DNA of 64,000 bases, taken from positions 25,051-89,050 of IMG/VR virus record IMGVR_UViG_3300020205_005279; one strand, written 5' to 3'. A program made the translations under genes and the position numbers. The notes beneath the pieces were generated by a model. The model was not told the DNA's origin and did not search any database. It saw only the letters and a program-made list of their open reading frames with translations. This DNA is from a virus. Every line of letters begins with the position of its first letter. The first letter of the stretch is position 1. This document shows, in pieces, positions 1 through 64,000 of this stretch.

Positions 1-8255: not shown

Positions 8256-10624
8256 ACTGCCAAGGTAAATAGAGGAACAGCGTAAATATTAGCAGTTGCT
8301 CCGTTTCTTATTACAGGTATTGTTGTAACTGCAGGGGCGGTTGGCCGATGAAAATAGAAAGCGCCATCGCGACCATTTGTGTGAATACGCTGCGCTAATT
8401 CGGAAATTGTGGTATTATATGAATACCAACTAGTTATTGTTGGGTTTGTTTCTGTCATAGTCCCTTCGGCGCTAAGCGCTCCGAAACTTTGCCCTGTAAA
8501 ACTTACTCCACTACCACTTATTGTAGGATTGGCAATAGCATCTGCTCCTACACTATCGATAATTTGCTGAAAAAATGGCTTATCTGTAGTAGAGAAAGCC
8601 CGACGATATTCCGAGCCCACTTTAATAAACAGTCCTGGAACCCTAATTTGAAAGTTAGGATCTGAGATAATTAAGTTTAAGGTTCCGGTGCTAGAAACAG
8701 TAGAGTTTGTTGCGATAGAAAAAGACGAGGCATTAATCCTGGTTGCTGTATAATTCCCTTCAAAAAAAGCAGAACCTGTTGCTGCTACCACGCCCGACAC
8801 TTGCACTGTGTCCCCAGTTTGTACAGGATGGTCACTAAGCACTATGGTGACAACACCGGCGGTTGTAGAAGACCACTGGGCCAAAGGCCCTAAAACAAAC
8901 TCTGACACAGATGTTTTAAGCCTATTTCCTGTAATCGATTCGGCGCCAAGAGTTGTATCAGCGGGGTTGAGAATGTAGTCTTGGTCTCTAAGAACGACTC
9001 TTTGCCAAATTACAACACTCTTGCCGACAAAGGAGTTGTAGGTATAGCCCAATATGTTCTCGTTTGATGTGGCAGGAGTGGGTCGCTTTGTGTTTTGAAT
9101 AGCTAGCCTAGACCGGAGTTTTAACTCAGCGGCAGTATTGCTAATACTATTAATTGCCCCGGAAATTGAACCTTCCATTGAAAAAACAAAACTGGAATAA
9201 CTACGTAAATATATAGGAGACTGAGCAAATTTAAACTGTAAAATATTATTGACATTAACCCCATCAAACCTCTTTATTTGTATTTCTTGCCCGGGTAAGA
9301 GACCATCCGCGCTTGTGTTTTGATCAAAAAACAAATATTTCTGATTCTCTTCGTCAAATAGGAAAAACCCTTCGTTAGTAGCATTTTTAACAGTATAAGC
9401 AAAAACTTTTGTCCTTATAATTTCTGGCATTCCTTCAAAAAACTTTCCTCTTTGCTTTCTAATTTGAATTACTTGTCCAGAATTGCTATCATTAACGCTA
9501 CTTTCGATAATTTCTAAATCTTCTGGAATTACGTAATTGACCCCTTGGTCTGTAATTTCAATGGACTTAACAGAGTACCTAGAACCGGAGCCAATAGTAA
9601 AGCGAGTTAATTCGTCAACAGGGCAAACTACACAATTTTGAGAAGTATTTGCAGATCCAACCGGAAGAAGTACGCTAAAGGTGCTGGAGTTAATACGAGT
9701 AACAGAACTTACAAACCCGCTTTGAAGCGTCCCCGACACAACACGGATATAAACGCTCGTTCCTGTGCTAAGTCCGTGGTTAGCAAGAGTTATTGTAGAA
9801 CTCGCTGTGCTACCAAGTTGGGTTCCGAATGAAGTATTAGTGTATGTTGCTGGTGTTCCAGGAAGATACTCAAACCCCATTTTACTAAAAGTTACGTTAG
9901 CTCTTGCAGATGAAGTGCCACTAGTTTTCCCCCTGAGTTGGATGTTAGAAAGCCGAACATCTGAACTAGAGATAGAAAGAGTTCCGGATCCTGTAATACT
10001 TCCGGCAATATTACTAACTGTAAATGTATTTGTTGTTGTTGAGAGAACCGCATATTCACCAGAGGTAGCGTTACTACCACCACCTGAATTACCAAATCTT
10101 AGGTTAAGTCCTTGGTCTACTTCAAATCCATGGGAGTTTGCCGTTATGGTTATGATAGCACTTGCGCTAGCAGACCATGTTCCCATTGAAAATTCTAAGT
10201 CGGCAACTTCGTTTGGGGCATTAAGAAAATAAAATCCCCCGCCACCCGAAATTAACTGAATGGAGGGAACAGAACCCGACTCAGAATAGCGGGGAGCATT
10301 AGCCGCGCTATCTCCACCAACTCCCGCAAGATACTTGGTAAAATAAACCTGATTTTCGTCTGTGAAGGTGAAGTATCTGGTACTAAATTTAGTTCTTTTT
10401 AAGACCTCACCAGAGATGGTTTTAAGACTCTCTGTTGTAAGCCCAGAGATTTGTGTGTCTTTGTTGTCAATAAGACCAGAAAAGCATATAGACTCCACCG
10501 ATGATGACAAGGAACACAACTCAATGTCGTTTTCAATGCCAGGAGCGTATAACTTCTGCAACGCTGTTTTAAGATTGAGATTAGACTCGGATAGATTTTT
10601 TGATCTAGTTAAACCGATTGCCAT
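8252..10624 (-). CDS. Virion structural protein with repeated T..HG/HP..G beta domains (790 aa)
   Basis: Three repeats: ANSHGFEVDQ, LANHGLSTGT, LSDHPVQTGD, each followed by a ..TF.V/SFSI strand. Confidence 0.6.
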   Translation of the reverse strand: MAIGLTRSKNLSESNLNLKTALQKLYAPGIENDIELCSLSSSVESICFSGLIDNKDTQISGLTTESLKTISGEVLKRTKFSTRYFTFTDENQVYFTKYLAGVGGDSAANAPRYSESGSVPSIQLISGGGGFYFLNAPNEVADLEFSMGTWSASASAIITITANSHGFEVDQGLNLRFGNSGGGSNATSGEYAVLSTTTNTFTVSNIAGSITGSGTLSISSSDVRLSNIQLRGKTSGTSSARANVTFSKMGFEYLPGTPATYTNTSFGTQLGSTASSTITLANHGLSTGTSVYIRVVSGTLQSGFVSSVTRINSSTFSVLLPVGSANTSQNCVVCPVDELTRFTIGSGSRYSVKSIEITDQGVNYVIPEDLEIIESSVNDSNSGQVIQIRKQRGKFFEGMPEIIRTKVFAYTVKNATNEGFFLFDEENQKYLFFDQNTSADGLLPGQEIQIKRFDGVNVNNILQFKFAQSPIYLRSYSSFVFSMEGSISGAINSISNTAAELKLRSRLAIQNTKRPTPATSNENILGYTYNSFVGKSVVIWQRVVLRDQDYILNPADTTLGAESITGNRLKTSVSEFVLGPLAQWSSTTAGVVTIVLSDHPVQTGDTVQVSGVVAATGSAFFEGNYTATRINASSFSIATNSTVSSTGTLNLIISDPNFQIRVPGLFIKVGSEYRRAFSTTDKPFFQQIIDSVGADAIANPTISGSGVSFTGQSFGALSAEGTMTETNPTITSWYSYNTTISELAQRIHTNGRDGAFYFHRPTAPAVTTIPVIRNGATANIYAVPLFTLAV

Positions 10625-10645
10625 GTTCTAAGCGCTCCTGAATTG

Positions 10646-13600
10646 TTAAAAGAGTTGAATTGAAATACTTGAGTAAGTGTTCCCAGTCCCGAGCTGGTTA
10701 AACTTAGTTTCTAGTGGATCGGGAATTGTCACGGTCTCACCGGCTGCATTTACAGACGTAGAGGCCTGATCAAAAATTTCTGCTTTTGTCCAGTTTTGAT
10801 ACTCCTTATTAGCAGAGTCGTATTTAGTAGACAAAAGACCAACAATAAAGTTTGGCGCAATATTTCGTGCCCGGAAATAAACTGCGATATCATGAACATC
10901 ATTAATAATGTTTTTGACAGATTGTTTTGAAAGAGCGTTGCCTTCTAGGCTAAATCTTCTAAGTGGTGGAGTTAAATTAGCTCCTGTTGCAACGCCCGTA
11001 ATGTTTTTGAGGGTCCCAGATTGATAGGTTGTGAGCAGATTATTGTTTAGGTAAACAAATCTTAATGCGCGACAATTAATAAACAAGGGTATAGTACCTG
11101 TTGCCCTGGAACTTTGCAAATAAACTTGGTCGAGGACCGCATGGTTATTAAAGAACGAGGCGATGTTTTGACCCGCTCGCCGGAACTTTAGTGCCCCAGC
11201 GCTAACCGACACCGGGGCATTAACATAGATAAATTGGTTGCCTCGATCAATTTGTGTTACATGGGCAATTTCTGTAGACCCAGCAAATACAAGATCTCCG
11301 ACCATTACCTGAGAGTTAATTTGAAAACCTCCAGGATTGCTTTGGTAAAGTTTTTCCGAACTCTCACTCGAGGTGTTATTATTGTTTCTCGATGTCCAAG
11401 TTATTGCAGGAGTTGTTTCTTCAACAGATCCATTAACAAGCGGGGCAATAAGTCTTCCTCTGTCTGCTATCGAGACCCAGTTCGTGGGGTATCTTGAGGA
11501 AAGAGTTCCATCAAGGTTGACATAACTAAGAACCACATTATTGGACAACGTAGTAAAATTAGGTAACAACGATCCACCCACACCAGTGCCATTAGAAGGG
11601 CCATAAATCAACCCTACCCGACTCGTGTTTATAGATCCCAGTGCAGAAAGATCTCTAAATCTGCAGTTATGGAACCAAGTATTGAAATTAACTCCGGCAG
11701 TGTTGTTAGTACTGTAAATTGTGGGAAATTTACCTGTGAAGTAAGAATCGCCTACGTAAAAAGTAGAGATTCTTGGAAGGTTTTTTAAATCATCTTGTCT
11801 GAATTCTAGATCTCGCGTTGAACTATTAAAAAGGTAGTGTAGGTATAAAGCTTGCAGATTGCTGTATGAGGTGGCGGTGGCTTCGGCAACAAAGTTTGTA
11901 GGTAGGATATATTGCCTTCCTTCAGAGGTAAGATATCCTTCCCAGTTATTAGCACCAAAGTTAGCGATGGATAGACTTGGAGCTCCGGCAATAGAAAAAG
12001 GTTTTCCGTACCATCCTGAATACCAGGCATCAATCCTTGTCAGTTGTGAAGCTTGTAAAACATCAGTAGAAGTTTCAGTACCCGCTCCAACTGACATATT
12101 ATATCCAACTTTATTAAAAGTTTGAGCAACTCCACAATAAGTACAATTTACACTACCGAGTTTATTCCAGGTTAGGTTGTTACCAGAAGCGATTCTGAAG
12201 GCAATGTCGCGGTAATAGATGCCAAGGTATTGCGTTTCAGCCAACATTCCGCTCCAGGCCTCAGCAGCAGTTCCTGTAGTAACAAAACTGTATTTAGGCA
12301 AACCATCTATCTGTGTTGATGGCAAACTAACTCCCACCTCAGCATCGGTGGTGCAAATGCCACCCCACCAACCACCACTGCTGTCACCGTTATTGATATC
12401 AAACCCAGAAAATTTAAATTGCCCAATGAATTGCCGTTTATTACCAGCACTGAGTGCTGTGGACCAAGTTGTAGTATTTCCTAGGTACCTGATCGATCCA
12501 CTAACATTTCCAAGATGACCTCCTAAACTAAGTGACATTACTGCACTGCTATTTCTTAGTTTAGGAATCAAACCAAAAAGCACTCCTGGACTACTACCTG
12601 AGCGGCTAGAAATAAGCGTTTTAAGATTGGGGAATATGCTGGAAAAGTCCGGATTGGCAAGTCTAATTGTAGATCCTAAGTTTAACTCCTCTAATAGGGT
12701 AAAAGGCCTAAAGCCGTTGGCTACGTCAATTGTTGGAAGAGTGCCTCCGTTAATTGAGATGTTTCTCTGGTTTTTATACAACGCCCCGGCAGAATCCTGG
12801 ACGGTATTGAGTGTTCCGTCGTAAGCAGTAATAGGTCCCGAGCCAGTCCAGCCGCTATACCCAAGCACCTGGGTAAGTGTGATTAGAGGTCTACCACCAC
12901 CCGTACTGGCCCCAGTAACCCCCGCTGGTGGCTCTTGCCAATCAAAAAAGGAAACAATGCCATTGGCCCAAAACAAATTATTTGCAATATTAAGTTTTTT
13001 AAGAGTGCCGTGAAGGGTTTTTAGCCATACAGGAATGGTAGATAGACCATTACTGGATATATCAAGTTCCTCAAGCTGGTTAAATCCAACCAACCCAATA
13101 TCCTTACCGGCTTGTTCTGTGAGCCCAAGACCGGACAATTGTGCCGAGGTAACTGCACCTGGATCGAGATAGATGTAAAGCAGACTATCAACGCCATTGC
13201 AAATTGTCCCCGTAGTACTAATACTAATATTTACTGTATTAATAGCCCCAGCAGAATTTATTGTTTCGGTTCTAGCAGTTTGTAAGTCCGAAAATCTTTT
13301 CAGTTCCCAACCATATACAAACGCAGAAGAACTTGCAGTAGCATTTTTACGTGAGAAAGAAAGACTTGCCCCATTATAAATTCTTACCGGGAGGATAAGT
13401 GGAGAGTTTTTAGTAGTATAGCATTCCAAATTTACCACTGAGGGTGTGGAGTTGGCCGATGTACGCATGTATGTTGGAATCTTTAGAGTCTCGGTTGGTG
13501 ACTCTATAATCGAACCCCTCTCTACGAGAAGTTTAGGAGCCAACCGCAACTCATAGACGTGTGAGCGGCGCCTAATTCTAAAAAGACCGGGGTACGATGC

Positions 13601-14092
13601 AGAGCTATACTCCCCAGCTAGATTCTTTTCAGAGTTAAAAAGGCTCTCTCTTGATGTAGGAACTGTAGTAGTTCTTACTGTGCCATTTTCATCAAGAAAA
13701 TTATATTCAATTTTTTTGGCTGCCAAACCACCATGGAATACCACAATATTGTCGGAAAAATCCGCAGTTGTAAACGAGTGTTTACCCGGTTCGCCTATTG
13801 CCTTATCCGTGGTAATTTGACTAAAGAGGTAGTTACTTACACTGTCTAATGTCCATTCCGAAATTGCTAAAGAGTGAATAACAGACTTATTAAGCCCTCC
13901 CATAGTCCTTATGTCCTCTTTAGCCAAACCACCACTTTTTAAACCATAAATCTGGTCTAAACCATCGGGGTTGAGGAGTAGGTTTGTTAAGGCTAAACGT
14001 TCGTCAGAATCGTAAATTTCACTAAGATCAAACCTATCAACAAGGCCAACATCTGGTCTGTTTTGCTGAAGGAGTTTAAAAGATTCTGCCAT
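10646..14092 (-). CDS. Leucine-rich-repeat virion protein (1148 aa)
   Basis: LEELDISSNGLSTIP, LKKLNIANN, LRFVYLNNNLLT, LRRFSLEGNALS. Confidence 0.75.
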   Translation of the reverse strand: MAESFKLLQQNRPDVGLVDRFDLSEIYDSDERLALTNLLLNPDGLDQIYGLKSGGLAKEDIRTMGGLNKSVIHSLAISEWTLDSVSNYLFSQITTDKAIGEPGKHSFTTADFSDNIVVFHGGLAAKKIEYNFLDENGTVRTTTVPTSRESLFNSEKNLAGEYSSASYPGLFRIRRRSHVYELRLAPKLLVERGSIIESPTETLKIPTYMRTSANSTPSVVNLECYTTKNSPLILPVRIYNGASLSFSRKNATASSSAFVYGWELKRFSDLQTARTETINSAGAINTVNISISTTGTICNGVDSLLYIYLDPGAVTSAQLSGLGLTEQAGKDIGLVGFNQLEELDISSNGLSTIPVWLKTLHGTLKKLNIANNLFWANGIVSFFDWQEPPAGVTGASTGGGRPLITLTQVLGYSGWTGSGPITAYDGTLNTVQDSAGALYKNQRNISINGGTLPTIDVANGFRPFTLLEELNLGSTIRLANPDFSSIFPNLKTLISSRSGSSPGVLFGLIPKLRNSSAVMSLSLGGHLGNVSGSIRYLGNTTTWSTALSAGNKRQFIGQFKFSGFDINNGDSSGGWWGGICTTDAEVGVSLPSTQIDGLPKYSFVTTGTAAEAWSGMLAETQYLGIYYRDIAFRIASGNNLTWNKLGSVNCTYCGVAQTFNKVGYNMSVGAGTETSTDVLQASQLTRIDAWYSGWYGKPFSIAGAPSLSIANFGANNWEGYLTSEGRQYILPTNFVAEATATSYSNLQALYLHYLFNSSTRDLEFRQDDLKNLPRISTFYVGDSYFTGKFPTIYSTNNTAGVNFNTWFHNCRFRDLSALGSINTSRVGLIYGPSNGTGVGGSLLPNFTTLSNNVVLSYVNLDGTLSSRYPTNWVSIADRGRLIAPLVNGSVEETTPAITWTSRNNNNTSSESSEKLYQSNPGGFQINSQVMVGDLVFAGSTEIAHVTQIDRGNQFIYVNAPVSVSAGALKFRRAGQNIASFFNNHAVLDQVYLQSSRATGTIPLFINCRALRFVYLNNNLLTTYQSGTLKNITGVATGANLTPPLRRFSLEGNALSKQSVKNIINDVHDIAVYFRARNIAPNFIVGLLSTKYDSANKEYQNWTKAEIFDQASTSVNAAGETVTIPDPLETKFNQLGTGNTYSSISIQLF

Positions 14093-17000
14093 TACTGTTC
14101 CTTGTAGTTAAGCGTTACGAACATTGTTCCATTTACCCCTGTAGAAAGATTTCTAGCGATCATAAAGAGCGCTTTATTGCTCCAAAAACTAGGGCCTATA
14201 GACTCAGTGTTAATGTTAAATATATCCGAGAGGTCTATTTCGGTAGGTTTGTTTGCCGAGATAAAGAAAGACGCTATTGGGTCCCCAGAGTCTTTAAACT
14301 CCAACCAGCGAATGGGATAGTCACCCGTCCCAGAAAATCCCGCTCCTGAAAGAAGCGTATTGCTAACAAAACTCGGGCATTTTTTTGTGCGATCAACAGC
14401 ATTTGAGCCGCTTACATCGTAGTAAGAATACTCCGCTGATGTAAGAGTTTCGGGATGGTTATAAGCCACCATGGCTTTTTTTGCCGAAGTAAGTTCATCA
14501 GATGCTCCTCCGTCGTGAAGGTCTCCGTTGCCCCCTATATTATTTACGCTAAGTGTGCATCCGTGTGGAGTAAATGGCGACTGAATTATTCCATTCGGTG
14601 TTACTTGGCCAACTGACATACCGCCAATTTTTGCGCCCTCTCTCATGCGTATAAAAAATCTAATCGGAAAAAGATTTTGGCCTACAATTTTTTGAGAAAT
14701 AAGACGGGCATCTGGACGAAGTAAGTCTGGGGTGTAGAGAGCAATAGCCCTGTATTTTGCAATGACCTCGGTATCGTTGCTAAACGCCGATCCGCTTACC
14801 ACCACCACGGGAAGGAGGAATAGACTAACACTTGTGCCGGCGGGAGTGTAAACTTGCTGAGCAGCTCCAGTCGTAGTTCTAACTGTAATGCCCGCTCCAT
14901 CAGAATCCCTCTCTACAAACACTGAGTTAGACGCCGACCACAAATCTTGAGGCCACGACGAGGTTCTAGAGAGATAGTAAGTTCCTCCGCCGGGCACACC
15001 GTCGATTCCAACGTTGGTAAACGTGGATACTTCTTTAACCTCTCCAGCTTTGCCGTAGATCGCATGGCAACTACCACCTTCTGTCCCAGGAACGCCAGGA
15101 AGTTGGCCATCAATTAACCCAAATGACTGCCATAGTCCCTCCCCAACCTCCAACCCACCATCACCCACATCGAGCCACGCTGCTTGATTAACTGTAAGTA
15201 CATTGTTTTTAATTTCCTCAGAATCAAAGTTAACTGGAAGACCTTCATAGTATCTGTAATCGGCGCTATTAGGAACGGTTTTATCAACAACGTAGTAGTT
15301 GCCGGCGTCCTCAAGAACCCGAACATCAAAACTATTGTCAGCAAGACCAGTCTGATCGCTAGGGTTTTTAGGATTAATAATTCCGAACCCAGGACCCACT
15401 CGCGCTCTAGAAACTACGGAGTTGGGATACGTATAAGTGCCTGGATTTTCCTGAGGCCAAATAATGCCAATTTGCATTTCGCCAAAATGGTTGCCATCAC
15501 AACCAAAGTCTGCATCACTCTCACCACAAGTTAGTGTATATGAGTCTGCTGATTGCGGAGTAATTCGAGTAAAGAGAAGATAAAATTCATCAGTAGTTAT
15601 ATCTACTGTTGAGAGAAGCGTTGTATCTTTACGGTATCTAGATAGTTTTAAAGACACATTTTCCTTAAACCTAAACAGCAACTCAGCATCGGACCAAGGC
15701 CGGGCCTTAGTCTGGCCAATATACGACCCGGCTGTAAAATCGCGTTGAAGCACAGTTTCCGGACCACTGATACCCGAAGGAGACGTTGAGTACTCTTGAC
15801 TTGGGTTGACGTAAGACGCGTAAACTTTTTCGCCAATTAAATGAGCGCCTAGTAACGACTTTTCGTAAGCATCCCAGCCAATAAACGTTCCGCCACTTTG
15901 AAGGTTGGCCGAAGCACTCACAAATGCCGCATCGGGCCCAACGTACGTCAAAGTCGGTACGGGGGATTCTTTGCTTCTTCCTAAGTCTGTGAGAATAGCC
16001 TCATCTTTTTGCAACCTATTAATACTAAAAATACCACGAAGTCTTTGCTCTTCCGGCAAAATGCAAATATATCCTTCTTGGAATGTAAACGCATTTTCCC
16101 GGCAGCCAAATTGGTTGATAAATTTTACCTCAGTATCGGTAGTTGTGGTAATTGACGCAGAGATGGGAAACACTTCCTTCTTGTTAAAGAAAGAATTTCC
16201 TTCGGTATTTACGACGTACTGCTTGGGTTTAAGACCGAGAACACTCGCCCAATCATATATTGGCACCTCAACGGTGTCAGACGAAATTGCAGATATTACA
16301 CGGTTGGTAGCTTTGCCACTAGAGAGGGATACGGTACCTTCGTCGCCTCCATCAATGTAATAGGACGCGCCATATTTTTCAATGAACTGAGGAAGACGAA
16401 TGCGACTTGGGCTATCAACGTACGCTCTATACTTGAAGAAGAAGAAGGGGTCTTCAAGGCACGGTTGCCCGAGTTGGTTTTCAATAACCAAAGTGTGAAC
16501 TGTTACCCACCTGGAGCTTCCGTTGCCAGTAGGAATATACATGTAGAACCGGGCTCCGATGGCGCCATACCACCCAAACTCAATTTTGTACATTGTTACG
16601 GTATCGGGATTGAAGATATAACCACTATCACCTTGGCCATTAAGGCCGTCGCCATTCATTTTGTTTTGTTGAATGGCTGTTTCATAAACTTTTGTTACTT
16701 GGTTTTTTCTAACTTGCTGCTCTAGGATAAGAACTTCTGAGTCAGTGAGCAATTCTTTATAACTGACAACTCCGGTAAGTTGGGAGATGTACGCTTCTCG
16801 TTCGTTGTATTTGGCCTCAACAAACAGATCAGTCTGTCCTAGAGGGATGGTGGATCTTCTTACGACAGAAAAGTCAGTTCCGTCTTGGAGTCTGAAAAAA
16901 TAACCATCAGTAAAATTTTCTACTCCCCACTCTAAAAGCGAACCGGGGCCGGCACCTTCCTCGGAAATTCTAACACCGTATGTAAATCCACTAATTCTGC

Positions 17001-18321
17001 CAGGTTGATAGCGAAATGCTCTGATGGATGTCAGAGTGATAACGGCGTAGCCGGACTCACTACCTCCTATCAAATTGCCCTCAGCAAGGTTTTCTGAAAT
17101 TTGTGGAATTGTTACATCTGAAAAGCTCTGTGGCCAACTCTGACCAAAGATTAGCGAGGTTGATGGGGTTGTAGAAGTAATAAGGAAGTAGGGAAGTTTA
17201 TAATCTTTTACGTACTGTGGAACTTCGTCTTCTGATTCATATACCTGAAACTCCCAGTTTTTAAAATCATTAGGCAAAGACCCGTAATCTATGCCCCAGT
17301 ACTCCAACCACAGTTCTGGGTTGTTGTTTGTTGCTAAACGATAATGCCCCTGGTCTGGTTCTCTCCACGTGTACCTTGTAGAGGCAAAGAAAAATTTATT
17401 AAAATTAACAGAAACATTAGCTTCTTCTGCGGGCAAATCAGCCCCAAAAAGATCCACGAGATTTATCGTTTCTTCTGAGGTGTCTGGGGCAAAATTGACA
17501 AGAGTGCCTTGAGGAGTTATAGGTATGTTCTGCTCCGATTCAAATCTACCTTGACTAATATCAAGCCAAATTTGATCCCAGTAAAGCCGATTGAATTTAC
17601 CATCGGGGGTTTTAGGATATTTTCTTTCAAGAAAATTAAGGTTAAAGGCGTTCTTTTGAGCCGGTGTAAAATTATTAACCATGTACTCAATAACGTACAT
17701 AGCGATAAGGGACTGAATGTATCTACCCCAACCTGGTCCTGGATTGCCCGATATTCCCATAATTTTGTTAGAGACAGGAGGGTTGCCTGGATCAGAGTAG
17801 GGAACAGGGTAAGAATCCATTACAACTGATGATCCGATGGAATAATCGCGATCTCTAACCGCGATATGAGGACCGGCTGGTGAGTTTTTGCTATCCCACA
17901 ACACGCTACTTTTAAAATAATCTTGCCACGCTGCATAAACGACCCAGTCTTTGCGATCAAGTCCATAGGAACTTACGTCGTCAAAAATGCCTTGCTGGGT
18001 TTCGGCTCTATCAATTCCTAGAAGAGAGCGACTCACTTCGCTTTCTATGGCGAACTGCTCTACAATAGGCAGGGCGGCGGGCCGGCCCTTACTGTATATA
18101 TTTTGAGTAGATAGTCCGTTCTTCTTATATGACTTGGGGTCTATAACTATCGCCACACTCTCCTTAGAAAGGAAATCAGGCGGATAATAAACATCTTTGT
18201 TTGAAATTAGTGTATTTCCTTCATCGGAGAAAAGCGCACTTCCCCGATAGCTGATCATCTGTAATTCTTTTTTGTAAGTCCTAGCGCCGGTCTTTTGAGC
18301 TTTAATTCGGTATTGGGCCAT
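14092..18321 (-). CDS. Large virion structural protein (1409 aa), paralog of 18328-21417
   Basis: FRYQPGR, VTMYKIEFGWYGA, KYGASYYIDGGD, C-terminal YKEQ. Confidence 0.65.
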   Translation of the reverse strand: MAQYRIKAQKTGARTYKKELQMISYRGSALFSDEGNTLISNKDVYYPPDFLSKESVAIVIDPKSYKKNGLSTQNIYSKGRPAALPIVEQFAIESEVSRSLLGIDRAETQQGIFDDVSSYGLDRKDWVVYAAWQDYFKSSVLWDSKNSPAGPHIAVRDRDYSIGSSVVMDSYPVPYSDPGNPPVSNKIMGISGNPGPGWGRYIQSLIAMYVIEYMVNNFTPAQKNAFNLNFLERKYPKTPDGKFNRLYWDQIWLDISQGRFESEQNIPITPQGTLVNFAPDTSEETINLVDLFGADLPAEEANVSVNFNKFFFASTRYTWREPDQGHYRLATNNNPELWLEYWGIDYGSLPNDFKNWEFQVYESEDEVPQYVKDYKLPYFLITSTTPSTSLIFGQSWPQSFSDVTIPQISENLAEGNLIGGSESGYAVITLTSIRAFRYQPGRISGFTYGVRISEEGAGPGSLLEWGVENFTDGYFFRLQDGTDFSVVRRSTIPLGQTDLFVEAKYNEREAYISQLTGVVSYKELLTDSEVLILEQQVRKNQVTKVYETAIQQNKMNGDGLNGQGDSGYIFNPDTVTMYKIEFGWYGAIGARFYMYIPTGNGSSRWVTVHTLVIENQLGQPCLEDPFFFFKYRAYVDSPSRIRLPQFIEKYGASYYIDGGDEGTVSLSSGKATNRVISAISSDTVEVPIYDWASVLGLKPKQYVVNTEGNSFFNKKEVFPISASITTTTDTEVKFINQFGCRENAFTFQEGYICILPEEQRLRGIFSINRLQKDEAILTDLGRSKESPVPTLTYVGPDAAFVSASANLQSGGTFIGWDAYEKSLLGAHLIGEKVYASYVNPSQEYSTSPSGISGPETVLQRDFTAGSYIGQTKARPWSDAELLFRFKENVSLKLSRYRKDTTLLSTVDITTDEFYLLFTRITPQSADSYTLTCGESDADFGCDGNHFGEMQIGIIWPQENPGTYTYPNSVVSRARVGPGFGIINPKNPSDQTGLADNSFDVRVLEDAGNYYVVDKTVPNSADYRYYEGLPVNFDSEEIKNNVLTVNQAAWLDVGDGGLEVGEGLWQSFGLIDGQLPGVPGTEGGSCHAIYGKAGEVKEVSTFTNVGIDGVPGGGTYYLSRTSSWPQDLWSASNSVFVERDSDGAGITVRTTTGAAQQVYTPAGTSVSLFLLPVVVVSGSAFSNDTEVIAKYRAIALYTPDLLRPDARLISQKIVGQNLFPIRFFIRMREGAKIGGMSVGQVTPNGIIQSPFTPHGCTLSVNNIGGNGDLHDGGASDELTSAKKAMVAYNHPETLTSAEYSYYDVSGSNAVDRTKKCPSFVSNTLLSGAGFSGTGDYPIRWLEFKDSGDPIASFFISANKPTEIDLSDIFNINTESIGPSFWSNKALFMIARNLSTGVNGTMFVTLNYKEQ

Positions 18322-18327
18322 GAGTTA

Positions 18328-21300
18328 TCACTGCTCCTCCCAGGTAAGAGCATTATTAACTTTGAAAGGCGCGGTACCTGGAGTAGCAGAACCTAATGCT
18401 TGAACCGAAATATCGTAGTGGCCTTGAATGTTGATAATATCCACCTCGTCTGTAAGAGGGAATGAAAGGTACTCCTTGTTGTAGGCAAAGTAATCCTGAA
18501 GGTCAAATTGGTACCCTCCAGAGTTTGCGTAGTAGGAGAGAATTTCATTGCCGGTTTCAGCAATCGGCGTAAGTCCAAAGTCCTGGGCTATCTGCACTCC
18601 AGAAAGTCTAGTAATATCCTCCCATGCAGCTAAACCGTCTTCTTGTAGTCTATTCCACTTTGTTTGATCGGTGGAGGCGGATGAGCCAAGAATACCACCA
18701 CCGGCATTCAAAGTCAACTCAGAGAAGACTCCGGCAGAGTTTATTGTGAGATGCCTTTCAGGAATAAATAGACCAACAATATAAATGTCTTCTGGGTAGG
18801 AAAAGAACTTTTCAAAAAAGTATCCGGTCGAGGTTCTTGAAAGTTTACCTAGTACCGGAGTATATGCAGATGGTGATGTACTTCCAACTGTCCAACCCGT
18901 AGAAGCTGTGGATTGGGAAGTTGTGCCAAGAAAATATCCGAAGCGATATTTGCCTATACCGATGTCTGGTGGAGTAGCAAATCCAATTTGTGTTGGAAGA
19001 GTGGAATTTTTTGTATTTACGTATTGTTCTGTTGTAGTGATAGGATTTCTAACAACAGTAGCGCCGCCAGTATAAGCAACTGAAGTGCCAAGAGTGGTAT
19101 TTGTATTAGTTACAATAAACAGCGGATTTTTAACGGCTCTAAGTGTAAGAAGTTCTCCAGATGTTCCTCCGGTCACTCCGGCACCAAACTTGATAGGGTA
19201 GATTTGCAGACGATTACGAACTGGTTTACCATCTCTGTTGTAGATAAAGTCCTTGGCGCGAACTGTGAGCAGGGAGCGTTGAGCTCTTGGCACAATTAAT
19301 CTAACCCCCGTGCCATTTGTGCCAGGGAGCGATGAGTTGGTAAAGTGAAGAGTAATATTGTTTCCACTTTGCGTTATCCATTTAACCTTGGCCGTAGAAT
19401 CGGCCGCCAGATACGCCCCCATAAGCCCTACCGCTACCTCACCATCCACATCGGGATGGGTAGTGACCGAGTAGGTCAGTTCTGAAGAGGACGTTCTTGT
19501 CCAGTTATTAGCGGTAAAATCATAGAAGCCTTTGGGAACTTCGCGGGGGAAATCGGAAGCCTTGGAGAGCAAGCGAACCGTGCCCTTGTCTCCGCCATCG
19601 ATGTAGTAGGAAGCACCATACTTGACAAGGGTGTTGCCAATGTCCGTGGATTCCAAACCGCTCTCAGCACCTCCGTGAGTGAGATAGGTGATGGGGAGGG
19701 TGGCGTTGCCAAGAGAAGCAACTGAGTGTTGGTTTGAAGCGCGGATGTGGTGGACGCGTACCCATCTGGCCTCGTTGTTGCCAACAGGGACGTAGCAGAG
19801 GAAGATTGCACCAACGGCCCCGTACCATGAAAATTCAATCTTCCACATTGTTACCTTTGTGAAATCGATGTCATAGGCGGAGACTGTGATCAGGTCTTCA
19901 TTGTCCGCAGTTTTAATTTTTTGGCCGGGGAGGTTGATTACCGATCCACCTCCAACTGTACTGTCTTCCGCAGAGGTGTTCACGTCACTCCATCGTACCA
20001 CGGACGTAACACCATTAAGCTTGTCGCCAGAGAACATTGCCCTTACCGGCCTCCACTCGTACACCATGCGATAAGGCTTGGGAACGCAGAGATTAAACCA
20101 CTCCTTGAGGGTTACGTTGCCATTGGTGACAGAACGTGCCTTGACGTTTGCGGGAAGATTAGGAGAGGCGGTATGTTGAGCGTCCGTAATTCTGTACCCA
20201 GCCGCCGTGCCTTGAGTATTTACCAAAAGATGCCAAACTTTTTTCTCAGTATTTGCTGTGGAAGGAGCCGTGTCCCAGGTATTGGCAACAATCGTAGCAT
20301 CATATGAGTTAATCGAGCCTCCCGCCATGCCCCACTCCGAGGCTTCTAAAGAACTCTTAGCCGCCGGAAAAGTATTATATGAAGCTTTACGGTTTAGGTT
20401 GGAGATAATTTGGAAAAAATTACAGTGAGCATCCATGCGAATATATCCGCGCTCCAACGATGTGTTCTCGGGGCTTAGGGATATGGTTTTTGATTGGTCG
20501 AAAGGAAACTGAAATTTACGATCGGTCATCACCTCTGACCAAGCACTTCCATTATAAGTTGCCAATCTAACCGCGTACCCCGGATCAGGTACATAGTTCT
20601 TAAGAGCGCCCGACGGATCCCCTGAACCGTCAATGGCCGCAATGCTCTCAGGAGAATAAACAAGCGAAGGATCGTAGATTGCAGCGGCCGTGTACACGAG
20701 ACCGTCTCTGATGATTACCGGGTCGGTTCCAGCAACGCCAAAGTTGGTAGCGGTATTGAAGGTATTATCGTCGCCATTTTGGAACCAACTTAGCGCACCT
20801 GCGTAACCCGGAGGTTCTGAGGCTATGATGGCCTGGGTACGGCGAACACAGCGAAAATCGTTGCCTTTTCCGGCATTAGCAATTTCAAAATAATAACCGT
20901 CAAACTTGTCAAAGATACCCCACTTCTTCAACGATGGGGCCCCTTTCATCTTGGCTTGTATGGCGGAAGTCTGTTCCTCTGGGTCGCGGGTGATGTTCAT
21001 CTTCACACCCATGGTGGAGGCCGAAACGCGCCCAGGCTGATAGCGGAAGAATCGCTTAGAGGTTAGTACTGTTGTTTTTACATCGGGGGCAACAAGACGG
21101 GCACCGGCCTCATCAGGAAGGTGCTCGACCCCGTAGTCAATTCCTTCTCCGCTAGAGTCGGGGGTGTTTTCTAGCGGAAAGGTGGCCCATTCACTCGGGT
21201 TAACGTCGTAGGTGTTAACGTCGGCAAAGATACCAAGTGCAACTTCGGCTCTGGGGATGCCAAGTAAACTCAGCGCCACCTCAGACTGAATTTTATTTTG

Positions 21301-21417
21301 TTCCTCGACGGGGATTGGTGCCTGATCTTCAGCAAACACAACCGGAAGTGAGTTGGCCGCAGGTTGTTGACCTAGAGGTACCGGGGATGTTTTTCCAACG
21401 CTAACTTTTGATGCCAT
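18328..21417 (-). CDS. Large virion structural protein (1029 aa), paralog of 14092-18321
   Basis: FRYQPGR, VTMWKIEFSWYGA, KYGASYYIDGGD, C-terminal WEEQ. Confidence 0.65.
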   Translation of the reverse strand: MASKVSVGKTSPVPLGQQPAANSLPVVFAEDQAPIPVEEQNKIQSEVALSLLGIPRAEVALGIFADVNTYDVNPSEWATFPLENTPDSSGEGIDYGVEHLPDEAGARLVAPDVKTTVLTSKRFFRYQPGRVSASTMGVKMNITRDPEEQTSAIQAKMKGAPSLKKWGIFDKFDGYYFEIANAGKGNDFRCVRRTQAIIASEPPGYAGALSWFQNGDDNTFNTATNFGVAGTDPVIIRDGLVYTAAAIYDPSLVYSPESIAAIDGSGDPSGALKNYVPDPGYAVRLATYNGSAWSEVMTDRKFQFPFDQSKTISLSPENTSLERGYIRMDAHCNFFQIISNLNRKASYNTFPAAKSSLEASEWGMAGGSINSYDATIVANTWDTAPSTANTEKKVWHLLVNTQGTAAGYRITDAQHTASPNLPANVKARSVTNGNVTLKEWFNLCVPKPYRMVYEWRPVRAMFSGDKLNGVTSVVRWSDVNTSAEDSTVGGGSVINLPGQKIKTADNEDLITVSAYDIDFTKVTMWKIEFSWYGAVGAIFLCYVPVGNNEARWVRVHHIRASNQHSVASLGNATLPITYLTHGGAESGLESTDIGNTLVKYGASYYIDGGDKGTVRLLSKASDFPREVPKGFYDFTANNWTRTSSSELTYSVTTHPDVDGEVAVGLMGAYLAADSTAKVKWITQSGNNITLHFTNSSLPGTNGTGVRLIVPRAQRSLLTVRAKDFIYNRDGKPVRNRLQIYPIKFGAGVTGGTSGELLTLRAVKNPLFIVTNTNTTLGTSVAYTGGATVVRNPITTTEQYVNTKNSTLPTQIGFATPPDIGIGKYRFGYFLGTTSQSTASTGWTVGSTSPSAYTPVLGKLSRTSTGYFFEKFFSYPEDIYIVGLFIPERHLTINSAGVFSELTLNAGGGILGSSASTDQTKWNRLQEDGLAAWEDITRLSGVQIAQDFGLTPIAETGNEILSYYANSGGYQFDLQDYFAYNKEYLSFPLTDEVDIINIQGHYDISVQALGSATPGTAPFKVNNALTWEEQ

Positions 21418-21444
21418 TGTAAACGCATGCTCTATATGTATTTA

Positions 21445-21452
21445 CTTTAAAC
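21445..21452 (-). promoter_or_regulatory. Putative late promoter GTTTAAAG
   Basis: ~27 nt before ATG 21417. Confidence 0.65.
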
Positions 21453-21517
21453 AACTTAGAGACACTGCAGTAAAAAAGAGCGATTTAAAACTCTTTAAGC
21501 CAAATTAAAGTACTATT

Positions 21518-23857
21518 TTATTCGGAAACGTAAATGTTACCGTCGGCAATAAAGTAGTTATTTTTAACAAGTCCGAGATAACCCGTAGGAGTTGAATATA
21601 TGTCAGAACTTGAGGTAAATCTGGCCGCCACCGTAGAAGGTGTTGCAATTACAATTGCTGAATTACTAGTGTCCACGTCTAGGATTGTTAAAGTCGTGGC
21701 ATCTGGCCAAGCAAAAAGCTCGGCTCCAGTAACGCCAATCCCACTTGTCTTAATTGAGTCGTTGGAAGGGTTACCACCAGCAAAGAACAACAATGATAGA
21801 ATGTCCGATGAGTTACGGAAGTAAACTTTAACTGTAGAAGCCGAGGCATATGCAACACGTTCAACCGCGTATCTACCAAGAGTTACAGTAGAAGTGATTC
21901 TATAACCGTAACCGTAATTAGCACTACCAGATCCGTCGGGGTTGAGCAAACTATAACTATCTGTTCCTCCAATCGCCCGTCCTTGATTAGATCCACCAAC
22001 GCCAGTAACAGAGGTTACTGGAGCGGTGACTGCAAAAATTCCCGCCTCAAGTTGCGGGCGATTTTCCACTATCTGAAGGTACGTGGGGACGGGACCAGTA
22101 TTATACTGATACGAGGAATTAAGAGGATACACTCTGGCAACTACGGAACCCGGCGAGATAGCTACTGGGAACCCACCGTCGGTAACGGTAAAGTAGATAG
22201 GAGTCATAGCCACTCCACGCTTTACATCCATACTGACCCTGCTGTATTCGTTCTGATATAAATCTATGCTACGAATAATCGATCCCGACTCGTTAAAGGT
22301 TAAATTGCCTTGAGCGTTCCATGTGTCGGAAGCATTGAGTTGAATCCCAGTTTCACCACAATTATCGATAATATTGTTATTAACGAGAGAGGCATCAATG
22401 CCAGTAAATTGTACAACACCGGAGCAGTTTTGGAAAAGATTGCCTTGGGCAATAATTCGGCTTGACTCACGAATTTTAAGTGGCGAGATGTTAAGCTCGT
22501 AGGGCTTGGAAAGTTCAAATACTCTGTTGTTTGTAAAATTAATCTTGTCAGAGTCAAGGGCGTAAAGCGCCGCACCCGCACCATTATAGAAAGAACACTC
22601 TGTAATACGAATGCCATCAACATATTCTAGGGCAAGAGAGTCGTTATATTTATCCCCTACTCCATACACGTCGTTTTCTGGAAGGTTGATAGGAAAAGTT
22701 TCAGTTTTATTTCCGTCAAATGCCAGGTTGCGTATTGTGACCCCCTCGATTCGATTTGTTACTCCCGAACCCAGCATGCCGATAAAGCCAAATTCTCCTT
22801 CGGGATTTGTGTGAGTAGGCATACGCTTGAGCACCGAAGAATCCCCGGCGCCTCTAATCACCATGTTACTGTACTGACTGGCGGGAATTGCTGAACTGTA
22901 AAGTGCTAAGTTACGCACTGAATAGGTACCAGTAGGTACAAATACGTCCTTGACTTGGTTACTTGCGGCAAAATTCAGAGCTTCTTGAAAAGGTTTAGTA
23001 TCATCAAACCGAAACTTAACCCTAATCGAGGTGCTATTTAGATCGATAAAAGTTCCTGTGTTTGATTCGGCATCAGAGCACTCTAAAATGCCAGAAATGC
23101 CTCTACTTATGATCTTAAGTCGCCTCTTAATAATAATTGTTTTTGCGGAAATAACACCGGAGGATGTAGAAATAATACCGTTTAATAGTTCTGGACCGAA
23201 TGTCCCGCCATTAATCCGAGCCTCATCCCACGATGGGATTTGGGTCGATCCTCGGTCATTGAAGGTAATTGTTGTGTTACCACCAAAGATATTATTGCTG
23301 GGTATTCCCAAAAACTTAATCGAGTTGGTTCCCCATTGTCTATAGATTACCGGGACCCACTCTGGAGTCGCTCTATTTAAAGTGAATCGGACGTAGTTCT
23401 CTTCATCAAACTGTGTTTGTGGATCACGATAAACGTCCGGAAGAGTGAACGTTTTAACGTATGGAGAAAACTTGCCGGTAACCACATTAAAAGCGTAAAC
23501 GTAGTACCTTAAAACTTTGCTTGTAGATGCACCGGCCTGGACAACAGTACCTACTCCTTCAGGAGCTCCAATGCCGGTAAAAATGCCGTCATAATCTCCT
23601 ATAGGTGGAACAGACGTATCTAGATAGAAAAACGCATAGAGTTCTTGTCCTACCTTAAAGTAATCTGTTTCAAACTGTGAGTAGTTTGGAATGTCCCCAA
23701 CGCTAATAACCCCACCATTACCATTGAGGCCACGTACCCGTCCCTCAAAATACCCGTCCAGTCCTGCTGCTCCAAAAGACTTAACATTAACGTAAGAGTT
23801 TCTATCAGTGTCAATTTGAACTAATGTAGATGTTTGTGTGCGACCAATGTATCTCAT
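21518..23857 (-). CDS. Tailspike/depolymerase, pectate-lyase-like right-handed beta-helix
   Basis: VNVKSFGAAG, DDTKPFQEAL, VFVPTGTY, IRGAG, IRNLAFDGN, repeated I..N..N strands. Confidence 0.8.
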   Translation of the reverse strand: MRYIGRTQTSTLVQIDTDRNSYVNVKSFGAAGLDGYFEGRVRGLNGNGGVISVGDIPNYSQFETDYFKVGQELYAFFYLDTSVPPIGDYDGIFTGIGAPEGVGTVVQAGASTSKVLRYYVYAFNVVTGKFSPYVKTFTLPDVYRDPQTQFDEENYVRFTLNRATPEWVPVIYRQWGTNSIKFLGIPSNNIFGGNTTITFNDRGSTQIPSWDEARINGGTFGPELLNGIISTSSGVISAKTIIIKRRLKIISRGISGILECSDAESNTGTFIDLNSTSIRVKFRFDDTKPFQEALNFAASNQVKDVFVPTGTYSVRNLALYSSAIPASQYSNMVIRGAGDSSVLKRMPTHTNPEGEFGFIGMLGSGVTNRIEGVTIRNLAFDGNKTETFPINLPENDVYGVGDKYNDSLALEYVDGIRITECSFYNGAGAALYALDSDKINFTNNRVFELSKPYELNISPLKIRESSRIIAQGNLFQNCSGVVQFTGIDASLVNNNIIDNCGETGIQLNASDTWNAQGNLTFNESGSIIRSIDLYQNEYSRVSMDVKRGVAMTPIYFTVTDGGFPVAISPGSVVARVYPLNSSYQYNTGPVPTYLQIVENRPQLEAGIFAVTAPVTSVTGVGGSNQGRAIGGTDSYSLLNPDGSGSANYGYGYRITSTVTLGRYAVERVAYASASTVKVYFRNSSDILSLLFFAGGNPSNDSIKTSGIGVTGAELFAWPDATTLTILDVDTSNSAIVIATPSTVAARFTSSSDIYSTPTGYLGLVKNNYFIADGNIYVSE

Positions 23858-23869
23858 GTTGTTTTATTC

Positions 23870-24241
23870 TCAACTAACGGGAGTGTAGATAACGTACGAA
23901 ATTACCATATCAACGGTATTAGCGCCGCCGGAATCAACCCAAGCCTTTAGAGAATCTCCACGCTGAAGCACAAACTTATTACCATCCACAACCTCAAAGG
24001 AGGTTTGCGAGGGCACTGCCACATCATAGAGAAGGTGGGCAGCAGACGCGGAACCAGACTTTTGCAAAGTAAGGTTAAGCCCGCGGGTTGTTTGCGACTT
24101 ATTGGCCGCCACGATTGAAAGAATCATTGCGTATCCATTAGTCGGAATAAGAGAAGTGTCAAATACAGCAGTTGAAGAACCAGCATTAGCTGAGACATTC
24201 GTGTAAGTAGACGAGTAAAAATTATTTACTGGAAAGGTCAT
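23870..24241 (-). CDS. Small tail-associated conserved phage protein
   Basis: IVAAN...VAVP...NKFVLQRGDSL motif common in fibre regions. Confidence 0.6.
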   Translation of the reverse strand: MTFPVNNFYSSTYTNVSANAGSSTAVFDTSLIPTNGYAMILSIVAANKSQTTRGLNLTLQKSGSASAAHLLYDVAVPSQTSFEVVDGNKFVLQRGDSLKAWVDSGGANTVDMVISYVIYTPVS

Positions 24242-24243
24242 GA

Positions 24244-24534
24244 TCAGCCGAGGATTAGGGAGGCGGTCTGGAAGTAGGTGATGCCCTCAAGAATCTCCTG
24301 CTTGCGAATGAGGGATTGAGGGGTTTGCGGAATTGCTGTGGATTCTACAGCGGATCTGGAGACGTAGAGAGGGGCGGAGTTTCCCAGGCCGTCCTGGAGT
24401 TGTCCCTGTGTTCTGCGAGCAGTTGTGCTTAGATCGTAGGGAATTCCATCCGTATCTGGTTGGGTATCGATGTTTGAGAGCAAAACGTTTGCGAACGTTT
24501 TTGAGATCTCGAAGTCTTTGATATTCGAGGCCAT
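24244..24534 (-). CDS. Hypothetical structural protein (96 aa)
   Basis: ORF in the structural run; DGLGNSAPL resembles DGTGTKSGL in 35221-36081; GTTTAAAG at 24586-24579 upstream. Confidence 0.55.
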   Translation of the reverse strand: MASNIKDFEISKTFANVLLSNIDTQPDTDGIPYDLSTTARRTQGQLQDGLGNSAPLYVSRSAVESTAIPQTPQSLIRKQEILEGITYFQTASLILG

Positions 24535-24605
24535 GAGGCGATAAACTCCGGTGTTTCAGTTTATAGAACTATGTTGGTCTTTAAACAATTTTACAAGAAA
24601 AGAAA

Positions 24606-24845
24606 ATGATGACTAAGTCCGAACTTGCACAGCTTATTGATGCTTACGCCGACTCCAAAGCTTCTGGTAATAAGTACCTTGTGGCTAAAATGATTGAGGA
24701 ACTAGAGATGGCACTCACAGAGGTCTGTGATGGTGGAGATATGCCACCCGCAGAGATTCCTCAACCGCCTCATAACCTTCCGCCACTAACCCCGCCCTCC
24801 TTCCCGGTCCCTGCCCTGGCCGAATTGGCCGAAGTAGGCGCCTAG
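24606..24845 (+). CDS. Hypothetical protein (79 aa)
   Basis: ORF track; helical N-terminus and Pro-rich tail. Confidence 0.6.
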   Translation: MMTKSELAQLIDAYADSKASGNKYLVAKMIEELEMALTEVCDGGDMPPAEIPQPPHNLPPLTPPSFPVPALAELAEVGA

Positions 24846-24863
24846 TATAATAATACAACTTAT

Positions 24864-25208
24864 ATGAAAATCACAAGGCTACGGGGGGGCAACGCCCAAT
24901 TTCCTGAAGAAAAGGAAATAGGCGACGTTGTAATGCTCGCTCTAGGGGATATTTTTTGCTGGGATGGGGGCATCTGGCATCTCGTTGGAGGGAGGTTTTT
25001 ACCTCGTGCAATGAGAGAAATATTCTTAGAATATGTGAGCACGGGGTGGCCAGACGAGGCCAGCGCTAAATTCGATTTGGCCTCGCTCCTCGACCTAAGC
25101 GTTTTTGTAGATTATGGGGCCGATGACTTGGTGCCAGGAGACCCAAAAATGGTACAAAAGTTTATTGAAAGAGTGGTTCAGGTCGCAGAAAAATGCGATA
25201 AGCAATAA
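24864..25208 (+). CDS. Hypothetical protein (114 aa)
   Basis: ORF track; followed by a terminator-like hairpin. Confidence 0.6.
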   Translation: MKITRLRGGNAQFPEEKEIGDVVMLALGDIFCWDGGIWHLVGGRFLPRAMREIFLEYVSTGWPDEASAKFDLASLLDLSVFVDYGADDLVPGDPKMVQKFIERVVQVAEKCDKQ

Positions 25209-25251
25209 AAAAGCGGGTGGGGGCTTGTGTACCTTTCCCGCTAGTTTTTTT
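25207..25251. terminator. Bidirectional terminator-like hairpin
   Basis: A run, AGCGGG...CCCGCT stem, T run, between convergent genes. Confidence 0.55.
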
Positions 25252-25255
25252 CTTC

Positions 25256-26374
25256 TTAAACATTTTGGTCAGGGAGGGTATTATTCAAATTATCGATTTC
25301 TTCAGAACTAAGTACCTTCCTAGGAATTTCTTGTACCAACTCATCAAGGGTTCTTACTGGCGGTGAAAGTTTATAAGGAATAGGTTTTTCTACATAGTGC
25401 CCCTTAGAACCTATGGGGATAACGTCGTATCCTAACACGGGATCTTTAGTACGTTGATATTCTAAACATTTATTTTGACCTGTAGAAACACAATAAAATT
25501 TTTGCCAATAAGACGCTTGAGGTTGAAATTTTTGATATATTTCTAGGTTTTCTTCACTAGCTGAGAGATCTTGAGTAACTATATAGAGGCATAAGGTATC
25601 TTCACAAGGACCATATGTTACAAACATATCTCCTTCCTTGTAAAAAAACTCTCTTCTAAGCCTTGCCTCATCCCACTCGTCACTGGACCCTGACTTAGAG
25701 CAATTTTCAAATTCTGTGGATGGATTTTGAAGATATTGATTTAGTTCAGATAAAGTCAAGCCGGGTGGAAGACATCCCACCAACGTGGTTTCTTTTAACG
25801 GAGTTTGCCACTGTTCTGTATATTGTTCCCATTTACGATCAAAAAGTCTAAGTTCATAAAAATCAAACCTTTCTATTAATTCCTGTAAGGATGGAATACC
25901 GGCAGGTATAGTTGTGTCAATATGACAAATTTTATCCCACTTGGTATAATCAAAAGCCCAACTCATTGCCAAGATATTTTGGTTTGCCTCATAAAGACTA
26001 ATACGAAACCCGTCCTCTTCGACGTACAGAACTCTTGTTCCCTCGGGATAAGCGACTATTGCCCTATAACTGGATACTCTCCACTTATCATTTGTTTGAG
26101 ATGTTAATAAATTCGGGGTGAGATTTCCGATCTCCCAAGGAAATTCTATATCTCCCCATGATTTGTATAAACCCTTTTGAGGGTTGTATATTGGATAGGT
26201 ATCAAAAAGCTCCTCAATGCTAATCCCGCATGTATTTATGTCTTCTCTTGAGCAACTTTTATCTACTACACTGCCACTATCCTCATCATCACCCAGTACA
26301 GACCTTAATGCCTCTTTTTGAAGTGTAGAGGGCTGTTCAAAACAACGTCTAAAATAGAGGTTGGAGAGGCTCAT
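25256..26374 (-). CDS. Hypothetical Cys/Trp-rich protein (372 aa)
   Basis: Two Y..G..V aromatic repeats (YPEGTRVLY, YKEGDMFV); downstream of the tube gene. Confidence 0.6.
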   Translation of the reverse strand: MSLSNLYFRRCFEQPSTLQKEALRSVLGDDEDSGSVVDKSCSREDINTCGISIEELFDTYPIYNPQKGLYKSWGDIEFPWEIGNLTPNLLTSQTNDKWRVSSYRAIVAYPEGTRVLYVEEDGFRISLYEANQNILAMSWAFDYTKWDKICHIDTTIPAGIPSLQELIERFDFYELRLFDRKWEQYTEQWQTPLKETTLVGCLPPGLTLSELNQYLQNPSTEFENCSKSGSSDEWDEARLRREFFYKEGDMFVTYGPCEDTLCLYIVTQDLSASEENLEIYQKFQPQASYWQKFYCVSTGQNKCLEYQRTKDPVLGYDVIPIGSKGHYVEKPIPYKLSPPVRTLDELVQEIPRKVLSSEEIDNLNNTLPDQNV

Positions 26375-26398
26375 ACTTCAACCCCCAAAAAGGGACTA

Positions 26399-26827
26399 TT
26401 AGTTATAGGTAAAAGTATCCAGCACGAACGTAAGTTCAATGGTGGAAGGATTGGCAGAAGTACGATCAGCTTGACCAAAGTTTAGACTGGTTACCTGAGC
26501 ATCAGGAATTGTGATTGTACGTTGGCCAAGGGGCTGTGGATCTTCACCACAAGTCACTGGAGTCACAGTCACGGTAACAAATTCGCATCCATATGCCTTC
26601 CAAAAGTCAACGATGTCGGCGTGCTTAACGGGATCAAATGGCGTGGAAATAGTAACCTCAGAGAGGGTCCGTGGGCCCTTTAGGTTGAAAATACGACCGC
26701 GGACTCCGTCAGCGTATTGGGAAGTACCTGCGGTATCACGAATACCACTGAAGTTTGTGAAGTAGTGGGAAAAAGGCGAGGCCTGAATCCAAAACTGACT
26801 TTGAGCGGAGATTTTATAGTTGAGCAT
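26399..26827 (-). CDS. Tail tube protein (contractile, gp19-like)
   Basis: 142 aa; FTNFSGI, EVTISTPFD, DFWK, DRTSANPSTIELTF. Confidence 0.75.
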   Translation of the reverse strand: MLNYKISAQSQFWIQASPFSHYFTNFSGIRDTAGTSQYADGVRGRIFNLKGPRTLSEVTISTPFDPVKHADIVDFWKAYGCEFVTVTVTPVTCGEDPQPLGQRTITIPDAQVTSLNFGQADRTSANPSTIELTFVLDTFTYN

Positions 26828-26884
26828 GGCGGGACGGCTTATGCGTTATATCTAATTAGTATTTAAACAAAGCGCCTATCGCCA

Positions 26885-28813
26885 TTACATAAAGTACGGA
26901 GCGAAGGAGGCCCAATATCCAGCTTTTTTACGATCCACCACAACGCACTCATTGTGAATAACTTTGCGATTTAGTCTGTAGGTTTTTTTATAAAGCTCGA
27001 GAAGTTTCTCTACCATTTCGCAGTTTACGTCATCGACTCTAATCGATCCCTCAATTGTGGCCAGGGCCTGCTCCAGTTCTGTTTTAACAAAGTTGTCTTC
27101 TACGTCAATGTACGCAACTTTCTTAATCTCCTCTATAAGTCGCCTTGTGCCAAACGCAATTTCTCCTGGCGAGGTATACTCATCAAGGCGAATTTTAGCA
27201 ACTGAGGCCTCTGAGAGTCCTGTATCCGCAATAATCCGCTCATATCCAACATCGTCGAGCGGTCCGTCAAACTTCGCCGCAATAAGCTGAGAAATTTTAT
27301 TCTTCTTGGTTTTGTCGGTAAGGTCGTTGTCTTCGTCAAATTCAGAGAAGTCAAAGAGAGTGAGAAGGTCTGACTGATCGGCTCCAAAGGCACCCATTGC
27401 TCCATTGAAACTATCGGCCATTTGCTCTGTGGTTTTTGGTTCGGACATTGGAGCCGCACCACCTGCCGCGCCTGGTGCTCCACCCATCATCGCGCTCATG
27501 TCCACTTTTGCCAGAGACGGAATCTCAAGTTTATCACGCACCCAATCAAGATCTTTGACCTCATAACCAACTGCTTGGAGTTGGGTGAGCATTTGAACAA
27601 TTTTGATGGGATCTTCGCGTTGCTCTAGGTCGTCAAAGTTGCGACGAAGTCTGGGCACTGGGGCCCCGGGGTAGTTGAGTTCTACAATCCAGCGAATAAG
27701 CGTAGAGTTAATCGTCTCGTCTAACTCCTCTGAGAAGGCTTTGGCTTTGCGCATGCGCACGGAATCGGAAACCTGATCGCGAGCATAAGATCCTACGTTG
27801 CCAGTTTCTTGCCCTACTGTATTCTCTCCATTTATAATAAAACTAATCTGCTGGTCAACATACTCGATAAGTTTTTCATATACTTCCGAACGTCCTTGAC
27901 TCTCAAGCCACTCAATCTCCATCTCGTTGGGTATGACAATCGCGGTCTCTTGGCCCAAGCGCTGAAGCGCTGTAAATAGTGAATCAACCTCCTCATCAGG
28001 AGTGCCGAGAGAGAACTTACCCACAGCCGTAGGAGTTGTATGCTTATCTGCATACTGCAACCAAAAAGACAAAAGAGTTCTTCTAAATTCTACCAAACTG
28101 TATAAATGACGGCCTAACCCTGTGCCGTATGGGTCCATAAAATTACTATAGGCCCAGTGGCGGTGGATGACCGCAGAGCGGAGGGGCAGGGTGATTCCCT
28201 CTACGGGCGAACTTACAGTCATCAAACGTGGGCCAATTGTTCCGTCTTCGTTGAGAACAAAAATAAACCGACGTGGGTCACGAATTTTAATTTCCGAGGG
28301 AACGATGTAATTTCCCTGCCTCATCCAACAAATCTCACCGATGCTAATGCCAAGGATCAGAGATTCGCATAATCCTCTTATAAATGTGTCAAACGCTGAA
28401 TTTGAAGACACAAGCATTTCTTTGCCATAGGCCTGCCGGGTATTAGTGCCCATGCGATAGAGTACTTGGCGGACAAACTCAGCAACTTCTTCATCGCGGT
28501 CAGATGCACTTGCCGGATCAACCTGCCATTTTCGTTGTATAATTTCTCCCGTAAGTTTTTCCCATGCAGAAATAACTTGGCTGTCGTTAAACAACCGCAT
28601 GTATTTCTCAATTGCTCTAGGGCCACCACCACCCTCCTCGATGAGAATATCATCTCTGCGTGGGAGAATAAGTCCTGATGCTAAATACGAAGTTCCAGTA
28701 TAGGCGTATGGATCGCCTTTGTAACCTGCTAAGCTGCCTTGGCCTACTCCAAGGCTAAAGTAGCGATCAAAGTGCCCAGTTTTTGGTTTTGCACCAGGAC
28801 GTTTCTCGGCCAT
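26885..28813 (-). CDS. Portal protein, Mu gp29/DUF935 family, with C-terminal extension
   Basis: G.SIGEICW, PYGTGLGR.LY, W..YADK..TP..VGK, GSYARDQV, LIRWIVELNY. Confidence 0.9.
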   Translation of the reverse strand: MAEKRPGAKPKTGHFDRYFSLGVGQGSLAGYKGDPYAYTGTSYLASGLILPRRDDILIEEGGGGPRAIEKYMRLFNDSQVISAWEKLTGEIIQRKWQVDPASASDRDEEVAEFVRQVLYRMGTNTRQAYGKEMLVSSNSAFDTFIRGLCESLILGISIGEICWMRQGNYIVPSEIKIRDPRRFIFVLNEDGTIGPRLMTVSSPVEGITLPLRSAVIHRHWAYSNFMDPYGTGLGRHLYSLVEFRRTLLSFWLQYADKHTTPTAVGKFSLGTPDEEVDSLFTALQRLGQETAIVIPNEMEIEWLESQGRSEVYEKLIEYVDQQISFIINGENTVGQETGNVGSYARDQVSDSVRMRKAKAFSEELDETINSTLIRWIVELNYPGAPVPRLRRNFDDLEQREDPIKIVQMLTQLQAVGYEVKDLDWVRDKLEIPSLAKVDMSAMMGGAPGAAGGAAPMSEPKTTEQMADSFNGAMGAFGADQSDLLTLFDFSEFDEDNDLTDKTKKNKISQLIAAKFDGPLDDVGYERIIADTGLSEASVAKIRLDEYTSPGEIAFGTRRLIEEIKKVAYIDVEDNFVKTELEQALATIEGSIRVDDVNCEMVEKLLELYKKTYRLNRKVIHNECVVVDRKKAGYWASFAPYFM

Positions 28814-28820
28814 TGATTAC

Positions 28821-29030
28821 CTATTCTGATTCGCCTATGTCTTTAGTATCTTTAAACTGGGAAGAGGCGGACCGATCTATATAAACAACTTCGGCATCGA
28901 GTATTTTTGCATATAGTTCTTTCGCTGTCATTTTACCAGTGTTGTAGTCTTCGATAAATTTATCGGCTCCATCAACAATAATTGGTTGTGAGTTGGTAAG
29001 GATGTTAATGCCGGTTTGTTCTGTGTTCAT
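28821..29030 (-). CDS. Hypothetical protein (69 aa)
   Basis: ORF track; ATGA overlap with the upstream gene; contains the GTTTAAAG motif (28857-28850) that precedes the portal. Confidence 0.55.
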   Translation of the reverse strand: MNTEQTGINILTNSQPIIVDGADKFIEDYNTGKMTAKELYAKILDAEVVYIDRSASSQFKDTKDIGESE

Positions 29031-30010
29031 TGCTTAGACCATTCTATTTGTAATTTTTCTGTTTCCCTTACAAGTTCTTTAATCATTTCTGGCCACTTTT
29101 GTTCATAGGAAGCTAAGTAAATATGCCATTTTTTTGGCCATTCTGCCGGAGTGAATTTGTGATCTAGTTCAGGAGGCGGGGTTGAAGTGAAAATCTTGCG
29201 TAATGCCCCTACCCCCGCGGCAACAAAATTATACCGATTTTTTGTGTAATATTTTTCTAAGACTACGAGAGGAACGTGAGGGAACTTTTCTCCAAAGGCC
29301 TCAAAAAGTGGAGAGTTTTTAATATCTACACGTTCTTCCTGAACGGCTTTTTGATTTACATATTCATACGCCTCGTCTAGTTGTTCTGCAATGAGTGTTA
29401 CATTAAACGGGCATTGCTCGTAGTCATTTATTTCTTTCCAGAATACTTTTAATGAGTCATAAGCTGCAACAATGCTATGCTTAGAAAACTTTGATAGTCT
29501 ATCACCGAGGTCTTTTTTAAGACTTTCTATTAGGTGAATGTCTGTAGCCTCTGGCCATTTTGTCGCCCGGTGAGAGCACCCACTTGCCCACAAAAACGCC
29601 AGTAGGAGAGTTTTGATTCGGCCTTCTCTTAAGTCTTTGAGTGGGAGAAGATTGTTGTTTTGAATATACGTATACCACTGCTCAAAGAGCTTAGAAGCGC
29701 GTTCATTTGCCCCTTCCCATACTTTGGTTTTTGATATTAGGCCTAGGTGTTTATCATTACAGGCTCCGTATGAACTTAGTTCATTAAACTCTCGGTCTTC
29801 TTCTGTAACTCCTTCTGGTATCTCAAGAGCTTTTCCTGGGGCCGAATGTCCCTTTCTTAGGGCGCTTCTCACACCCTCCAGTTTTATTTCGTGCGCAAAT
29901 GTCGCTTCTGTTTTCCAGCGATCATGCGCTAGGATCATCTCCAGATACTGCAGCCCCTGTTCTTTTTGCGGGAGAGCTGAGATTGTTTGCAGTGTCTGAA
30001 GAAGTTCCAA
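29027..30010 (-). CDS. Hypothetical protein (327 aa)
   Basis: Long ORF, no recognisable motif. Confidence 0.7.
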   Translation of the reverse strand: MELLQTLQTISALPQKEQGLQYLEMILAHDRWKTEATFAHEIKLEGVRSALRKGHSAPGKALEIPEGVTEEDREFNELSSYGACNDKHLGLISKTKVWEGANERASKLFEQWYTYIQNNNLLPLKDLREGRIKTLLLAFLWASGCSHRATKWPEATDIHLIESLKKDLGDRLSKFSKHSIVAAYDSLKVFWKEINDYEQCPFNVTLIAEQLDEAYEYVNQKAVQEERVDIKNSPLFEAFGEKFPHVPLVVLEKYYTKNRYNFVAAGVGALRKIFTSTPPPELDHKFTPAEWPKKWHIYLASYEQKWPEMIKELVRETEKLQIEWSKQ

Positions 30011-30437
30011 GACGACGAAGAGCTACGTTGATATACCCTATTATATCATTGTGGGACCACGTGTCAATGACTTTGTTAAAAAGTTTAGGATCAATACGTC
30101 TGACGTCGACCCCAGCTCTGATAATATAATCGATGTGGCTTTGAATGGATTGCCCCGGTTCATCATAAAGGAACAAAGTTGGTCCTTCGTTGGGCTCACA
30201 CGTTTCTACAACACTCATTGCCTTAAATAGCTCGGATAGGAGAGTTGTGTCATAGCCACAAAAAATAATAAAGTCTGTTTTGCGGATTGTAGGTTCTGTC
30301 AAACTCTGGCGAACTTTTAGATCCACCCCATCTTTCTCGGTTAGCATTTGTTCTAAATGCACCGCCATCTTGTTGATGTCGGACTCGGCGTTTACATTTT
30401 GCCCCTTGAGCAATACCACTGAGAGCTTCAATTGCAT
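29922..30437 (-). CDS. Hypothetical protein, possible degenerate LOG/SLOG-like fold
   Basis: TDFIIFCG..TLLSELFKAM...PTLFLYD pattern; overlaps the next gene by 89 nt. Confidence 0.4.
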   Translation of the reverse strand: MQLKLSVVLLKGQNVNAESDINKMAVHLEQMLTEKDGVDLKVRQSLTEPTIRKTDFIIFCGYDTTLLSELFKAMSVVETCEPNEGPTLFLYDEPGQSIQSHIDYIIRAGVDVRRIDPKLFNKVIDTWSHNDIIGYINVALRRLGTSSDTANNLSSPAKRTGAAVSGDDPSA

Positions 30438-30472
30438 AAACTTTAAATTCTTGTCATAACTTTAACCTTGAA

Positions 30473-30480
30473 GTTTAAAG
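30473..30480 (+). promoter_or_regulatory. Putative late promoter GTTTAAAG
   Basis: ~24 nt before ATG 30505. Confidence 0.65.
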
Positions 30481-30504
30481 TTTAGAAAAGCATTATACTA
30501 GGAT

Positions 30505-33500
30505 ATGAACTCGGCACTGATCGAGAGACTAAAAATTGCCGGGGAACGCACTGTTGCCGATGGGGTCGCTCAGTATGAGCGCGAGTTTGGTAGGTTTCTT
30601 GTCAGTTTAATAAAAACAAACTTAAAAATTGCATTTTTTGAATTACTAATTGCAATTTTAGATCGGCTTGAAACAGACGAAGAAATAACAATCTTGCCCC
30701 TTAAGCAAATTTTACTTCAAGTAATATTTGAATTAGAACTCGATTCGGCAAGAGCGACTCAAGTCTCAGATGAGGTTTTTGCAGCACTTTACAAAAAAAT
30801 TGAATCAGAGCCTAATTACGACGCTGAATTTGTCGGAAAACTTAAACTATACCAAACTCTCGTCTCTGAGGCGTTTAATGACTTAGAGTTTTTTAGTTCC
30901 TCGTCGTCCCAAGATATTCTTAGGGAGATTGTAGAATACCAATACTCAGATAAAAAGTACTCATTCATTCCTAGGGAAATAGACGAAAATCGTAAGGTAT
31001 TTACTCTGTTTTCCAAAGAACGTTATTGGGAAACATTTGCCACTCTTACTGATACTACCTCGTATTCTCCATTGGGGTATAATAGATCAGCAACTTTCCT
31101 GGGACTTCCTCAATACAGAGTGTCTATCTCCTACGAAGATCTCATTATATACGACGGTGTTCTTTATAAACTCAATCCCGCGGTCTCTTCTCCCAACCGT
31201 GAGCAGTTTGTGCCGGAACAGTGGGTAGAGTACAATTCTCGGAGATTTGACCGTTCAAAATCTTTTTCTTCGACGCATAAATCTCTTGTAAGAACGCTTT
31301 ATACTACATTTTTAGAGCAGGGATTTGACATCAACGAGATTATCTCTGATTCTAAAATTGAAAAATTTGATCAGACGCAAAGCGTAGATTCCGAGCTCCT
31401 TCCACTGACTTTCGGTGGACAAGGAAAGCAAATTTATGACTCTGTCAAAGAACTTGGGATAACATCAGAAGCTTTTGGGGGATATGAAGGTTCGCCTATA
31501 GGTGGAATTGAATATGCTACTCAGTACATAGAGTATTTGTTGGCTTCTGCATTTGGCCGTAAGATCGGAGAAACATTTAACATTTTGTTAGGAGCAGAGG
31601 ACTTTGGTAAATTTAACGTTGTTTTTTCCTCAAAACTTTCCCAGGATAGCATTCCCGGGCTAAGCTTTTTAAACAAATTTGGAAAGCTTCGTTCCTTCAC
31701 CCACGGACAAATTTTACCAAAATACGTAGATATCTCTAAGCCTAAAATTATATACAATCCGACTTACGTTCAATTCTACACGGGGTTGGATGATAGGTAC
31801 TCAAGTGCAACGGTTCCAAATACATACTCAGAACCACCAAGAGTAGATCTTTTACTCTACGGAATAGAAACTTTGTACAGGAGATGCTTGGCCATTGGAG
31901 ACAATGTAAATGCAATTTTGAACTTAACCGGAGATGGCGGAAAACTTCCGGGGTATGAAGGACTCGGTTCCATCGAAACGCAAATGACAGAATTGCAAAA
32001 TGTATTTCCTCCTACGTCATATTTTCTAGAGTCACAAACAAAAATAGGAGCAGGACTTACAGGCGTAACTAAGTACCTCTTAGACTCATACTCTAGGCTT
32101 TCGATGGCGCTGGTGTACCCAGAGTTGCCCGGAAAAGCCCTTAGTTTTTTCCCTAAGTGGATAGAGTTGATTAACAATCAACTAGAGGAGCTTATTGATC
32201 TTTTTAAGAACATTGGCATAGGTTCTAAAAATTACATTCCCAACCTTTCTTTCAGACAATTTGATGTTAAAGACACAAAACTTGTTCAATTTTTATCTTC
32301 TTTGGGATTTAGAGACTCAGAAATTAGCCAGTTACTCGACATACAATCTTTCGATCAGCTAATTACCAACTTTGCTCCGTTGTCTGACTCTTCGGATCTT
32401 AAGTCGTTTTTCAAAGCGTACGAGTTATCCCAACTCATATATGAGTTTGGCGGGGATAGTGGTATTTCCACGTATCTTTCGTTTCTATATTCTAAGTCTC
32501 CAATAGATTCGTTGTTAAATATTTTATCTTTGTCGCAAAAAGATCGTTCTAGTATTACAAGTCTGCAAATTAGTAAGTATCCCAAACTTATTGGACTGCT
32601 AATCGGGTTGACCTATGCAATCGATCCTACCCAACTTGTCAGGTTTAATAGAATTTTAGGGGAAAATAACCTCACTCTTTTAGAATCGATTGAATTTTTG
32701 TACCAAAAAGGAGAGAGCACTTTAATAAAGTCGGAACAAGACATAAGTCTTCTAGGACCTGTAATAGAACAGATCATCCAAGGTAATTATGCGGATCCAT
32801 TTGCGTCACCAGATCTCAATTATTCGCAAACAAATACCACAGTGCCTATTGCCCTTAGGCAGTGGACTCAACTCATAGGAGATAACTTAGGCCAATTATC
32901 TTCACCGGAGGCAATTAGGCATCTTTATGACAAATCCATTGGACTTACACCCAAGGAACTTATTTCGATTTTAAACAATCCGACCTCTCCGACTCCATTT
33001 GGGGAATTGATCGACGGATTTTCTGGTGGAGAGTTTACGCAGTTTATTAAGTACGCTAATATTTCCGGCCTGGCCATAAAACTAAGTTACTATAAAAATT
33101 CCTATCAAGTAGACAACTTTCCTGTCGATATAGAAGCAACCTACTTTACTTTGCCGATACTTCTGCAGAATCTAGAGGAGGCAAAAACTGCCATTTTGTT
33201 GGTTGGGACAATTTTTGAAGGGAAGTTGGACTTTAGATTTAGTGAGGAAGGAAATATTCAAGAGATAATTAACCCGCTGGTGTTTTCACAAAACAAATCA
33301 TTCGGAGTCTTTCCGGAGATTATTAGGGCAATTGCTCCAATAGAATCTGCAGGTTTTACTACAAGTTTAACACAAAACTCCAGTAGTTTTTCTAATATAG
33401 CCGGAGATGCCCCTATCATAGAATCGCCAGGCATAGGAAATTCTCGTTTGCCTAACAGAATACCGACCCTCAATTCTATTACTCCAGAGCAGTTCGAGGC

Positions 33501-34413
33501 TCTATTTGGAGCACTGATTCAGCCACAAAGTGCTCAGAGTGTAGTTCGAGATGTAGTTAATCCCGGCCTTATTAACAATTTTATCAAATTTTCGGATGGA
33601 AACAAACTTATTAACGGCATAAATCAAGTCGATGAGGCCCGATCATATGAAACTACACGTTCAAAACCTGCCTTATATTCACCAGCAACTCGCTATGAAA
33701 TAGAGCGAAGGGTCGAGGTTTCTGCCACCATCTCATATTTTGTTCCTCAAATTTATGTAGATTCAAATCTAAGGCCTTCAGATTTTTCCGGAGCTTCTAA
33801 TGTAAAGTTTATCTCTTTAAAAGATCAAAATTTAACCTCTCCGTTACAAAAAACATTCAATCCTATAGAATCATGTAGGAGATTTGGTGGGACAAATTGC
33901 GATTCTATTTTTGAAGGAGTTGCCGATCTTTGTGTATTTGGGTATAACAAGTCACTCTTTCCAGAGGAACCTACTCAAAGGGCGGGGGTTCCCGACAACG
34001 TGGTGCTGATCGATCGCCCGCTGGGAACGTTTGCAGACTACAAACCGAATCAGTCATTGCTTCCTACATCATCTTTTAAATCCCCTCCGTCGTACTATTC
34101 GCTTATTAGCGAAAACATTATTCCGGGTCGCTGGGGAGAACCTATTGCACCGTTTATTAAACCCGCCCCTGTTGTCTATGATTCCGGAAACGGAGCGCTA
34201 AGCGAGTATGGAAACTCTGAATATGGCATTGTAGAGTTTATTAAAGCAAAACTTGAAAAAAATACAGAGTTTAATTGCGCAACGCTAGATTCTCCTTTCA
34301 ATTATCAGATTTGCATGAACATCATGAAGTGCAAAAAATTCGTTCCCACAGAACAAGGTGAATATTACCTCAAGTTCTGTCCTAAAACTCTTTCTGGAGG
34401 TAGGTTAAAATGA
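30505..34413 (+). CDS. Large hypothetical (probably virion) protein, 1302 aa, Cys-rich C-terminus
   Basis: Long helical ORF with the late motif upstream. Confidence 0.6.
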   Translation: MNSALIERLKIAGERTVADGVAQYEREFGRFLVSLIKTNLKIAFFELLIAILDRLETDEEITILPLKQILLQVIFELELDSARATQVSDEVFAALYKKIESEPNYDAEFVGKLKLYQTLVSEAFNDLEFFSSSSSQDILREIVEYQYSDKKYSFIPREIDENRKVFTLFSKERYWETFATLTDTTSYSPLGYNRSATFLGLPQYRVSISYEDLIIYDGVLYKLNPAVSSPNREQFVPEQWVEYNSRRFDRSKSFSSTHKSLVRTLYTTFLEQGFDINEIISDSKIEKFDQTQSVDSELLPLTFGGQGKQIYDSVKELGITSEAFGGYEGSPIGGIEYATQYIEYLLASAFGRKIGETFNILLGAEDFGKFNVVFSSKLSQDSIPGLSFLNKFGKLRSFTHGQILPKYVDISKPKIIYNPTYVQFYTGLDDRYSSATVPNTYSEPPRVDLLLYGIETLYRRCLAIGDNVNAILNLTGDGGKLPGYEGLGSIETQMTELQNVFPPTSYFLESQTKIGAGLTGVTKYLLDSYSRLSMALVYPELPGKALSFFPKWIELINNQLEELIDLFKNIGIGSKNYIPNLSFRQFDVKDTKLVQFLSSLGFRDSEISQLLDIQSFDQLITNFAPLSDSSDLKSFFKAYELSQLIYEFGGDSGISTYLSFLYSKSPIDSLLNILSLSQKDRSSITSLQISKYPKLIGLLIGLTYAIDPTQLVRFNRILGENNLTLLESIEFLYQKGESTLIKSEQDISLLGPVIEQIIQGNYADPFASPDLNYSQTNTTVPIALRQWTQLIGDNLGQLSSPEAIRHLYDKSIGLTPKELISILNNPTSPTPFGELIDGFSGGEFTQFIKYANISGLAIKLSYYKNSYQVDNFPVDIEATYFTLPILLQNLEEAKTAILLVGTIFEGKLDFRFSEEGNIQEIINPLVFSQNKSFGVFPEIIRAIAPIESAGFTTSLTQNSSSFSNIAGDAPIIESPGIGNSRLPNRIPTLNSITPEQFEALFGALIQPQSAQSVVRDVVNPGLINNFIKFSDGNKLINGINQVDEARSYETTRSKPALYSPATRYEIERRVEVSATISYFVPQIYVDSNLRPSDFSGASNVKFISLKDQNLTSPLQKTFNPIESCRRFGGTNCDSIFEGVADLCVFGYNKSLFPEEPTQRAGVPDNVVLIDRPLGTFADYKPNQSLLPTSSFKSPPSYYSLISENIIPGRWGEPIAPFIKPAPVVYDSGNGALSEYGNSEYGIVEFIKAKLEKNTEFNCATLDSPFNYQICMNIMKCKKFVPTEQGEYYLKFCPKTLSGGRLK

Positions 34414-35228
34414 CGCAAAAACTTCATTCTTTCTTTAAGGTGACCAAAGAGTCTAAGCAGATGTCTTTTGGGAGAAAAACGCCACATAATTTTAACTATG
34501 TAGATTTTCTAGATCCAGAAAATATTTATCTTGGCAATAACGCACTTTTGCACAAGCAAATGAACGATTCTTATTTGCTGGAGATTGATCTCGATGACAA
34601 ATACAAATCTAACATACAGGAATTTAAATTTACAAACCAAAATGTTCTCACCTGGGAGGATTATTGGATCGATGCTAAAACTAACACCTTAATAGATCCA
34701 CGTATTGAACGAATTAACTTACAAAAAAATCAACTTATACACGCCAATTTTAACCTATCTAGACAATTTCTTACACACGTAAATCTTGAGGGGAACTTAA
34801 ATTTGCGTGGTGTGTTTCTTTACGATTCCCCTAATCTCGAGGTGCTTAATTTGTCTAATTGCCCCGCGCTTGATGTAGTTAATCTAGGGAATAATAGATC
34901 TCTCAAAGCATTGTTGGCCAGAAACTGCGCTCTAACCCCGGCGGCGCAAGAATTTTTACTTAGAGATTTTTGCCCAATTACCACCTCATCTAGCAATAGG
35001 CCATTTGAGATGTTTCGTAAATCCTATGAAACTTTAGTGGATTTGAGAGGGAGTCAAATTGACTGGGGTAACAGAAAAATTGCTTCTAAAATTAGACTAT
35101 TGCTTTGCAATAATTGGTTGGTTTTGTGGGACAACCCCCCACCAACTTCTATTGTCCCCCCTCAAATGTACGCGTTTTTTTCGACTAATTTATCTGATTC
35201 TCTGATTAAAGATTATTACTATGGCTGA
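34410..35228 (+). CDS. Leucine-rich-repeat protein (272 aa)
   Basis: LTHVNLEGNLNL, LEVLNLSNCPAL, LKALLARNCAL. Confidence 0.75.
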   Translation: MTQKLHSFFKVTKESKQMSFGRKTPHNFNYVDFLDPENIYLGNNALLHKQMNDSYLLEIDLDDKYKSNIQEFKFTNQNVLTWEDYWIDAKTNTLIDPRIERINLQKNQLIHANFNLSRQFLTHVNLEGNLNLRGVFLYDSPNLEVLNLSNCPALDVVNLGNNRSLKALLARNCALTPAAQEFLLRDFCPITTSSSNRPFEMFRKSYETLVDLRGSQIDWGNRKIASKIRLLLCNNWLVLWDNPPPTSIVPPQMYAFFSTNLSDSLIKDYYYG

Positions 35229-36081
35229 TTTACGTAAACGTTTTATCGAGGACTATGCTGGTGGCCTATTGAATGTGGCGCGGCAAGAACTCTCCACTAC
35301 CGGCGAAGTCTTGGCACAAGATGGACTTACGTCCGAAAACACTTTATTTGTAGAAGATGGCACCGGAACAAAGTCCGGTCTCAAACTAGGTGTAAGTTTG
35401 GCCGAGGCAGTAGACCCAACAACCGAAACCGGGTTGGTTAATGTGCGATTTGCCGATCGTACCTACGCAAAACTCAGAGACTTTAAGATCTTCTCCACGG
35501 CAATTGCGTCCGCCCAAGCGGCTCTTTCAGAAGCCGCAACTATTTCCATCTCTAATTTAGAGACAACTCTTCAGCTTCTTGAAGACGACATCTCCACCGT
35601 AGAACAAAATTTTCAACAAAATCTGGTTACTAACCAAGAACAACTTCAAAATTTAACTCTTACCCAGAGAGATTTAGAACAAAAATCTTCTGAAACTAGC
35701 GTAGAGATTACCCAACTAGGCTCTAGGGTAACTAAACTTGAGTCCCCCATTGAATCTCCCCAAGAACTAAGTCTTCTTGAAGAGAACATAAATCAATTTT
35801 ATTTCACCGGGACTATAGAAGTTGCTAATAGCGTGGTTACTGGAACCAACACAGTATTTACGGATTTAAATGTCGGAGATATATTTGTAGCAACGACCTC
35901 AGCGGGTGAGGACGTAGAATTTAAGATTACTGACATTACCAACAATACACAACTTAACGTCACCCCGACAAATAAAACCGTTACTGCAGGTTCTAGATTT
36001 CGGCAACCTCGTGAACTTCAACTTGCTAAAAAAATTAACGATATTCTCAAAATTATGAGAAGTCTAGAGTTCATTATATAA
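35221..36081 (+). CDS. Coiled-coil fibre-like protein (286 aa)
   Basis: Heptad-rich middle; C-terminal GTIEVANSVVTGTNTVF...VGD domain. Confidence 0.6.
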   Translation: MADLRKRFIEDYAGGLLNVARQELSTTGEVLAQDGLTSENTLFVEDGTGTKSGLKLGVSLAEAVDPTTETGLVNVRFADRTYAKLRDFKIFSTAIASAQAALSEAATISISNLETTLQLLEDDISTVEQNFQQNLVTNQEQLQNLTLTQRDLEQKSSETSVEITQLGSRVTKLESPIESPQELSLLEENINQFYFTGTIEVANSVVTGTNTVFTDLNVGDIFVATTSAGEDVEFKITDITNNTQLNVTPTNKTVTAGSRFRQPRELQLAKKINDILKIMRSLEFII

Positions 36082-36426
36082 ATCGTTAATAATCTCATCT
36101 ATAAGCTCGATATCTACTCGAACTGAGTATAAGGGACCCACCTTTTTAAGAATAAAAAATACAATGCCTATAGATTTTTCTTCTTCGGTGGGAAAAAGAC
36201 TTTCCCATATTTTATCATAGGAGTCTTTTCCGCCTATCATCTGATACACGGTGTCAGGATCAAAAACCCAAAGACAATCAGACTGATCCGCCGTTGCTAC
36301 ATATAGAGCAAAGGGAGTTCTGTGAGCTAATACAAATTCTAGGCACTCGACCATTTCCGAAAGGTCTTTTGTATTTCTTAGGGAGTTTTTGAGAGTTTCT
36401 TTTTCTTGTTCTGAGTTAATACTCAT
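36064..36426 (-). CDS. Hypothetical protein (120 aa)
   Basis: ORF track; ATGA overlap with the deaminase gene. Confidence 0.6.
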   Translation of the reverse strand: MSINSEQEKETLKNSLRNTKDLSEMVECLEFVLAHRTPFALYVATADQSDCLWVFDPDTVYQMIGGKDSYDKIWESLFPTEEEKSIGIVFFILKKVGPLYSVRVDIELIDEIINDLYNEL

Positions 36427-36833
36427 GGGACTTTTTGTATAGATACACCAAGTTGATTTAAAACATCTAGTCCTTCAGTTATTCTATAGGCGTGCTTGTA
36501 ATATACTTTTTTAACTCCGCTCTGTGCAAGAAGTTTTGAGCATTCTGGGCAAGGAGAGTGGGTGCAGAACAGTTCAGCGCCTTCAATGGATTCTGTAGAT
36601 TTTGCCATTTTGACGAGGACGTTTTGCTCGGCATGCAATACAAAAGGCGACGTGTTTCCATTTTCCTCCTCGCAGCAGTTGGTTTTGTAACCGCTAGGGG
36701 TGCCGTTCCAACCATGGGCAAGAATGCTTCCGTTTTTTACAATTATGGCGCCCACCTTCAGCCTATTGCACTCAGATACCAGAGCGAATCTTTCCGCAAT
36801 GTCCATATATGCGTTGATTAGTTCGGGTTTCAT
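36423..36833 (-). CDS. dCMP deaminase
   Basis: KVGAIIV, GWNGTP, LHAEQN, THSPCPEC. Confidence 0.92.
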   Translation of the reverse strand: MKPELINAYMDIAERFALVSECNRLKVGAIIVKNGSILAHGWNGTPSGYKTNCCEEENGNTSPFVLHAEQNVLVKMAKSTESIEGAELFCTHSPCPECSKLLAQSGVKKVYYKHAYRITEGLDVLNQLGVSIQKVP

Positions 36834-36860
36834 AAGTTAGTGGCTCCTTGTACCATTCTA

Positions 36861-37163
36861 TCAGACTTTGAAGGATCTGGTGCTTGTAAGCCCTAACTTC
36901 TTAATAATATGACTATTGAATTTTTTGAGGAGTCTCCGGTCCTCCTCTCCAAGGAATATGCTTAAAGTCTTAGGGACTTTTACTGGCTCCTCCTTCACCA
37001 ACTCTTCAATTAGTTCTTCTACTAGTTCCTCTTTCTCCTTTTCTGCTTCTACCTGAGGTTCAGCAATTTCAGCAATAGATACAAGGAAGTTCTCCTGCCC
37101 TGGTGCCTCCGGTGCCTCCGGAGCTGTGAAGTTAGGTTCTTTTTTTGTTTTTCTGGTTGTCAT
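36861..37163 (-). CDS. Hypothetical acidic protein (~100 aa)
   Basis: Likely start MTTRKTKK at 37163 (ATGA overlap with the upstream gene). Confidence 0.55.
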   Translation of the reverse strand: MTTRKTKKEPNFTAPEAPEAPGQENFLVSIAEIAEPQVEAEKEKEELVEELIEELVKEEPVKVPKTLSIFLGEEDRRLLKKFNSHIIKKLGLTSTRSFKV

Positions 37164-37372
37164 CTGATTCTCCTGCATGAGGAACATCCGCTTTGTCTGT
37201 AGGGGGAGGGGAGGGGAAGATTGGTGGGGTACACCGGGCCTTCCGTCAGGCCTGGCGCCAAGCCTGACTGATTTCTCGCTTTAGGGGTGTTATTTAAACT
37301 TGCCCACTTCCTTAGGCTATTAAGTTCCGAGGACGAAATTTGGCTAGGGTTGGATCGGTTACTATTTGCCAT
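37160..37372 (-). CDS. Small protein with C-terminal GCSSCRR motif
   Basis: ORF track; CxxC at the terminus. Confidence 0.55.
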   Translation of the reverse strand: MANSNRSNPSQISSSELNSLRKWASLNNTPKARNQSGLAPGLTEGPVYPTNLPLPSPYRQSGCSSCRRIR

Positions 37373-37438
37373 ATATTCAATTTAAACTCTTATGCGTCAG
37401 ATTGCGAGGCGGGTGTGGTTATGTTGCAAAGGCGTTGA

Positions 37439-38398
37439 CTACCAAGAATATATTAGCACTAAACCTGGACCGCCGTTACCTCCCGCACCACCGCCACCCG
37501 TGGTTCCGCCAGCGCCCCCGCCGCCCCCGCCAGATCCAAAACCGCCATTGCCACCTCGACCGCCAGCAGTAGTTCCAGTTTCTGATGAGCCGCCGCCAGA
37601 GCCACCACAAGACAGCAGAGGCTTAGAAAGTGCTACTCCAGCAGATCCAGGACCACCCGGGCCAGGATCTCCTCCGATACCTCCTGGTACTGCGCTAAAT
37701 AAATTCAAAACGGCTGTTTGTGATAGAGGCGCCGCGACCCCGCCCCCAGCTCGACGATCACCGCCACCACCACCAGCACCACCAGAAAGTAGAAGCCCTG
37801 CGGGAAGCCCTGTGGCTGGGTAAGTAATCGAGTTTCCGACGTTATTGTTACCACCTGTTGCACCTCCTTGGCCGATACGCGAAGTAAGTAGTCCTTGCCC
37901 AGCCATCAATACGTTAGCTACTGCTGTTGCTGCTGCGGCAGTACCAGCGGAGCCCCCAGCCGGAGCCCCCGTGCCCCCGCCGCCACCCCCGCCGTTTAGG
38001 GCAGCACAAATCGTGTAAATAGCTACGTTACTTTGGGCAATAGAGACATAAGATGCAATACCGCTGACTCCAGGATTGCTGACAGTGGTTGAAGAGGCGC
38101 CACCGCCCCCGCCACGACCTGACGAGACGTATAGTATATCAGGTAGTAAAGAAGCTGGGATTGATACTTTTGTAAGAGTGCTACTGCCACCTCCGCCGCC
38201 CCCGCCACGAGCCTCTATATCTGTGTTAGGAAAGCCACTACCACCGCCTCCACCACCGCCAATGCAGATAATGTTAATCTTAGTAATACCGGCGGGCTTC
38301 TCCCAAGCCACCCATTGTCCGCCGTTGCTGGTACTAAAACCGGGAAATACGCTGACAAAACCATTTTGTGGTTTTGGGATGTCGAATACGTTAAGCAT
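37439..38398 (-). CDS. Glycine-rich tail fibre/adhesin protein, copy 2
   Basis: W.KP.G...I.CIGGGGGGG ... GGNGG.GLV.I.SW Gly-rich fibre domain. Confidence 0.75.
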   Translation of the reverse strand: MLNVFDIPKPQNGFVSVFPGFSTSNGGQWVAWEKPAGITKINIICIGGGGGGGSGFPNTDIEARGGGGGGGSSTLTKVSIPASLLPDILYVSSGRGGGGGASSTTVSNPGVSGIASYVSIAQSNVAIYTICAALNGGGGGGGTGAPAGGSAGTAAAATAVANVLMAGQGLLTSRIGQGGATGGNNNVGNSITYPATGLPAGLLLSGGAGGGGGDRRAGGGVAAPLSQTAVLNLFSAVPGGIGGDPGPGGPGSAGVALSKPLLSCGGSGGGSSETGTTAGGRGGNGGFGSGGGGGGAGGTTGGGGAGGNGGPGLVLIYSW

Positions 38399-38404
38399 CA
38401 GTGA

Positions 38405-39340
38405 TTACCATGACCGAATTATCACTAAACCTTGGCCGCCGTTACCTCCCGCACCACCGCCACCTGTAGTGCCTCCTGCACCACCACCACCACCACCCGA
38501 GCCGAATCCCCCGTTACCTCCGAAGCCCCCAAGTGCGTTGCCGCTGTTGCACCCACCGCCCGAGCCTCCAGTGGAAAGCAGTGGAGTCCGAAGCGCAACA
38601 CCAGCAGAGCCGATGCCAGCAGTTGCACCAGCGGCACCACCGACTAGGGTTGCAAAAAGGCTTAGTACGGCTGTCTGCGAGGCAGGGGCTGTGATGTTGC
38701 CTCCTACTCCAGTTGAGCCACTTCCACCTCCCGCACCACCAGATAACAGCAATCCAGTTGCGGGGTATGTTATTGCACCGCCTGGACCGTTAGCAACGGC
38801 GCCACCAGCAGCGCCAGCCACCCCAGCAAAAGCAACAAAAGTACCTAATCCAGCAAGTAGAGAGCCAGCGACTGTTGCGGCAGCCACCGAAGCACCACCG
38901 GTACCGACAAGTGTAGACGAAGGTGCAGCACCCGTGTTGCCTCCGGGGGCAAGGCATACGCTGTAAATAACTGCTGTAGATTGAGCAATCGAAACAGCAG
39001 AGCGAAAACCGGCGGTTCCGGCATTGCCGACCGTAGTGGAAGAAGCGCCACCGTTACCGCCACGACCTGACGAGACGTATAGTATATCAGGCAATAAATT
39101 GGCAGGGATTTCCACTGTTGTGAAGCCGGCGCTGCCACCACCGCCACCTCCACCACGGTTCCCTGTGGCTGCTGGAAAACCACTAGAACCGCCTCCGCCG
39201 CCGCCAATGCAGATAATGTTAATCATGATTATGTTGCTTGGTTTTTCCCAAGTAACCCATTCCGAACCGCTGCTGGCAAAGCCAGGGAATACGCTGACAA
39301 AACCATTTTGTGGTTTTGGGATGTCAAATAGGTTAAGCAT
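38405..39340 (-). CDS. Glycine-rich tail fibre/adhesin protein, copy 1
   Basis: Paralog of 37439-38398; start re-set to 39340 (MLNLFDIPKPQNGF, TAATG coupling). Confidence 0.75.
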   Translation of the reverse strand: MLNLFDIPKPQNGFVSVFPGFASSGSEWVTWEKPSNIIMINIICIGGGGGGSSGFPAATGNRGGGGGGGSAGFTTVEIPANLLPDILYVSSGRGGNGGASSTTVGNAGTAGFRSAVSIAQSTAVIYSVCLAPGGNTGAAPSSTLVGTGGASVAAATVAGSLLAGLGTFVAFAGVAGAAGGAVANGPGGAITYPATGLLLSGGAGGGSGSTGVGGNITAPASQTAVLSLFATLVGGAAGATAGIGSAGVALRTPLLSTGGSGGGCNSGNALGGFGGNGGFGSGGGGGGAGGTTGGGGAGGNGGQGLVIIRSW

Positions 39341-39807
39341 TAGTAGTCGCCTCCGATAACGGATGCCATCCACCCTGAGTTGGCAGTTTGAGCCACAGAT
39401 TGTGAGACCAGGATATAACGCGAAGCTGGAATGGCGAAGTTGAGAGGAATTTCAATTACGTAAGGAGCAGTAGCGACAGTAAAGGTCTGCGCTGCTGCCT
39501 GAACTCCGATATGATATGTTGTGTTAACAATATTTAGAGCGTTCCCAGCGGTGTTAACGGTAGAAATGTAAACTTGTAGAACAGTTGCGACAGAAGAAAT
39601 AACGCTAGTTGTGGAAGTGAACTGAAAACGAATCTTTTGCAGGTACGACCCATTCACTCCTGAAGAGAAAGTCAGGACGGTTCCCGCTGCTACTCCTGAA
39701 TCAATGGCGCCGGGGTTTTGAGTGTTTACGTTCGCAGTAACGTTTGGAATTAGAGCCCAGTTAACATCTGGTGTAAGTGTCCAAATAGGTGAAGTGTTTG
39801 CTGCCAT
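39340..39807 (-). CDS. Tail fibre accessory protein (155 aa)
   Basis: MAANTSPIW...GGDY, a type seen ahead of Gly-rich fibre genes. Confidence 0.6.
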   Translation of the reverse strand: MAANTSPIWTLTPDVNWALIPNVTANVNTQNPGAIDSGVAAGTVLTFSSGVNGSYLQKIRFQFTSTTSVISSVATVLQVYISTVNTAGNALNIVNTTYHIGVQAAAQTFTVATAPYVIEIPLNFAIPASRYILVSQSVAQTANSGWMASVIGGDY

Positions 39808-39839
39808 TTTAGTAAATTAGAGAATTGTTTAAGAGAAAT

Positions 39840-40148
39840 TTAGGGCATTGCTGCGCCGTATTGAACAGCAAGTAATCGGCCATATCTGGGGTTAGCGGAA
39901 GCATCACTGTCAATAGTCCATGTGCTACCAGAACCTGACACGATAATGTCGCCCTTGTCGCCATCGGTGACGCCCCCGCCACCACCACCACCAGCCCCAA
40001 TCTCAACGATGGATGCTGTGCCGTTGTCCTTCTTGATAAACAGCTTTCCGTCAAACGTGTTGACCGCCAGCTCACCCAGCGCAAGTTGCCCCGTGGTCGG
40101 GACTGCTGAAGCAACGGCGCTACGCCGTATTTTAATTGTGTTTGCCAT
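39840..40148 (-). CDS. Short tail-fibre adaptor (102 aa)
   Basis: IKIRRS...P....LALGELAVNTFDGKLF N-domain; VTDGDKGDI.VSGSG.TWTID. Confidence 0.7.
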   Translation of the reverse strand: MANTIKIRRSAVASAVPTTGQLALGELAVNTFDGKLFIKKDNGTASIVEIGAGGGGGGGVTDGDKGDIIVSGSGSTWTIDSDASANPRYGRLLAVQYGAAMP

Positions 40149-40210
40149 TTGGCTACCTGTTAATTTCTATGTAGAAGGGTTAAGCCCCGTATATACGGGG
40201 CAATTTAGTC

Positions 40211-42649
40211 TTAGAAAGTTCCGCCGTCGATATCAAAGCCTGATGCAGCTTCATTCTCTAGGAAAGTTACCAAGTCACTAAGCGCAACTTGTACCATTGT
40301 ACCAGCATCATTTATGACCATGCGGTCAGCCGCCGCCAGTGTCGTCGCGGTTGCAGTAGTCGAACCGTCAATTACTGCCGCCTCGGTTGAAGTTAGAGCA
40401 GCAAGTGAGGTGGCAGTGGCCGATGCCATGCCGGAAAGGGTATCCAACTCAGCATCCCAGGCCTGAACGTTGGTACCGATCGCCAGTCCAAGTGATGTCC
40501 GTGCGCCTGATGCCGATGTTGCATTAGTACCACCGTTTGCTAGGCCAAGGGTACCGGCCAGGGTGATTGCCCCCGTAGTACCGGTGCTAGGGGTGAGCCC
40601 CGTAGTCCCTGCAGAGAACGAGGTCACGCCCGCATTGGCATTTGTCAGGTTAAAAGTACTGTACCATTGCGCTCCAGAGGACGCAAAGAACAGCAACATT
40701 GCATTTACCGGAAGGCTGATTGCGGTGTTCGATCCCAGGGCATCGATTGTTGCGCCGGTTGCTGGGAAGACGCCGACGGGATTAGTGCCCCGGTTAACAA
40801 CTAAAATCCTCCGGCCAGTGGTGGCGGTGGGTAGAGTAACACCACTTGGGTTAGCGACTGTGACCGTGACAATGTTATGGTCGTTGGTCAGAGCGCCCTG
40901 ACCCTGAGCACTAGTGCCGGCGGTGATGTTTACAGCAGTACTGAATGTCTCACCAGACAGGGATGGTGTGGTTAGCGACGGAGACGTACCGAATACCAAA
41001 GCTCCCGAACCCGTCTCATCGGAGATCGCGGCAGCGAGGTTAGCGGACGTGTCAGAGATGCTATAACCCGAGAATGTCGTCGGGGCAGTTCCAGCAGTAA
41101 CTCGACCGTAGGTATCGACGGTGACGGAACGATATGTCCCAGCCGTTGCAATACCCGAAGTCAGGTTGATTGAGTCGGCGATAACCGTCAGGGACCCACC
41201 GCCAGTAGATGCAACGTCAAGGGTATTACCGCTCTTAGTAAGACCCGCCCCAGCGAGAATCTGACCTGCGCCCGAAAACTGGGTGAAGAGAAGGGCGTCT
41301 CCCGTAAATGTCGTATAGCCAGCACCCGACTTGCCCATTCTGGTGGGAGGACTAGAAGTCTGAATAAAGCCATTGCCACCGTTAGTGGTACCACTAGCAA
41401 CAAAGACGTAGTCACCAGAAGTGATTTCGCCCGTTGGGCCGTTATCAAAGTCAACCGCCCTCGTCCACACGCCGTTAGCGCCAGTGCCAACAGTTGTTAC
41501 ATTATATGAACCGTTGTAGGCAGCGGTTGTGTGATCTTTGACAAGAATGCGCTGGCCAAGAACCAAAGTAGCCCCAGAATCAACGCTATTTGGAGTTCCA
41601 CTAAGTGTTGCGCCAACACCGGGATCGCCAGTAACGCCAATACTGAGACCAGTTCCGTTGGTCAGAGTTGCATTTGTTCCGCCAAAAACCGCGGACAGTT
41701 TGACCTGATTAAGCGTCGGTTCGGCAGTTACATAATAAGTAGTGTTGGCAGTTAGCCCAGTGCCAGTTACGGTGTCTCCTGTACGAATCTGGGAATTAAT
41801 ATGTAACCCATGTTCAGCACTGAACGTAATCGTATCAGTGCCAGTAATTGTGGCAACAGTTAAAGCAGTACCGCCGGAAGTGTAAGTGTATGAAACAGAC
41901 GCATTGGTGGCGAAGTCGGCAGCACCGTGGACGTTCAGGCTTTGCGCGATTGCGTCGGCATACGCTTTGTTGGCGGCATCGGTCGGGAGCTGCGGTGATG
42001 CAACATCCAGAATCCGCTGGTTGTTGAAGCTGACAGTAGCCGTAGGCGCTGCCATCTGATCCAGACGGCTGGTGCGGACCTGAGTATCGAAGTCACTGAC
42101 CTTGGCAGCAGTCAGCGTTGGAATATCTGCTGCTAGTAGGGCACGGAAGGTGGGGGCGCCTGTAGCACCGTTAGGAGCGATGAAGACGGTGTTTGCTGTT
42201 TGGTCAGCCAGAGTGCCAGTTAACGTCCCGGTGCCAGTTACCGGCGAGTTGCTAACAGTAATAAATGAAGGCAGACTAAGACCAACACTAGTAACGGTGC
42301 CAGTACCATAACCAAGAGACTTGACAAACGCTGTGGTGGCGAGACGAGTGCTATTATCACCGGTGCTCTGCGTAACACCGACCGCACTACTGGTCCCGGT
42401 GCCACTAAGATTTACAACACCAGTAAATTCTTTGTTACCAGTGACAGTTTGCGTACCAGCGAGGGCGAGAAACGCACCTATACCGCCGATTGCCGGGATT
42501 GTTGTAGCTGTACCACCGGCCCCTCCCGTACCTTTACCGTAGTACAGGATGTCATCGACTTCGTTAAAGGCCAACTCCGCGTTAGCCAAACTTGTTGGCG
42601 ACCCGGAGTTACCGCTGGCGCGACGTTTGATCCTTAAAATATTAGCCAT
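40211..42649 (-). CDS. Tail fibre protein (812 aa)
   Basis: LANAELAFNE N-domain, STRLATTAFV, DAANKAYAD, RILVKD...NGVWTRA.D, SVTVDTYGRVTAG. Confidence 0.85.
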   Translation of the reverse strand: MANILRIKRRASGNSGSPTSLANAELAFNEVDDILYYGKGTGGAGGTATTIPAIGGIGAFLALAGTQTVTGNKEFTGVVNLSGTGTSSAVGVTQSTGDNSTRLATTAFVKSLGYGTGTVTSVGLSLPSFITVSNSPVTGTGTLTGTLADQTANTVFIAPNGATGAPTFRALLAADIPTLTAAKVSDFDTQVRTSRLDQMAAPTATVSFNNQRILDVASPQLPTDAANKAYADAIAQSLNVHGAADFATNASVSYTYTSGGTALTVATITGTDTITFSAEHGLHINSQIRTGDTVTGTGLTANTTYYVTAEPTLNQVKLSAVFGGTNATLTNGTGLSIGVTGDPGVGATLSGTPNSVDSGATLVLGQRILVKDHTTAAYNGSYNVTTVGTGANGVWTRAVDFDNGPTGEITSGDYVFVASGTTNGGNGFIQTSSPPTRMGKSGAGYTTFTGDALLFTQFSGAGQILAGAGLTKSGNTLDVASTGGGSLTVIADSINLTSGIATAGTYRSVTVDTYGRVTAGTAPTTFSGYSISDTSANLAAAISDETGSGALVFGTSPSLTTPSLSGETFSTAVNITAGTSAQGQGALTNDHNIVTVTVANPSGVTLPTATTGRRILVVNRGTNPVGVFPATGATIDALGSNTAISLPVNAMLLFFASSGAQWYSTFNLTNANAGVTSFSAGTTGLTPSTGTTGAITLAGTLGLANGGTNATSASGARTSLGLAIGTNVQAWDAELDTLSGMASATATSLAALTSTEAAVIDGSTTATATTLAAADRMVINDAGTMVQVALSDLVTFLENEAASGFDIDGGTF

Positions 42650-42651
42650 GG

Positions 42652-42900
42652 TTAGAAATTGCCTCCATCAGTTAGAGTGGATTTTGTATTATCAGAGTTG
42701 GATAAAAATTTGCCCGCTCCTGCGTTGTAAACGGGCACACTCCCATCAACAGCAAACGCATTATCAAAAATTTCCACTCTATCTTCTAAAGCTTTCAACA
42801 TACCGAAAGTTACGGGTTCAGAGTCCTCCACCGGCTCAGGTAGATTGAGAATTCTACTGGCACCTTTAAAATCGTGATTTACATAAATTTCTCTGCTCAT
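42652..42900 (-). CDS. Small fibre-associated protein (82 aa)
   Basis: RILNLPEP..D motif; ends DGGNF. Confidence 0.6.
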   Translation of the reverse strand: MSREIYVNHDFKGASRILNLPEPVEDSEPVTFGMLKALEDRVEIFDNAFAVDGSVPVYNAGAGKFLSNSDNTKSTLTDGGNF

Positions 42901-43490
42901 TATATTAACCTAGCGTAACCACTAATTGGTAGGGTAAATTTTATTCTTACAGAATTTTTGGTCAGGTGGATAATCTCCGCGTCGATTTCTTCCCATGCAC
43001 TATTAAACACCTCTACAGAAGGTCGGTACCCGAGATTGTGAGTAATTGTCCAGGTTGCACGAGGATCAGTTTGACTATACTGTACAGCTCTTACATTATT
43101 TCGGACAGTTGAGACACTGGATGGCAACTCTGGAACCACGGGTTCGGGCGGAACGTAAGCATCTATCTGGTTCAGATCCAGGATAGTATTCTGTTCCAAT
43201 AGGTTGTCGGATACAGTGGACTGAGAGAACAGATTCCTCTCGTCAGCCCACGATTGCCAACCCCAAAGATCCTCGTTCCATGTATCGTGCGCTAACTGAT
43301 CGGCTAAGTCGGCCTGGGTAGCGCGATGATTGCGCATTGGTCCCGGATTAACTCTGTTTGATGAGGTAAGATACTCAGACTGGGATAGTTGTTGGCGAAC
43401 TAAAGACGTTACCTGAGTATCGGTAGATCTGTAATCAGAAACCTCTTGTGACTGCCCCCACTTTCTGTAGGGATTGGTGTTAACAGCCAT
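42900..43490 (-). CDS. Tail/baseplate-associated protein (196 aa)
   Basis: C-terminal WTITHNLGYRPSV...SGYA.L motif. Confidence 0.6.
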   Translation of the reverse strand: MAVNTNPYRKWGQSQEVSDYRSTDTQVTSLVRQQLSQSEYLTSSNRVNPGPMRNHRATQADLADQLAHDTWNEDLWGWQSWADERNLFSQSTVSDNLLEQNTILDLNQIDAYVPPEPVVPELPSSVSTVRNNVRAVQYSQTDPRATWTITHNLGYRPSVEVFNSAWEEIDAEIIHLTKNSVRIKFTLPISGYARLI

Positions 43491-43514
43491 GTTATTTGCA
43501 CCTTCTTTATCTAT

Positions 43515-43538
43515 ATTTAAACAAAAAAAGGTTTAAAG
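43515..43538. promoter_or_regulatory. Divergent pair of putative late promoters
   Basis: GTTTAAAT on - (43522-43515) before 43490 and GTTTAAAG on + (43531-43538) before 43560. Confidence 0.7.
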
Positions 43539-43559
43539 AAAGACACCGTTATAAACACT

Positions 43560-43937
43560 ATGGCAACAAGCAAAATGACTCGAGAGTCATCAGGCCCGGC
43601 GATTACCTCTACAGATATTGACGATGATCTCTTTAACTTCGGAGAGGCAGAAATTATTACCGTTGAGGTTGCCCCTGGTAAATATCTTTGTCTAAAAGAA
43701 CCCACCGCTAGCGACTTGATTGAAATTAGTAAAATTTCCGATAATAAAAACATTTCAGAGGTGGAAGCAACGCTACAAACCATTTGTATTCTTCACGCCC
43801 CTGACCCCGGTGAACGGCGCTTATCCCTGAAAGACGCTAAGCGACTGCGCCCTAGGCAGTTGAGAAAACTCGGAGAGGCGATTAATACCCTGCTTGGTAT
43901 GGATGACGTAGAAGCCGGTGACGCAGAAGAAACTTGA
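43560..43937 (+). CDS. Tail assembly chaperone-like protein
   Basis: LKEPTASDL and L...D...L..L.EAI pattern of Mu gp41/P2 E-type chaperones. Confidence 0.55.
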   Translation: MATSKMTRESSGPAITSTDIDDDLFNFGEAEIITVEVAPGKYLCLKEPTASDLIEISKISDNKNISEVEATLQTICILHAPDPGERRLSLKDAKRLRPRQLRKLGEAINTLLGMDDVEAGDAEET

Positions 43938-44370
43938 ACAACTCAAGGTAATTCGTAATCCTAATTACACGATCAGTGTAGTTGATAGAGCGGGTAAAAT
44001 TTTTATTTTCTCTGATATTTGCGGTAGTAACCTGGAGTTTTTGGAAAGTGTTTTAAATCCTGAGGCCTTAAAGAACGGAGAGCCTATCTCGCTAGGCATG
44101 GAGGCAATAATTGCTATTCTCAACCTTCTTAATACACAAAACTTTGATTTTATTTGTCTTCCACGTAGAATCATTTTTAAGATTTTTTCTGCGGTTAATG
44201 AGCATATACTTTGCAACTACGTCCCAAAGACAGATTGGTTAAAAATTTGTTACGGAATACAAAACGGATCTTTTTGTAATGTTTTAGCAATGGAATCTGT
44301 TCCAATGAGTAAATTTATGACCATGCATCAAATTCACAAAGAAGCCATTGCCACCTCGGATAGCACTTGA
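43918..44370 (+). CDS. Hypothetical protein, possibly chaperone-related
   Basis: Overlaps the chaperone 3' end in the +1/-2 frame. Confidence 0.5.
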   Translation: MTQKKLEQLKVIRNPNYTISVVDRAGKIFIFSDICGSNLEFLESVLNPEALKNGEPISLGMEAIIAILNLLNTQNFDFICLPRRIIFKIFSAVNEHILCNYVPKTDWLKICYGIQNGSFCNVLAMESVPMSKFMTMHQIHKEAIATSDST

Positions 44371-44612
44371 TGACCGATTCTGAAAAACTTAAACTTATTC
44401 TTATCTTGTGCTCAATTTGCATGAAGCAAGATGTAGTAGAACTAAAGGCTTTTGTTAAAGTTAATGCGCGGTATGTTGATACAAATGACTTTAATAAGAT
44501 CTTGCGCAAATCCATGAAGTTAATGGAAAATAAGCGCTGTGGAACTGCTTCTTGCCCAGATTGGCTTATGAATGAATTATTTTGCTTCTATAAACTTGAT
44601 TTTGTCAGCTAA
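44367..44612 (+). CDS. Hypothetical protein (81 aa)
   Basis: ORF track. Confidence 0.5.
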   Translation: MMTDSEKLKLILILCSICMKQDVVELKAFVKVNARYVDTNDFNKILRKSMKLMENKRCGTASCPDWLMNELFCFYKLDFVS

Positions 44613-44632
44613 ACAGTTTTAAATCAATGGTT

Positions 44633-44640
44633 GTTTAAAG
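44633..44640 (+). promoter_or_regulatory. Putative late promoter GTTTAAAG
   Basis: ~34 nt before the sheath ATG 44675. Confidence 0.65.
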
Positions 44641-44674
44641 ATAAAAGTGAAAGATATAGCGTCTTCAATTCCCT

Positions 44675-47600
44675 ATGGCCAATCCAATTAGAATCAATGC
44701 AGCGACATTGAATAGGCCGGGTGTCTTTGTAACTCAAACTTCAACAGGCTCCCTTCCAGAACCCATCGCTACACACGCTGTAGGATACTTATTCGGTACT
44801 ACTCCGACTGAGGACTACTATGGCGAAGATGCTATTAACGCTTATTCCGTTTTTGAACCCTATAAACCAACTCAGGTCGGCTCGGTAGCCGATTACCTGG
44901 AAAAAGTTGGCGGAGAAATTCCCTCTACAAATAGAGGAGCCCTGGCATCTTACGATGCAGTAAATTCTTTCTTTGAAAACGTCGGCGTTAATGGCATTTT
45001 ATATTTTACTCGCGTATCACCTACTCCAGAAACAGTAATCGATCTGGGAGCTTCTAGCGCCGGTGCCGGGTACAATGCGTTTGCTATCAAAGTCAATGGC
45101 CGTTATTTTGGTACTCCGATTGGAGTAGAGGATAATGATGGTGATGTAATTCGTGTAATCACCACCACGGCTCTTGACCAAGTCGATAACGCTCGCGATT
45201 TATACGAGTTCCTTGCCGATAATGGCGATGGATTTGCCGATTTTTATCGCATTGAGCAAAGTGCCGAAGAGGCCGTAGCTGGTCAATTTAGGATTTTTTC
45301 TCGCGATACTAAAAATCTTCCGGTTGTTAATAGATTTGTAGCGTATCAGTTCAGTGATACAAATTACACCGTACCACTCAATTTAAATAACCCTGTAGTG
45401 GTCAAGTTTTATACCTCGGTAAAGGAGGTGAACTTTAGGTGTGTGTCTCGTGACCAGGCCACTGGAGAACCAGTTCTGTTTCTTTCGGGAAGTCAACTCA
45501 GTGCTTATTTGAAAGCAACATCGACGGAGTATGACGCTCCGGTTGCCGGATTTGATGACGTAACTGGCACAATTGAGCTTTCTAGTTCAGTTGGATTGAG
45601 CGTCGGTAATCGAGTGGCCCTTGAGGGGACAAATATTGGAACCTTGAGCCTTGATTTTAATACAATTTACTTTGTAAAAACCAAAACCACAAATACGATT
45701 GAACTCTCGACCACGTCAGGTGGCCCAGCTCTTTCATTCACAGGTGCGCCAGGTGCTAGTGTAGTGGTTCGTAAACTGGCCTACAATCAGGCCACTCAAC
45801 AGTCGGAAATCATCAAAGCTTTCCTTGTTGATCAAGACGTTTATGCTTCTTCTCTTACAATTCCCAATGCTAAGATCTTAGGTATTTCCAAAGATCTGAC
45901 TTCAGGAGCTTTTGCTCAGACAAAGTGGGATGATGCAAACGCTTTGTACTGGCAATATGATCTATCCGGAGAAACTTTTTCGGAGATTCAAAATGGCGGT
46001 GTAAATGTAGTTCCCAGCGGAGAAATTGCTACTACTGGAGGAGTGACTACAAGAAGTGGTTATTTACCCGACTCAGTTCAAGTCTTCTACATCAACGTAG
46101 CCGGTGAGAATCGGGCCGTAATCGTCAATGGCGCAAAGCCCGACGATTTGGCCGGGGAACTTGCCACGCAAATTCGGGCAATTTTTGCAGAAAAAGAACT
46201 CGATGGCTACTATACTGTTGAAGTTGTTGCCTCCGGAAGCAATGTAACTGGAGATGTTCATGTGCCCAATAATGGTCACAAAGTTTCTCGGTTGGTTTCA
46301 GAAGCCGGTGCTCCGTACATTCGTCCAGAAACCGACGACATTTCTCTATCTGGGACTGTGGCAATTTCAGGTGGTGTTGTTAGTGGAACAGGTACGGCGT
46401 TCAATACTGAACTTTCATCCGGGGATATTTTTGTTGCTCGTGGTGTAAGATTTGTAGTTGGCACAATTACTGATGCCGATACCATGAGCGTAACTCCGAA
46501 CAATGTAACTATTGCTCCCGGAGCTACTATCTCTCTTGATAAGTCTCTTCCTAACGGATTCTTCTCTTTTGACTACGTTCTTCGGATTAAAATTACCTCT
46601 AACAATGGGGTTTCTTCACCAGTAAATCCAGGACAAAATAGATTTGGAATTACTGACCCGAACGTAATTAAACTTGTTTCATCGAGCCAAAATGCTGACT
46701 ACGATGGATATAAGTTAACTCAAATTGCCAAGGCAAATGACTTTGTATATGCAATTGAGCAGGGAGTGAATTCTAAAGTTCTTTCCCCGGGCTTCCTTTT
46801 TGCCCCAGAAGCCTATACGGTTCTTGACTATAATGCGGATGGCGGATTAACCGATGATCTCCAGAGCAAGGGCGAAGCCCGCAGAGAAAGACTAAAAATT
46901 ACCCAAGCGCTTCTAAGAGCTGCTGAAGGTAAACTTGGCGTAACAGATGGTATTGTTGGAACCCAACATATTGCCCTCATCGACTGCGGCGCTGATGAAG
47001 CCTCTCTGACTCAAGTCCAAGACGAATTGGACTTAATTAAGTCGACTGTCGGAGTGCCATTTGGCCACGCTGCTTACTACGCTCCATACATCAAGAACTC
47101 CCAAGATCGCTACGTAGCTCCTTCGAGCTTCATAGCCGGTATTGCTTGTTCAAGATATATCAACGAAGGCTTCCAACAGCCTCCAGCCGGCGCCCGTTAT
47201 CCACTACGCGGAGCCATTGGGCTTAAGTTTGACATTTCGGCCCAACAGCAAGAAGTTACCTACGCCCTCGGACTCAATCCGATCCGCTCTCTGCCCAACC
47301 GTGGCATTGTAGCATGGGGTGCTAGAACACTGTCCTCTAATCAACTCTTTAAGTTTGTTAACACCCGCGCGATTCTTAACGTTCTTATTGACGTTATGAG
47401 CCGGAGCTTTGATGACATTCTTTTTGAACAAATCGATTCGGCCGGAACAGTTTATGCCCGGGTTAAGTCCATTGCTTCTCAAGTTCTTGGTCAGTTCTTC
47501 CGCCAAGGAGCCCTATTCGGCTCTAGGCCTGAGCAGGCTTATCTGGTTGTTTGCTCTTCGGCAAATAACAGTAACTTAGATCTTGAAAATGGAACCGTAA

Positions 47601-47755
47601 GACTCGACGTATATGTGGCTACAAGCCCAACACTCGAGCGTCTCTTGGTAACTATTGTTAGAACACCCGCGGGACAAGTTGCTCAACTAAGCGACTCATT
47701 CTCAAGAAACGAGGAGCGGTTTAGTTACTTACTTAACACTACAAACGTCTTCTAA
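44675..47755 (+). CDS. Tail sheath protein, enlarged (1026 aa)
   Basis: RPGVFV N-terminus; AAYYAPY, PSSFIAG, QPPAG, LNPIR, AWGARTL, FVNTR, LFE, GALFG. Confidence 0.93.
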   Translation: MANPIRINAATLNRPGVFVTQTSTGSLPEPIATHAVGYLFGTTPTEDYYGEDAINAYSVFEPYKPTQVGSVADYLEKVGGEIPSTNRGALASYDAVNSFFENVGVNGILYFTRVSPTPETVIDLGASSAGAGYNAFAIKVNGRYFGTPIGVEDNDGDVIRVITTTALDQVDNARDLYEFLADNGDGFADFYRIEQSAEEAVAGQFRIFSRDTKNLPVVNRFVAYQFSDTNYTVPLNLNNPVVVKFYTSVKEVNFRCVSRDQATGEPVLFLSGSQLSAYLKATSTEYDAPVAGFDDVTGTIELSSSVGLSVGNRVALEGTNIGTLSLDFNTIYFVKTKTTNTIELSTTSGGPALSFTGAPGASVVVRKLAYNQATQQSEIIKAFLVDQDVYASSLTIPNAKILGISKDLTSGAFAQTKWDDANALYWQYDLSGETFSEIQNGGVNVVPSGEIATTGGVTTRSGYLPDSVQVFYINVAGENRAVIVNGAKPDDLAGELATQIRAIFAEKELDGYYTVEVVASGSNVTGDVHVPNNGHKVSRLVSEAGAPYIRPETDDISLSGTVAISGGVVSGTGTAFNTELSSGDIFVARGVRFVVGTITDADTMSVTPNNVTIAPGATISLDKSLPNGFFSFDYVLRIKITSNNGVSSPVNPGQNRFGITDPNVIKLVSSSQNADYDGYKLTQIAKANDFVYAIEQGVNSKVLSPGFLFAPEAYTVLDYNADGGLTDDLQSKGEARRERLKITQALLRAAEGKLGVTDGIVGTQHIALIDCGADEASLTQVQDELDLIKSTVGVPFGHAAYYAPYIKNSQDRYVAPSSFIAGIACSRYINEGFQQPPAGARYPLRGAIGLKFDISAQQQEVTYALGLNPIRSLPNRGIVAWGARTLSSNQLFKFVNTRAILNVLIDVMSRSFDDILFEQIDSAGTVYARVKSIASQVLGQFFRQGALFGSRPEQAYLVVCSSANNSNLDLENGTVRLDVYVATSPTLERLLVTIVRTPAGQVAQLSDSFSRNEERFSYLLNTTNVF

Positions 47756-47758
47756 TAG

Positions 47759-49690
47759 ATGAAAGAGCACGTACTCAACGGAGAAAAACCACTTTCAACT
47801 CAACAGCCCAAAAAGGTTGTCTTTGTTGAAATGTTTAGAGCTGGTCCACAAATCTCTTCTACTGGTCAAAAACTTGTTTTTACAGAGAATGATTTGGACC
47901 AGGTTGTGGGGTCCTACGACCCCATTCATCACGAAGCCCCTCTTATTATCGGTCACGATCAAGAAGATGGAACTCCTGCTCTAGGTTGGGTACAAAAAGT
48001 TTGGAGAAAGGGTAAAGAACTTTGGGGTAAAGTCGAACTTACCCCCAAGGCAGAACAACTCATCAAAGATGGGGTGTTTAAAAAAGTAAGTAGTTCATTT
48101 TATCTGCCCGAGGCTGAAACGAATCCTACCCCTGGGAAATTATCCCTACGTCATCTTGGTTTAGTTTCTATCCCGGCTGTAAAAGGACTCACTGCTTTTT
48201 CGGAGCAATCCGAAGAACAAAAAACGATAACAATAACCCCTTCCGAGGGGGAGTCTTCTATTTCGTTTAAAGAACATTTAGGAAAAAATCTAATTATGGC
48301 TAGGAAAAAAACCAAAACAGAAACTCCTGCTTCGGTGGAATCTACTACTATCGATCACGGCGAAGGGGGTATGACTGTCAATATTAATATTGGCGGGGGG
48401 GCCGGAGGCGGAGCGTCTAAGGCCAACGTTTATGATGATAGCGGCAACAAAATTTCAGAAACCGGCGCACCAGCCGATTATGATATGGATTATGCTATGG
48501 AAGCAGACGCTTCTATGGACGCCGAGCCTATGCCCTCGATGGAAGAGGACATGGAAGGTTCTTCAGATGACTTAGGTCTTGAAGACGACGGGGAAGGCGG
48601 AGAAATGCCCGACGACGGTGCTGAGATGCCCGACGAGGGTGGAGAAATGCCCGATGAGGGTGGAGAGATCCCCGAGGAAGGTGGGGAGGGCGAGATGCCT
48701 TCTGAGCCCACCGAAGATGAAGGTGGGATGGAAACCGATGACATTTCCGGAGAGATGGAAGGTGCCGATGAAAAAATTGCTCAACTCGCCTCAGAATATG
48801 AGATCGAAGAGCTAATTAAGGCCCTAGCCCTCAAAACAGATGCTACTTCCATGATGGAAGGACAAGGAAAAATGTCTTATGGCGAAATGCCTGAAGGCTT
48901 AAAAAAAGCGATTGAAGCCAAAAAAGGAGAAAAATCCGATGAAGAGGACGAGGAAAAGGACTCTGAGGATATGGGCGAGGCAGTGAAGGAAGGTGAAGCG
49001 CCTTCTGGAGCAGAAAAGCCTAGCGCTAAGGAAGTAGGTGGAGCCGAGGAGCCCAAGGGCGAGCAGGTATATGCCGAAGAGGAAACCAACGAAGAGAAAG
49101 AAGAAGAAGAGAGCGCTGAGCATGCCGAAGGCTGCAAAAGCTATGAAGAGGACGAGGACGAAGAGAAGAAAAAAGAAGGTAAAGTAACTTCAGAGGCTAC
49201 AGGAACTCTGGATCATAGCGAAAGTGCTATGGGAGTTCAGGGACAGAAGAATCTTCAGACCCGGGTAGCCGAATTGGAAGAGGAGCTTGCCAAACAGAAA
49301 AAACTAATGAGAGAAAAGGAAATCTCTGATTTCACTGAAACTCTCTACAACGAGGGCAAATTAACCCAACAGATTGTCGCTAAGACCGATCTTGTAAGGT
49401 TCATGGAAACCCTTAACAACAAAAACTCGGTGAATTTCTCCGAGACGGGCAAAGCTTCTCAATTTGATTTCTTCAAAGGCGTACTGGAAAACCTACCTTC
49501 CATGGTAAGCTTTGAAGAATTTGCTACCCCAGCTTCGGCTCCTAAGGCGCCCAAGCAACCTGTCCCCTCAGCCGATGGGTATGTCTACGATCCTACCACA
49601 GCAAATCTTCACGCCCAGGCGTTGGAGTACTCTGAACAAAAGGGCGTTGAATACACCATTGCCTTGAAGGCAATTTTATCTGACTCATAA
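47759..49690 (+). CDS. Mu-like prohead protease fused to acidic scaffold
   Basis: APLIIGH, PALGWV, FKKVSSSF, LRHLGL..PAVKGL; acidic and coiled-coil C-terminal half. Confidence 0.9.
   Translation: MKEHVLNGEKPLSTQQPKKVVFVEMFRAGPQISSTGQKLVFTENDLDQVVGSYDPIHHEAPLIIGHDQEDGTPALGWVQKVWRKGKELWGKVELTPKAEQLIKDGVFKKVSSSFYLPEAETNPTPGKLSLRHLGLVSIPAVKGLTAFSEQSEEQKTITITPSEGESSISFKEHLGKNLIMARKKTKTETPASVESTTIDHGEGGMTVNINIGGGAGGGASKANVYDDSGNKISETGAPADYDMDYAMEADASMDAEPMPSMEEDMEGSSDDLGLEDDGEGGEMPDDGAEMPDEGGEMPDEGGEIPEEGGEGEMPSEPTEDEGGMETDDISGEMEGADEKIAQLASEYEIEELIKALALKTDATSMMEGQGKMSYGEMPEGLKKAIEAKKGEKSDEEDEEKDSEDMGEAVKEGEAPSGAEKPSAKEVGGAEEPKGEQVYAEEETNEEKEEEESAEHAEGCKSYEEDEDEEKKKEGKVTSEATGTLDHSESAMGVQGQKNLQTRVAELEEELAKQKKLMREKEISDFTETLYNEGKLTQQIVAKTDLVRFMETLNNKNSVNFSETGKASQFDFFKGVLENLPSMVSFEEFATPASAPKAPKQPVPSADGYVYDPTTANLHAQALEYSEQKGVEYTIALKAILSDS
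48265..48272 (+). promoter_or_regulatory. Internal putative late promoter for nested scaffold
   Basis: GTTTAAAG, then AGGA, then in-frame ATG 48296. Confidence 0.6.
48296..49690 (+). CDS. Nested in-frame scaffolding protein (Mu gpZ-like)
   Basis: Met180 MARKKTKTET lies right after the protease domain and has its own promoter motif. Confidence 0.6.
   Translation: MARKKTKTETPASVESTTIDHGEGGMTVNINIGGGAGGGASKANVYDDSGNKISETGAPADYDMDYAMEADASMDAEPMPSMEEDMEGSSDDLGLEDDGEGGEMPDDGAEMPDEGGEMPDEGGEIPEEGGEGEMPSEPTEDEGGMETDDISGEMEGADEKIAQLASEYEIEELIKALALKTDATSMMEGQGKMSYGEMPEGLKKAIEAKKGEKSDEEDEEKDSEDMGEAVKEGEAPSGAEKPSAKEVGGAEEPKGEQVYAEEETNEEKEEEESAEHAEGCKSYEEDEDEEKKKEGKVTSEATGTLDHSESAMGVQGQKNLQTRVAELEEELAKQKKLMREKEISDFTETLYNEGKLTQQIVAKTDLVRFMETLNNKNSVNFSETGKASQFDFFKGVLENLPSMVSFEEFATPASAPKAPKQPVPSADGYVYDPTTANLHAQALEYSEQKGVEYTIALKAILSDS
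48596..48679 (+). repeat. 4 x 21-bp tandem repeat encoding G(G/A)E(M/I)P(D/E)(D/E)
   Basis: ggcggagaaatgcccgacgac / ggtgctgagatgcccgacgag / ggtggagaaatgcccgatgag / ggtggagagatccccgaggaa. Confidence 0.9.
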
Positions 49691-49704
49691 GGAGTAAATT
49701 AAAC

Positions 49705-50208
49705 ATGGCAACCGATCCACGTTATATGTCCTTTGACCACCAATATGTAGAGACCGTAACCGTCACCGACGCTACGGCTCTCACTAATGGTCTCGAAGCA
49801 CATCGTTTCATTAAGCGCAATGGCGCTTACCCATCAGCCGGCGGTTTTGCCGCCGGTGTCAATGTATACCGCATCTATGGCCAAGGCGAACTAACCGCCA
49901 AAGGCTACCAAGTAGATGATGGTTCAACTCTGGTCTATGAAGGCCAGCTCAATCCTTCAAACACCCCGCTTAAGCCCGGTGTATTTCCTTATCAGGGTCT
50001 TGCCTCCGTGGTAACCACTGGTATCGTAATTGTTGAAGTTGATTCCACCGCTACTTTCGCTGTAGACGACGCTGTTGTAGCTAACGCTACCGGCCAAGCT
50101 AACGATGGTGGTGCCGGTGTGGTCCTAGGTCGTGCCCTTGACGCTGTTACTGTTGCCGGAGCCGGCCAGTATATTCGCGTTAAGCTCGGTAACGAAGCTG
50201 GTGCTTGA
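49705..50208 (+). CDS. Capsid cement/decoration protein (DUF2190-like)
   Basis: HRFI, V...G...VE, G.ALD...AG..IRV.L; lies between scaffold and capsid genes; AGGAG RBS. Confidence 0.75.
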   Translation: MATDPRYMSFDHQYVETVTVTDATALTNGLEAHRFIKRNGAYPSAGGFAAGVNVYRIYGQGELTAKGYQVDDGSTLVYEGQLNPSNTPLKPGVFPYQGLASVVTTGIVIVEVDSTATFAVDDAVVANATGQANDGGAGVVLGRALDAVTVAGAGQYIRVKLGNEAGA

Positions 50209-50233
50209 TAGATATTAAAGGAGAAAAACTATC

Positions 50234-51220
50234 ATGATGAATCTTGATCAAGTAAGAATTATTGATCCAATTCTTACGCAACTCGCCCAAGGTTACAAAA
50301 ACTCAGAAGGCGTAGCTACATTCTTCGCTCCTTCGGTATCTATGAATACCAGAGCAGGCCGCACGTTAGTCTTCGGCAAAGAAGCCTTTGCTGCTCAGAG
50401 CTTCCTAAGAAGCCCTGGAACTAACATTCAGAAAGTCCAAAATCAATTCGGAACTCGTTCATTCGCCCTCCGTCAGGAAGCAATTAGCTGGGAGATTGCC
50501 GAAGAGATCGCGGCTGAGGCCAAAAATGGCGCTGCTCAGATTGACCTTCGTCAATTTGCTGCTAAAGACGCCGCTAATCGCCTCATGCAGTCCTGGGAAG
50601 TCCAAGTTGCTGAAAAAGTAACCGACGACACTCAGTACGAAACCGGTAACGTTCTTGACCTCTCCGTCTATAACGGAGGCGCAGACCAATTCAACTCGCC
50701 AACCGCCGACGTTGAAGTTCTGATGGACGATGCCAAAGAACAAGTCCGCTCGCAGATTGGTATCTATCCCAACAAGATGGTGATTTCACCTGACGCCTTT
50801 AACGCCCTCAAGCGTAACAAGCGTATTCGTGATTTCATGCAGCGTGGCGTTTTGGTAGATGAGAAGACCTTGGCTCAAATCTTTGGTCTCGATGAGATTC
50901 GCGTTGCTCGTAGACTCAAACTCAACCAGGCAACTGGGGATCTTGAGAACATCTACAATAACATCGCAGTTCTTTTCTACCATCCTTCAGGTTCCACAGA
51001 CGGCTTTATGCCTGCTTTGGATGCCAACTATGGTAATCCTGCCTTTGCCTACACTTATACTCTTACCGGGTATCCTATCGCTACTCCTGAGCGCTTCAAC
51101 ATTGAGCGCAGAGTATTCAGCGGAGACATTCTTGTTGAGCGTAGCTTTGAGCTCGTCGGCATGGGTGAGAACGGAAAGTGTGGTTCAGGGTTTATCTTCA
51201 ACAACCCAGTTGCTGTTTGA
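50234..51220 (+). CDS. Major capsid protein
   Basis: RIIDPILT.LAQGY, FGKEAF, PNKMVIS, P.FAYTY.L.G.P; AAGGAG RBS. Confidence 0.9.
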   Translation: MMNLDQVRIIDPILTQLAQGYKNSEGVATFFAPSVSMNTRAGRTLVFGKEAFAAQSFLRSPGTNIQKVQNQFGTRSFALRQEAISWEIAEEIAAEAKNGAAQIDLRQFAAKDAANRLMQSWEVQVAEKVTDDTQYETGNVLDLSVYNGGADQFNSPTADVEVLMDDAKEQVRSQIGIYPNKMVISPDAFNALKRNKRIRDFMQRGVLVDEKTLAQIFGLDEIRVARRLKLNQATGDLENIYNNIAVLFYHPSGSTDGFMPALDANYGNPAFAYTYTLTGYPIATPERFNIERRVFSGDILVERSFELVGMGENGKCGSGFIFNNPVAV

Positions 51221-51227
51221 GTTTAAC

Positions 51228-51554
51228 TCACTCGGTAATCAATGGAGGCCTTCGGGCCTCTTTTTTATTACGTATTGCCCCAAGTAACTTGGTCCCTATT
51301 TCTAGGTTGATGGAAAAAAATTGACTTGTTATTTCCTGTCCAAATAAACTCTCGAGTTGGTACTCCATTGTTCCTTCGTCGGTAAAGATGTCCTTTTCCA
51401 CGAGAAGTTTTTCCATGGCTTCTAGGTCTTTAATACTAAAATAATCCGCCTCCAGCATTGATATAATGGCCTGTACTGTTCTCCTAAAAACAAATCTTTC
51501 TTTCTTCAAGTCTCTATCTAGGGCGTAGGCTAAAGATTTTAAAGTTTTTTCCAC
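51228..51554 (-). CDS. Hypothetical protein (108 aa)
   Basis: ORF track; extended -10 TGGTATAAT at 51577-51569 upstream. Confidence 0.55.
   Translation of the reverse strand: MEKTLKSLAYALDRDLKKERFVFRRTVQAIISMLEADYFSIKDLEAMEKLLVEKDIFTDEGTMEYQLESLFGQEITSQFFSINLEIGTKLLGAIRNKKEARRPPLITE
51245..51266 (+). terminator. Intrinsic terminator after capsid gene
   Basis: GAGGCC-TTCG-GGCCTC-TTTTTT. Confidence 0.92.
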
Positions 51555-51597
51555 GAGTGTTTTATGTAATTATACCATAAGATAACATCAAGGTTTA

Positions 51598-51605
51598 GTT
51601 TAAAG
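51598..51605 (+). promoter_or_regulatory. Putative late promoter GTTTAAAG
   Basis: ~25 nt before ATG 51631. Confidence 0.65.
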
Positions 51606-51630
51606 TCTATTGTAATAGAAGACCTGTATT

Positions 51631-52425
51631 ATGCCTCAGGCACCATACCCCGATAATTTTGGAGTAGCAGACAACTGCAATCCGGCCACGGTCGATTACT
51701 TTGTAGAAATTTTTGGTTACCAAGAGGCCGTAGAGTTATCGAACATCGACTCTCCGACCGGGAACCAAATAGACGTAGATAAGATTCAAATTGCTCTCAA
51801 CGACGCTGCAACTCTTATCAACAACTACATCATCACCGCGCCACCGCAGGGCAAGATTCTTATTGCCGGGTCATATCGTCGCACTCAAGCCACAATTGCC
51901 CGCTGGTATCTAGATATACTTCGTCCTCGCCAACAAGTCATAGATGCCGCAGAAAAAGCCCTTGAGCAACTTGAGTTGTGGGCCTCTAAAGCTTCCCCGT
52001 CCTCCGGGTTAAAATGGCAAGAAGCATACCGCTACTGGAATAGTAGTTGCTCTATGACAAAGAGCGCGTATAGGAGAGGGCGTAGTTTTACCGAACCGTC
52101 TCTCAATCGTTGGGTGCTCAACGAAGGTGGGAACAATCGCTGGTGGCAGTTCCCCCGCAAGGAGGCTATTAGCACCCCACGGATCCATGCCCAGGGACTT
52201 TCTGATGCGACCCTTGATATTAGAACTGGGGCCGCCGAATCCACCGTTGAAATCAATCAACTATTCGATGCGCTAGAAACCACAAGGGACCTTGGGTCAT
52301 TTACAAACACCGCGGATGTTATTAATGCAGAAAACGGAGATATGATAGTAGCCACTAACACAACCGAGTCCGAAAACGGAGAATTTGACAACTTCAATGG
52401 CCTGAAAGAAGGCGATACGTTCTAA
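51631..52425 (+). CDS. Head-tail adaptor, Mu gp36/DUF1320-like, C-terminally extended
   Basis: ID.DKIQ.AL.DA...IN.Y, IARWYL, AL..LE. Confidence 0.8.
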   Translation: MPQAPYPDNFGVADNCNPATVDYFVEIFGYQEAVELSNIDSPTGNQIDVDKIQIALNDAATLINNYIITAPPQGKILIAGSYRRTQATIARWYLDILRPRQQVIDAAEKALEQLELWASKASPSSGLKWQEAYRYWNSSCSMTKSAYRRGRSFTEPSLNRWVLNEGGNNRWWQFPRKEAISTPRIHAQGLSDATLDIRTGAAESTVEINQLFDALETTRDLGSFTNTADVINAENGDMIVATNTTESENGEFDNFNGLKEGDTF

Positions 52426-52451
52426 CCCCACCCCACTCCTACTCTATTACC

Positions 52452-52793
52452 ATGAGCAATCAACCGTATGGCTATGACCCATTTAACCCTGGCCCCGCGG
52501 ATGGCCAGGCCTTCCTCCTCATCCAAGACGGGCCTTCTGGCGGTTGTTATTATTTGGGCGGAGCCTATGGCCGTTTAGGTGGGAGAGTGGGAGTATTCCC
52601 CGATAGTACGGAATATAAGCAATCCGCCGAAGAACTTCGCCAATACATACTTAGTCTTGAAAGTTCTAGGAGGATCCAAGATCTTTCCAACGTAAACTTT
52701 GTTCGCAACGTAAAACCTGGCGACGCCCTACTCTATAACTTTACAACCGGCAACTGGGAGCTTCAAAACTTCATTAGTGGCGGGGAGTGGTAA
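52452..52793 (+). CDS. Small neck/fibre-associated protein
   Basis: DLSNV....GDALLYN..TG.W motif; ends SGGEW. Confidence 0.55.
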   Translation: MSNQPYGYDPFNPGPADGQAFLLIQDGPSGGCYYLGGAYGRLGGRVGVFPDSTEYKQSAEELRQYILSLESSRRIQDLSNVNFVRNVKPGDALLYNFTTGNWELQNFISGGEW

Positions 52794-52796
52794 ACT

Positions 52797-53732
52797 GTGC
52801 TTCTTGAAATAGAAAATCAACTCCATAGGAGAGTGCATAAGACGCTCGGTCAGAGCGCCGTGGTTCTTCGCCTTGCAGAAGAACTAGATGAGTCGGGAAG
52901 AGTATCTGAACAAACAATGATTATCGTTAGTTATGCTAACGAGAATACTAATAATCCAAACAAAGGAGCCTATATTCCCACAATTAGAAATAGATCTCTT
53001 AGCTACTCGATTACAATCGTTCAAAAACAAGTCCAGCGAGAAGGGCATAGTTTCGCGCTTCCGCTTATGGATCTGATTTATGACGCCGTTTCTGGATGGG
53101 TGCCAGAAATACCCGGATTAGAATTTCAGACAGGATTTGAGCCAGGCCCCGGGCGTTTTGTCCAAGTCACCGAGGCCTCTCAATTTATCTATGAAATGAA
53201 CTTTACCATTGAGGTATTGCTTTCAGACGGAAGGTTCTATTCTCAACCTTGTGCCGCTTTTGATTCTATTTCTATCGAAGATTTTTTACCACAGCGTAGT
53301 TGTCTTCTTACGGAAGACAGAAAGAACACGGGCTTGGCAGTTTGGAGAAGAAAAGTAGACGTAGATACGACCGAGGAGTATGTTGTTGAAGACTTACGAT
53401 GCAAAAGAGAAATTAGTGATGCGCTTATCTTAATCTGCTCAGAAGAACTTAATGGCGACGCCACTTACCAATTTATCCCCAGAGATGCATTATCATTCAA
53501 TTCCACGGGAGATAGGGTAATAGACCAGTCAAAAACAACCTCTGGAACACTGCAAAAATGTTGGAAGTGTTACAAAGACCAAACAGAACCTTACCCACCT
53601 TGGTTTAAGTTAAACATAGACGCCGGATTATGGAGAAATATAGCAGGAACTGTTCCAAACTCCAACCCTCTTACTTCTTCTCGTCAAGACTTTTATCTTT
53701 CTACAAATTCAGCATACGGTGAATCAACATGA
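52797..53732 (+). CDS. Tail terminator, Mu gp37-like, with Cys-rich extension
   Basis: LEIENQL..R, ALPLMD.I.DA.SGW.P, YEM.F. Confidence 0.7.
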   Translation: MLLEIENQLHRRVHKTLGQSAVVLRLAEELDESGRVSEQTMIIVSYANENTNNPNKGAYIPTIRNRSLSYSITIVQKQVQREGHSFALPLMDLIYDAVSGWVPEIPGLEFQTGFEPGPGRFVQVTEASQFIYEMNFTIEVLLSDGRFYSQPCAAFDSISIEDFLPQRSCLLTEDRKNTGLAVWRRKVDVDTTEEYVVEDLRCKREISDALILICSEELNGDATYQFIPRDALSFNSTGDRVIDQSKTTSGTLQKCWKCYKDQTEPYPPWFKLNIDAGLWRNIAGTVPNSNPLTSSRQDFYLSTNSAYGEST

Positions 53733-54142
53733 ACCCCATATACACTCAAGTACTAGAGCTTCAACATAATCTTATCGAGGCGGCTCATTTAGCGCACTGG
53801 AATGTCACTGGCATTGACTTCTATCACTTCCACCTGCTTTTTGAGAAGGTATATGAGACTTTTGCGGAAAAGTTTGATCCTATGGCCGAGCAGATTAGAA
53901 GTTTGGGAATTGAAATCCCGGCATCTATCATGAACTCAGTACCTGAGTTAGAATGGACCACACCGGCAGAACTATGCAAAGAACTGTGTAATTTGGTCAA
54001 GGAGCTGGACGAGGGATTAAAGAGAGCCCGTGAAGAAGCCGAAGGTGATAAAAACTATGGTCTCATTGCTGCCATTGAGGACATGTTGATGAGTTGCAAT
54101 GCCACCTGCTACCTTCTAGAATCCGTTAATGCTGAAATCTGA
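53729..54142 (+). CDS. dps: Dps/ferritin-like protein
   Basis: AHWNVTG.DF..FH.LFE..Y, D.MAEQIR.LG. Confidence 0.85.
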   Translation: MNPIYTQVLELQHNLIEAAHLAHWNVTGIDFYHFHLLFEKVYETFAEKFDPMAEQIRSLGIEIPASIMNSVPELEWTTPAELCKELCNLVKELDEGLKRAREEAEGDKNYGLIAAIEDMLMSCNATCYLLESVNAEI

Positions 54143-54143
54143 A

Positions 54144-54173
54144 CAAAATAAAGCCCCGGCGCAAACCAGGGCT
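54144..54173 (-). terminator. Intrinsic terminator after rlpA-like gene
   Basis: On the - strand: AGCCCTGG-TTTGCG-CCGGGGCT-TTATTTTG. Confidence 0.7.
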
Positions 54174-54205
54174 CCCTTTGATATTCGGTTGTAGTTGGTG
54201 TCCTT

Positions 54206-54574
54206 CTACCAGGAAATACAGACGTTCTGTACTCCTCTAGATAGAGGTGCTAGATCGCTAAAGGATTTAGCAGATAGGTCTATGACTCGCCCGCCGACAA
54301 AAGGTCCGCGGTCCGTAATCTTGACTTTAGTGCTTTGGCCGTTAGCAGTCACCGTAACAACCGTTCCAAATGGTAGCCACTTATGCGCTGCTTGATTCGA
54401 CCAGGTGTCAAACCGCTTACCTGAAGCAGTAATTCCACCCTGATATCCGTCTCCTAGTCCGTAATAACTTGCTCCTCCGCACTGTTTCCTTGATGATGCA
54501 TTTACTGCCTCACCAGGCAGAAAAGAAATGGTGGCGGCGGCAAGGGCGGCCAAGGTGATAATAGTTTTTTTCAT
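54206..54574 (-). CDS. rlpA: RlpA-like double-psi beta-barrel lytic transglycosylase with signal peptide
   Basis: GASYYG, TASG..FD, AAHK.LPFGT, ITDRGPF..GRVIDLS; start re-set to MKKTII after a GGAG RBS. Confidence 0.9.
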   Translation of the reverse strand: MKKTIITLAALAAATISFLPGEAVNASSRKQCGGASYYGLGDGYQGGITASGKRFDTWSNQAAHKWLPFGTVVTVTANGQSTKVKITDRGPFVGGRVIDLSAKSFSDLAPLSRGVQNVCISW

Positions 54575-54731
54575 AAGCTCCGAGATAAAGGACATAGCAT
54601 TCCAGGGTCATCTTTGCAATCTGCAATTGTTTATTGATGAGATAGAGGTGCTATGACAGTCGCCCGGCAAGCATAAAACTAGGTTTCAGGGGCTTGACAA
54701 GCGACTGAATTTAACTTTAAACTGATTTGGG

Positions 54732-55013
54732 CTATTGCAGCTTCAAATACAGCGACCGATTTTCTTTAATGTTTGAGAAAAGGGTCGAGAGGGATATCAG
54801 TCTGTGCCCTCCATTATTAATTATACCATGGGATTTGGGATATTTGGTCGGCGGGTAGCCAGTTCGGCGAAGTAGCACGATATCTGGCGAATTGGCCCCT
54901 ACCCACTGAGAGGGGCGTTTATGCCTGGACATGAGCGTCGGCTCTTCGCGGAGGAATAGCGAAAATCCGTAGGTGGCTCTGAAGAAGTCGTTGAGGTCGT
55001 CGAAGGTCGTCAT
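54732..55013 (-). CDS. Hypothetical protein
   Basis: ORF track; coupled small-gene run. Confidence 0.55.
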   Translation of the reverse strand: MTTFDDLNDFFRATYGFSLFLREEPTLMSRHKRPSQWVGANSPDIVLLRRTGYPPTKYPKSHGIINNGGHRLISLSTLFSNIKENRSLYLKLQ

Positions 55014-55216
55014 GGCAAATTTTCAAGCTCCAGTGATAGGGCAATTAAATCATTTTTATCTAATACTGCTAAGTTGTTCAGTTTGGATGCTGTTAGGGTT
55101 TTAACGTGTTCCATTGCTTTACGAACAATAACTGCAACCAATCTTTGCTCAGTATTTGCCCAGGTGTTTCGTTCATGCCACACCTGTTCCATTAACTTTT
55201 GCGCTCTTTCAGTCAT
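55010..55216 (-). CDS. Hypothetical protein (cyanophage-type)
   Basis: ATGA-coupled small ORF. Confidence 0.65.
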   Translation of the reverse strand: MTERAQKLMEQVWHERNTWANTEQRLVAVIVRKAMEHVKTLTASKLNNLAVLDKNDLIALSLELENLP

Positions 55217-55446
55217 TTGTTACTACAATCAAGAAAATACCTGTACTCGGCAAGCATATCATCATGCCATCTAACTACGTCACAACCTTTATACTCTGAC
55301 ACAATCGTAAAAGTACCTAGAGACTTTGGTGCCTCTTTTGGTTTCCAGTCCTCTGCTGGAATTAAAAACACAAGGAATAGAGTAAGAAAACCCGCACCAA
55401 TAACTACACCAAATAGCACGGCGCGATAATAATCATTGCTGCTCAT
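55213..55446 (-). CDS. Small membrane protein
   Basis: N-terminal TM helix; F..V..YKGCDVVRW..YFLDC cyanophage-type motif. Confidence 0.7.
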   Translation of the reverse strand: MSSNDYYRAVLFGVVIGAGFLTLFLVFLIPAEDWKPKEAPKSLGTFTIVSEYKGCDVVRWHDDMLAEYRYFLDCSNK

Positions 55447-55739
55447 TTTAAAATCTCCTCTGCTTTTAATTCGCCATAGTCTTCCTCATCGAGCATTTCC
55501 ATCACAAACCCTTCGAGGTCAGTGGCATCACGTTCATAAACGCAGTGCCCCCCTTCAAAGTCGCTTTCGGTGTAATTGCCAAAGTAGTCGTTGAAGGCCA
55601 AAAAAATTGCCATAGTGCGGGCTCTGTCATGGTCGGTAATAACAGTGTGTGGATGTGCTACAATCCGTGCCACACAATCAAACAATTCTTCTCTGGTATA
55701 TGAGAAGGCTATTGCAGCTTCATTTAGACTGTAAGTCAT
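55443..55739 (-). CDS. Hypothetical protein
   Basis: ATGA-coupled small ORF. Confidence 0.65.
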   Translation of the reverse strand: MTYSLNEAAIAFSYTREELFDCVARIVAHPHTVITDHDRARTMAIFLAFNDYFGNYTESDFEGGHCVYERDATDLEGFVMEMLDEEDYGELKAEEILK

Positions 55740-55944
55740 CCCAAGTGGTACTCCTTTTTAAAAGTTGTTTTAGTGATTCGATTGTTTTTGGGTCTGTAGG
55801 TTTGCTGATTTGTCTTGCCAACTCATCATAGTCCCTACGAGAGAGATAAATTGTTTCTGGTTTTGCTCCAAAGTACTTAAGGCATCTGCGCTCGTACCTC
55901 CAGTGCTTATAATCATACCACAAAGATAGAAAAAAGTTTTTCAT
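55720..55944 (-). CDS. Hypothetical protein
   Basis: ORF track. Confidence 0.6.
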   Translation of the reverse strand: MKNFFLSLWYDYKHWRYERRCLKYFGAKPETIYLSRRDYDELARQISKPTDPKTIESLKQLLKRSTTWDDLQSK

Positions 55945-56204
55945 AGTTCTCTGGTGTGTGAAAGATCGGATGGAAGCCGGTAAGGGATAAGGGCCAAACT
56001 GAATGAAAAAGACCAGGCCCTAAAATCTATGCTAAATAGTGCGCCAGCTAATACCCCAAAGGCAAAGCGAATATCCGGTTCCCAAGACCAATATTCAGTT
56101 GTGTGAAACTCCCCATCAAGGATGTTGAAGTTCTTAAATTGGCCCACGATGAGGTAGATGTCGTGGCCAAAATCGTAGTCCCTATAATAGTCAAAGAGTT
56201 TCAT
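55941..56204 (-). CDS. Hypothetical protein
   Basis: ORF track. Confidence 0.6.
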   Translation of the reverse strand: MKLFDYYRDYDFGHDIYLIVGQFKNFNILDGEFHTTEYWSWEPDIRFAFGVLAGALFSIDFRAWSFSFSLALIPYRLPSDLSHTREL

Positions 56205-56370
56205 CGTTAAAGGTGAAGTATTCGTGAATTTCAGCCATCACAGCCTCGTCAATGTGCTGCATAATAGCACTCGGCAAGGGGTTCTCTACGTGCTTGTGAG
56301 CACGTCCCCAGCCCCGACGCACACCCGCCTCAATTGCCATTTCTAAAATCACAAGAGTTTTAGGTTTCAT
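56191..56370 (-). CDS. Hypothetical protein (59 aa, below ORF-track cutoff)
   Basis: MKPKTLVILEMAIEAGVRRGWGRAHKHVENP...EYFTF; ATGA-coupled to the polymerase stop. Confidence 0.7.
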   Translation of the reverse strand: MKPKTLVILEMAIEAGVRRGWGRAHKHVENPLPSAIMQHIDEAVMAEIHEYFTFNDETL

Positions 56371-63380: not shown

Positions 63381-63457
63381 TTTAAGCCCCCGTTCCTTGG
63401 AGGACCCTTGGTGGCCACCGGCACTCCAGATTATCAGCTCTGGCGCAAAGTGGCAAG

Positions 63458-63529
63458 TCGGGGTGGGAGGGATCGAACCTCCGACATCCTGCTCCCAAAG
63501 CAGGCGCGCTACCGCTGCGCTACACCCCG
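63458..63529 (-). tRNA. trnP: tRNA-Pro(TGG)
   Basis: CCTGC-TTTGGGA-GCAGG. Confidence 0.96.
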
Positions 63530-63531
63530 AG

Positions 63532-63912
63532 ATGCCCCGATTTTACACGTGAAACGTCTCAAGGACGGACAGAGGTGGGGGCTTGCTTTCAGCAGGGCCT
63601 GCATATTGGCCGGTAAGAGCGTTCGCTCCAGCAACACCAATGGCAAAACAGCCCTCAAGAAAGCACCACATATTAACGCCTGTGTTCGTGGCCGTGGCGG
63701 GAACTTAACGACGTATTCCATACGACTCCGGAGTCTAGAACGGAGAGTTTGTGGTGAGGCAACAGTTAAAGACTGCTGACAACCTTGACTCTATTAAAGC
63801 CAAGGGCCTCTCACAATATGCCAGGTTTCAATTTTTATCACCCAGGATTATGGAAACCTGTAAGACGGCATCCTGGGATTTTGGGTTTAGGAGTTAAGAA
63901 CTCCGCACCCCA
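63532..63912 (-). ncRNA. Large ornate ncRNA candidate (~380 nt), compact GOLLD-like
   Basis: Two interleaved perfect 8-bp helices (pseudoknot) and multi-branch junctions; lies between two tRNAs; no convincing ORF. Confidence 0.6.
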
Positions 63913-63984
63913 CTGGCCCGGCAGGGATCGAACCTGCGACAACTTGATTAACAGTCAAGCGTTCTACCGCTGAACTACAGGCCA
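63913..63984 (-). tRNA. trnN: tRNA-Asn(GTT)
   Basis: CTTGA-CTGTTAA-TCAAG. Confidence 0.95.
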
Positions 63985-64000
63985 TTGAATAGGGGGGGGG

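Follow-up and report, generated by a model that had tools for sequence, protein, structure and literature searches.

The 383 nt that separate the tRNA-Asn and tRNA-Pro genes in the tRNA array of a cyanophage have been found to hold an H-type pseudoknot (PK), which on the covariation of its helices is genuine, together with two further covarying elements, termed Y and X. With moderate confidence, we regard the spacer as a chain of separately conserved and separately inherited modules rather than one integrated fold, and with the same confidence we suggest that these autonomous modules build up a composite RNA that would be cut out by tRNA processing. An initial annotation had suggested a structured non-coding RNA in a phage tRNA array, and both the covariation and the position between tRNA-Asn and tRNA-Pro have borne this out. 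Covarying homologues, which it had proposed to seek, have been found for PK, for the core and the 3' hairpin of Y, and for the X hairpin.

The window analyzed here is a whole stretch of 64,000 nt, corresponding to bases 25051-89050 of an 89,050-bp IMG/VR virus record, and its end is the contig end, which terminates at 63989-64000 in a G run (tagggggggggg) that is probably a sequencing or assembly end artefact. Encoded in the window are a tail sheath, a Mu-like protease/scaffold and a family-A DNA polymerase with a mitochondrial-type exonuclease domain. Because this polymerase is 70.8% identical to that of cyanophage S-TIM5 and the sole strong DNA match among public runs is a freshwater metagenome, the source phage has been read from its sequence as a freshwater TIM5-like cyanomyovirus. 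No RNA run was listed among the public matches. Sixteen tRNAs, all on the minus strand, have been located by ARAGORN at 60828-63984, and the spacer (63530-63912) is filled by the studied region (63532-63912); in a second assembly of the likely source sample, 63484-63997 is identical (0 differences). Both flanking tRNAs lie on the minus strand, and therefore the relevant RNA is the reverse complement. Positions in this minus-strand spacer RNA are denoted el, so that position p of el corresponds to 63913-p in the window (Table 1). Beyond tRNA-Pro, an unannotated spacer of 211 nt (63246-63456, minus strand), matched by neither Rfam nor the PK, Y and X profiles, leads to a 92-nt tRNA-like gene (63154-63245, minus strand), which ARAGORN calls tRNA-His with anticodon AUG and which stays below the Rfam tRNA threshold. 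Directly downstream of the array, a calcineurin-like metallophosphoesterase and a 190-aa ORF (59370-60582, minus strand) could have a relation to RNA-end healing or tRNA repair. A search of both strands of 63100-64000 has returned no sigma-70 promoter or intrinsic terminator, and no tandem repeats have been seen in 63200-64000. Single-sequence thermodynamics says little about the spacer, as its folding energy is only mildly better than that of shuffles on both strands (z about -1.9).

Table 1. Features of the Asn-Pro spacer in window coordinates, and abiF RNA sites of PK-bearing loci in the coordinates of each locus.
Feature	Position	Strand	Basis and remarks
tRNA-Asn(GUU)	63913..63984	-	ARAGORN; Rfam tRNA 70.4 bits; CCA not encoded; 3' end sets 5' end of spacer RNA
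Leader, hairpin GGAGUU-CUU-AACUCC (63899-63904/63890-63895)	63880..63912	-	sequence and MFE fold
PK module, H-type pseudoknot	63819..63880	-	covariation, CM R1, shuffle test
PK S1	63870-63877/63841-63848		el 36-43/65-72; perfect 8 bp
PK S2	63853-63860/63822-63829		el 53-60/84-91; perfect 8 bp, up to 10 bp in relatives
J module, predicted three-way junction	63747..63820	-	el 93-166; MFE and centroid fold
Y overall	el 167-329
Y 5' core	63661..63746	-	alignment A5; divergent L009 copy; CM R2 matches
Y P1	63741-63745/63726-63730		loop UUCUAGA
Y P2	63716-63719/63700-63703		loop UCGUUAA
Y P3	63696-63699/63677-63680		small pseudoknot, crossed by P4
Y P4	63688-63692/63665-63669		small pseudoknot, crosses P3
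Y 3' domain, long irregular hairpin	63584..63660	-	RNAalifold on 6 sequences: 5 compensatory pairs
X module	63530..63583	-	el 330-383; 15 distinct homologues
X closing helix GCCCC/GGGGC	63578-63582/63534-63538
X covarying hairpin CGUC-CUUGA-GACG	63564-63567/63555-63558
tRNA-Pro(UGG)	63457..63529	-	ARAGORN; Rfam tRNA 70 bits; CCA not encoded; 5' end (RNase P site) sets 3' end of spacer RNA
abiF RNA, L227 (S-SZBM1, OL473597)	3207-3243		Rfam
abiF RNA, L015	3581-3631		Rfam
abiF RNA, L053	1093-1129		Rfam
abiF RNA, L183	1110-1146		Rfam
abiF RNA, L188	664-714		Rfam
abiF RNA, L201	972-1008		Rfam
abiF RNA, L219	2614-2650		Rfam

The two interleaved 8-bp helices of PK had already been proposed to form an H-type pseudoknot, and they have been recovered at the coordinates first assigned to them. 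When the 383 nt were dinucleotide-shuffled 5000 times, an interleaved pair of perfect 8-bp helices arose in only 6 cases. Alignments of 7 sequences and of 21 distinct homologues have shown 93.7 and 92.1% of cells paired, with compensatory changes in 9 and 10 of the 18 pairs, respectively; in the larger alignment these fall on 5/8 pairs of S1 and 5/10 of S2, with up to four pair types per position. Observed percentage paired and covariation score have been matched by none of 500 shuffles (1/500 on the counts of pairs and types), and slid controls of the alignment reach 29-55% paired. MAFFT mis-registers helices in several places (L009 in Y, several rows of X, L033 and L046 in PK S2), and the counts there understate the pairing. 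Conserved loops are GCCRUUUG between S1 and S2, NUA, and UGRUAAAAAU or AGCGAGAAAAAU. The functional strand is that of the tRNAs, since a near-invariant U.G pair in S1 (20/21 sequences) has no equivalent on the opposite strand. A major-groove U.A-U triple helix, considered on account of the invariant loop 1 UUU and three invariant U-A pairs of S2, has been dropped as unsupported, because H-type geometry puts the UUU at the S2 end far from the A-U pairs.

The first PK homologues, a piece of ~60 nt, have been obtained from loci fetched via the polymerase, and further copies via a loop-based pattern, giving ~45 distinct copies on contigs of viruses and metagenomes and on a small one from a MAG. 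Covariance model R1 matches the window at 63813-63883 with 68 bits, and both the window and five large related records have one PK each. It is also present, unannotated, in the cultured T4-like Synechococcus phage S-SZBM1 (Kyanoviridae; OL473597 31589-31652, 79.5 bits, 35 nt after tRNA-Pro), and it is absent from the marine cultured phage S-TIM5 at E<=1. The module thus crossed between unrelated phage lineages, as judged from its occurrence in TIM5-like cyanophages of fresh and estuarine waters and in the T4-like S-SZBM1. A genome_contigs scan of cellular genomes has yielded a single true PK, in a contig of 2.2 kb that had been assigned to an Aquiluna MAG and is probably a mis-binned phage piece, besides three chance matches. 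Another PK-bearing contig (L046) carries a wcaG RNA (RF01761) at 1180-1284 on the minus strand, which suggests that it comes from a T4-like cyanophage.

The second module, Y, consists of a 5' core with two hairpins and a small pseudoknot, and of a 3' domain formed by a long irregular hairpin. The crossing of CGCC/GGCG by CCAC/GTGG, postulated from the single sequence, has been corroborated for CGCC/GGCG and (G)CCAC/GUGG(U) by compensatory changes in the alignment and in a divergent copy read by eye. In alignment A5 of the core, 95% of cells are paired and both-side changes occur in 4 pairs, a result reached in 0/500 shuffles. The divergent core (L009 916-1000) lies directly after tRNA-Glu and has kept all four helices with different bases (CUGGG/CCCAG, GAGAU/AUCUC, CGACG/CGUCG and ACCUC/GAGGU), two of them being mis-registered by MAFFT. 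Covariance model R2 of the core matches in 2/5 large records. The stems of the 3' hairpin are GCUUUC/GAAAGC and AGGGCU/GGCCCU plus inner stems, and in L021 an unrelated domain stands in place of the 3' domain. A pattern search with GTTCTAGA-N(20,36)-TCGTTAA has returned 119 loci, mostly by chance, and among them no new Y homologue.

In X, the inner stem has been seen as CGUC/GACG, UAUGCC/GGCAUA, CCGUC/GGCGG, CGGU/GCCG, GCGUU/AACGU and GCGAU/AUCGU; the hairpin forms in all variants that have been folded (6/13), the remaining ones having been read from the alignment. Conserved single strands are CCACCUCUG and YACGUGUUAAAU, and two to three copies have an additional inserted hairpin. Aligned copies whose downstream sequence has been read (14/15, all but L014) end <=7 nt before a tRNA, either Pro or Arg-CCU. 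As a promoter X has been rejected: it shows no sigma-70-type site, and its TTGA and TAAAAT-like words are spaced too closely.

The remaining parts of the spacer are less widely conserved. The leader hairpin is phage-specific, with no homologue found by nhmmer. In three Asn-Pro spacers with a different leader (L030, L031 and L049, near-alike in sequence), the first ~48 nt hold a hairpin CCCUCGUC/GACGAGGG, the loop of which (GCCUAC) pairs with a GUAGGC shortly after it, and this pre-PK leader looks like another small pseudoknot. The J module is closed by a GUGAG/CUCAC region and carries the arms CCUUGGCUUU/AGAGUCAAGG and CAGCAGU/ACUGUUG. The helices that had been read as a junction can be located in the sequence and recur in the MFE fold, but the only two homologues (L030 1225-1295 and L192) are ~90% identical, and their changes produce wobbles or mismatches and never compensate each other, leaving the predicted three-way junction unproven. 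A long-range helix between CUUGAGGGC, located in Y, and GUCCUUGAG, located in X, had also been put forward and is the sole helix proposed between modules. It fails the comparative test: L021 replaces the first strand entirely and keeps the second, which belongs to the local covarying hairpin of X.

The arrangement of these parts varies widely among relatives. Y and X are split by two tRNAs in L002, where the order is X, tRNA-Pro, tRNA-Ala, Y, tRNA-Phe; X follows directly on PK and precedes tRNA-Arg in L007; and L021 shows PK, 427 nt, tRNA-Lys, 82 nt, Y-X and tRNA-Arg. Seven loci (L015, L037, L188, L191, L196, L204 and L209) have PK alone between two tRNAs, ~40-50 nt after the first and 2-3 nt before the second, and an Asn-Pro spacer of ~170 nt (L211) contains PK and X only. 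Seven other Asn-Pro spacers (L030, L031, L038, L049, L050, L055 and L057) extend over 520-953 nt, with a different leader, PK, varied middle modules, and then Y-X or X alone; these long spacers have shown no conserved ORF and no Rfam match at E<=1. Whole-record searches of five relatives, themselves incomplete at 73-86%, have found PK in all five, the core of Y in two and X in one, three of these incomplete large records thus having PK without Y or X. Pieces that had been taken for one ornate fold are met apart, reordered, or separated by real tRNA genes. In the closest relative, L192, PK-J is followed by ~340 nt of other modules and then by Y-X, and these bases are missing in the studied spacer through a clean indel between AAAC and UCUCCG. 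The suggestion of a minimal version accordingly holds in so far as L192 has the same PK-J...Y-X layout with ~340 extra bases, and does not hold with regard to GOLLD.

Two recurrent elements have been noticed in the middle parts of such spacers. One is an odd tRNA-like element, not called by ARAGORN, in L192 (minus strand, between J and Y) and in L030 (~1050-1130), with an acceptor-like stem GGGAGU/ACUCCCA around two (L030) or three (L192) T-arm-like hairpins with GGUUCGAUUCC-type loops. The other is a module of L031, L049, L021 and L192 that starts with GAGGUAAGGAAAGCAAAAGGAGC and ends with CACCUGCCUC; its interior is variable, with repeated GUGACACGUGUGGAACG-like units, and the J hairpin AGCAGU-CUCUA-ACUGU recurs inside it.

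Regarding the release of the RNA, the 383 nt would be transcribed on the minus strand within the tRNA polycistron, since the spacer abuts the tRNA ends on their strand and no promoter or terminator has been found in 63100-64000. By analogy to established tRNA processing, RNase P would cut at the 5' end of tRNA-Pro, and an RNase Z-type enzyme would cleave behind the discriminator of tRNA-Asn, which encodes no CCA, as happens to CCA-less tRNAs in cyanobacteria. Both cuts together would probably release the 383 nt as a single RNA, in which PK would be the core element of a chain of leader hairpin, PK, J, Y and X. From the relatives the same modules would be released singly or in other combinations, and therefore each module would have to fold and act alone. 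Every module closes with a helix immediately ahead of the downstream tRNA, by which the new 3' end would be shielded.

An indication of what such RNAs may do comes from sister arrays. The abiF RNA (RF03085) has been detected above the gathering score in seven PK-bearing loci, S-SZBM1 included (Table 1), with 39-56 bits, which serves as a positive control for the abiF model. In the five loci compared (L227, L015, L053, L183 and L188), it shares the strand of the tRNAs and is followed by one of them after 4-5 nt, and the layout in S-SZBM1 and L053 is tRNA-Pro, leader, PK, middle, abiF RNA, tRNA-Ala. This element of ~37-50 nt shares with X the slot at the 3' end of a PK-containing spacer and a G/C closing helix, but the inner hairpin and the conserved single strands differ. 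X has been rejected as a divergent abiF RNA, as the abiF model misses X and the X model misses the abiF sites; with the Rfam model, no abiF RNA has been found in the window or in its whole source record. In abortive-infection systems, the HEPN RNase AbiF is neutralised through direct binding of the abiF-motif RNA (10.1101/2025.04.15.648962; PMC12737573), an RNA that has been reported in S-CREM1 (PMC9964418). No Abi_2 protein (PF07751) has been found in G000, in G002 or in the complete genome of S-SZBM1, and the abiF RNA of S-SZBM1 would therefore be an orphan antitoxin, which could most simply be understood as a counter-defence decoy. As the abiF RNA fills the slot of X in sister arrays, a link that is positional only, we tentatively suggest that the modules may be trans-acting, stable, protein-binding decoys, probably antitoxin mimics in counter-defence, a reading to which we give less than even weight. 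More speculative, and in our estimate rather unlikely, is the extension that tRNA arrays would be expression and processing cassettes for changing counter-defence RNAs, with PK, X and Y as new classes of antitoxin mimics or nuclease decoys moving between TIM5-like and T4-like phages.

The modules might instead act in cis during tRNA maturation, preventing misfolding of pre-tRNAs, positioning RNase P, Z or E, or protecting precursors, and be discarded afterwards. Distances within the arrays are indeed short and fixed, PK usually lying 38-52 nt after one tRNA and often 2-3 nt before the next and X ending within 7 nt of its tRNA, and the modules are almost confined to tRNA arrays. Most tRNAs of the same arrays, however, are 0-25 nt apart without any such element between them, so that processing does not need them; the tRNAs upstream and downstream vary freely in identity, the loops are conserved far beyond the needs of a spacer hairpin, and the trans-acting abiF RNA uses the same slot. 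We consider such a role in cis unlikely.

Less probable still is a single large RNA that folds as a whole, represents a new class and is functionally analogous to GOLLD or ROOL. PK on its 5' side and Y-X on its 3' side would be conserved, with a variable linker between them, and it would possibly be multimeric via palindromic loops; the studied spacer would be a minimal 383-nt version. The order tRNA-Asn, PK, variable middle, Y, X, tRNA-Pro does occur in ~10 distinct loci, and PK, Y and X may on this ground have a joint function; the middles measure 0-600 nt and sometimes include tRNA-like pieces. GOLLD and ROOL resemble the spacer in their phage origin, their location beside or within tRNA islands and their pseudoknots, the present case being found inside a 16-tRNA array of a TIM5-like cyanophage. 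ROOL has a length of about 580 nt. GOLLD, many members of which are above 800 nt, likewise combines a conserved 3' part with a variable 5' part near tRNA islands, sometimes with tRNAs in the linker (10.1101/2024.12.08.627333). GOLLD and OLE use palindromic kissing loops (10.1101/2024.12.08.627333), and the invariant loops UCUAGA of Y P1 and the ACGU core of CACGUG in X are palindromic as well, the one hint here of a homo-multimeric nanocage such as GOLLD and ROOL form. Among homologues, however, these palindromes are never replaced by other palindromes, and no covariation supports kissing. Unlike GOLLD and ROOL, the parts of the 383-nt spacer occur independently and have no supported tertiary pairing between modules: PK is found without Y or X, or between two tRNAs in many loci, two tRNAs separate Y and X in L002, and the sole inter-module helix fails.

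The comparison with known families points in the same direction. The GOLLD identity first considered, and that of ROOL along with it, have been checked with covariance models and discarded, as no match has been obtained and the spacer is less than half the size. Of the 4227 families of Rfam 15, tRNA alone scores above the gathering cutoff in the window; with the threshold relaxed to E<=10, the spacer still gives no meaningful match, whether it is searched within 3.5 kb or as 391 nt alone with lax filters, and the only family names in these scans are tRNA and a few chance matches. The segments thought to recall GOLLD thus match no family at this threshold. GOLLD, ROOL, tmRNA, RNase P RNA and the self-cleaving ribozyme classes are presumably contained in Rfam 15 and hence unmatched, and for the integrated RNA the lack of a match counts with this proviso. 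The absence of RNase P and tmRNA signatures noted at the outset agrees with ARAGORN, which reports no tmRNA, and with Rfam, which matches neither. Self-cleaving ribozymes (HDV-like, pistol, twister, hammerhead) have been rejected, as no Rfam family matches, and to our knowledge their topologies do not fit. For the pseudoknot module, which lies outside every family of Rfam 15, the initial annotation was right to raise a new class as the alternative. Judged by Rfam 15 and the searched literature, with a set of 10,006 viral candidate RNAs lying outside the comparison, PK, Y and X are undescribed RNA motifs.

That there is no functional RNA at all, and that the region represents short coding ORFs, a DNA-level site, or decayed remnants of tRNAs or mobile elements, is highly improbable: the region does overlap short ORFs, proteins could bind the DNA at the palindromes TCTAGA and CACGTG, and T-arm-like fragments occur in relatives' spacers, but the ORFs, which have been rejected as coding, are small and mostly lack an ATG start, keep neither their place nor their strand among homologues and have no Pfam match, indels between homologues are not multiples of three, and compensatory changes together with strand-specific G.U pairs show selection on RNA structure.

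For the composite of autonomous modules, two groups of RNAs invite comparison. T4 RNAC and RNAD (species 1 and 2) are non-tRNA RNAs whose genes lie inside the phage tRNA cluster. They are small stable RNAs, thought to be released with the tRNAs, and their function is unexplained (PMC9697503). They belong to another host and phage lineage and have no known pseudoknots, and they have been likened to the spacer by position and strand alone. The type III toxin-antitoxin RNAs (ToxI, CptI, TenpI) are small protein-binding pseudoknot RNAs as well, but they are tandem repeats cut by their own toxin, whereas PK is single-copy, non-repeated and flanked by tRNA-processing sites; there is no tandem repeat here, and what adjoins on either side is a tRNA gene and no toxin gene. 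Phage pseudo-ToxI is a mimic of an RNA of this type. According to PMC5772629, phage mimics can neutralise an abortive-infection toxin. By analogy, the nearest conceptual relatives are T4 RNAC/RNAD and the orphan abiF RNAs of cyanophage arrays.

The usual reading of tRNA clusters in phages goes no further than codon usage or anti-tRNase action. The spacers described here contain at least three conserved covarying folds (PK, Y and X) that lie outside Rfam, are shuffled cassette-like among phages and are common to two unrelated cyanophage lineages. A toxin-less abiF RNA in the equivalent slot provides a testable idea of what spacer RNAs may do, perhaps extending to T4 RNAC/RNAD, and the presence of PK in the cultured pair S-SZBM1/Synechococcus CB0101 makes the question experimentally accessible.
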